Shown in pieces: positions 1-64,000 of a DNA stretch of 64,000 bases. Position 1 is the first letter of the stretch, and the number at the start of each line of letters is the position of its first letter. The DNA comes from Ophelia neglecta (Eukaryota), in contig OZ260661.1 in NCBI GenBank assembly GCA_965285935.1, positions 109,058,001 through 109,122,000 of the forward strand, read 5' to 3'. The position numbers and the translations under genes were made by a program. The notes below the pieces were generated by a model. That model searched no databases and was not told the origin of the DNA. It saw nothing but the letters and a program-made list of their open reading frames with translations.

Positions 1-1750
1 ATATTTATCTGTGCATATGGATATTGCTGGTTTGACGTGCATATAGGGTTCATAACACAGGGTAAGTAAAAGTTTTTATCTACTGAAATCTACTTTTAAG
101 ATTGTCAATAAAACGCGTGAGAAATAGGCCTGCGAGGTTCATAGCTTGATTTGTATTAACAGCAGATGTAAAGTGCCACTCGCCTTTCCGGACTATTTAC
201 AATAGCTGCTAATAGTGTATTTCTACTCCGATCATCACAGGAAGGATGGAAGCTCTAAAAAACTTAAAGTAATGATGTAAAACAAGTTTTGTGGCGTTGA
301 TTAGTTTATGCAGTTCGAGCAAGAAATGCCTAAGATCAAATCTGCTTCGCCATCCCCGGGTCGCCATCTTACTTCTCTGAACTCCCAAGGACTCATGTAT
401 GATGTTTATTGTTCATATTCTCTAATAACAGAGAAAAAAACCTTTCCTGACATTGCAGCACAAAGCAGGAGTAGCATGTATGCAAGGTAGAACACTTATA
501 TGTGAATGACATCTCTTTCGGAATACAGACAAAGGATAGTTTTTCATGTAAACGTATGTTGCTGGAGCCTACCTATTACAAGCGCACATAATTATGAAGG
601 CCAATCACATGTCAGACAACTAGGTCAGGGAATGGGCATACGGATGCGCAACGCAATTGCAAATTATAAAGCAAAATTCCACATCATAACAGAAGTATAG
701 AATGGACATAAAGCATGGACAACCCGAAATTATAAAGACAATACGTCTATTGTTCTCCATACAATGATAATATAATAAACACTAGTCGGTTCTTCTTCAA
801 ATACACCCACAAAATAACTTTAATAAAAAAAAATACACTATTCAATGTTCAATTGAATGATGTCATATCTCGATAACACATAAATGTAAACTGGTAATCC
901 TAGAGCGACGATATAACTACAGCTCGAATGCTTGTGTATAATCACAATTAATAAGCTTAGATGGTATCAAAAAATGAACTGTAAACGGGTGCTCTCGTGA
1001 TGAACCTTGACAAGAGGTCTCTTTTATGTTAACGCTTTTAAACGTGCTGGTACGATTCGGTTCCAATTTGTCATCTATGACGCTCGAAGCCGCGCCGTAG
1101 TTGTATACATAAATTTCCAAGCGAATAGTTTTCTGAACACAAGAGTGACAAAAAATGAACTCAAATTGATCTCATAACCCTCCGCTTACAGCATTGCCCA
1201 CCAACGAGTCACTGAATCATCCAATGTTTATTTTCCAGACATTACCATATTAACGTTTCTTAATTTCATCAGTGTTCCAATTTGATTTATACTATATAGA
1301 AATATTTCAGAAATAAATATAAGAAAACGAAAATTCCTTTGTGTGAAATTATTAGACGTGCAGAAAGTTGTCATTTTGTATAAGTTCCGATAAGAGGGAT
1401 AAGCCGGATCCTTACTTGCTTTTATAAATGCATTTATTTTTAACAGTCCTCTTGTCTGACGCACGGGAAGCAGACAATTTTAGCTATACAACAACTTTAT
1501 TTTAATATACCCTCACTGGCCAGAGAAAAAACACTTTATTGTAGCCCACGACATTCTTATGTCATTTTTATATATTTCAGGATTATATCATTAAATTATT
1601 TAATAACAGTTGGTTTGCTCATCCACATATACAACCGGATATAATATGGGTATGTACGTGTGTGCATGCATATATACGAATCGTGTATACATACATATGG
1701 GGAATAGATTAGAGATAAAAACAATAGCTCAGACTCAAATAATGTCTATA

Positions 1751-1931
1751 CAGTGGTCCCTGCGATGTAGGGCCACCCCCATATCCAAGGAAATGTGGTC
1801 CTAACTTTGCAGGTGGCCCTTCATCGAAGGTACTTTATCATGGTAAGGACATGGAAATTCAAAAAGTGGCCTGCCATCGCAGGTGGCCCTTCATCGGAGG
1901 GGCCCTATATACTACATCGCAGGGACCACTG
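1751..1931. mobile_element. Tc1/mariner-type MITE (non-autonomous)
   Basis: Perfect 20-bp TIRs: CAGTGGTCCCTGCGATGTAG at 1751 and CTACATCGCAGGGACCACTG ending 1931. TA on the left and CA on the right. Internal repeat GCAGGTGGCCCTTCATCG occurs twice. No ORF. Confidence 0.75.
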
Positions 1932-2000
1932 CACTTGTATGTGCTGTCTTATGGTAAGTATATAAACCGCATATATCGTGAGTCAAATTGGAATACAAAC

Positions 2001-4116
2001 CTGTCTGAAGATCAGGACAATCAGGCCGGCTTGAAGCATTTGGTATAGATTCCTCGGAAGTATGGTCTCCAGGTGACCAAGGCTCTGCCTTGTTGTCTAC
2101 CCCGGGGGTCCCTTCGCTGTGACTACCCTCGATCGTATCACCCTCCTCTACTTTCTGAATAGTAAAACATACAGATACTTTACGCTCTTCAAATCCAATC
2201 AAAACATATTATTCGTAAAAATGCCATTTTCATGCAAGATTTTGGCACATTTTTGTAAGCCATTTTTGTTTAAAATATCTTGTTATTAGTTTTTGACCAC
2301 ACTAATAATTAATCAAAAACGTTTCCGTGATGTCGGTTCCCAAATCTCCCCCCCCACCCCCCACCCCACCCCCACCCCCACCCCACCTCCATTACCTTCC
2401 AACCCTGCATGGATTTTTATATTAAACACTCCCTGATGCACGTATGTCCACTACATAGAAGGACGTACAGGGGAACACGAACAAATATATATATATTACA
2501 GAAATATATTTTGTCGAATTAAAATTATCGTATTAATAGTAATACTATCAATACAATAATTTTATTTCGACGTCAGAATACATGTATGTAGGCCCTTAAC
2601 AGGAAATTATTAAAGTTGCTCTAAAGATATCTTCATATATCAAATACATGACCAAACTCGCTAGAAAACGTTTTAGATAATAATATTACAAGTACATAAA
2701 AATCCTGGAAAATGACAACTAGGGATTTCTGTAAGTTCACACAGTCATGATCATGACTAAAGACCTAAGTATAGCTTTAACGTCTATGGTAAATACTTAA
2801 GTGCACGCCGAGTTTTACCAACTGTCATAGTGTAAACATATTGTGAAAAAAAAAACACGCATGCAGGGTATATCCGCCTATATTACTATCGGTAAAAACA
2901 AAAGCCATATAATTATGTAAAAAAGCGAAAAACGAAATCGTATATTCATTTCTATGGTTGACAAAAGTGTGGGTGGCAAAATAATAATTAAAAAAAAAGT
3001 TTCCCAAAATAGGTAAATTATGCCTTAATTGTCGACTCTTAAAATAATGTCAGGGGAATTCATGCGAAATGATATCAATGATGTACAATGCCTGTGGAAA
3101 AAAAAATCCCTAGCAATTTTTATTTTTATTCCGATAGTGTCCATTATGTTAATTTTTACCCCCCCCCCCCCTCCTCATGAGAAGACAGATGTACGTTTAA
3201 GGGGCCAATATTTCATCATTGCATTTAGCCGCAATTTCACGAGACGGAGGCATAGATTTCATGGAATCTATTCCTGTTGGGAATAGCGTCATAGGTTTAA
3301 AGTTTCTGGGGGAGTGATTCCTGGTTTAAAGTTTATGGGTGGAGTTATTCCTGGTTTAAAGTTTATGGGGGGAGTGATTCCAGGTTTAAAGTTTATGGGG
3401 GGAGTGATTCCTGGTTTAAAGTTTCTGGGGGGAGTGATTCCTGATGAAGCAACTGGGACTGGAAAGCCAATGCTGCCTGAATGATTCGTGTGCTCGAGGA
3501 AGCCAAGATTTTTTGTTCCCCTTCCTGTAATTCATTTTCGAGGCCCCCTTAACCCCGGCCCAAAGTGGTCAATATTTATTAAGCCGTCCCCCTCCCCTCC
3601 CTGCGAATAATTTCTGAATCCTAAAATCTTGAAAAATTTGAAAGCTGATCTTGAAATGTAAGTAACCTTGTGGTTATTCCTTCAGACTCTGCTCGGTTAA
3701 AGCACCAAGCTTTGTCCTCTAAAATGCACAATAACTTGTTCTTAATCTGCGCAGCTGAACCGGCAAGTTTTATCCAAATAATCATTCATGTTTGGATCAC
3801 AACGCCCAAGGGGTATCGCTTAGTCTGTTCATACACACGAGAAGCAGATGGTCTTTCTTAATCTCAGCTATACGAGGTACAGTCACTCTGTACCGGGTAA
3901 TCATAGGTATCAGCGTATCCCAGGCCATACTTCTCAAACATAGATTGCCATAATTATTGTGTTATAATTATCCTGAGAATCAAAAAGTATCTAAAAGATT
4001 TAATTCTAAACATTCAAGTAATAACATCAGGGAAAGCAGGTATTAAAATAGCAGCAAATTACCTCAAAAGTCTTTTCCAGTTCCTCGATAATGGAATCTG
4101 CAGAATCTTCAGACAT
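2001..4116 (-). CDS. Uncharacterised acidic protein, partial (first two coding exons)
   Basis: Coding exon 4116-4063 (acceptor tgtttcag near 4130, ATG, MSEDSADSIIEELEKTFE, donor GAG|gtaatt) splices in phase 0 to exon 2154-2001 (acceptor ttttactattcag, KVEEGDTIEGSHSEGTPGVDNKAEPWSPGDHTSEESIPNASSRPDCPDLQT, donor CAG|gtttgt). Downstream exons could not be resolved. No recognisable domain. Confidence 0.5.
3293..3443. repeat. 30-bp minisatellite, about 5 copies
   Basis: Unit GGTTTAAAGTTT(A/C)TGGGGGGAGTGATTCCT repeated head-to-tail. It lies within a segment bounded by TTAA-GGGGCC (3197) and GGCCCCC-TTAA (3552), possibly a TTAA-targeting MITE. Confidence 0.9.
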
Positions 4117-5339
4117 GTTTAGATTTCCTCTGAAACACGCTTATGTAAAAGCCTATTTTACCGTTTTCTCTTAAAATGCCTAAATAAATCTCGCCAGAAC
4201 CAGCTCTATTCATCCATTCTCAATTCAGCCTAAATATTCTGCCCTGAACAGGAAAGTCATGATCAGAGGTTATAACGTTACGACGTATATATAACCACTC
4301 AGTCTGAAAGGCGGTGACTCATCCCGCAGTTGGGAATTCCACTATGATTTTCATATCCACTATGAAAGACGGATAATTTAAAATAGCATACTCCAAGTAA
4401 AATAGCTCTCAAAGCCTTATTTATCTATAGTAATCATATAGATCTTATAAAATGGTCCTCTCTGAACGGTACATCAGGCGGCGGCAGTCAACACTGTCGC
4501 ACATAGAGAAACGGCCTAGCCGACTGGTTGTTTTTTTCCTTGGAGAAATTCGATAACAGCATTTACCAGTACATACAAGCATTGGGGCGTAGTGCGTCAT
4601 TACAGTACCTAATTTCCAAATATAACCATTCCCGAAAACGTGGCTTCTGCAATATCTACTAGGCCTACCACCTGGCCCGAGACAGTCCAGCCATCAGCAT
4701 CACCAGTACTACTTTTCGTAAAGGACTTCGTTCAGTGTATACAAGTCTGACTTGTCTTAAATTTCATATTTGCGGCAATTGAAACGATTCCTCTGGTGTA
4801 AAATTTTACATTTATTGAGAAATAAGACTTTAAATTGTTCTTTCATACAGGTCGATACGTTAGATAGTGTAGAATAAACCCTTGCTGTGCGGTGCAAAAT
4901 ATCTAACGTTAGAACATCATACTAGTATATAGCTATAGGCTATGCATACCAAAAGCACCAAGCACCTACATATATATAGGCCTATATATTACCAGGCCGG
5001 CATGGTGTATCAAGTTAACATTACATAAAATATATGTACATTATTGTTTTGAATATAAAGTAGGTGCTTATTATATTTTTTCATGTCTTATCGTTTTATT
5101 GTATCACTGTCGTCAGTTTTATATTTGTTGATATTTTAATCGGTTAATTCAATTTCTACATTTAGGTCTATAGGATTTGTGACTTTATTTATTGTAAACT
5201 GGGGCCTTCGAAAACAGTGCAAACTGATAGGGCACCTGTATTATTAATCAAAAAAAATAATTAATTAATTAAAACGCATATGTGGGGCACTAACACATAC
5301 GTTTTTTTTCCCAGCATTTAGGCATAGTTAAAAGAAATT

Positions 5340-7372
5340 TGTTTCTCATTGTGTTAATAATGAGGGGTGATTCCGTGGACACCAAGCCACAACTTAAACT
5401 TGACCGCCGGTCACCCAGGAGCGGCCTAACCAGGCAGCTCCGGCAGTAATGCGCTTCTCATTGTGTCAATAACGAGGGGTGAGTACGTGGACACTAAGCG
5501 GTACTAAGGCTCCGGCCAAAGGACGTCCAGGAGCTGCTCACATCGGCAAGCCCGGAGGACCGTTACCCGGAAAAATCATCTCCTGCCAGTCTCGCTTGAC
5601 CGCCGCGCACAGGCCGAACGGCTCTGCATTTCCCCCTCCGACATCAGTTGGCATTCAGTCGTCGAGTGGTGTAGACGAATTCTAATACTGAACTATGTTA
5701 CAGCATTGAAGCTACAATTTAAGCTATGGAAACTAGACACAGAGATGTTCGACACGCTCCGATGGTCCTTGTCGGCCAGAAGCTTGAGGATGACCATCCG
5801 GTCCGGCGGACATAAAAAACCTCCGATTTCGATCGAGCATCTAACTAAACTAGTGGTATTCTGTGACAGAGACCCCCAGTTCCTCGTGCTAAAGGTGGCG
5901 CTTGTCATAGGTTTCTTCGCCTATTTGAGGGCTTCCAACCTGGCCCCTCCGTCCCGCGCTGAGTATGATAGCACAAGACACACGTCCATAAACGACTTGT
6001 TGGTAACGTCAGATGGCGTACTAGTCTCCATTAAATGGACCAAGACACTACAAAGTGCCGGGGAAAAAGTAACCATCCCTCTCCCTGAAATCCCTACCTC
6101 CGTGCTATGCCCTAAAACTACAATTCAGCAGTACATGAGGCGGTTAAGGAAACTGGCGCTTGGTACAACGCCACCACTACTGCTATCTACCGCGAGACCC
6201 AGAGGGCACTTAGAGCACTCCTCAGGCAGGCACTAGCAGCTACCCAACTCACCGAGTGCGGCTACACCTTACACAGCATAAGGAGGGGCGGTGCGACCGA
6301 GAGTTTCAGGGCAGGTGTCCCCTTGGACCATATCAAACAACACGGAACTTGGCGGTCCGATGCAGTACAAAGATACATTTCAGAGCAAACCATAGAGTCA
6401 TCAAGGGTTGCACAGACCTTCAAAGCCAAGCTGACCAAGCCATAGAACAATGCAATATCGTCAATAATTTACGCAAACGTGGACTAGTCGTGCAAGCCGG
6501 CAGGGATGCAGAGAGAAACGTTTCATGCTCGCTGGCCGCAAATTATGTGGTTTAGATTACAATGTGTGCACTAAAGTATATGTATTCGCCTAAGCTTTTT
6601 ATATCTATCTAACAATATTTTCAAAACAGATATTGGCGGTCTCGGTACGTTTTATATAATTGTCTTATTCGTCTTGATTTACATAATCACAAGCATTAAA
6701 ACAATTTTACCGCCAATATCTACCTATCTTCTTTATTTCTACAGTATTAAGCGAGGTGTCTGTTAGTAATGTGTTTCTCATTGTGTTAATAATGAGGGGT
6801 GATTGCGTGGACACCAAGCCACAACTTAAACTTGACCGCCGGTCACCCAGGAGCGGCCTAACCAGGCAGCTCCGGCAGTAATGCGCTTCTCATTGTGTCA
6901 ATAACGAGGGGTGAGTACGTGGACACTAAGCGGTACTTAGGCTCCGGCCAAAGGACGTCCAGGAGCTGCTCACATCGGCAAGCCCGGAGGACCGTTACCC
7001 GGAAAAATCATCTCCTGCCAGTCTCGCTTGACCGCCGCGCACAGGCCGAACGGCTCTGCATTTCCCCCTCCGACATCAGTTGGCATTCAGTCGTCGAGTG
7101 GTGTAGACGAATTCTAAAACTCCCACCCGCACCCACAACCTTCTGAGTCCATAATAGTGTATATACGTTTGACTTGGCCTATTTTCTTGATGTAAATTAT
7201 GGCACTTCAACAGGTTATATGTTTATGTGTGTAGTGATCAGCAGTGTACGTTTTATATAATTGTCTTATTCGTCTTGATTTACATAATCACAAGCATTAA
7301 AACAATTTTACCGCCAATATCTACCTATCTTCTTTATTTCTACAGCATTAAGCGAGGTGTCTGTTAGTAATG
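5340..7372 (+). mobile_element. Ngaro-type (DIRS order) tyrosine-recombinase retrotransposon, internally deleted
   Basis: Split direct repeats in order A1 (5340-5685), YR coding region, B1 (about 6645-6771), A2 (6772-7117), B2 (about 7246-7372). A copies are 346 bp and nearly identical; B copies are about 127 bp and nearly identical. No TSD. No gag, RT or RNase H remains. Confidence 0.9.
5706..6445 (+). pseudogene. Tyrosine recombinase (phage-integrase family) of the Ngaro element, 5'-truncated and frameshifted
   Basis: ORF 5706-6236 has the catalytic Arg box (GFFAYLRASNL) and the KWTKT lysine. After a frameshift near 6180-6220 another frame reads LRQALAATQLTECGYTLHSIRRGGATESFRAGVPLDHIKQHGTWRSDAVQRYISEQ...KP* (stop at 6443-6445), supplying H-x-x-R, W and the nucleophilic Y. 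Confidence 0.88.
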
Positions 7373-7529
7373 ACATGTTGGGGAAGGCGGGTCAAACGCA
7401 CATACTAAGGAAGAGGCGATATTTTCAAATGATCAAGGCCGTAGTCGGTACTCTATATTACAATTATCTTGACACTATTAGGTGTTTATGACAAACATAA
7501 TTTACTAGTTTGCATTATTATTTTTCGGA

Positions 7530-8260
7530 GGTAAGTGCACTTTTTGCCCCGTGTATGGGGCAAAACGCCCACAGGACGGGGAAAAGAGCGCAACCATGTG
7601 CATTTTGCCCCTTTACCAGTTTGGTAGAAGGACAGATATCATGTTTTAATCGCACATCTGATTGAAATAAGTGTAAAGAAAAATGAGTAAATTCCAAATA
7701 TTTTGAATTTACTATGGACGAGTTTATCTAGGAGTAAAGCGCAAATACTGTGGGGCAAAGGGCGCACCATGTGCCTCTTGCCCCAACCAACATGAGCACC
7801 AGTGGTCTAATTTAGAAATAACATTGATTTACTAGATCATTTAAACAATGCGATCAATGTGAACAATGTGTATTTGAACACTGTAAAATATTTGAAATAA
7901 ACGACGTTTAGAAATTAGCTTCTAAATTGCTGTAGCTTCTAATGTTCTAATGATATTGATCGGACAAGTTTAAACAGCCCCCAAGTGATATTGAGGTCAA
8001 CAGGTTAAAGGGCTTAGTTTCTTCAAAACTTAGTAGAATTGTTGGTCGGTCATGTCAAGTAGATGACCTTTATTCCCACTAAGGTCAACAGGTCAAAGGT
8101 CAAGGTGGCATTCAACACAAAAACTTGTCCGATCAATATCTATAGTCCTTGGGCCATGACACACAGATAGGCGGGGGCAAACCGCACAGATAGGCGGGGG
8201 CAAAACGCACAGAGGTGCGTTTTGCCCCTTCCTCCTGATGTGCGTCTTGCCCCAGCTGCA
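7530..8260. repeat. Degenerate non-autonomous DNA element with repeated GGGGCAAAACGCAC motifs and an inverted-repeat-bounded insert
   Basis: Many copies of GGGGCAAA..GCAC / GTGC..TTTGCCCC in both orientations. The internal segment 7952-8140 is bounded by a perfect 20-bp inverted repeat (GATATTGATCGGACAAGTTT) and contains GGTCAA-rich units. Confidence 0.55.
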
Positions 8261-9584
8261 GTGATTTTGAAGATTGTTCTGTCAGGTGCCACATGACTGT
8301 GAGTGATTAAGAGAGGTATTAAACGTGATTTAATAGCTAAATAAAATATGTTTTGATGATATAACCCCAAATATGTGTGCTTGAAAACGTCCTTTTATTT
8401 GATCGCTTGCTAAAATTACCAAATAAAGACAAACATTTCTATCACCTAAGAATCACTATGTTATTTTTCTACTTTAGTATTACAATAAATTGAAAAAAGT
8501 ACATGTTTTACAGAAAGCACAAACTCACTAAGATCTTATCATTGACATTTAGGGGATTAGGCAATCATCTTTTTGTCAATCATAACATTAATCGACTAAG
8601 GGATAATAACCTAAATCAATACAATAAATTGACATATACCACACCAAAAAGCCACCAATAATAGGCAATTTTAATCTAATTGCACACACCAGGATTGGTA
8701 CTAGCATTTTAATATAAAATACAGTACATAATTATTTGCCATATATTATGACATGTAAATATATCAATATGCATCACTTTGAGACATACTGTGGAATATA
8801 TCATAATATGCCAAGCAATAAAATAGTGTAGATCTATTTGGAAGGCCTTATGTACACTGTTGTACTTGTGGAGGTAATGTCAATATAGTTTAATTTTTTA
8901 ATTTTATATTCATACATTTCCAGGGAGTAAATATTCCCATAATTCAAATACTACAAATACTACAGTCAATATACTCTACAATTTGACATACCTGATCGTC
9001 ACCATGTGAGTAGTAGTAGTAGTGATTATGTGTCATTACTTGTATCAGAAAAGTAATAACATAATAAAGAATTGAACAGAAAAAGTTTTTTATGTTTAGT
9101 ATTTTTTTGATTGATCACATTTATTCCACAAATTAACCATTTATAACAGGATATTGACAGAAGCATACTGAATCCCCAGTTAATAGTAATTTCAGTTGAT
9201 AATAGGTTTAGAATTATACTTTAACCTTCATTACAGCAACAATACCGTTAAGCACCATATTACATTAAATTTGATCTCATAAGCAAAGGATTCCAGAACT
9301 ATTATATTTGAAATCTAAGGAGTGGGCAACATCTAAGGCGTGGTCAACAGGAATTGAGTTCAGAATTTTGGAAAGATAGGGGTTACGGTGGCTGGGGTGG
9401 AAAGGGGTGGGCTGCAGTGACAAGATATTCCAAATGTAGTAAGGGGTGGGGACAGAGGGGCGGGGGGGGGGGGGGATTTCAGAAGTTCCTGTTCCTACTC
9501 CACTAGATTTTCAAATTGCACAGCCCTTATCCCATGTTTGGACACCTTTTTTTTAGCCTGACATCATTTTAGTTTGACGTGATT

Positions 9585-12500
9585 TCATCCCAAGTTATCC
9601 AGTCCAATCATAACAAGGTCCTGATGGTCCTCGGCACGTTGCAGCTTCTGAAGTAAGTACTCGAGGCGATCCCGTTCCTCAATCCGTGCCCAGTTTTTGG
9701 CGTTGAACTGAAATAAATAAATAAAGCCTCAGGACACTCCCATTTATGGAGGGCTGGAGGAGAAATGTTTGCCAGGATATAGGATTGGTGTTGTTGTAAA
9801 TACAAATCTATTGGCAAAAAAAACCCTTGATATTACTGAAAGGGGTTTTCATGGAAAAAGCCTCGGAGTCACTCCTCTAGCAAATAAAGAGAATTAATTG
9901 AGATATTTGGATAAATAATTCTCTGATCAACCACATGCATTAGCTGACTATCTCTGACCCCTGAAGATGTGCGCTCACAGATTAACTTGTCTACATACTA
10001 TTTTTTTACCCTGAGAACCAAATAGCTAACTTACCACTACTGTCAACTGGCCATCATTTTGTATTGCCTTACAAACAATATAAGGAATACACTTTAGCTG
10101 TCCAGTGTTCCTTGTAAAACTGTTCTCTGGGAAGATTAGTACTGCAATCCTGGGTGGCAGAAAATTATATTACAGAATTCACATGCATGTTCATCATAAT
10201 TATTAGGTGAATTATCATGATAGTTATAGGGCATGCGGGTTTGAGTGGGAGTCTAGATATCAATGATTTACAACTCATAGCTCTGATGACTGACTATAGT
10301 TTTTCCGATTCTACATTTTTCTTATATTATGCTATTGTAAATGAAGAGTTTAGCAAAGATACATTGAATGAAGCCAGAAATTGATGTGATATTGCCAGTG
10401 CAACTGGATCACTAAGGGACTGGTCACAATTTAAAGGGATGGGAGAAGGAGGAGGGGGGGGGGGGGAAGAGGCCAAAGTGAGTTGCCCCTGAAAGTAGTT
10501 GATACCCTGAAAGACTTGCCCCTCATATATTTGGTATATAGGCGATATGCACTTGAAACTAGACATACCTCGATTCAGAACATACTCGAGTGTCGATCGA
10601 CTCTTATTAGTGTCAAATGGTTGCCTCAACCAGGAACAGCAAGAGGCATAATAATGACTTGCAAGTGAAAGTAACCAGATTTCAGGGGTAGGCCCTCCTT
10701 ATCAGTTGATTAAGAAGTATACCAAGAAACAGCTGAATATCAAGTATGGTAGCAATAATGAGATAGTTCAAGGTGAAGCTAAAAAGGTCTAAAAATGGTT
10801 GTAGAGGCTCCTAAGTTCAAGTTCAAGGAAAAAACTGGATTCCTTGATTTCCTAAGTGATCAATACATTCGAAATGTCTATATTACATTATTTAGGACTG
10901 AGGCTATTGGCATTAATCCACATCTTAATTTGACCCTGAAAATGAGACCAAGGTCAAACACAAGCTCACCATTTAATTGCTAGCATAGGATTTCCTATTA
11001 GTTGTCAATATGACTGAAGTGTCTATCTTGCACAGTTACCCATTTATGGCCCTTTGAAATTAGAAATGTCCGCAATTCTGAAAGTACAGCGAAAGACATG
11101 AAACACTATAAGTAACATGACATATTGAGGACCAAATTTCCCAGGCCTATACACTAAACCTGTGGAATATAGCTACTGTGGGTCTCACGGTTGTAAAACC
11201 CAAACAAACAGTGGCAGCAGACATGATCCATACATATACATATTTTCAAAAAAGGGCGGGGGCAGAAAGGGAGAGTACAAAATTGAGTACATCTTGGAAA
11301 GAATTCTGTCTCATCCAGATACCCATGAAATGCTTCTCATGAGGATGCTAATAACTGCTCTCACACCACTCTATTATGCAACCTAATTAGGCTGACAAAC
11401 TGAAGCAATAAACTCAATGCTAGCAGTACCTGCTATGAAAGATGGGGTATATAATGGTGGAAAGCATGAAGTGGTGCATAGTGCATTATATTTTTTTACT
11501 TGGGGGAGGGAAGTAGTTTTATTAGCCACCAGAGGGGGAGGATTCAGTGATTAACTCTCAACGGGGTAGACAATGCCAGGGGGTCACCTCAGTGTGAAAA
11601 CAATGACATAGGGGGAGGAATTATGTACATGAATTGTCACAAGCAGGTTTTGTTTTAAAAATTTGTCACTAGGGGTAGGTGAGGAAGGGGGGATGGACAT
11701 TCCCCCAACCCCACCCCCCAAAAAGGAGAGCCCTTATGTAATAGATCAGGAAAAAAGCCTAAAACTTTTGTCTGAATGAGCCAAAAAGTTGCTATTAAAC
11801 CCTATCTTCAAAGAAATCACCCCCCCCCCCCCCCTCGCCCCCCCCCCTCCCTGCAACCACAAAAATCAAATTGAGGAGTTATTTGTATTTGTTTTACTAC
11901 TTGCAGACATCTACTGAGCATTGTGCTTAGAGTCTCCTTTAAAGAATTTTTTGCAGACAGTTTAAAGGAGAGGTCCCAAATCTGTTTTCCTTCCCTACCA
12001 AATTAAGACCTACCTATTCAGAAAAATCCCCCGCTCCTACCCCCACATTTAAATAATGACGAGCCCTTTATAAACTAACATTTATTTCTGCTAAAACACT
12101 TCAAATAAGCGCCCTTGAGTATAAATGTAGAAGTTTATTAAATTTATACATTTGGTCTCACAAATGTTGCCTTTATGAGCACACATGGGTACATACTTTT
12201 TAGTTTCTTCAGATCCTGTTTTTAGTTCTACCATGTGATCTGAAAATAAAAGTTAAAAAGAAATGAATTTATTTCAAGATTTATCCAACAATGAATAATA
12301 TACTTAAATTATCACAAAAGGGAAAAAATAAAATAATGATAATTGACTTATTTTGCAACCTGTAACATTGGCAAATTTCTCTACCGGTTAGGATCAAAGC
12401 ATCCTAGAAGAGGACCCCGCTTTGTGTCATGGACCTTAGCTCAGGTCGAGAATGCCGTTTTTTTTAATCAGGGCTATTCCATTTTCAAAAAGGTGGGGGA

Positions 12501-15500
12501 TGGGGAAGGAAAATTACCTCACTTCAGGGTTAGGATAAATGGCTTAAACATGAAAAGAGTAAATTGTGCACAAACAAACAAGTTAGAAGATAGTCAAAGA
12601 ATTATAGGCCAGTTGCAGAACTGTATGCTTACACTATCTAAATTTCAATAAAAAAGGTATGTTCTTTCAATCTTTATATTCAATTTAGTTTAATTCAATT
12701 TGGGGAAATTGCCATTTCCCAACTGGCTTGAAAGCCCATAAAATTTGTGACATGTCACACTTTCCTCTGGTAATGAGCTTTGAGTTCACCCATTTAAATG
12801 TCTAGCTTACCGGGGCGGGGGGGGGGGGGGGGGGGGGGACCCCTGTTACTTGAATTGAAGAGTTGGCAATATATCAATGTCAGCAGTATCAATGTCAGCC
12901 CTTATTTTAACAGCCCTATTGAAGATGGTCAATTTTAATGGCCATATTGGCATTAAGGAGACTAATATTGGGTTTTACCTTTTTTCTAATAAACTATTAC
13001 AAAAAATAACATGCAAATTTAGAGCGGACAAGAAGATTGCACATAGGTCAATATATATTTAACCCAGATTTGCCTGAAGGGCAAGCAGACACTGGTCAGG
13101 GCCAGCTCAGAGGACAGGGATGTCTATACAACCTATACATTAGGACACTGCTCAACCCCTGGGATAAAATCTGACTTACCAACAAAATGGCCTGATTCTG
13201 AGTATTGGTTGTGCTTAACTCCAATGCCTGTAACTGTCTTATCGATATAGTCAAACACCCCTTTCATAGATGACTCCTGCCTTGGAAGGCTCTGAACTGC
13301 TTCTCTGACCTTCACCACCACAGCAGGCTTGTCCAACAGGTGACTCAGACAAAGAATTTTGTCAGGCAGTACCAATCTTGGGGAGTCTGCAAAACCAAAT
13401 ATTCAATTGCTCTTAAAAAAGTGTAAATAGTTTGTAAAAAAAAGGGGGGGGGGGAGGCTCCAAATTCATAGCAGTTTAGAATAAAGTACCAAGGGGATAC
13501 TCTTCTTCAAAACGTCTGTTTTACCATTTCCCTTGTTATGATTCCTGTTCTTTTTATCAATAGCTATGGTACAAGGCCATTTACCTTCAGAGGACTCTGT
13601 GTTATGGTACTTGCTGATAAGATTAATGATCTTCTTAGGAACTGTCACTTGTAGATAGTCTAGTCCAAGAGCTAGGTCCACCAGGCTTTCTGTGAAAGCA
13701 ACAAACAATATTAGTTACATTGAAATAAAAAACTACCTGTAACTTTCATTGTAAAAAACTACCTGTACACATTTTCAGGCAATAAACATACTGGATCTAA
13801 TTATATCACAAACCAACACCAGTGTATTAAGGACATTCATCTCTCCTCAGAAATTCACCTCAAAAAAAGCGTAGAAAAAGCTTATGATGTCATTTAAAAT
13901 GATGCCATCTAAACGATTGCTAGGAAATTTCAGGAAGAGCTTCCAGGGACAGTACATTGTCTTCAAAATTTCTTGTGAATAAGGGTCATTGATACACATC
14001 TAGCTTGGTACACTATATTTTATATATTAATATATATTACAGTTTCTTATCTCTTTCATTGCCAATATTTATAAAATGTATACAAAAAACATTGCAGCTA
14101 GCGATTTTAAATTTCCCTATTTCTATACTGGTGCCTGCAGTGCACAAGTAAAATGTGCCCCAGTGATTATTCTGAGAGTGAACTAGTTTGTTTTCCTACC
14201 GGTATTTCTCTGGTCCAATGGCAGTTTAGCAATATGCTCCGCCAGTGCCAACAATGTCTCCTTTTTCTGTACATCATGCCTAGCATCAGATAGATAGCAT
14301 ATCAAGTCCCCTCCAGTGTCCAAGCCCATCCCCTCCACATTATCAGCCAATTCTGCAAATACTGTGTCCAGCAATCGTCTACTTATATGTCCTTGTATTC
14401 GAAGATGCTTAGCGAGAAATACTTTATCATCAAATGTCCATTTGCTATCTTTCTTGCATGCACTCTCTGCGATAGAAGCAATCATTTCTTGTGCGTAGAT
14501 ATGTAGAGCAGTGCAAGCATCAAGGAAAGCCTTTGCATCTGCCACCTCCATTTTATCAACTCTTAATGAAATATACTCAAGACAGATATGCTCTAGTTCG
14601 AGATCCCGGTGGTTGTTGACAGCCAAAGCATTGAGAAGAGATACAGCTGTACCCATCTTTAGTTCCTGGCTATCACTTGCTGTGCTACGTAACAGTGCCT
14701 GCTTAAAATCATCTTTCATGTGTGCACCTAATGTTTCAAACAGGACAATTTTTCGCCACAGATCAAGGCTACGTAGATCTTTCACTTGGAAGTGCTTCGC
14801 AAGGATTTTCAATCCTTCCCTCAATATTTTGATGGCATCAGATGTTTTCAATGTATGGACACTGTGAGATAACAAGGCTATTTCATCCAACTGCAAGTCA
14901 TTGATAAAATTCATGGCAAGTTGTAGATAAGTCTTAACAGCAGGGCTGTTAGTTTTGACTCCAAAAAAGGTCAGATATGACAACATATCCAGAGCTGTAT
15001 CTGGATCTAAACTGGGAGCCTGGCGAGTAACCATGGCACAGAGAATCTACAGGAAAAACAATTATACAAAGATAATTTATTGGGCAAATATATACTTAAA
15101 TACTTTTGCATATTGGTACATTAAAGCTTCATAAAACTAAGGTAAAAATGGATTTGTTCATACACATACTCTAAAGTTCAATAATTTTTAAACTTAAAAG
15201 TACTTGCCTGGAACTGTTCGTTTTTAGGGAGATGGGCCATAATCAAACCAAATTCTTCTTTATCCATTTTCTTGCACACAAAATAAAGGCGCCTAAATGC
15301 CAAAGGAATGGCATTGTCAATCGCATTCAACATTGTGTAGCTGTTTCCCACCATGCTAAGGATCTTGAAATAATAAAGACAAACATAGTTTTCATATGAT
15401 ATTACACATCTAACATTCTGTTTTAATATCAGCTCATTTTGCTGTGTGATTAATATACAACCATTAGATCTGAAGAACAAATTTAAGTCTACAATATATG

Positions 15501-16420
15501 GTGTGGATCTTTGGTGAAGCCTGAACTTTTCCCAAAATAAAATGCTGTAAATGTTAACTTGTTTTTTTTTTGAAAACTTTATTGTGTTTTTATGTTGCAA
15601 CACCACATCCAATTCTCACTGTATGGGCTCTATTTGCTGCAACTTATTAATTAACCTTTTAGTCAAGAGAAAAAATTGTGATAGACAAAATAAATTTCTG
15701 CTATAATGGTTCTTATGTTAACAGCTAAAAAGAGTGCTGGCTAACTCTACAATCTGTATCGATTTGCTTAATAGACAGGAGTTGAAGAAAAGGCTGCTTT
15801 ATATCAATTTTCACTTTTGAAGTAGCAAAGTAATCAGGGCCTGACACAAGTGAATGACTGGAAAGAAAAAATTGGAAGTGTGGCAAGCGACTTCCAGGTT
15901 CATTCCCATGAGACCTTTGTCTGCAAGGCTCAGATTTTAAGCTTCGGACAAGTAGTTTTTAAAGTACTGTCAAGCTCTGCAGTTGACTTACCTGTTCATG
16001 ATTCATACAGCGTATCTGTGTGTACAGCTGATCAACAGGCAGTGTGATATGTTCACCATCAATAAGCACTGTAAGCTCATCACTACGAGTCTGGGCGTTC
16101 TTCATCAACTTCACTGTGTTATCTTTAACATAATGTGGATCATGCTCCTTTGTGTCCTCTGCTGGACTTTCACTGATAGTAGTAACTCCTGACATAATAT
16201 CTTTCATTCTACCCATATTTCGCCTGCAGATATGGACAGGAGTGATTCCACTTTTTCTCACTCCCTGCTGTAACATGGAGAAAGGTCTTCTTGATCTTAT
16301 TTCACCAGCTGTAGGTGTATTTGATGTTAAGCAGGAAGCCTGAAATCTGGTTGCCCTGAGGCCTAAAACCGATCTCACTGCCCAGTGCTTAAACATCTGC
16401 TTCCCCAGAAGTCGAGACAT
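9585..16420 (-). CDS. FAST kinase domain-containing (FASTK family, RAP domain) mitochondrial protein, 674 aa
   Basis: Phase-consistent exons: 16420-15992, 15363-15208, 15046-14200, 13689-13585, 13386-13180, 12239-12197, 10149-10035, 9707-9585 (2025 nt). The Arg/Ser/Leu-rich, acid-free N-terminus resembles a mitochondrial presequence. It is followed by a Leu-rich helical region and a C-terminal RAP-like region GHFVDHMVEL...KIAVLIFPENSFTRNTGQL...VVFNAKNWARIEERDRLEYLLQKL. The paralogue (FASTKD1/2/4) cannot be assigned by eye. Confidence 0.82.
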
Positions 16421-16543
16421 GACTGAGGAAGATGACTGTCAGAAGATAATCGTGGACTATGGTTTATCTGAAAATTAAAAACAACACACATGTTGGATAA
16501 ATATTTATAAAATGTAACATGTAAGCTTTATTCTGCACATATG

Positions 16544-17336
16544 CAGTGATTTTGCTGGGTTCAGAATTTGTCAGTACATTTGTCCTGAATTGTCCAAAAA
16601 AATCAGGACAGTCTGCATATTTTCAGGACACTTTTATGGCACACAAAAAAGATTAAAAAAACACCTCATAACTTATTTTAATTTGATGAAATACAATGAA
16701 TTTTTTATATGGATATGAAGATATACAATACATGCATATATATGGCAGTAATAATGGAGCTTGAGGGAGTGATGGTGGGTGAAGTTTATATACAACTATG
16801 TGCTTGGCCGCAAGCAAACAGGTCTGCCAGCTCCCCACACCGTCACAATAATGGTACACACACAAGTGACACACATTAGTGACACTACGTCTGTCCCACC
16901 ACCATTACTTGGTAGTTTGGCTCAGCAATTTTGAACTGCACACGTTGCGTGGAGCATGGGATATTTTCCCGGCAGATGGAAAGTAGGGGGCATCGTATAT
17001 ACTTCTAGCAAACGGCTGCTAGAAAGCAACAGGCTGTCTGATTCGCGAGACTGAACATCAATCAACCAATGGGCGGCGCACTAACAAATACGAGCTCTCT
17101 TCGTTTCGCTGAGGAAATAAAAATGTAAACATCCGCTGGATTTAGCCAGGACAAACTACATAAAATAAACTATAGTTATCTATTTCTACGTGTGTTATAA
17201 ACGAGTTGTATTGATTCTGACAGGTAACCAGGCGGCAAAAGCCATCGGACAAATGTCCGGAAGCTTTTTAAAAGTTTAGGACATTTACCATTTTTGTCGG
17301 CAAATGGCCGATGGCCGACGGTCAGTAAAATCACTG
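16544..17336. mobile_element. hAT-type non-autonomous DNA transposon (MITE), 793 bp
   Basis: TIRs CAGTGATTTTGCTG and CAGTAAAATCACTG. Perfect 8-bp TSD CACATATG at 16536-16543 and 17337-17344. Confidence 0.9.
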
Positions 17337-17919
17337 CACATATGCACAGAGACTACTTACTTGGGGGGAAATAACCAACTTCTGTGCAGAATTTGGCAAC
17401 TTTCTGCACAGAATTAAACTATGTGCAAAATTACCCAACTTTACCCTTCAATGTGTTCTATTTCTCTTATCATGATACACATTTATATGATATTGTCATA
17501 TCTGTAAATCATCAGGAGGTTTTCTTGGCTTGCATGAATGACAGCAGGATTGCTAAGTTCTGTCAATGGCATTGAGGGGGTTGGGCTTTCTTTGAGCATG
17601 TGGTGAAATTGTGAGGTTTGCTCTGAAAGCATATGTGGCTTAGAAGATGGAGTCCACAAAAATACATGCAATTTGTTCTAAACATGCTCACAAAAATTAA
17701 ATATAATCAGTAATTTCCAAAAGTGCGGGGAGTTTTCTGATAGCAGAAGAGGTGGGGGGATAGGCCTATTCTGGGGATCCCCTAAAAATCAGGGGGACTT
17801 GGCATGAAAGAAAGTCCGAGACACTAAATTCAAGTAAAACAAAATTTGATAAACTCATCAAAACTACAAACTCGAAGCTGACAATATGTATAAATGAGGA
17901 ACAAATCAGTATGTACAAA

Positions 17920-18494
17920 TATATGCCTGGCCGCAAGCAAACACTTCTGCCAGCTCCTCACACTGTCACAATACTGGTACACACACATTAGTGACACACA
18001 CTACCCGTCTCCCACTACCATAACCTAGGTAGTTTGGCTCAGCAATTTGGTTCCTTTAAGATTCACTTGACAGACAGAAATGCACAGGCTGCGCAGAGCA
18101 TGAGAGATTTTCCCGGCAGATGGAAAGTAGGGGGCATCGTATAAATCTTTATTAGAGGGCGACTTCTAGCAAGCAGCTGCTAGCGAGCAACAGGCTCTCT
18201 GATTCGCAAGACTGAGCATCACTCAACCAATGAGCGGCGCTTTAACAAATATGAGCTCTCTTCTTTTCCCTGAGGAAATAAAAATTTAAATAACATCCGA
18301 TGGATTTAGCCAGGACAGACTACATATAATAAACTATAGTATTTCTACGTGCGTAATAAACGAGATGTTTTGTTCTGAAAGGTGACCAGGCGGCAAAAGC
18401 CATCGGAAAAATGTCCGGAAGATTTTTAAAAGTTTAGGACATTTACTATTTTTGCAGGCAAATGGCCAATGGCCGACGGTCAGCAAAATCACTG
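17920..18494. mobile_element. Second, left-truncated copy of the same hAT-type MITE
   Basis: Direct, diverged copy of about 16797-17336, ending in CAGCAAAATCACTG. No left TIR seen. Confidence 0.85.
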
Positions 18495-19367
18495 CAACTC
18501 CCCTCTATATAGGGAAGATGGATGGCTAAATCAAGTGCTGAATGATCTGCAAAAATTGGAAATTAATATACTAGAAAAGACAAATGAGACAAAAGATGCC
18601 ATGCTTAAAAAAGCAATAAAAAGGAATGGATAATGCTAGGGAGGACGCACAAAATAAAAATAATCATAGATAAAACAATGTGTCCCAAGACAAGAAACAA
18701 AAATGTAAATTAACTGGTAAAGCCAAAATAGAAAAAATAGCAAAGTGATAAAGATAAGAAAGATGAGGATAGGGGAAGCATTAACTTGAATAAATAAACC
18801 CAAATAAATCATAAAAAGGACTAGAAAGAAGGGAAATTTCCTTAGAATAGTTGAGTGACAGCCTAAACCATTAAGAACAGGAAGCGATGAACGACAAGAC
18901 AACCTATGCATAAAACAATATGACCAAAAGAATAAGTAGAACCGGCAAACTAGATGACTAAAAATGGGGTAACCCTGCTAAAATGAAAATGATAAAATGG
19001 ATCCAATCATAGAATCCAGAACTGTAAGATAAGGGTGTGCCTGATCACCTGATCAGGGTTGGGATCTGAAACGAGGGGCGTCCTAAACACAGAAAATAAT
19101 TAGACCAACCTGGCGAAAGCGGCGGTGTTCCTAGGGGGAATCTGCCCCCCCCCCCCTTCCAACCCTTTGAGAAGTGCGCTGACAAAAAAAAAATGGCAAC
19201 CGGGAAAGCCTTGAAAGCGTAATCGTTGGTAAATAAGGCGTTGACAATCGTCCGATCCCACCGAAGTAGTTGTTAAATGTACTATTGATAATGCCTGTAT
19301 GAGTTTATATTCACACACATCTAGCAGAAAACAGATATCACGAAATATAAAAACATTTGCAGCTTAC

Positions 19368-19440
19368 TAATTTCAATGACAGTTCGCCGCCATCTTAGAT
19401 TGAGTTACCGGATGTAGCTGAGTGCAACACAAATAAGTGT
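19368..19440 (-). promoter_or_regulatory. Probable TSS and non-coding first exon of the FASTK-family gene, with a YY1-type motif
   Basis: The minus strand reads AAGATGGCGGCG (YY1-like) and then a donor TTA|gtaagc at 19368/19367. A matching acceptor ttttaattttcag precedes 16467, upstream of the ATG at 16420. Confidence 0.55.
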
Positions 19441-19603
19441 TCGTGGCGAGCATTAACTACTTAAGGCCAGTGAACACTCCTGTCCTTAGTAGTACTAAAG
19501 GATACTGTCAATAATCACCAGAGTTATCCGGACCAGTCTCCTAAAAAGTATATAAGCAAAATTATTAAGTTTATAAAATCAATGTTTAACTTTTCATATG
19601 GAC

Positions 19604-19793
19604 ACTATTCATTTTTGCAGTAAATACAAATACAAAAATATAAAATAATATGGTGATAGAGATATTTGGGCTAGACCAAAGTCTGCAATGACAAGTATGA
19701 TATAGTGAAAATATCGTCCTTGTCATTGCAGATATCTCTATCACCATAGTATTTTATATTTTTGTATTTGTATTTACTGCACAAATGAGTAGT
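19604..19793. repeat. Long fold-back inverted repeat
   Basis: Outer arms of about 62 bp (19604-19665 vs 19732-19793) with few mismatches, plus an inner 14-bp perfect stem TCTGCAATGACAAG / CTTGTCATTGCAGA. Confidence 0.9.
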
Positions 19794-20208
19794 CAACATT
19801 GTCACTGAGTTCATCATTAATTCTGGACTATTGTGAATTGCAGTAAACAAAATCAAAAATCTACCTGGTACTGCTTCTGAATTTGTAGCCTAGACCATAA
19901 TTTATTATGCAGAACATAAAATTTTCTGCAAATATAAATTGCAGCAAATTTTAAAACTAATAATTTGCAGATCTTCTAAAACTACAATATGAGTGAAAGC
20001 ACTTGATGATTTACAGTATTCCTAACTGTCTAGAGCCCAGGCTGTCTTTGACATCTGAACATTTTCATTACTCATAAATTTTGCTGATTTGCAACATATT
20101 GTAGAAGTGGAGACCTTTTACGAGAAATAATATTTGCTAGCTTCAAAAATCTTAAATTTTGCAAGAAATATTTCAAACAAAAAAATGTTCCCTGGTGCTT
20201 TACTAGTA

Positions 20209-21702
20209 AAGTGAAACCCATGAAATAAGACCATCCCAGGGACAGGCAAATTATGGTCTGATTTCAGAGGTGGTCTGTTTGGACATTCAAGTTATTATAT
20301 CCGCGAAATGCGGATATTATGTTTTTAGTAGCGCCGCCGCCGCCGCCGATTTTAGTCGTTAACGCGATAACTCAAAAACCATATCGTACATCTTTTTTAA
20401 ATTCAACACAGCCATAGACCTTATTGAGAGGAGGAACTGATTAGATTCTGGTGAAAATCCAATAATTATTAATTAGTTAAAACAATTAATTAATAACGTC
20501 AGAAAAGCATTTTCTGCAATAACACAAAAAATATTTGATACATTTTTTTATAATTTGACACAGCCATAGACCTTATTGAGAGGAAGACCTTTATTTATTC
20601 TGGTGAATTTTTGATAATTATTAATTAGTTAAAATAATTAAATAATTATGTCAAAAACACATTTTCGATCATATATTCCAAAGTATAGATGATATTGGCT
20701 TGAAGTTTTGTGTCATGATTCATGTAATAACTATATACAATCTGTGTAATAAGTTAACTACATGTAGTTAACTTTATTAATGACCTGAAAATAATTAGTT
20801 AAGGTGGTTTTGCATTATTCTTGAGGTCATATGGAACCAACTTTATAAATGACCTGCCTTATTATTGAGGTTATATAGAAGCTACTACAATCTGTGTAAC
20901 AAGTTACTGTGTAATATGTTAACTAGTTAACTTTATTAATGACCTGAAAAAAAATTAGTTAAGGCAGTTTTTCATTATTATTGAGGTCATATGGAACCAA
21001 CTTTATAAATGACCTGCCTTATTATTGAGGTTATATAGAAGCTACTACAATCTTTGTAACAAGTAACTGTGGAATATGTTAACTAGTTAACTTTATTAAT
21101 GGCCTGAAAAAAAATAAGTTAAGGCACTTTTTCATTATTATTGAGGTCATATGGAACCTACTACAATGTGCGTAATAAGTTAACTAGTTAACTTTATTAA
21201 TGACCTGAAAAAAATTTAGTTTAGGTAGTTTTGCATTATTATTGAGGTGTTATGGAACCTACTAATAAGTTCACTAGTTCACTTTATTAATGACCTGAAA
21301 AAAATTAGTTAGGGTCGTTTTGCATTATTATTGAGGTCATATGACACCAACTTTAAGAATGACCTGCATTATTATTGAGGTCATATAGAACCTACTAAAA
21401 TATGTGTAATAAGTTAACTAGTACTGTGTAATAAGTTAACTAGTTTATTAAGGACCTGAACAAAAATTAGTTAAGGTCGTTATCTTTTGTGCCAAATAAA
21501 AACTAACATATTCACTAGCTCGCCTTATGCCATGTTCCCCATTCGATTATTGCACCCATTCGCGGATATACCCCTTGCTGTCGGCCCCCCGACAGCGTTG
21601 GCCTAGTTTTACATTGAAAGTATACAATATTTTCTTTATATGAGTGGTGTGAATTGACTGGTGGTCTTGATAAAGAGGTGGTCTTTGAGGCAGGGTTCAC
21701 TG
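20209..21702. mobile_element. Tc1/mariner-type MITE split by the HINE insertion (pieces about 20209-20291 and 21609-21702)
   Basis: Ends AGTGAAACCC... and ...GAGGTGGTCTTTGAGGCAGGGTTCACTG. The right end is nearly the reverse complement of the left end of the intact MITE at 54199. Confidence 0.7.
20292..21608 (+). mobile_element. Helentron-associated non-autonomous element (HINE, DINE-1/pearl-like) with internal tandem array
   Basis: 5' subterminal IR TATATCCGCGAAATG, (CCG)n microsatellite, AT-rich tandem units (ATTATTGAGGTCATATGGAACC, GTTAACTAGTTAAC), 3' subterminal IR CATTCGCGGATATA, stem-loop GCTGTCGG-ccc-CCGACAGC, and a CTAGTT end. Inserted at T residues without a TSD. Confidence 0.8.
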
Positions 21703-21842
21703 TCTTACTTATAGTTCTAATCCCAAATTAAAATCACTCAAATTGTGCATAGATTTAATTTAAATTCATGGTAAAACCCTAATTTTGTTAAAAAATATTC
21801 AGTTTTGTATTCCTAGCACTTAAATTATAACTTTCCTGTAGG

Positions 21843-22939
21843 TTGTTGTTGTTTGGGGTTTTACGTGGCTTTCAACACTTATCGGTCATATCGCCACTGT
21901 GCCTACAGGGTGAGAAATAAGAACAAAATTTCTACTGGCCCACAGGGCCAGTAACTTTCAAAATCAGCAGGCCCTGCTCAAATTCAGCAGGCCCTGAAAA
22001 AATGACATGCTGTGGGAGGGGGGGGGGCACATGCTTATTTCTTTCCCTGTACGCGGTACATAACCCGCCAAAAATCGATCCATGTTGATAGACCGTTAGA
22101 TGCGTAGTACGGAATAGTTTCACTGGAAGTTGCTCCAGTGACATATGCACAAGCTCGAAGCACTTTATTCAAAGCCGATTAACGCAAGTGCTGCGCCTTG
22201 AAACAACACAACAAGAAGAATGTCTAAGACCCGCAAGAAGTTATATTTACGTGTTGCAACATTTTATTTCATATATAATCCGGATTAAATATTTAACATC
22301 AGGTTGGTTGAGTTCAATCGCGGCGAATTCCGATGCAAGCTATAGAGCCGGGAAGCGAAATGTACGGTACGGTACGTACAATTGGACAAAATGGACTAGA
22401 TGCAGTCAATGGCGTAGCCTGTTACAATGCGTTATGCGCAGAGCGGTGCGCGCATAATCAATATGTAAATAGTAGGACGATAATACATTGACCTGTTGAC
22501 AGCACTTCGACAATGCTCATTTCTTTAATGTTCTAGCTGTACATACATAAAGTATTATAAGTGGAGCCAAATTTGAACTGGCCCGCCGTGCCAGCTGGGT
22601 AGAGTTTCAATTGGCCCGCCGCTAAAACGATAGGCCCCGGGCCTACGGGCACATGCTTATTTCTTTCCCTGGCCTACTTGTGACAGGTGGCTCAATGCCC
22701 TCTTTATAGTGCTGCCTCACTGAAGTACCTGCCGTAGACACCATACAGGAAACCCCACCCAGTCACATTATACTGACACCGGGTTGACCAGTCCTGATTC
22801 TACCCCCGAAATACCGGGCGTCTGGCAAGGGAGCTATCAGTACCTATTTTTAAGTCTTAGGTTTGACGCGATCGAGGTTCGAACCCCGATCTCCCACTTG
22901 CGAGGCAGACACCCTAACCACTTGGCCACGCTTTGGTGG
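21843..22939 (-). mobile_element. tRNA-derived SINE with Meta/MESC-type central domain, interrupted by a DNA transposon
   Basis: Minus strand has A box TGGCCAAGTGG, B box GGTTCGAACC, central GGACTGGTCAACCCGGTGTCAGTATAATGTGACTGGGTGGGG and an (AAC)n tail. Perfect 15-bp TSD TAACTTTCCTGTAGG at 21828-21842 and 22940-22954. Confidence 0.9.
21906..22671. mobile_element. Non-autonomous TIR element (CAGGG termini, 5-bp TSD; hAT5-like) inserted in the SINE
   Basis: Left TIR CAGGGTGAGAAATAAG and right TIR CTTATTTCTTTCCCTG. TSD GCCTA at 21901-21905 and 22672-22676. An extra internal right end lies at about 22026-22049. Confidence 0.75.
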
Positions 22940-24681
22940 TAACTTTCCTGTAGGAAACCCAGAAAACAAACCTGAGAAAAAAACTTGAGATTTGACATTA
23001 CCAGTTTATTTACAACCTACAAACATAGAACATCGAACACATTTGGATCATGGAACACTGGGTGGATGTCTTCATCACAATAATACATGTTATATGCTCT
23101 AGATAACAAACAGTACACATTTTAACACATAGTTGGAAACTTTACAGTTTTGTAGGTTTCCCTTCCACTGCACATTTCCTTAGACAGAAGGGGAGGGGGG
23201 GGGGCTATTTTGCTTATATATAGACAGAGGGAGAGGGGAGGTTTTCTCTATAATTCTACCCTTCAGCTTTAAAATTTGTGGCACGTGTAGAAAAAGGCAT
23301 GGCTGGAATTTAGCACCTGCCCATCTACCCTTGTTTGGTAGGTGTTTTGGGCTGAATATGGAATTTTTAAAACGGCACATTGGATCTATTATGCATCTTA
23401 TGCATGTTGGCTCTGGTAGGCTGTTGAAAAAACCTTAGTTTCCACATCAGCCTTTTGGTGGGAGGGGTAACCCCCTCCCCACACTTCCCCCTCTTCTAGT
23501 TTTCTTATTTTTCATGTGTTGACAGTGTTGATGCTAGAGTTATAAAATGAAATGTACAGAACCCATAAATAAACATATAAAGCAAATCAGCTTTAACAAA
23601 CAATACACAAAAGAATGTTCTAAAATGTATATCAAAATATTAAAATACAATATTACTTAGCAAAATAAAAAATCATTTCTCTGATAAAAGGAAAATGATA
23701 CATGTTTTACATGCATGCTCAAAATAACCTGGATCCGGATCTTAAATCCCACGATAAAACAATATATCATAAATATATAACATAGGGGAACAACGGGAAG
23801 AACAAGAGAACACATAAGGTGGTTACACATAGCCAGTTTTTTTAGCAACATTTCTGTTCCTGCACCACATGATAGTGCGCAGGAGAACTCTATGTTTAAT
23901 TGACATTTGACATGTTTATTTCATTTAGCAGCAATCCAGTGCAATGCACCTTCTTTTTACAAACTTCTCCTTCATTAATATGTTCTTTTTTACAACTGTG
24001 CCTTTTAGCCCTATTGTACATTACCTTAGCATCATGGGTTGACCTACAGAATGAAAATAAATGTCCGTCCCCTCCCCCCACCAGTTACAAAATGAAACTG
24101 CCCTTAATTAATTTGGGGGATTCTGATTAACTACAATTTGGCACATTTAATTTTGATGGATATGCTAAAATTTCATGATGATTTTTATATGTATAAACTA
24201 CAATAATCTTTAGTTTGGCGCAGAAAATGTAGCCGGTTTCATGTCAAATGCCAAATCCACCAACTTTTCCTGGCCAACAACATGCAATTTACAGTACATG
24301 TTATATACACAAAACTAGTCATCTGTATTCATATATAACTGAGACATGAAAACTAATGAAAAGGTAACTGTTATATCAATAAATGCAGAGATAAATACCT
24401 TGTCTTGGTTCCACTTTGTTCCCTTTCCCTTTATCCATAAATGAGAGCATTAAAAGTGTAAACAAATATTTAAAAATAAAACAGCTACTTAAAATCTGGA
24501 TTATACAACAATATCAACTAGTGACACTTATTTACTAGTTTCAAACAAATCAAAGTTCAGCTGAGGTTTTTCTCTTAATTGCTTTTGTTTTCAGGAACAT
24601 AAATAGATGTTAGGTATTAAAATGGGGGTCTGTCCAGCTCCTCCCTTTAAGGTCTTTCTTTCCTTTTTCTTTCTTTTCCTT

Positions 24682-32078
<7,397 letters not shown>

Positions 32079-32179
32079 ATCTTTTAGCAAACTTGGAATG
32101 AAACAGGCTTCTTTAATTCCACATTTCGTTGTAGGGATATAAGTTTTACGTCAAAACATTAAAATGCCAAAGCAAAACA

Positions 32180-32260
32180 ACGAAGTAAACTTTCCCGGTC
32201 ATTCATTCACGTGGTACGATTGCGGCTAGTTGATTGGTCAATGACGGGTATGCCATATCC
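32180..32260 (-). promoter_or_regulatory. Putative CDK2 proximal promoter
   Basis: About 110-160 bp upstream of the ATG: E2F-like TTTCCCGG (32191), E-box CACGTG (32208-32213) and CCAAT box (ATTGG, 32233-32237). This combination is typical of cell-cycle gene promoters. Confidence 0.45.
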
Positions 32261-35200
32261 GGTGTAAAGGAAAATTCGCATGCTACAAATGAATTCTGCG
32301 GTAATTCTGTCTCCAAGTAGTAATGTTGGCTATCCATCAACCACATAACAACGGTATTGAAAAATCCAAAGACCTGATACACTACTAGCGGTACACTACT
32401 AGCAGTATTCTACTAACACACAACTTACGGGATCTCAAAAAAGAGCGGGCGGTAAGATTCAGGAGTGTATTGTGCTATCATCAGTGAAAGACTAAACGAA
32501 ATGTTTAAAAATAATGAAATAATAGATCCCATACAGACTACACGAAATAATTCAAAATCAATGAAACAATAATTTAAATAAATCAATATTAGACTTGATA
32601 CACTATACGTGTATCTTCTCCTGCATTCATTAGATAAGTAATTTCTATTTTTTTCTCGTTCATTTCTTACATTTATTATTTTTCTGAATATATAACTTCT
32701 AATTTGGTTACATTCAGTAAGAAATTAACTGAATGTTACTGGAGTTTACTTTTTTTACCCAAAAAGAGGAGCTCCCTCCGGCACCAGTCTTCCATCATAT
32801 TTACTAAATATCATCATGTCAGCTATCAGCAATCTGTTACATCATTCAAGTATAACATCAAGGCTATGTTACTTGCAGAAGATGATTAATTATGTAATGT
32901 TTATTGTTGGTATGGTCACCTGTAGTGTGCTAATTATTGTTAGTGTTGTCACCTGTAGTGTGCTAAGTCAGTGACCGAACTTGTTGTCTGCTGTCAGTCT
33001 TTAATTTTTCTCCATTGTTTTGTTAAATCTTTAATCTCATTATTGTTCTAATAATATGGGTAAATAAGCCTATGGCTTCACCCAGTTGTCATCCTTAAAA
33101 TGTTTATGTTGCCTGTTATAATCTGTTATATATATTATTCGATGACAATAAACTATTATTGAATTGAGTGTGAAACTACGAATAAGGATAACCTGATAAC
33201 TAGAGCTGAGAGGGTCAACATCTCCCTTAAAGCTGATCCTTAGAACTGACATGCATCCCGCAGGTACTGAAGTGCAGGTCCTGTGAAATAGTGTCTTCTT
33301 AGAAAGAATCCCCCTCCGCCCCAGAAGAAAACCATGGAAACAAACTTCTATTGAAAGGCGTGAATAGCATATAGTCTAAGGGTTCGGGGCTAAAAGATGG
33401 ACCATTTGGTATATTTGGTAAGGGGTAAGCAGGTTTAAAAGTGTTTCTCTTTGTTTTTTGGTGTGTTTTTTTTGGGGGGGGGGGTGAATTCCGTTCGTCA
33501 TACGTTTCACCTATACACATACATTATTATATAATTGTATATTTAAATAAAAATGATAAATACTTAAACCTTATTTTTTTAGAGGAAGTCTGCATTCTTT
33601 TTAAAGCGAAATTCGGCATATTTTTCCTTAAAATCTTATGAAATGATTGTAACCTGGAAGTGGTCCACACCTTAACTGAGTATTGTGCGTTTTTAACCCG
33701 GAAAAACTTTTGCCAGCCAGAGTCAAAATGCGTGTTGAATATGAGCTAATATGAATTATTTACTCCGTCTATTTCAAAACGAAAAAGACACAAAGGGGTG
33801 TTTCGAGTTATTTTGCTCTCTTGAGTGAAGTTGGGCAGAAGACCAATTACATATACTTCCCAATGGTATATACTTATTCCTGATAAATATCTTAATGGCA
33901 AATTATTTCAACTTAATCATATTTGAGATACAACTTCATATCACAAGCCAATTTATAGTTATTAAGAACTAATGTGACCTACCCTATTTGCCTGTGTTTG
34001 CTCGCATTTTAAAATTCTGCTCTTCGGAAAGCATTGGTTGGCTCAGGGGAGAAAATTTAGAAAGTACGAGCAAACAAAAGGAAATTATTTTTTTCCAAAC
34101 CAAACTATCTTAATATAAATATCATGTAACGACTGAATGAAGTTCAAAATCAACACAAAAACCTTCATTTTCCCTGACAACATCAACATTTTCTTAAACA
34201 TTTACAGTCATCTCTCAAACGTTGTTTTCAATGACTTTTATTATTGAATGAAGAAGGTGAGCAACTTAGGTAAATCGATCAATTAGTTTTCCTTACAAAC
34301 ATTTCTGAATTAGTATTAAATTGGTCTGTATCATTTTTCTCATTAATTGAAGGATGATTTTATAACTGACGTATAATTCTTTATTCTATCCTTTTTCATC
34401 CGATAGACTATAACAAACCGTCAAAATGAGCAAATGACTATAGCTTGCGCAAATGTAGAAAAATTCGCTTCGCACATAAAACCGAAAATAAATTATGAAG
34501 ACATAAATAACATCATGTATATCTCTCCGTGATCGGAATCTGTGGACAGTTTTACATAGACTTAGTCACAGGAGCAAACTGTTCCTTATTGACAACTTTA
34601 TTCAATCATAAATAAGAATACACCTTCAACTGTTGATTATTTTAAAATTGAAATATAGCACTAAATCTATTAATGTAGACAAGAATAATCCTCCCCCCCC
34701 CCCCCGTACATTTATATATTTATGTAAAGCTTCACAAGTCAAAATGTCCAACGAAAAAAGTAGATCAGGCGTCAAATCAATTTTGGTTGATTTAAATAAT
34801 TTATTTGAAATGGCTATAACTGCATGCTGTTGATTTTTGGCTAATTTTGCTCAACATTAATAACTTGAAATTCAAAGGCTTAGGCACTGTTCTTGATGTT
34901 TCTTGTTATAAATACTAAAGTGACAATCTTCCCGATAAGCTCTTCAACATCAGCTAACTCAGAACTCATTTAACAGATAGGTTAAACTAAACAGTTTGAG
35001 CAAAGTTACCTGAAATACCCCTACGTACCGTCACGTGTCTTTTTTTTGCTGCATACGTGAATAGAAGTGTGGTATGTGTGCGTAATTTCCTCTGCAAACT
35101 GCTACTATTCACATGTGGGTGTTGATTTGTTGATTATTTAGTCTAGGGTAAAATAAATAATCTCTTATTTATGGTAAACAGTCCAGATCCCAAAATAAAT

Positions 35201-36530
35201 CAGGGATCACAGAATTTTGCATCGGTTGCAACACTTTACTAACGTTGATAGTTAAACTATTTATTTTCTATATTGTAGAGGTCTTTAATTAACTCGTTTT
35301 TCCCTTTCTTAATTGTTATTGTGGTGTTGTCTTTTCATAGACATCTGCTGTACAATTTATATTTATTAGCTATTTATTATTCTCCATCTGAAATGGTGAA
35401 ACCATTGTTAGCTATTTGCAATCGAGAGTTAAGTTCGGATAGGAGTTGATGTACATAGCATGTCCTAAACATACAGGCTTTATTATTTTAAGATTTCGGA
35501 GTGATTAACAAAGACAAATAATTAAGAGTTGACTCTTATAGATACATGTTGGAAAATTGTTGGTGGCCTGAATAAATGAACATGGGCAAGTGTTGGTCAA
35601 CATGCCAACTTTTTTGGGATTCTTATGTGTCAAGATTTATTTCAGACGGCTTTGGGAAACGACATTGGCCAACGTTAGTGGTTGCTGTTATGTCCCAAAA
35701 AAAGCTCATTTCGTGTGGTTGCTGTTATGTCCCAAAAAAAGCTCATTTCGTCCCCAAAGTTTTGGATTGTAGACCCTTACTGTGCAAACGTGTGTCAATA
35801 GCAAGCTTGATACTCAAAACAGCGCCAGGCCTTCCTCTGCAATAATAAAGTATCTTACGAGCCCCCCACCCCTCCCCCCCCCCCCCCCGCCACCACCACC
35901 ATCAACACCCCCTTAACTGTTGCTAGTCTCGAACATGCGTTGGTATGGCGACGAGTAGACTAGGATTTCTATCAAAAGCTTATGCAGGAAGAGACTGAAG
36001 ACAGCATGGTACTCCAGTCGGATATATTCATATCCCGGCGTTGCCAAGACGACCCGAACCAGAACAGATTGTTACTCTGCAATGTCTAAATTTAGCTTAG
36101 CATAAGTCTAACGTTAGAATTCGACGAGCACCATGAATATCTTGCACATCCGAGAAGCTCTAGCCTGTTTAACCACGTGCTTACAGTTAGAGACAGTGTG
36201 TGTGCGTTGTGCGTGTGTAGAGCAAATCTAGTCATCGAACAGTCGAGTAGGAAATGCATGAAAGTTCCGTGGGGAAAGTTCATACTTAAAATTGTGAGTG
36301 TATAAGCAGTACGGATTGTTACCTAACAGCTAAGGACAGGTCACAGCTCACAGCCAATCACTTTGATGTATAGGAATTAACGTTATAATTATTAGCCTAG
36401 AAGCAGAGCCCTAAAGTTCTGAAACCGTCTGCGACTTTGTTTAAGTAGGCTAAGAGGACATCGTGTACCTGTCTGGTAGTGAAAAACAACTCGGTCTCGG
36501 GCTAGATAGAGGAGTTAGATCCGGCTTGAA

Positions 36531-39500
36531 ATGGTGAGTCTGTATACGCCTGCTAGACAAAAGGAAATTCCACGATTTGTATTTAAGCTAGTGATCTGGC
36601 TTAACATGAGAGGCAATGTTTTTAAATAGTTTTCTTGAAGAACTAAAATATAAATCATTCATAAGTAAAGTTAATCGGAAATTTAGTAGATCAACTCGGT
36701 AGCGGTAAAAATTAGCATATAGCGCATGCATAACTACTATGTAACTCAATAGTAGACCTAAATAACGGTTACACAGTGCAATTAGAATTCCCAAGAGTGC
36801 CATATTTCTCAAAATATTGCCATTCAAAATAACTGGTAAAGATTCATTAAATTACAATAGGCTTTGAAACTCTGATCATGAGGAAAAATTGCTTAAATGT
36901 ACATTGGTCGGTAGTTTATCTAAGCAAGGAAAATCATAATTCCCATTGTTTTGACGGATAGGCCCTATGTTGGTAATGTTACACGTAGGTATACTCATGT
37001 GTATGTTTTTGCTCTTTCAGGCTGATGAGAAGTGCCCACCTCCTATTAACGCTGAAGGTAAGCACGCTTTATTGGATTTTGTTTTCATTTACTGTTATGC
37101 CACATTTTTACCATAAGGCATTCATCAATTTCAAAAAGTACCGGTATGCCATCTGTTAACACTTATGTTTACAGAGCTACATTCTTCAACAATGACGGAG
37201 TTAAATAAGCTTAAGCTTTTTTTTCCAGGCCTAGCAGTGCCAGGCTCCGTTTCAGAAGAGTCAAGAAAAACCTCGGCTAATATTGAAACAGGGCCAAACC
37301 CATCAGATCAACAAACCGTCGAACCCTCAACTGGTGATCAGCCTCCTGTAGTTAAGGGGGCCTGCCCATCTGTAAATTCACAAGAACACACATTTCCCGA
37401 TGAAAATAAGACGGACTTGGGTGGCCCCGACCAAGTACCCCATTCCAACTCGGGGGACACGGTTTCGGAGCTGACTTCACAATCTCCTGTTATATCTGAG
37501 CAGCATCGCAGTAACGTCGGTGACACATGCCCAACATCAAAACCGGAAGGAAATGCATCTGGTTCCGGTTTACTTTTTGCGACTGCCGCGGAATCTCTAG
37601 TCCACGAAGAAGAATTGAACTCTGAGAGTAAAGCGGAATCAAAGGAATTGTTAGCCACCACTCAAAGTGTCACCGAGGAGGATCTGACGGAGGCCAGTTC
37701 TTTTGAGTCAGGGTGGGTACCTATGTCACAGAAGTGTGAAACAAAGCCAGAGCTTTCGGATCGCGCTTCGCTACAGAATGTTACTTCACAACAACAGTGT
37801 CAACATTACTCGGGGTTTAGAAAAGTTTAAGATTATATAAGTAATTAAATACATATTATTTAAGTGAAACCAAATTACTTGACTTTGTGGGAATGACTAC
37901 AAGTGTGAAGTACTTAAATATCCATCAATATTAATAACTGGGCTTTTATAGCGCTTTTACTTTCTTTATATTCAAAGTAATTTGCTATTCGCAAATGCTC
38001 AGTCAATGAAAATTGAATAATTCAAACAATGAAAATACAATGAAAATTATTATTAGCTATGTCTCTTCGGATCGGTCATTACAAGAAATTCTTGTTGATT
38101 GTTAAATATTTTTTTAATTAATTTTACACGGATAGCATGTGTTTTTTTCCACGAAAAACCCAGCTTAAGTTTCGTGTCCAATAGTACGCCGACTGACCCT
38201 TGGACCACCGCCAAATTGGTAGGCGTTGGTAGGCGGTGGAAATCAATGTCGGGCGATGGTGAAAAGTGAAAACGCTTGTAGACGGTGGTAAAAATGGTAG
38301 GCGTTGGTTGGAGGTGGTAAAATGGTAGGCAATAGCAGTTGATGGAAAAAATAGTAGGTTGTGGTAGCCAATGGTGAAATCTGGTAGTCGATTTTGAAAA
38401 ATGATAGGCGGTGGTTGGCGATGATAAATAATGGTAGGTGGTGGTAACCGTTGGGTGGCAATGTTAGGATCGGTGGTGGCAGGCAGTAGTTAAAAATGGT
38501 AACTTTGTTAGGCGCAGCAAGCGAAGGTAAAAAATGGTAGGCGATGGTGAAGCATGGTTATGATTATTGCGGGGGTCAAAGTGTCAATTGGCCTAATAAT
38601 TTTACCGATGTGAGATGTCGTCTGGCAGGTCGCCTACACTTACAAGGGTGGATGTTTTAACCCTTTGCAATAAATTTATTAATGCATCTAGATAGTATTC
38701 ACCGGACAATGACTGATAACTACTCCGAGTAGCAGTCTTTCATTGTCCATTCACTTAAACTATACTGCACATTCTAGACATCGATCGAAAGAATTCAACA
38801 ATGAATAATGATAAATGCGTGTCATCTTGTTGACTATTTCAGAGAATTTTAAGGATTCTTATTAACAATGACGGGGAACAAATAATAGGCCTATTGCAAT
38901 CAAGACATACAAAAAAGAACTGGCCCAATATAAGAAATGATTTTCTCTTTTTGCTCGTTGAAAAGTTTAAGACAACATATGCTATATGGAACAGATGTAG
39001 CGTCTGCGTTTTTCTACTAAGGTAAAGCATTAAAATTATATTCTTATTTTATTCGAAAAAAACATCATTAAATGGTTCGTTCAAAAAAAGTGTTCATTAT
39101 TAGGCCAATTATGGTTATGCCAACATGATTATCCGCAGAGATAAAATAATCCATTGTTTAAATAAAAGACGAGACAGATTTCTCTAGGCACAGCATTCCA
39201 GTCTCAATGTCCCTATCTAGTGGGGTCCCTGCTACTGTCCTCATCTCTTGCTGGGACGCTCATAATTATGGTGAGCGAAAGCAGTATAAGCATTGAGATT
39301 ACAATGATCAGTCAACCTTTTTATATAAATAAAAATAATCAAATGCTTGTATGGGTGTCCCCATCACCATAAATGTATAACAGTGGATTAGTAAGAAAAA
39401 TGAAAGAATAATAAAACGATAAAACAGTTTTGTTTGAAGATGGGTATAGATTTCTTTGGTTCTATTTTCCCATGTGGGTAGCCATTGTTTGCCATGTGTG

Positions 39501-40592
39501 GTAGCCCTATTTAAATGGCCCTTATAGTCCCAATATAAAACCTCAGACGCGCACCCGTGCCCTCTATCTCATGGAGTATCCCTATAAAAAAAAACTCCCA
39601 GTCGTCTGGATAGCATATGACACTGGTACCACTATGGCTTTCATCCGTCCGACTACGTTTAATCATTGAATTTATCAGATTTTATATTGAAAAATACTTG
39701 CATGGGTCCCAGCCCTGCATGAATCCAGACTAACACAGTGCTCCAAATGTCTCGCGGAATAATTATAGCACCGATAACACTGATTATTTGATAAAGAAAA
39801 TCACTAGATATATATGAAACAAAAAAAGAACTTAGTCGATATCATACCGGAGTCTGCCGAAATACAGATATTTAAATTTAGTAACTTCTGAATTACCGGT
39901 TTAACAGGATTCCTAATTTCACAAACAATTCGTTGGTATCATTTAATTGGACAAATTATTTATTTTACAGTGAAGCTCCTTATCTGGAGACAGGGAATGT
40001 ATCAGAGGCATCGAGTTTTCCTGAACCTGTAACTTCCGGGGCAGAAATAAAGGATACTGTCTCAGCAGACGTTACGAACAAATCAGCTAAGGAAGAACAA
40101 AAGGCAGGAGAGGATGATGGGACGGCAGTAAAAAGGAAAAGGAGACCTCTTCCGGATGTCAATAATAAAGAGGAGCTAAACGCATGGCTAGCTTCAATAA
40201 GTTCGGACTTGGCAAAAATCACACCATGTAATAAGGACGAAGAAACTAAAAGTGACACTGGGCACCAATCTCAATCATCAGACATTCCCAAGCCAGACGA
40301 CGCCAAAACCACCAACAGCCAGAATGACAACAAAGGTAGTGACGACATTGGGGAGCCTACGAAGAAAGAAGAACCTACAAAAACATGCCAGGACATCGGG
40401 AATCCAATGGAGGAGATCGCCAAAACATTGCACGGTATTCAGTCCCAGATTGTCATAGTGTCAAGCCAGTTCATTAACCTGCAATACAAACTTAAAGATA
40501 TACAAAAAAATGTGGAGGATTTGGCAAAAACTGTGGAGAATCACATGGAAAAGCAAAAACAAGACATCTCAAATTACAATGAATTGGACTGA
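36531..40592 (+). CDS. Uncharacterised acidic, intrinsically disordered protein with C-terminal coiled coil, about 381 aa
   Basis: ATG|gtgagt at 36531-36533; exon 37021-37057 (tttcag|...G|gtaagc); exon 37229-37712 (ttttccag|...GG|gtgggt); exon 39971-40592 (ttttacag|T...TGA). All phases agree. Rich in S/E/T/P/D/K, with a heptad pattern in IAKTLHGIQSQIVIVSSQFINLQYKLKDIQKNVEDLAKTVE. Confidence 0.7.
38215..38560. repeat. Degenerate tandem repeat (TGGTAGGCGATGGTGAAAA-like)
   Basis: Numerous imperfect copies of AAATGGTAGGCG(A/G)TGGT within an intron of the orphan gene. Confidence 0.7.
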
Positions 40593-43248
40593 ACATGTTA
40601 ACATAAATTCTATGTATTCAATCGTACAGCAAAACCCATGATTAATCGAATACCACCAATTAATTCGGGGTTGCCTATTAAATGCCTAAAAGTTTTGCTA
40701 TAGTTGTGACTAAGTCTCGTATATTTCAGATGGGATAGTCACTGGAATTAATTTGTTTTATTTTATAAATTGTGAGTGAATGTGGGGTTTATATTCAACA
40801 TTAGCAAAAAAACAAAAACAAAACAAAAAAAAAACAATTATAGTGTTTCTCATATGTTGACATAATGCTGCTGGCAAGACGGTCTCAGATTTGAATCATA
40901 CTAATTTCTGTTCACTTCTTCGCATAGCTTGTTACAATTTGATACAACTGCACCCTGACTAAGAACGTTTTCATCTTTTTGATTGTTGTTTATTATTTAA
41001 TATTTATTAAGTCACAGTAACTTGGCAAACTATTCAAGGCGCTGTACTATAAAATGAACGATCTACCTAAAACTGGAAGCAGTTAAACATTCTTACAAAA
41101 AATCTATGCAACTATAACAGCAAAAAATATATGTATCACAGTTTTGTGTTGTTGTGTTGTTCGGGACAAATGTAATAAAAGGCATTCTAGATGAAATCGC
41201 CAAAAAATTTCATAAAAGGTAAGTTATTAATTCTTGTTTAAAACAAAATCTATGTTGTACGAACGAAAGGTTTTTGTTGTCGAATAAACATAATGATTAC
41301 CTAATTACTATAACGATCAGATGATGGGACACAAAATAACCATAAAATATAAGTATATTCCAATCGAGAAGTATTTTCAGGTCAAATAACGTTATTATAA
41401 GTGACAGTTGAGGCCTTTTTTTCTATAGAAGAATTAAATATTTCTAAATTGAAAACTGGGGCAAATAACGTTACGCCTAGGTCAAAATGCGTCATTTACA
41501 ATTGTCAGTTTGATTAAGAAGCACTTTTACTGTTAATCAAACGGCAGTATAGGCCTACGAATATAGTGTTAAGGAAGAACACAGTAACTTTACAGTCTAC
41601 TGCTCATAAGATTGTCATGATATCAAGGAAATCGCAGTATATACGCAAGAGGTTAAAGAGGAGGCATATAACGCATCGTGTCAAGGAAGAGGGAAATAAG
41701 TTTAACGCTTGGAATGTACTGTGTTTTCCTTTACCACCTCCTACCCCCTCCCCCCAAAAAAGAAAAAGTTAGCAGTATGGTGAAAATGCGATAGAGGTCA
41801 AAATGGTCAACGGACCAGGACTCATATTATGTCAAAAGATGCCTACTGGGCCTATTTATTTCAAAATTAATCAATTTTTGTCGTTCACTCTGTCGTTTGT
41901 ACTTGACAGGGGGCAGTTTAAAATGAAAATTAGAACTTGTAGCCGATTTTTTCGGGAATGAATAAAAAGCCGGTTGGAAGTTAAATAATGACTTTCTAAC
42001 TTTCTTTTACAAAATGATTTTGCTGGTCTGCTTAAATGACGATATTGTATCACCCATATTTTTATTGTTAATAATGGTTCTTGAAGACCTGCTCAACATA
42101 TATAAAACAAATAAAGGATCCCCTAGCTATTTTCAACATTAAAAGTTGAAGCACTGGGGCTTCAAATTGGCTATTTATGCCGAAAAGTGTCAATTTCTAA
42201 TCAATCAGTGCCCAAAAGTTTGTTCCTAACTTTGACATTATCACGGGATTCCTATTTTTGCGAGTTTTTTTTCTATCTGTTTAGCAAGTCTTAAATTACC
42301 TCAAATAGAATACTATACACAAGTGATATCTATTTAATACCAAATAAACACTTTTGTCAATAAAGTGATCGAACTGTCCGAAATTGAAGTTTCAACCCCG
42401 ATTCGAACCAAAATATGCAAATCTATATTTTTCTAGAATTTATCGCTACGAAGATGCACGATTTAAAACTCCATTTACCATGATAATATGTATAAAGTGT
42501 ATAGACTAATTAATATCACGTTTTGACCTCTTCCAAAATCAAAATAAAACAAAGACGTTTGATGACTTTTAAAGTGACCGAAAGCCTAAGTCAATCTCCA
42601 AAAATTCCTGCTAATATTTCGACCGTATAACCGGCACTACTTTTTCATGGAAAATAATGAATTTCAATTGTTTTTTAATTTGGCTTTTTATATCTATATT
42701 GACGTGCAAATCAGAAATCATTACAATGTTTTTGTCCAAAGTATAGTCAAATGATACAACCCCCACATTCCTGCACCCTAAAAGCCATTTTGTTCCTTCC
42801 CGCCCCAACAACACTAAAGAGACTTTTCCAAGAACGTATTTAAAAAAAAACATACAATTGTACCATGTTTTCATATTATTAAATTATATGTTATAAGAAA
42901 AGTGGGCTATAATTATATTATATTATACAAAATAACATGTTAAAAGATCGGATCAGACTACAGTAAATTCATAACCTGACTATATATATATATTAGGTAA
43001 GCCTATCATGTAATTATTTTATGAACCCCTGCATTGATAAAAGAGCTTTATCTGTTACCAGTATTCTGTACTGTATTTAAAGTATTATGACGTTTGTAGC
43101 ATGTCCCTATGTACCATAAATGAGGGCACAGGTTTCTTACACACAACTGACTACAGACATGTGATGAATATGCCGGTGACAATGCTAAATTTTAAAACTT
43201 CAAGATGCTAGATTTGGATAAAGGAAAAAATTAAAATCATTTTTCTTA

Positions 43249-45054
43249 TCACAAAAGTCCTGCCTTTTTTAGCACAAACTGTCCTATTTCTGCAAACATT
43301 CCGGTGGACCTTTTTAAAGTTTCTTCATCTTTATACTCTGGAGGGTTAGGATGTGTCCAGTGGAAAGCATTCACATCCTCTCTCCAGTTTTTTATAGAGT
43401 TCATAGCTACGTGATCTTTTGTCATATTATGATAATCTTCTACCCACAAGGGGTGGCACTTTTGCTCATAGCAAATAACCTGTAGACGTCGATCTATTCT
43501 AAGGAGGTGAGGGTATTTTTCAAGGAGCTTATACGGCATCATGACTCCGGTAAATCCATGCACATCATTATGTAAGGTCCTCATAGAGTCCCTGAATATC
43601 TGCCAGAAAGGAGCGTTTCTTTTACCATAAGACAGGCCAAAATTGACCGAGTCGGGGAAAGGCCAACTCCAGTCGACCCAGTCATAACTGGCCACTGCGT
43701 CATATCCGCGATCTTCTTGTGTCAGAGGCTTCACCCAGATGGCGTCTGTGTCAGTGTAAACGCCGCCATATTTAATCATTAGATCCACTCTAATGACGTC
43801 AGACATCAGTGCCCTATACCAAGGTTCTATCACCCCTTGGTATAAGCTATACGGCGGGCTACGGTAGATATATTTCACTCTATCGCTCAATTTTGGGTTG
43901 TTCTTTACCTTCTGCCACAGATCTCCAGCTGGTTCCTTGTCACCATGAATATAGACAACATCCACCTCCACAACGTACAACATACTCAGCAAGCTGAGGT
44001 AGAAAACAAAGTCCATTGGCCCACCACCAATCCAAACCATGTGGCCAATGTTGGGCACCAGCTCATCGTAAGACGGGATGGGGTGCCTGATTTCTTCGGT
44101 GCCGTAGAAAATCCGTCTGCTGAGTTTACCAAAAGGGTCATTAAGCTCCCATATGTCCATGGGTGTAAAGTAATTAAAGTTTCCACCTTTCACAATCATA
44201 CATTTCGGTGTAAGGTTTCCTTCATAAACGTGATGAACCTGGCTGCAACTTGCTCTGCTTGTGCGAAATTTGTCGTTTCCCATCACCATGTTGTATGTAA
44301 CATTTACATTTAGCACCCCGCCTCTCAAAATAAAATATCCTTCGCTGTTACCTGTCTCGAGAGCCATTGTCAAATCTACTCTCCTTTCCACTGCTTGGAG
44401 TTCCACCATCCACGTGTTCTCTCCAACAAACATTCCTCCCTCGCCAGCCTCGGACAATGTTTCTATTATAATACTCAGTCTGTCCTCATCACTACCAGAA
44501 CAAAATTTCTTTTGGCGGTCAGACATCTGTTTCATTATAAAAAATGGATTATCATGCTTCAGGTCCTCCAACCATAGGTTGTAGAACATTTTATCAATTG
44601 TTGGTTTTCGCTCATAATGTAAAACAACCTTATCAGGTTTTACTGTTCGATAAACACTTTGAATGGTAAGATAATGCTTAAACTCGAACCATCTTTCTCC
44701 ACACCACATCATGTGAACGTTTGGTGGCACGAGGTCAGGTTGAAGCATTTCAGCGTAAGGGTTCACCCTTTGTGCTCTTTGCCCATCCAAATCCATTGGG
44801 AACTTAATATCTACCTGAGTTATGTCTGCCACATCGTTTGAAAAAAGCGGGCTGTGTTTTTCGAAAGCCTCACTGGGCTTTTCAGCAGCGAAATTCGTTT
44901 TAATACTCTGCAGCAAAGATGTTTCCTTGTTTCCCATCCAAGGGGATGTACTCTTGTTAACCGTGCTTATGAGGGCGGTAAAGACGAGGAGTATGCCAAC
45001 ACCGACAAATGCTCGCATAATTCCCCTTCGGGGTATCAGGCTAGTCACATTCAT
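43249..45054 (-). CDS. Type II membrane glycosyltransferase family 32 (alpha-1,4-glycosyltransferase-like) protein with two tandem GT32 domains, 601 aa
   Basis: Uninterrupted ORF with an N-terminal TM anchor (AFVGVGILLVFTALISTV). Domain 2 has VPNIGHMVW...FYLSLLS...SDVIRVDLMIKYGGVYTDTDAIWVKPL (DXD motif). Domain 1 is a parallel, degenerate copy. Acceptor at 45120 and an upstream donor near 46931 imply a non-coding 5' exon. Confidence 0.88.
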   Translation of the reverse strand: MNVTSLIPRRGIMRAFVGVGILLVFTALISTVNKSTSPWMGNKETSLLQSIKTNFAAEKPSEAFEKHSPLFSNDVADITQVDIKFPMDLDGQRAQRVNPYAEMLQPDLVPPNVHMMWCGERWFEFKHYLTIQSVYRTVKPDKVVLHYERKPTIDKMFYNLWLEDLKHDNPFFIMKQMSDRQKKFCSGSDEDRLSIIIETLSEAGEGGMFVGENTWMVELQAVERRVDLTMALETGNSEGYFILRGGVLNVNVTYNMVMGNDKFRTSRASCSQVHHVYEGNLTPKCMIVKGGNFNYFTPMDIWELNDPFGKLSRRIFYGTEEIRHPIPSYDELVPNIGHMVWIGGGPMDFVFYLSLLSMLYVVEVDVVYIHGDKEPAGDLWQKVKNNPKLSDRVKYIYRSPPYSLYQGVIEPWYRALMSDVIRVDLMIKYGGVYTDTDAIWVKPLTQEDRGYDAVASYDWVDWSWPFPDSVNFGLSYGKRNAPFWQIFRDSMRTLHNDVHGFTGVMMPYKLLEKYPHLLRIDRRLQVICYEQKCHPLWVEDYHNMTKDHVAMNSIKNWREDVNAFHWTHPNPPEYKDEETLKRSTGMFAEIGQFVLKKAGLL

Positions 45055-47643
45055 GGCTAGGAAACTTGTCTGGTCGTATACTATTAGTGCTACCAGTTAA
45101 GCTAGATCCAGTACCATATTCTGAAATAAATAAACAAATAGTAAAATTGCTGGTTTTACTCACTGAACTTATCGTTGAAGTAAAGATCTTATATAGCTAT
45201 GGTAGTCATGAAATATCAGTGACCAGGGGCCCGAATATACTGGGCTATAAAAGGTCGTTCGGCCCTTGTTTCAAGATTTATTAAAAGTTTTTGAACACAG
45301 CTAACCACAATATATTATCTCCCAAGCTTGAGTGATAAGGGATTAGGGGTGTTGCTCTGCAATGCTGCAATGGAGTAAGAGCTATCTAAGTGAAAGACAT
45401 TTTTAAAAAGATACAATATTTTGCACCAAATATACATACATCATAATTATATATACATCATGCTGGACATAAAATGCACAGTGCCTCAATGCTCCATTTT
45501 GGGACACACTTTATTTCTGTTTAATATTCACTAATGATTGATTTGGCAACAGTTTCTGGTATTTAATGTTTAATAATATTTACTGATGATTCAACTACTC
45601 TTATATATTACCGCTACAAATTTATATGTAATTCTTCATCACTTCATGATACAAGTCTCAATATCTTAGCATAATTACCCTGCCAGACTCACCCCCACTA
45701 TATAGCTTTTACCGAGTATGTCTTTCGCTAGCCATATTGTATCTCATTATATTTTTAAAGAAGTAACAGTTACAATGCCCACCCTTTTCTGAATTTTAAA
45801 TTCAAACAAAAGATGTACTGATAATGTTAAAGACGTTCCAAGTTCAATTTTGACCAAACATTTTTTTGGATCTTGCTAATTTCCCGTGGCTCATCGAGTT
45901 CGTAAAACAGATATAATTTCAACATAAAATGAATGATTCACAAGAACAGGATTCGAAGGAAGCGGCCTATTTCCGCAATGAACAACAAAACAATAAGTGA
46001 AATATTTGGTCATAGCTGGCCACGAAAGGATACAGTATCTGCCGTTTCCTAGCTACAGAATTGAAGATAAATTGGGCAGAAAATAGAAAACTACGTTCAA
46101 GGGATCACTGCCCATTCATTCTATGGGCGGCTATTGATTAAACGCGGACGTGCGGAAGCTATGCGCACTCGGAAGTCATTGGTATTTCAGACAAACAGGA
46201 AGCAAAAATGCGTCAGTAAAGCAAGAGTAAGGGCTGAGGGTTAATTTCAGGGTTTGGGCAAGGGTAAGGGACGAGTTCAACAGGTCTATTGCTCTGTTCT
46301 AATTCCGGGATGTACCTCCACATGGCTCCGCGATTCCGCTTAATCAAAAGCCATATGGGCCGTCAGCATAACACCCATAATGAGCTGCATATCTGTGGCA
46401 TGTGGCTAGCCGTTTCCGTGCACACAGCACATAGAGCGATTCGGGTGTTGCTCTTTACATTTAAAAGTACTCTAATTAACGTAAATATTTGTATATCGAC
46501 TTTTTTGCAAATATTATTTACTTCTTTCAAGAGTGTTTTTAAAGCACCGAGGATAAAATTATAGCCCCACTCTTATCACACTCTATTCGCCGAGGCTTGT
46601 TCATGAAGGCGTGTCGTACACTGAGCGATAATAAATGATTACACCGTACTGCAGCCCTGACAATGAATTTATATAAATTGTGTAAATGAAATTTAATAAT
46701 AAGTCTAGAGGGATAATAATTGTTAATTCACACACAATTGTTTGTCGTCAGTCTAAGGTCTGAGGACCATTTTTATATTAGTTAATATATAGTAGCTAAT
46801 ATAACATTGGCCTAGGTAGGATTTTAAAAGCCAATCTAGCTAACACTTGCCATACTGGATCTACTAAAAGACACACAGAGGATAGGCTGGGCTAGTTTGA
46901 TCACACATTATGAAAATCTGGGTTTCTTACCTGTAATCACACTCGATACCTATAGGCCTATAACTTGAACCATACATTAAACAGGTATCACCATTATGAG
47001 ACCTGCATGGCTCTGACAAATAATCAGACAGGTATTATAAAGCTGCCGGGGAAGACTTGGTTCCGTATCACGTCCTGCAGAAGTTGACGTAGGCAAGTGT
47101 GCAGTCAGGCGAGACAACTGTGTCAGCTGTAGGCACGCCACCGCGAAATAGATGTATACCGTGATGGTCAAAACGCTCGGTAACTGCCCTCGAAATTAAA
47201 CAGTGATCAAGCATATTCCTAGTTGAATGCTGAGTGTATGACCATCATGAATAACAGAGATGGACGGGATTATTATAAACTCATCGTGCCGTCAAACACA
47301 GAGCCACATTTTTAATACAAACATGGAAACACAGTACAGTCTTGGCGAGGATACGGCTGGGTGCCTCCTAACTCTGATTTGAGACCGCAAATAACGTGAA
47401 TGCCTAAAATAAACCTTATTATCATACCACATGGCCAGGTGAAATGGCGAAACAGGTTTGGACGTCCACTTAAAGTCAGATGCATAGTAATTGTCCTTAA
47501 AATGTTAAAGAGAATTAATAAATGGTGGATTTAAGCCCAGGGGTCTGGGAGAGGGGGGGGGGGTCCTATTAGCAAGCTATATATATGTATTGAAGAAATG
47601 TGTTCTCTTTGTACATAAATGTGTTATTTAAACAAGGCATTCC

Positions 47644-47782
47644 TGAAAATGGTTTATTATTTCATAGACCTCTCCTATAAAGTTTTGTTTTTTTGGCCAA
47701 AAAAACAAAACTTTATAGGAGAGGTCTATGAAAATGGTTTATTATTTCATAGACCTCTCCTATAAAGTTTTGTTTTTTTGGC
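47644..47782. repeat. Direct-inverted-direct triplication containing a perfect 74-bp palindrome
   Basis: Arms 47660-47696 and 47697-47733 are exact reverse complements with no spacer. The 54-bp segment 47644-47697 recurs at 47729-47782. Confidence 0.92.
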
Positions 47783-50700
47783 TGATTTCCCTAGGGTGCC
47801 AAGGGTGCGTTTCTTATCAAATGTCCCGAGCCAGGGTATTTTTTTGGCCCTACTGCCAAGAGCATGGTTACGGAACCTGCAGCTGCACACCCGTGTGCAC
47901 ATTTTTGAAAGAGCCAGGTATATGCATGTATGGGTTCCTAGAATTTTAGTATCAGAGTGTCAGTATAAAATGCATGTGTCAATCTAGTGTCAGTATGTAA
48001 ATAAGGAGGAGTTTGATAAATTTATGTGAAAGATCCTAAAACAGCTTAAAACAGTTGTCTTGCAAGAGCACTTGTGAGATAGGGGGGGGGGGGGTTCTAG
48101 TCCCTCACTATTTAGGCAGCCAACATTGCAGTCGTTTCGCTGTTCCTATCACGGTTCGACTACTAACTGTAATGGCCTTCTGGCAGGGTCAGGGGAGCAT
48201 TCGATAAGAAGCCCCTTAAGAGCCTAGTCACTTATTACCAGCTGGGGGGCTGGGTAAATATTTGACACAGTTGACTTACCATGATTGATTCCCCCCCCCC
48301 CCCCATATCTTTAATGCATCTAGTTGAACTTTTGTTGTTGAAAAAGATGAACTTTCGTTTAAACTGTCTTGGAATTTGTGGACATATTAAAAGTTGGCAG
48401 CTTGAAAACATTTTCTATATGTATAAGCTTAGGCATATTGGCTACCCTGTGCCCTGCCGGTGAGAGGTGAACGTTATAGATAGATCTCACGGAGTCATGC
48501 ATTAGACAAACTGTGTACTACAAAAATGTAACTAAACTATACCTAAACATGATGTACTGGAAAAGCTCCCCCTCCCCAGTTTCAATGGTGTTACCCTTGT
48601 AATATGACCGAATGCACGAACTCCCAGACCCACAGAACAAATATGTTCGGCAAGTTTTTAATACCCTATTTTGAACAATTAAAGCATTTTGTTTGGCGTT
48701 CCGCTAATATTTGGTCAAACTATTTGGCTGCGAAATCACAATCTAGACACAGTAGAAGTATACCTCAAAATACTTTCGAAATATTTCTTGAGTTACGAAA
48801 TACCGGAAGTAGTAGTAAGTTACTTGATATAAAATGTAAAACAAATCCTGCATTATTATTGACGACTTGCGCATTAAACGAATTCAATATCTCAGCTCAG
48901 TGATAGGCCAATAGTATGGGCGAAATAATATTATGCATGTAAAGTTAATGCTACGCAAACCTGTTATATGTTTGTCATGTCCGCAATCTTTTATAAAATA
49001 AAAACTACTTTAAATATATTAGGGTTTTATACAATCTTTTATGAATTGTGTTAATTATATACATATACCTTTATATAATATTATATCGTGTACGCTCATA
49101 CTTTAGCAAAATAAACATAACTTTATAGTGTAACAAATGAAACAAGCGTAAGTAAAAAAGAAATCAGTCTTTCGGTTTTTTAGTCACAGTTGCCCAATCT
49201 AGTCGCTTTTGAATATATTCTAAAATGTCAAGTAGCCTAATACTGTCAAGTTGACAGGAAAACGTATACAAGCAGTGCCTACAGTTCTTGTATAATGCGC
49301 CAGATTACAATGACAAGCGTATAGTAGTATCTTGGGAATTAATTTGGCCAAACTATATATTCAATATGCCAAATTCTCTGCAACAATGATATCGTCACGA
49401 GAGATTTTCACGCCGGAAGTACCCTGAACCTGCAGGGGACAGATTTTTCAATATGGCCGCGCACAGCAAACGTAGTACGGTGTAGCGCTACACTTTAAGC
49501 TCATTTAAGATGCTACACATCAATTGAGCCGTTTCTGGCTGCATTTCTAGAACACGTCGAACTCCAGGCATTAATTTCTATCCGTTAGCATAATTTATAG
49601 GTATTAGTGAAATATAAACTGCTGGGTGTTCGAATAAATTATGTAACTCGTGTATTTTTTTTCTGTGTTTTCTTTTCGTTCTTCTTTGCCTTGCTTTGCT
49701 TTATCTCTTCCTCCTTTTTCCCTGTGATTTCTTTATATTAATAACCTTATATCTACTCCTCCCATTCATATGCTTACATATTTTGGTAGCCTGAGTTCTT
49801 GGTTATATTTTTAAAAATTGAAGTAATCAATGCATAATAACTTTACATGTGTGTGGATACAATAATTTCCTTCGAACATCTATTTTCCCCCTTGTCACAA
49901 TTTTTGTATACTTTATTTTCTCCATTATATTTATACTTTATCTTCTGTACTTTATCTATTGTAAGCATGCATTACTTGATGCATATGTTATCTTGTGGCT
50001 AAAATAAAAATCACTTCTCTTCAATTCAATTTACTAAAAAAAATAGATGCCAAGGTTAAAATTCCCGAAGCTTTGACAAACTAACATAAGCTGATAAAAA
50101 CTTGTAGCTCGATTGTTCAGTTAACCATGAAAATCATAGATGTCTTTGACCATGGCGATTAAATTATCGGCAAGCCAGCCATCGGTTAAAATCAACCTTG
50201 TTGTTTTCTCTTACATCTGGTAGCCGCAAAACGACACCGACAACATCTTGAGGTCGCAGATTCAACATTATTTCGGTCATTGCTTTCATTTCTGACCCCT
50301 CCGGCTATCCCATGTGGCAACGCGTGGTCCTAACAGCTGACGCCAGGCGCGCCGTAATCAGCGTTAGAGGATTTTGCCCAAGGTGCTCCTTAATCAATCT
50401 CAATTGTAATATGGCGTATCAGGCTAAAGCATCAGTCACTGAGGATGTATCAGCAAACTGGCGGTATTAGGGTACAGGGTCCGAACCAAAGGAACTAAGA
50501 AACGTCTAGCTTTTGCATAACTTAAATTTCTGCTGCCGTTTCTATAACTAATCTATAAAGTTATAGTTATCATGTTCTGGATTTTGATAGATAGGACGAT
50601 CAAATGTCATAGGGTAAAAACAGGTGAATCCTAACAATGTGAGTACACTTGACTCGACCTTTTATACTACTGCCGTCATTGGGGACTGACGCAGTTAGGG

Positions 50701-51998
50701 TACTCGACGTTAGTTACAAATGTGTTGAATATTGACAGTTACGATGAGCAAGTGGAAATTGTGAAGTTCGGCCCACTTGGCTGCACCATGTCCAGCATCG
50801 ACTTGGAGAGGACTAAGCTACGTAGTCGCTGCAGAAATCACTGTCCAGCAGGTGAGTGTCTTTCCGCTAAAACTTTACATTAAGTATTTATAAATAAACA
50901 CATTTCGACTTTTGATTTAAACATTAAGTAGCTATACCGCACGCTCTCATTCTGTTAAAAAAATTAATGTTATGATCAACAACAAGATAATTACTTGTTG
51001 ATATGCAACAAAGCTTTTGTTAAAATAATGCTTGCTTTTACTACAAAATGATCTATTGTTTGGTTATTTTCTTTCTATGATAGTTGGCGATTATAAAACG
51101 ATTTAACGTTGTTTATTGGTGTTATTTCAATTGGATTACTCAGGCAATCAATGAATAAAAGGTACAAAATTCCAAATAAACTGTACCTAACGTTATGCTT
51201 AGTTCTCTTTATTTACCAAGAGGATGTGTGAAGTTAACTCAAGTATCTGTTGGTGAACTACTGTTTCCTGGCATTGAAAATGCCTTTTTTATCAAATACA
51301 ATACAATTCATCACAAAAGACCCAATAGATGTACACATATTTTATCTACGTCGCATAAAACCATGAGAGCAAATTGTTTTAAGGACGACACGATTAAAAA
51401 CATATTCAACACAATTAAATCGCGGCAACAAAGGAACCATTTATGCAGAACAATATTAACTTCCTTCCAAATCATTCATGTCTAACATTCATCATAACCT
51501 CTTCTGTAATGCACACTGTGGTGAACTGTTTCGAAGAACCAGAATATGTATACACGGCTCCATAAAACAAATAATTCAAAAGTTTTTTTTTACCAACATC
51601 AAAATTTCTGCCAGAAAATGCACCAAAATTTAATAGTGATACACATTGAAAATTCAACCGCCTGGCAAGATTATCACAAAATGTTCATACTTAATTGCTC
51701 CTACAGACATGAAAAAAATCCATAACGTGAGGCAAGTGGCCTACAGACAGTATATCGTGTTGTCAAAAGCAGCTTTTTTCTTCCTCTCGTGCATGGTGTC
51801 TCAGAATATTCCCAATTCTTACTACAAAATGAGTTGTCAGAACAATGTGCTTGTATCCAGAGACACCCATATTCAAGTTCGCACGCTGAGTAGGTTGAAA
51901 AAAGAAGTCCGTCACAGTAATCATGATGTAAACTGGAATTGTTGGAATATGATTTATATGATCGTACAGGTCGACTTCGATTAAGTGAAACACGAAGG

Positions 51999-54900
51999 TC
52001 AACCGAGCGGCGCCCTCATGTCATACAGGGTCGGTGCCTGGACTATGATTCCAAACGTTCCCACTAAACAAGCGGCCGTGAAGATCCATAGAAACAGACG
52101 ATCCAACACCATAGCAACGAATTGCCAGTCTTGCTTCACCTGAAAAAAATAAGCAATACATATCATTGAGAGAATTAAGTCATCTAACTTTTAATTGATC
52201 ATGATTGAAGTTTTCTAGTTGGGTCTTGTGTATTAGAACGCTTTATATGATACTGGGCTGGTTTACTGATTTATCCATGCCGTCTGGCTAATATGCATAA
52301 TAATAATACGTTTGAAACATGGCAGTTTATCCTTTTTTACATGTATTAGGAACTGGTCGCAAAATATGGCAAGAGGGGTGGAGGTAAAAAGTGGACGGGG
52401 AATTCTTTTTAATCAAGAATGGGTGGCAAGAGAAAATAAATTCAAGGAGGAGCGAGCGGGTCCTTCAGCAATAACGTTAAAGTTAAGACTGTTTTGTGAA
52501 AATGGTTCAATGTTGTGTTTTATTCCTCACTTTAGTTTCCACCGTCAATATTACAGGCGTCTTATACAACACTCTCAAGTCGAACTCACCGGTAATAATA
52601 TATTAAGATAAATATATCATTTAGGCCTACTAGATATAAAAATATGCCCGCTAAACTACATGCGAATTCCCAATCCCGGCAAAAATGCCATATAATGACT
52701 AATCCCTTATGAATCAGATGCTTAATATAGATAAAAAATGTAGAAAAATTATAATACCGGAACTGGAGACTAAAACAGCCATCCTGGTAACTTCTAACTT
52801 CTAGTTATTTAAGGTTTGAAAATATTATTTGAGACTGATCTATTTGAGCCTGAAACTGTAAACATACAGACTAATAAATCTAGCTATCCTGCTTTCTTAC
52901 CCCATTGAACTCGTCCTGCTGTTTCATGTGATCTGCTATAAATGATACTCCAATCATTGCTTGCATAACCGAAGGCGGAAGTCTACTTTGACGTCTGCCC
53001 ATTGGATTCATAGTATCTGGGTCAATTAAAATGTCATCCGTGCCGCCGCGCATACTCGAACTGCACATATAATTCCCGTGAATATTATCCATTGTGAGAT
53101 CTGTTGTCTCTCCATATGGATCGCGAATTTCGACACCATCGCACGTGCGCACGGCCACTTTGGGAAACTTGTCCCGTTTATTCTGCGGCCGCCTCATCAA
53201 CAGCAGTCGCGGAAGGACATTCAAAAATAGTTCCATAATCCACGGTGACATGACATGTGTTGAGGGCGACCGGAAATGTATGTTTAGCACAAACACCGTC
53301 ACTATGATGGAACAAGTTACCAGCACCATGGTAAAAAGCAGATATTTTCCTATAAGTGGCGTGGCCAATGAGGTCGGCGGATTAATCTCGGCCACCAACA
53401 AGAGGAAAATGTTCAAGGAATTCAGAATTGTTATACTCAGGGTGATTTTCTCTCCTGAATTAGCAGGAATATAGAACACCAAGAGAGTCACTGAACAAAT
53501 GGCGACACATGGGAGGATAAGATTGACTGTATAAAATAGTGTTTTCCTCCGAATTGTTATATTGAATTTAATATCCGGGTAAGGCTCGTTACAGCAAGGG
53601 TAATATTTCTCGTGTTTTTTGGCCATCACTTCAAGAAGATCCCACTCGGTACTTTTGTAATAGTCTGTCAAATCTATTCCGTCCTTTATCACGTCCATGT
53701 CTTGGTTAGAATCCTTAAGTTCCTTGTGTCTAATATCCACGGAGTAGCCATCATATGTCCAACTGCCTATTTTTAAAGTACACATTTGCTCATCAAATGG
53801 AAAGAACTCCACGTCAATGGGACAGAGGCTTTTATAGATGGCCGGTGGCTTCCAAGTTACGAGCCCGTCGTTTGTAATGGTGGCCTTGGTCATCAACTTA
53901 ACCGTGAAATTGCCATCCGCACTGAAAGCATAAAAAAGAAGTATTCCTTTGTGGGCTAGTATTCGTAAAACAGGTCATAAGTTATCAGGGATCTCTAAAA
54001 TACCAGGATTATTTTTCATGCTTTTTGATTATAGCATTCATTTGCAGTCATACGGTGCTCCTCAAGGAGGAATATCCCAAGTACAGCTAGGCTACAGTCT
54101 CAGGATATATGGAGGCTGTTTTAATAAACGCCTTCCAGTGATTAGCCTTCGAATAACCAATTAACATATCTCAAAATACAGGTATAATTAGGTATATACA
54201 GTGAAACCTGCCTTAAAGACCACCTCTTTATTCAAACCACCTGCCAATGCAGACCACTAATATAAAGACCATAGTGTGCACTTTCAAAGTAAAAAAAACC
54301 GTGTGTATACAGACCACCTTTATAATCAGACCAGTATTTTCCAGTCCATTGGGTGGTCTTACACAGGTTTCATTGTACATATAAAGGTATATATTGGTTG
54401 TAAATGTATTAAAAAAACTGAAAACATGCCATCCGATAAAAGGAGCTATTGTGGGCCATGTCGCTTCCCTTTCTGCATTAGCCTGTGTCTTTAATTGCAT
54501 TACATCGTCTTCGGCTAAAAATATTCAATTTAATTGGCAGTTCTCTCACTTTCTGAACATAATGGCAAACTGCACCAATAGGCCTCTACCATACTCTGTC
54601 ATACGCCGATGTAATTCAGGGAAAATATGTGTGTGTGTGTTGAAACAATGAATTTTTAGTTTGTGGACTTGAGCACCCTTTAACAAGGTATGCTTGTATT
54701 CTCCAGGCGACATCCGGGTATCCTTCGCCATTTTCATTATTTTTCACATTTGCAAGCAGCCACTGGATCACGCTGTGTTCAGATATTTCCATGTTATGCC
54801 CTTCCACATAGTCCTAAGCCTATTTTACTTCAAACGTCATGACGTTTACAAAAGAATAGCTATAATATAGGCATCAAATACCCTGCAATATCTTAACTAT

Positions 54901-57118
54901 AGCAATGAAGATATGGTATTTTTTTATCTGCATGACAGAAAGGGTCAATATTAATTTGATTTATGCCAAGTAATAAAATTGCCCATACATCCAACTGTGG
55001 AAATAAATGTGTAAATTTATTATAGTGTAAAAATATCTGTGCTTCAGTAGGATAATGATTTTATGTAATTGTATGGTTGCCCATTTAACAATACTATTAG
55101 AAATCATTAAAAATGGCGCATTGAAATGTCCAGTAACATATTTGCGGCCATCATTTAGGGAATGGTTATATAAACTCATTTTTAAATGCTTAAGGAATTA
55201 ACGGTATCGCCCGGTGCATTCGGACGTAGGAACAAGAATATATTCTTAAATCCTGGCCCCATTTGCTAGAAAAAAACTAGACATAAGTTTTAACATGGTC
55301 TAAAATGTTCTTAGCTGAGAATTTTCTTACAGCTGATGTGATGAAACAAATAGGCTTAGATGAGGCACAGCAACCTTTTGGGCTGTTATTGCCATTATAA
55401 TTGGAAACTATTTTGTTTCCAAACTTACTTAAGGTAACATTTCTACTTGCATAAGTAATACTTAATTATATATATAAACAAGCTAAGCCCCAGAATGTTT
55501 CTGATCCTCAAATCGTGCTCTAAAATTAAACTCAAGTTTAAGACGAAACAAATCTACCATTTTTTTCGTAGTAAAAACTAAGCAAGGTTTTTTCTGGCAC
55601 ACGGGGAAAGATCTAATTCCTCTGACAAGCAGACTTCAAATGAAGTTATGTATTATACATGTATCTAAGCGACATGCGGGCTGTCGGTTTGGTTTAAAAC
55701 CACGAATGATCCAAGTAAAAGATCAAACATATCAAGGTGTTGGGCGCGGCATTAAATTAATGTGCTTGGACACCGTGAGGCAGCTTTCACGAGGTGCCTT
55801 ATTCTCATTCCGGAAAATGGCCCAATATAAGTGTGGCGGATTGCTGACAATTCTGTTGTTTATTACCAACTGTGCTTAAGTCGTCTGCTGTCGTTTACTC
55901 GTATTTATAAACGAGGGCATAAATACCTGTTATACAAGACAATGTCCGGAAGCCATATATCGTTACTGGGGACGTACAGCCGATCGATCCCGCCGTACGC
56001 GGCCGAGTTCCAGGTCAATTTATAGTCGTACCATTGCTGTAAAATAAAATAGCACGTTAAAGATATAATTCCATTGAAGTTAGATATAGCAGGGAATGTG
56101 AAGGATTAACTGTTGACTTGATAACGCCGTCTTCCTGGGCTTATGGCGTTTTTAAAGCTACATTTTCTCAAATTATATAGTATGGCTTTATCGCCCAAGC
56201 TTTCACGACCAGCCACAAATTTCCTACTGGTATGAACTTTCCGCCCTGATGGTCATCCAATATTACCATATCGTGTTTTCCCGCCATGCTCAATTTTAAT
56301 GCTTTATCAAATGACTATGGATTCCGCAGCCGTCTGCATCACAAAAGCATAAGACGACCCCGGACGTTTGTTTTACGACAAGTAAGTGATATTTAGTGCC
56401 AGACCGCTTGCACAAATCAGAAAAAGGAACCGACTGTTGGCAAAGAATGAACAGCAAATCGATGCAAAGGTTGGCTCGATCCTGTCTACCCATCATGTAT
56501 TTCCAGAACAAAGTTTCGGGGGAAAATGGATGAACTATTATTGGTTGGTAAGAAAAAAAGTGAGATTGGACTTCGGGTTGTGCTTTGATATGTCATAATA
56601 GTTAAATTATAGTATAGGTGAACCTGGTGGTCGATGCCACAGAAATATATCATAACTGTTCACACCAAGTACAGTAATATACATGTATAAATAACTTGGC
56701 GAAACCCATGGAGGTCCCGCGAAAGGTCAACGTTCCCTTCCATAACAACAATCAGAGACAAATGCCAAACAATCTGAAATCATATGGCATCATCTTTTGG
56801 TGCAGCTCATCAGCAGAGTAAACTCGCCTTGTCTCATTACCAAAAGCCAACAAAATAATCCATCATACTCCACTCTCATGCAATAAACTTGTTAACGTGC
56901 CGGCTACGAAAGGGCGACTTGACAATGGAGCTAGGACATCAAGCCCTTGTCATCGAAACAACTACCCTACTATCCTAAGCATTTTGTTATCCAATGAACC
57001 ATCTTTTCCAACCCGCAGTACCCTGCACTAATACAAATCAATATGATAGCAAGAAAAATTTGCAGCAACTTACCTGTTCTAGCCAAACATTAGTCGTCAT
57101 GATTTGATTCTTTTCGTC
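51999..57118 (-). CDS. Nicotinic acetylcholine receptor alpha subunit (Cys-loop, cation-type), 5'-partial
   Basis: Exons 57118-57074 ([15 protein letters not shown]), 56036-55927 (QWYDYKLTW...[11 protein letters not shown]), 53921-52901 (Cys-loop [22 protein letters not shown], loop [11 protein letters not shown]1-M3) and 52139-51999 ([20 protein letters not shown]...*). Phases are consistent. Vicinal cysteines mark an alpha subunit and GEK precedes M2. Signal-peptide and N-terminal exons were not found in the window. Confidence 0.95.
54199..54375. mobile_element. Tc1/mariner-type MITE
   Basis: TIRs CAGTGAAACCTG and CAGGTTTCATTG, TA on both sides, internal GACCAC repeats. Confidence 0.8.
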
Positions 57119-57459
57119 CTGAAGAAGAAACAAGTGTTTATTGATAATCATGTGTAAGTGTAATCAACAATATCTATATTTAGGATATATATATACAGTT
57201 TGGGAAGATTTATAATACAAAAATAATAACACGAGGTCACTTCAGCTTGTAATTTATGGTTTCTCTAAAAATCGATGACCAGTTTGTTATACATATAAAT
57301 CACCCAGGAATGTGCAATGTGCAATGTGGAAACACCGGGATACAGTGTAATAATATTTTTTGCCAAATTCCTGTCTCTGAGTAATATTACTACAGCGCGA
57401 GTAAAGCGATAAGGGTACACCCCGGCGAATATCTCTCCTGCACCACAGCCAGGAATCAA

Positions 57460-58870
57460 AAGACAAGCTAATGCAGAAAGGCGGTACCCTATTTCGAAAA
57501 GTAAATGTCCAAGGATTCCGAAGTGAAGAAAAACCGTTAAGCCTTCTTTAACTACTCGACCTTCAAGCTTTTAAGCCAAGATTAATGGTAATCGAAAGAA
57601 ACCAGCCGGGAATAAAACCAAGAACGACGACGAAAAGGCTGATCCTTTCAATAATACTTTTTTACCAATATTCACCAATGAGGACACAAAAAATGGATTT
57701 AGTTTCGAAAACGAAAGTGCAAGGAATCTCTTGGCACCCTAGGGCCTACTCTTGAAAGAAAATGTCAGGAAACAACTCAAGAGTATCAAGACAACCAAGA
57801 GTCCATGGCCTGATAAGACTCCACCCTGGGTACTGCCGGGACTGTCAAAACCGCTAGGCATCGGCACCACATTATTCAACAGATGTCTCCATGAGGGTGT
57901 TATATGAAAAGACTGGAAAGTCAGCCATGTGACCACAATCTAAAAAAGTTTACCCGGGTGATCAACGTCAAATTTCCGACCATTTAGTCTTACTACAGTG
58001 ATCTGCTTGAGATTGGAGACATTTGTTAGAGAAGCATTAGTGAGCTATAATCTTAAGCAACCCCAACTCACTGCCAGATCGCGTTCCCAAAAGGCAGATC
58101 GGACGTAATCAGTTCGTTTGCCAGACATTGTACACTCCTTGATTCACCTTTTTGTTGAAGGCAAGACGATTTTAAAATTATACATGAGCAGCAGGACTGT
58201 GACCTGGTTGGATTGATGGACTGGTCCCAAGCCTGGCAGCTGCAATTCTCTCTAGGCAAATGAAAAATTATGCATCGGGGCACACACAAAAGGCAGCGTC
58301 AGTACCACAGGATCAACACTGGAAAAGTGACAAACTTAGAGACAATCACAGAGGAGAGGGAACTCGGGATAGTCTTCAACTGTTAGCTGTTTTTCTACAA
58401 ACACACGGAGAAAGCGAAGTTCAGGACCAACAGAGTGCTGACGCTTTCCCAACTTGATGCATTCACAATGCGCCTTTCGTTTAAAGGACTGGTGAGTTCT
58501 CGCTTGGAATACGCCATTGTGACTTGGTGTCCTCTACACTTCAAGGACTCGCGTCTCATAGGAAACATGAAGAGCGTTTCAAAACACATCATCTCTAAAG
58601 GCCCAGATACCGTCGAGAGAAGGGAGACATGGTCGAGGTCTACCAGATCCTCAACATTAAACTCCAAGTCCCTGACGGTTACCTGATAAGAGACCAAAGC
58701 ACAATGACTAGCGGACATAGCCTGAAACTCAAGAAACGGTACGCTGCCACAGAGCTAAGGAAAAAAATTATGTCTTCGCTCTGCAAATGGTCGATCCATG
58801 AGACGGACTTCGTGGCGAAGTTGTCACTGCCCCGACATTTCAGTCGAGGCTGGATTGTGTTGGAAACACA
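57460..58870 (+). mobile_element. Decayed CR1-like LINE reverse transcriptase (ORF2) fragment
   Basis: Frameshifted remnants include KSPWPDKTPPWVL, WKVSHVTTI, NFRPFSLTTVICLRLETFVR, LMDWSQAWQLQF, FKGLVSSRLEYAIVTWCP, RRDMVEVYQIL and TSGHSLKLKK. It lies antisense to nAChR, upstream of the most 5' exon found, so probably within an intron. Confidence 0.85.
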
Positions 58871-60294
58871 TGTGGTACCCTTTCGATTAAGGTTACAGGC
58901 ACAGCGGTTCCTAGTAGCGGATGGCAGAAAAATATATAGCGTCTGGGCCATCCGAAGTCCCAGCAATGTGATATGTATGCCATGGTATTTGGTATAAATA
59001 TCACAAGGGACCAATCGATTACTCAACTCCTGTGGAAATGTTGTAATAAAACCCTTCCACGTGAATATTTCGCCGAAATACTTGGCATAACAGTAGTATG
59101 TCACCTGTTCTATCATTCCCTTTTCGATGTTTGCCTATCACTCCGATTTTAAGATAGTTTTATGCGCTGGAAATAAGTAAGCACTGATGTATTCAAATGC
59201 CAATGAGTTGAATCGGGGGATATTTGTTTCTCAGCCAATCACCGCTGCTATCACCTACCTGTAAGGAATTCGCGATTGTGATTGGATCTCAGCCCGGTGA
59301 TATATACCGGTATTACCCAGTTGGAACCGACCAAGTCCGTTTCACCAAGTTCCATGGCAGCTTATAACGATGTCACTATCGAGTGGTTCGCCATTGCTCA
59401 CTCGTGTCAAGATGTTTACCCTGGGACGCCCTTTCAAGGGTCGAACTGGCTAGAAAAAAAGTATAATTCGAAGTCACCATTGATTGGTGACAATGACGTC
59501 ACATCAAGCAAACATTATACCTTTTCATCTAACTTTTTGTTCACTGCATGTGGTAATAAATTTCTCTAAAAATACTGAAAAAATCATAATTGCCAGTGCG
59601 CCAGGTGTTTATGTTATGTTCATGCACCACTGAGCGACGAAATCCAGCACCGAATTTATTCAATTTGGCGAGGGCCGACAACGTAAGAAGAACTCACTCG
59701 GAATTAAAGTTTCGGTATAACAGTAACATGGCAACTGGAGCATGTTGAAAAAACGAATTGTCAGTTAGGGAGAATGGTAACCGTCGGGCATTGGGAAAGC
59801 GACCTATAGGCGTCTCCGAAGTTTTGTCCGACTCCGAATGCCGAAGAAAAGACCACGCAGAAAGTGAACTATGTCACACAGAGAAGTCCGTAAGTAGTAT
59901 TGCTCTAAAGTCACCTTGCTCAGTTCTTCACAAACCACTATTCACATCACAGATATACAGTATATGAGTTAGCGAACTTTTACCGGGGCTTTCAAATATG
60001 CATGTCAAGGTTAGACTTGTTAGTGTAATTTAGGTCCCATGTTTAATAGAAACGTCTATAAGTATGCAGCTTTATGTGGGCAAAGTAACAGATTAAATTG
60101 CAAAAATCAAAGCCTAAAATAGCTGCTAGATTCAATACATACATGAATCATAATACACAATTAAGTGAAATATGTGACTCCTGTTCTAGACTGACTATAA
60201 ATGATCAAGTTATAAACGCATAAATATCACCGATAAAAAAATAACTATTCTTGCTATATTGTTTGCAAGCAATTATAAGTGTGGCAACAATGAG

Positions 60295-60345
60295 TCTCTC
60301 TCTCTCTCTCTCTCTCTCTCCTTCTCTCTCTCTCCCTCTCTCTTT
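60295..60345. repeat. (CT)n microsatellite
   Basis: Imperfect TC dinucleotide run of about 50 bp. Confidence 0.9.
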
Positions 60346-63300
60346 CGTCTCGACTAAAGAAATAACATTGCTATTCGGAAAAATAAAATAACTTGGATGT
60401 ACCCTTAAATATCATAGGTTCTGATGTATCATATATCAAAACGGTGCATACGGACTAAGATTTTTCTATATTATCAACTTAATTATCGCCTTACTGTAGA
60501 CAAATATTGGAAAGCACACCGCATACGGCCTTCAGTCAGCTCCTGTCAGGCCTATATGTGCCTCCATTTTTAGATGTTTGATAGGCTGAAGAGGGAAAAA
60601 TCAGCGATTGGTTTGCTCAACCTATGAAATTCAACTTGCTTTTATTTTCGTCTGCACAACGTTTTCGGTTTTATAGCAAATATAAAACAAGGTTACACAG
60701 GAAGGGGTCCAAAATGCCACAAGGCCTTGCCACTCTGATCATAATCGTGGCTCGTAAGGCATCACTCGGGATACATCCATCAGAACCCGACTAGAGTTCT
60801 TATCAATGGGGGACATACAATAGTTTACAAGGCAATAAGTTTTGACCGCTTATTTCCTCTTGTGGCTAAAAACAAGTTTTGTAAAATGGCTTCTCGGCTG
60901 TATCGAAAAGTAAGAGATATCAAAAAGCATAGCAGATGGCAGGTCAGCTTCATCATCTCCGTCTTCGAGATCTTACGGGAGTGATTTGGTATCATTCATT
61001 TATGACTACGTATTTTCTCCTGAGACTGCAGCACGCTCCATCTTCTGTCATCATAGGAACTCAGATAATGACTTCAAACTTTCCATAACACGGAGACGTG
61101 GGCTTCTTGTTCCGGCTACCAATCGTCAAGATGCAAACAACACCCCGGCCCGCACTCCGCCAATTTAGCGGGTACCCATGCTTGTTCACCACGTTTGAAA
61201 ACGTTTTCAGGTTTTTTACCCCCCTAACTCAGGCTTGGTGAAATATCATCCCTATTCTCAGGCTCGATCCAGGAAGCATCTAACCCCCTTTTATAGTAAC
61301 TTCCCAGCCCTTTTCTCGGCATAAGCTTGTAAAAATACCCTTTTTTTCAATTTCTCGGGAGGCTGATAAAAAAGACCCCTTTTTTCAATTTCTCGGGAGA
61401 AAAAAAAGAAAATGTTCCCCTTTTTCGGGAATTCTCGGGCCCGAGATCAAAGCCCAAAAAAAGTACCCCTTTTACCGAGAAATCGTGAACGGGCATGCGC
61501 CCCCCCCCCCCCAACCCAGGGAGAGGGGGGGGGGACAACAGAAACCCATATGACAGGAGAGTTTCGAGGCCCGGGTCAAATCAGTCATGACGTTCAGGGC
61601 CTCATTAAAACTTGTTTCGAGTTCTTTCGTGACAAGCTGGAGATCCACCTCCGGCCGCCGGAAATAAAAACATCTGGCTGGCACACCAACTGACAAAAGG
61701 TCGTGGGGTGACAGAAATAAAATCTGTCCGCTTTCAGTTTATTTCAGTAAGCTTGTTACTACGAATCTATCGTTATCGATGTCATTCTTTTATTACATAT
61801 TGTAGTTTAATGAAGATTATCAACATTATATAAACCTAACCCCGCCAATTTTGGCGTGCTAATATATTTGACATCGCTTGGCGATGCTGGTTTAGTTTAA
61901 AAAGACAATATCAGTAGGTTCTCACGTACACACCATGTGTATATACGAACCTACTGGTATTGTCTGTCGGCAAGACTAAAACAAATAACACTGCTATACG
62001 AAAAAGAATTGGATGTAGATCTACTATTAATATATCATCGGTACTGATAGCCTATATTATATAAATACATATTATATAACTATATAAGCAATGACTTTAT
62101 GGGACATGTTAAAACTGGGCAAAGAACAATGATATTAACATTGTATTAACCTAATTATATCTATAGAACGATAGGCCTAGTGGAAATCACCCGTATAAGG
62201 CCTTCTGTCAGCTCCTATCAGGCCTATAGGCCTATAGACCTATTCCTTTTAGGTGCTTGGTAAATGGAAAAAGGAAACATCAACGATGGATTTGTTCTAC
62301 CCGTGAGGGTTAAATTTTAATATTTGAAAGTTTGGCAGTTAGTGGGGTAAAACAAGAAAATATTTTGATAAAGATACTACAATTATGATTTACTACTCTT
62401 TATTTATCCTTATTATAGCTACTGCATCGAAATTTTGAGTTGCATATGCTAAGCAGCCATTTGGGGAGGAACAACAAGGGGCTATTCTCATAGCCGGAGC
62501 GCCGAAGAACGCCTCCCACAGACCTCTGTTGCCCCATGATAATGGTATACTACTATAGCATACTATACTAAGAGTTCTGATTAACATTTTTGAAATCTTT
62601 AATGGTAGGCTCCCATCAGTTTACTTGCAAAAAATGTAAAAACTGACATCCCATGGTTCCTGTCGTTTTTTCGAATAACTATATATAGGATTTCGAGACA
62701 GTATCCCTAATAGAGCTTCGCGACCGGGGGACTTAAAATAGAATTGTTTCCAGACCGTGGGAATAACTCCCTGTTTAGGGTTTGGGTTAGTAACAGTAGT
62801 CTAGAGGAGACCTTCTAACCAAGGGACTCGCATTAACTTTTTCCTCGCTCAAAATGCTTAAAGACGTGAAACGGTCTAATAAATTATACAAAAAGGTCAC
62901 CATAATTCATGGCTGCAGAATACCACAACATTAATTGAGCGAACTTTGTGATTGATTACTACACCAAAGCCCCCCCCCCCCCACCACCACCACCACCACA
63001 ACCTCCCCCCCCCCCGCCTGCACCACCTCCGCCACATACAATTGACGCATTTCGTGAGAGCAGTAATAGTTGTATTCGTTTCATTATAGGACGATCAAAC
63101 GCCATCCAATCTTTCTTTATCGCCTATAACTCATAATATGGAGGAAGGATGGATTGTTCCGCGTGTTTCTTTTCATATCGTCAGTGGCCTTCCCCGCAGG
63201 GTGGGAGTGGGTGCACATTGTTTAACTGCACAATTACGTACAATAAACTAAATTGCACGTTGAGCAGTTATCTATAAATAAACCAGCCACGTCAATGAAA

Positions 63301-64000
63301 TTAACCCAAACAGGTAATAGATTTCAATGGTTAACCATTTACTTTTTGTAACTCCCCGCATAGTGTACGCTCCCATACCGTGTACGCGCCCTAGACAACC
63401 CGCCATGAAAATAATAACTGTAAATCATTTTAAGAGGCCGATAGGATGAAAACGATAAGATTATGTCTAACATCTCATTCCTAAAAGTTTATTAATTGTT
63501 GTTTTATTCTCCTCAAACAAATGAGAGCTAAAATAAATATACAGGCATGTTAAAATAAATAAACACATACTTTGTCAAAGAATATAAACTTAGTGGCACA
63601 TTATATTTATTGCATTAGTCAAACATAAAACACCGCTATAATCATACATTGCATATTTTACTATCTTGAAAATACCTCTTACTACGATGGCCTATATATT
63701 CACAAGAAAATAGCGTTTTATACAGAAAAATGTTAAGCACTAGATCGTGAAGCTTAAGGACATATCTTTCACAGTCGAAAATCATTCCACTCCCCTGCGG
63801 GAAAGGTTGAAATAAGATCACAATCTCATAAGTTATCCAATAATATCAAAGTTCTCACATCAAAATAATCGTACAAGCTGTCCCAAAAACTGTTTCTTGT
63901 TTCCATAGGAATATTACAGCCACAAAAGATGACTAAACGGACAAGAAACAGATTCTGAACGAAACAGAAAAGTTACTTTATCACAGGGATTATATAAGTA

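What the first reader, a model, noticed from the sequence alone, without database searches (positions are those of the whole stretch)
53380..53460. nAChR alpha subunit with Asn replacing the 9' gate leucine of M2 (L9'N, plus 12'N and 22'N)
Seen in sequence: M2 reads [26 protein letters not shown]. Counting from K0', position 9' is Asn (codon AAT, minus strand 53422-53420), 12' is Asn (AAC, 53413-53411) and 22' is Asn. The alpha7 reference reads [26 protein letters not shown]. Established: the 9' Leu forms the hydrophobic gate of Cys-loop receptors, and engineered polar substitutions there (e.g. alpha7 L9'T) raise agonist sensitivity, slow desensitisation and can cause spontaneous opening. AAT is at least two nucleotide changes from any Leu codon, so a single base-call error is unlikely. 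The frame, splice sites and binding loops A, B, C and D are intact, which argues against a pseudogene. Inference: a natural hypersensitive, slowly desensitising or leak-type subunit, possibly defining a subfamily with a polar gate.
Basis: partly seen in the sequence, partly recalled or inferred. Interest (0 to 1): 0.8.

Follow-up and report, generated by a model that had tools for sequence, protein, structure and literature searches.

The report
Annelid nicotinic receptor with polar gate
An intact acetylcholine-receptor gene in this worm genome has asparagine where nearly all channels of this family have the pore-gate leucine; the change is conserved across annelids, including the most abundant such transcript in the leech nervous system, and appears undescribed.

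Summary
On the minus strand, M2 of a nicotinic alpha subunit has Asn at 9' (AAT, 53422-53420), 12' (AAC, 53413-53411) and 22' (AAT, 53383-53381). A gapless alignment to human alpha4 confirms the register. Contigs from three DNA runs of another haplotype show the same codons.

The gene is intact: five GT-AG exons, about 505 residues, with exon 1 about 15 kb beyond the window. All ACh-binding residues and the cation-selectivity residues are present.

This is not a private mutation. 64 database clusters share the ILNSLNIF...EINPP pore, and a nested subgroup of 8 has Thr at 9'. Named members are all annelids: Paralvinella, Ridgeia, Helobdella (two genes) and Hirudo nAChR4 and nAChR6. They form one clade, with or without the M2 columns. 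The Asn codons vary synonymously, and dN/dS is 0.04-0.15 where it can be computed.

In this genome, 1 of 61 nAChR-like loci has Asn at 9'. Hirudo nAChR6 is the most highly expressed nAChR transcript in the leech CNS.

The alpha7 comparison and the leak phenotype are not. The function is inferred, not tested. I found no description of this clade in the literature searched.

The parts
57074..57118 (-). Coding exon 2 (45 nt), carrying loop D with the complementary-face Trp (NVWLEQ)
   Evidence: tblastn with annelid orthologues. Splice sites cag|GAC...CAG|gtaagt. Open translation.
55927..56036 (-). Coding exon 3 (110 nt, ends in phase 2), carrying loop A (WLPDIVLYN)
   Evidence: Acceptor ttttacag|CAA, donor AG|gtattt. 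The split codon AG|T gives Ser, as in the orthologues.
52901..53921 (-). Coding exon 4 (1021 nt): Cys-loop, loop B, loop C with the vicinal Cys pair, M1, M2, M3 and the intracellular loop
   Evidence: Pfam Neur_chan_LBD 3e-36 and Neur_chan_memb 3e-52. Acceptor ctttcag|T. Donor GGG|gtaaga. There is no second copy of this exon in the window.
53378..53455 (-). M2 pore helix from -2' Gly to 23' Pro. E-1' and E20' are kept. Asn is at 9' (53422-53420), 12' (53413-53411) and 22' (53383-53381). Ile is at 13'.
   Evidence: register; reads; clade-diagnostic positions.
53459..53461 (-). -4' codon AAT (Asn) where canonical subunits have the cytoplasmic-ring Asp (PSDSGEK becomes PANSGEK)
   Evidence: The deepest clade member, P0059, still has Asp.
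53780..53824 (-). Cys-loop (C-x13-C)
   Evidence: 8 translation. Conserved across the clade.
53579..53602 (-). Loop C: Y190-equivalent, the vicinal Cys-Cys that marks an alpha subunit, and the Y198-equivalent
   Evidence: translation ([13 protein letters not shown]). The Y190-equivalent and both Cys are invariant in 26 of 26 clade rows; the Y198-equivalent is Tyr in 22 and Phe in 4.
51999..52139 (-). Coding exon 5: M4 and the stop codon TGA
   Evidence: Pfam Neur_chan_memb 1.7e-09. Acceptor tttttcag|GTG. Translation.

Best explanation
This is the single-copy orthologue, in this annelid genome, of a conserved annelid-specific alpha subunit of the nicotinic acetylcholine receptor. Shown: it keeps the full ACh-binding aromatic box and the vicinal Cys pair, so it should bind ACh. 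It keeps E-1' and E20' with no anion-type changes, so it should conduct cations. In the mid-pore, the near-universal 9' Leu is replaced by Asn (Thr in one nested subgroup). A fixed set of other changes accompanies it in M2 (-5'A, 3'M, 6'T, 12'N, 13'I, 15'L, 18'V, 22'N), in M1 and in M3. Inferred mechanism: each such subunit puts a polar side chain into the hydrophobic girdle that normally keeps the closed pore dry. This lowers the barrier to wetting and shifts the closed-open equilibrium toward open, giving higher ACh sensitivity and slower closing or desensitisation. The bulkier Ile at 13', with Leu at 16' and 17', keeps enough of a hydrophobic gate for the receptor to stay agonist-gated rather than leaky. 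It probably works as a principal alpha subunit of a major neuronal receptor, most likely alongside Leu-9' partner subunits.
For: Identity and integrity. Register. Reads. Conserved clade: 45 of 118 top hits and 64 of 212 proteins overall carry N9', all named ones annelid. The N9' rows form one side of a branch at support 99, with M2 and without M2. Purifying selection: AAT/AAC turnover at all three Asn codons among seven orthologue loci; dN 0.09-0.25 with saturated dS, and 0.04-0.15 where computable. Polarity is what is kept: the T9' subgroup is nested in the N9' rows. Coordinated pore remodelling: 9 of 21 clade-diagnostic positions lie in M2, 3 in M1 and 3 in M3. Binding and selectivity residues are conserved in the clade: W149, Y190, the Cys pair, E-1' and E20' in every row, the Y198-equivalent as Tyr or Phe. 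Expression of orthologues: Hirudo nAChR6 (P0017) is the most highly expressed nAChR contig in the leech CNS transcriptome (PMC6054404). P0015 and P0035 are full-length ORFs on contigs of about 2 kb, so they are spliced transcripts. Biophysical basis: in muscle AChR, mutations at 9', 12', 13' and 16' raise unliganded opening in proportion to lost hydrophobicity, additively over subunits (PMC10757554).
Against: No functional data exist for any member. No RNA run was found for this species, so expression of this particular gene is not shown. The co-substitutions might fully compensate the gating effect, or the Asn side chains might hydrogen-bond and close the pore as well as Leu does. Subunit partners and stoichiometry are unknown. 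Most clade members are unnamed metagenome or Logan sequences, so 'annelid-only' rests on four named species plus this genome.
Confidence: 0.6

Rival explanations
1. Gating is compensated and the change mainly tunes permeation. Here the gating equilibrium is restored by the co-substitutions, and the mid-pore Asn ring, together with loss of the -4' Asp, mainly changes what passes: conductance, Ca2+ permeability, rectification, or block by divalent ions, polyamines or pore-blocking toxins.
For: Nine M2 positions changed together and then froze, which looks like a re-engineered pore rather than one gain-of-function hit. The cytoplasmic-ring Asp at -4' was lost in most members. From established knowledge, not tested here: rings of charge set conductance in nAChRs, and pore Asn residues control divalent block in other channel families.
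Against: In every tested pLGIC, polar 9' substitutions act strongly on gating (PMC10757554). Nothing here measures permeation. E-1' and E20', the main selectivity and conductance rings, are unchanged.
Confidence: 0.2
2. One reading: a leak-type subunit. Receptors that contain it open spontaneously and supply a tonic cation current, with ACh only modulating it.
For: Polar 9' substitutions progressively raise constitutive opening as more subunits carry them. If the receptor were a homomer, five Asn would line the gate. The subunit also has the complementary-face Trp of loop D.
Against: The orthologue is the most abundant nAChR transcript in the leech CNS. From established knowledge, constitutively active nAChR mutants are neurotoxic. 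The ACh-binding residues are under strict constraint, which a ligand-independent leak would not need. V13'I adds hydrophobicity next to the Asn. No other locus in this genome has a polar 9', so in a heteromer the ring would be only partly polar.
Confidence: 0.1
3. A non-conducting or regulatory role. The subunit would sequester partners or act as a dominant modulator, or the pore would have been reshaped to resist an environmental or endogenous channel blocker such as annelid-derived nereistoxin-type compounds.
For: This is speculation. Nereistoxin is an annelid product that blocks the nAChR pore (PMC13409772).
Against: The clade spans leeches, tubeworms and terebellids, which are not known toxin producers. 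The docking model in that paper places the toxin away from 9'. The conserved binding site, selectivity rings and M2-M3 loop argue for a working channel.
Confidence: 0.05
4. An artefact, a private mutation or a decaying pseudogene.
For: None found.
Against: The same codons appear in contigs of three DNA runs that carry other differences from the assembly. All five exons are open with canonical splice sites. The Asn is shared by 64 database clusters with synonymous codon turnover and low dN/dS.
Confidence: 0.01

Closest known systems
Canonical protostome 'alpha-like 1' nAChR subunits and vertebrate heteromeric neuronal alphas (human alpha4, 8ssz_A/5kxi_A); in this genome, the paralogue at L002 (C8)
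   Same: Same architecture, Cys-loop, vicinal Cys pair, aromatic box, GEK motif, E20' and PPTS M2-M3 start. Identity is 64% to L002 over exon 4, and the alpha4 match has E 1e-83. The tree places the N9' clade inside an annelid group of these subunits.
   Different: These have Leu (rarely Ile or Val) at 9', Thr at 12', Val at 13', Phe at 15', Ile at 22' and Asp at -4'. The clade has Asn, Asn, Ile, Leu, Asn and mostly Asn at those positions.
Engineered and disease-causing polar 9' mutants (alpha7 L247T, muscle L9'S/T/A, alpha4 L9'A/S knock-in mice; first and last from memory, muscle data from PMC10757554)
   Same: A polar residue at the same pore-lining position of a cationic nAChR.
   Different: Those are single laboratory or pathogenic substitutions in an otherwise canonical pore, usually Ser, Thr or Ala. 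Here Asn is the wild type, conserved across annelid orders and embedded in a co-evolved M1-M2-M3 set.
Alpo4 of Alvinella pompejana (PDB 8BYI and 8BXF; PMC10338036)
   Same: An annelid nAChR-like pLGIC with an unusual pore, showing that annelid receptors depart from the textbook gate.
   Different: Alpo4 keeps 9' Leu, has a 16' Met constriction, lacks canonical ACh pharmacology and is an isolated orphan. The present clade keeps the full ACh site and changes 9' itself.
C. elegans DEG-3(u662), a polar substitution in M2 that causes neurodegeneration (from memory; a lead, not tested here)
   Same: A polar residue in the hydrophobic part of M2 of an invertebrate nAChR alpha subunit.
   Different: That is a toxic mutant allele at a different M2 position. 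Here the polar residue is the conserved wild-type state.

Membership tests
Cys-loop (pentameric ligand-gated) receptor, nAChR branch | Ligand-binding domain plus a four-helix transmembrane domain | tested here: met
   Pfam PF02931 (3e-36) and PF02932 (3e-52) on exon 4; PF02932 on exon 5.
Cys-loop (pentameric ligand-gated) receptor, nAChR branch | Cys-loop, two Cys separated by 13 residues | tested here: met
   [15 protein letters not shown] in exon 4.
nAChR alpha subunit | Vicinal Cys-Cys in loop C and the aromatic box (Y93, W149, Y190 and Y198 equivalents) | tested here: met
   WLPDIVLYN, GSWTYDG and YYPCCNEPY. W149, Y190 and the Cys pair are invariant across clade rows; the Y198-equivalent is Tyr in 22 and Phe in 4.
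Cation-selective nAChR pore | Glu at -1', no Pro insertion at -2', Glu or Asp at 20' | tested here: met
   GEK and VAE motifs. E-1' and E20' are present in 26 of 26 clade rows.
Cation-selective nAChR pore | Hydrophobic 9' residue (Leu, rarely Ile or Val) forming the mid-pore gate | tested here: not met
   Asn at 9'. This is the finding. It lowers 'canonical pore', not membership of the nAChR family.
   PDB ranking: alpha4 1e-83, alpha6 and alpha3 next, alpha7 6e-65. The nearest non-clade sequences are 'alpha-like 1' subunits.
Annelid N9' alpha clade (defined here) | M2 signature N9', N12', I13', L15', V18', N22', and grouping with the Paralvinella, Ridgeia, Helobdella and Hirudo members | tested here: met
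   All six signature residues are present. The gene sits inside the 25-row core at support 99. Private differences are 3' Leu and 4' Ser where the others have Met and Gly or Ala.
Annelid N9' alpha clade (defined here) | Transcribed and translated in vivo | not testable with these tools
   No RNA run for this species. Expression is known only for orthologues.

The most novel reading that the evidence does not exclude
A main neuronal nicotinic receptor of at least some annelid lineages has given up the Leu-9' hydrophobic gate that is otherwise near-universal in pentameric ligand-gated channels. It would close its pore another way: a gate moved up to Ile-13'/Leu-16', or a hydrogen-bonded Asn 9'/12' ring. 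That would be a natural, anciently conserved alternative gate design and a ready-made test of the hydrophobic-gating model.
Probability: 0.3. Interest if true: 0.85.

Novelty: new variant of a known kind. Interest (0 to 1): 0.68.

Why it matters
The 9' leucine is the textbook gate of Cys-loop receptors. Making it polar in the laboratory, or in patients and knock-in mice, produces hypersensitive or spontaneously open channels. Here evolution fixed Asn there in a whole phylum-level clade and kept it under strong constraint, apparently in an abundantly expressed CNS subunit. The fixed set of accompanying M1-M2-M3 changes is a natural list of candidate compensating residues. Reverting them singly and together would show how much of gating depends on hydrophobicity at 9' and what can replace it. 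It also matters for annelid neuropharmacology, for example the sensitivity of earthworms and leeches to nicotinic agonists and channel blockers.

Tried and rejected
- Exon 1 in the window: motif and tblastn scans of 57119-64000 found nothing. It lies about 15 kb further on.
- An alternative M2-encoding exon that could supply Leu: there is no second copy of exon 4 in the window. A-to-I editing of AAT could give Ser, Asp or Gly but never Leu (inference from the genetic code).
The reads confirm the codon but say nothing about expression.
- Organism names for unnamed clade members: the look-up of encoding contigs gave only ENA assembly codes, and the listing of cluster members gave no names. Taxonomic breadth therefore rests on four named annelid species.
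- Pairwise dN/dS against the window gene: dS is saturated and NG86 is undefined. Only some pairs among other orthologues give a value.
- Literature: Jiao et al. 2019 and the Alpo4 paper do not mention the pore change. A full-text search for the M2 peptide found 0 papers. Searches on annelid, earthworm, leech and Platynereis nAChRs found no functional study of such a subunit.
- Nereistoxin self-resistance: read up and set aside as speculation.
- Earlier notes of this scan: none near this place or by words.
- Not run: the exhaustive representative search, because it is costly, carries no names and would not change the verdict; structure prediction, because a monomer cannot show pore geometry; and complex prediction, because no binding claim is made.
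- All searches used exon 4 by reference, or orthologue proteins returned by the tools.

Full report
**Observation**

The minus strand of 53300-53500 reads ...[33 protein letters not shown].... Counting from Lys 0' (53449-53447):
- 9' is AAT at 53422-53420.
- 12' is AAC at 53413-53411.
- 22' is AAT at 53383-53381.

The register does not depend on counting alone. phmmer against all PDB chains aligns M1 through M3 without a gap to human alpha4 (8ssz_A, E 1e-83), and the Asn sits on alpha4's 9' Leu.

The window holds no N. Logan contigs from three DNA runs of one sample cover 53316-53492 without any differing letter. They differ from the assembly at other sites, including a synonymous TAT>TAC at 53531, so they represent another haplotype or individual. 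A base-call error is excluded.

**Gene model**

The gene has five coding exons on the minus strand, all with GT-AG introns.

| Exon | Position | Content |
|---|---|---|
| 1 | L033:5013-5213 (G000:C1:109137013-109137213), about 15 kb beyond the window's end | signal peptide and first helix; an in-frame ATG 63 nt upstream is an alternative start |
| 2 | 57118-57074 | loop D |
| 3 | 56036-55927 | loop A |
| 4 | 53921-52901 | Cys-loop, loops B and C, M1-M3, intracellular loop |
| 5 | 52139-51999 | M4 and stop |

Exons 2-5 rest. The exon lengths sum to 1518 nt, or 505 residues. Pfam finds both pLGIC domains. There is no second copy of exon 4 in the window that could act as an alternative M2 exon. 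Exon 4 was searched by reference.

**What it is**

The loop C Cys pair and the aromatic-box residues (Y93, W149, Y190 and Y198 equivalents) are present. So are the loop D Trp, the Cys-loop, Glu -1' and Glu 20'. It is therefore an ACh-binding, cation-type alpha subunit. Its closest solved relatives are the heteromeric neuronal alpha4, alpha6 and alpha3, not alpha7.

**It is not a private oddity**

- In the word search with exon 4, 45 of the 118 top hits with a readable M2 carry N9', and 44 of them also carry N12' and N22', in an almost invariant M2.
- Two further searches bring the total to 64 N9' clusters among 212 proteins. A further 8 clusters have Thr at 9'.
- Every named member is an annelid: Paralvinella palmiformis, Ridgeia piscesae, two Helobdella robusta genes, and Hirudo verbana nAChR4 and nAChR6.
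- Mollusc, nemertean, brachiopod, arthropod, tardigrade and Owenia relatives in the same lists have Leu, Ile or Val.

In a maximum-likelihood tree of 94 rows, the N9' rows are one side of a branch (SH-aLRT 99, a single change of state). With all M2 columns removed, they still are (support 99).

In that second tree, the N9' rows group with Leu-9' annelid subunits (Paralvinella, Dimorphilus and unnamed ones) at 97, and with Owenia added at 91. This points to a duplication of the canonical alpha-like gene inside annelids. The result comes from FastTree and should be treated as provisional.

The T9' group is a single clade nested among N9' rows. What is maintained is a polar 9', not Asn as such.

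**Selection**

Orthologue DNA from seven loci shows AAT and AAC interchanging at 9', 12' and 22' while Asn is kept. dN to the window gene is 0.11-0.25 with saturated dS. Where NG86 can be computed among orthologues, dN/dS is 0.04-0.15. The ACh-binding and selectivity residues are conserved across the clade: most are invariant, and the Y198-equivalent is Tyr or Phe.

**The pore was remodelled as a unit**

Twenty-one exon-4 positions are at least 90% fixed in the clade and at most 5% shared with the others. Of these:
- nine lie in M2 (-5'A, 3'M, 6'T, 9'N, 12'N, 13'I, 15'L, 18'V, 22'N);
- three lie in M1;
- three lie in M3.

Most members also lost the -4' Asp. The window gene is unusual within the clade only in having Leu at 3' and Ser at 4'.

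In this genome, which holds over a hundred nAChR-like loci, 61 could be aligned across M2. Of these, 58 have Leu, 1 Val, 1 Ile and 1 (this gene) Asn. The closest paralogue (L002, chromosome C8, 64% identity) has the canonical pore.

**Expression**

No RNA run was found for this species. For orthologues:
- P0015 and P0035 are full-length ORFs on contigs of about 2 kb, so they are spliced transcripts.
- The Hirudo CNS transcriptome paper states that the most highly expressed nicotinic contig is nAChR6 (PMC6054404). By its database name, nAChR6 is P0017, an N9' member.

**Mechanism (inferred)**

In muscle AChR, mutations at 9', 12', 13' and 16' raise unliganded opening in proportion to the hydrophobicity lost, and the effect adds up as more subunits are mutated (PMC10757554).

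A wild-type Asn at 9' should therefore bias receptors containing this subunit toward the open state. Val-to-Ile at 13', with Leu kept at 16' and 17', should pull back toward closed.

Two facts favour a regulated, probably high-sensitivity and slowly closing main receptor over a constitutive leak:
- the orthologue is abundantly expressed in the leech CNS;
- the binding site is under strict constraint.

I cannot exclude that gating is fully compensated and that the change mainly alters permeation.

**Novelty**

The sequences are public but annotated only as hypothetical proteins or 'putative nAChR'. The lophotrochozoan nAChR survey (PMC6896357), the Alpo4 structure paper (PMC10338036), a full-text search for the M2 peptide (0 papers) and four topical searches gave no description of this pore. 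I rate it a new variant of a known kind.

**Limits**

- Function is untested.
- Most clade members are unnamed.
- Trees are unrooted.
- dS is saturated.
- The library searched does not hold most subscription-journal papers.

Noticed in passing
window 54191-54361 (intron 3 of the receptor gene): A short element of very high copy number. Logan word depth jumps from about 10-40 to 1.9e5-3.8e5, with many contigs ending or joining there. It is probably a SINE or MITE.
   Followed up: no
window 20335-29818: An element of about 9.5 kb bounded by long inverted repeats of about 1.0-1.3 kb (20335-21608 against 28799-29818, 92-98% complementary), themselves built of 90-160 nt sub-repeats. The interior has only two ORFs over 90 aa, with no Pfam match. 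It looks like a non-autonomous DNA transposon with long terminal inverted repeats.
   Followed up: partly
window 43249-45054 (-): An uninterrupted 601-aa ORF with a weak match to the DXD glycosyltransferase sugar-binding region (PF04488, 1e-07). It may be an intronless glycosyltransferase gene next to the receptor gene.
   Followed up: partly
G000 loci L030, L046, L049, L057, L065 (C5 and C7): A group of nAChR-like paralogues with another odd pore. Gln replaces the -1' Glu (AQK, GQK or TQK instead of GEK) and Arg sits at 12' (VVLLSFRIFLLN). Their selectivity and gating may be unusual.
   Followed up: no
G000:C2:27.08-27.16 Mb and C2:79.33-79.43 Mb: Two tandem arrays of about eight nAChR-like genes each, in keeping with the known lophotrochozoan expansion. 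The second array has Gln at 11' and QGD in place of the 20' Glu region.
   Followed up: no
proteins P0172-P0180 (unnamed; ENA, JGI, Logan): A subgroup nested in the N9' clade has Thr at 9', and Asn or Ile at 12'. P0169 and P0170 have N9' with Thr at 12'.
   Followed up: partly
proteins P0059, P0182, P0192 (unnamed, ENA): Possible intermediates on the stem of the clade. P0059 has N9' but keeps the -4' Asp and 4' Cys. P0182 has Val 9' with Met 3' and Asn 22'. P0192 has Leu 9' with Asn 22'. Asn 22' alone also occurs in mollusc subunits such as Tegillarca P0150.
   Followed up: partly
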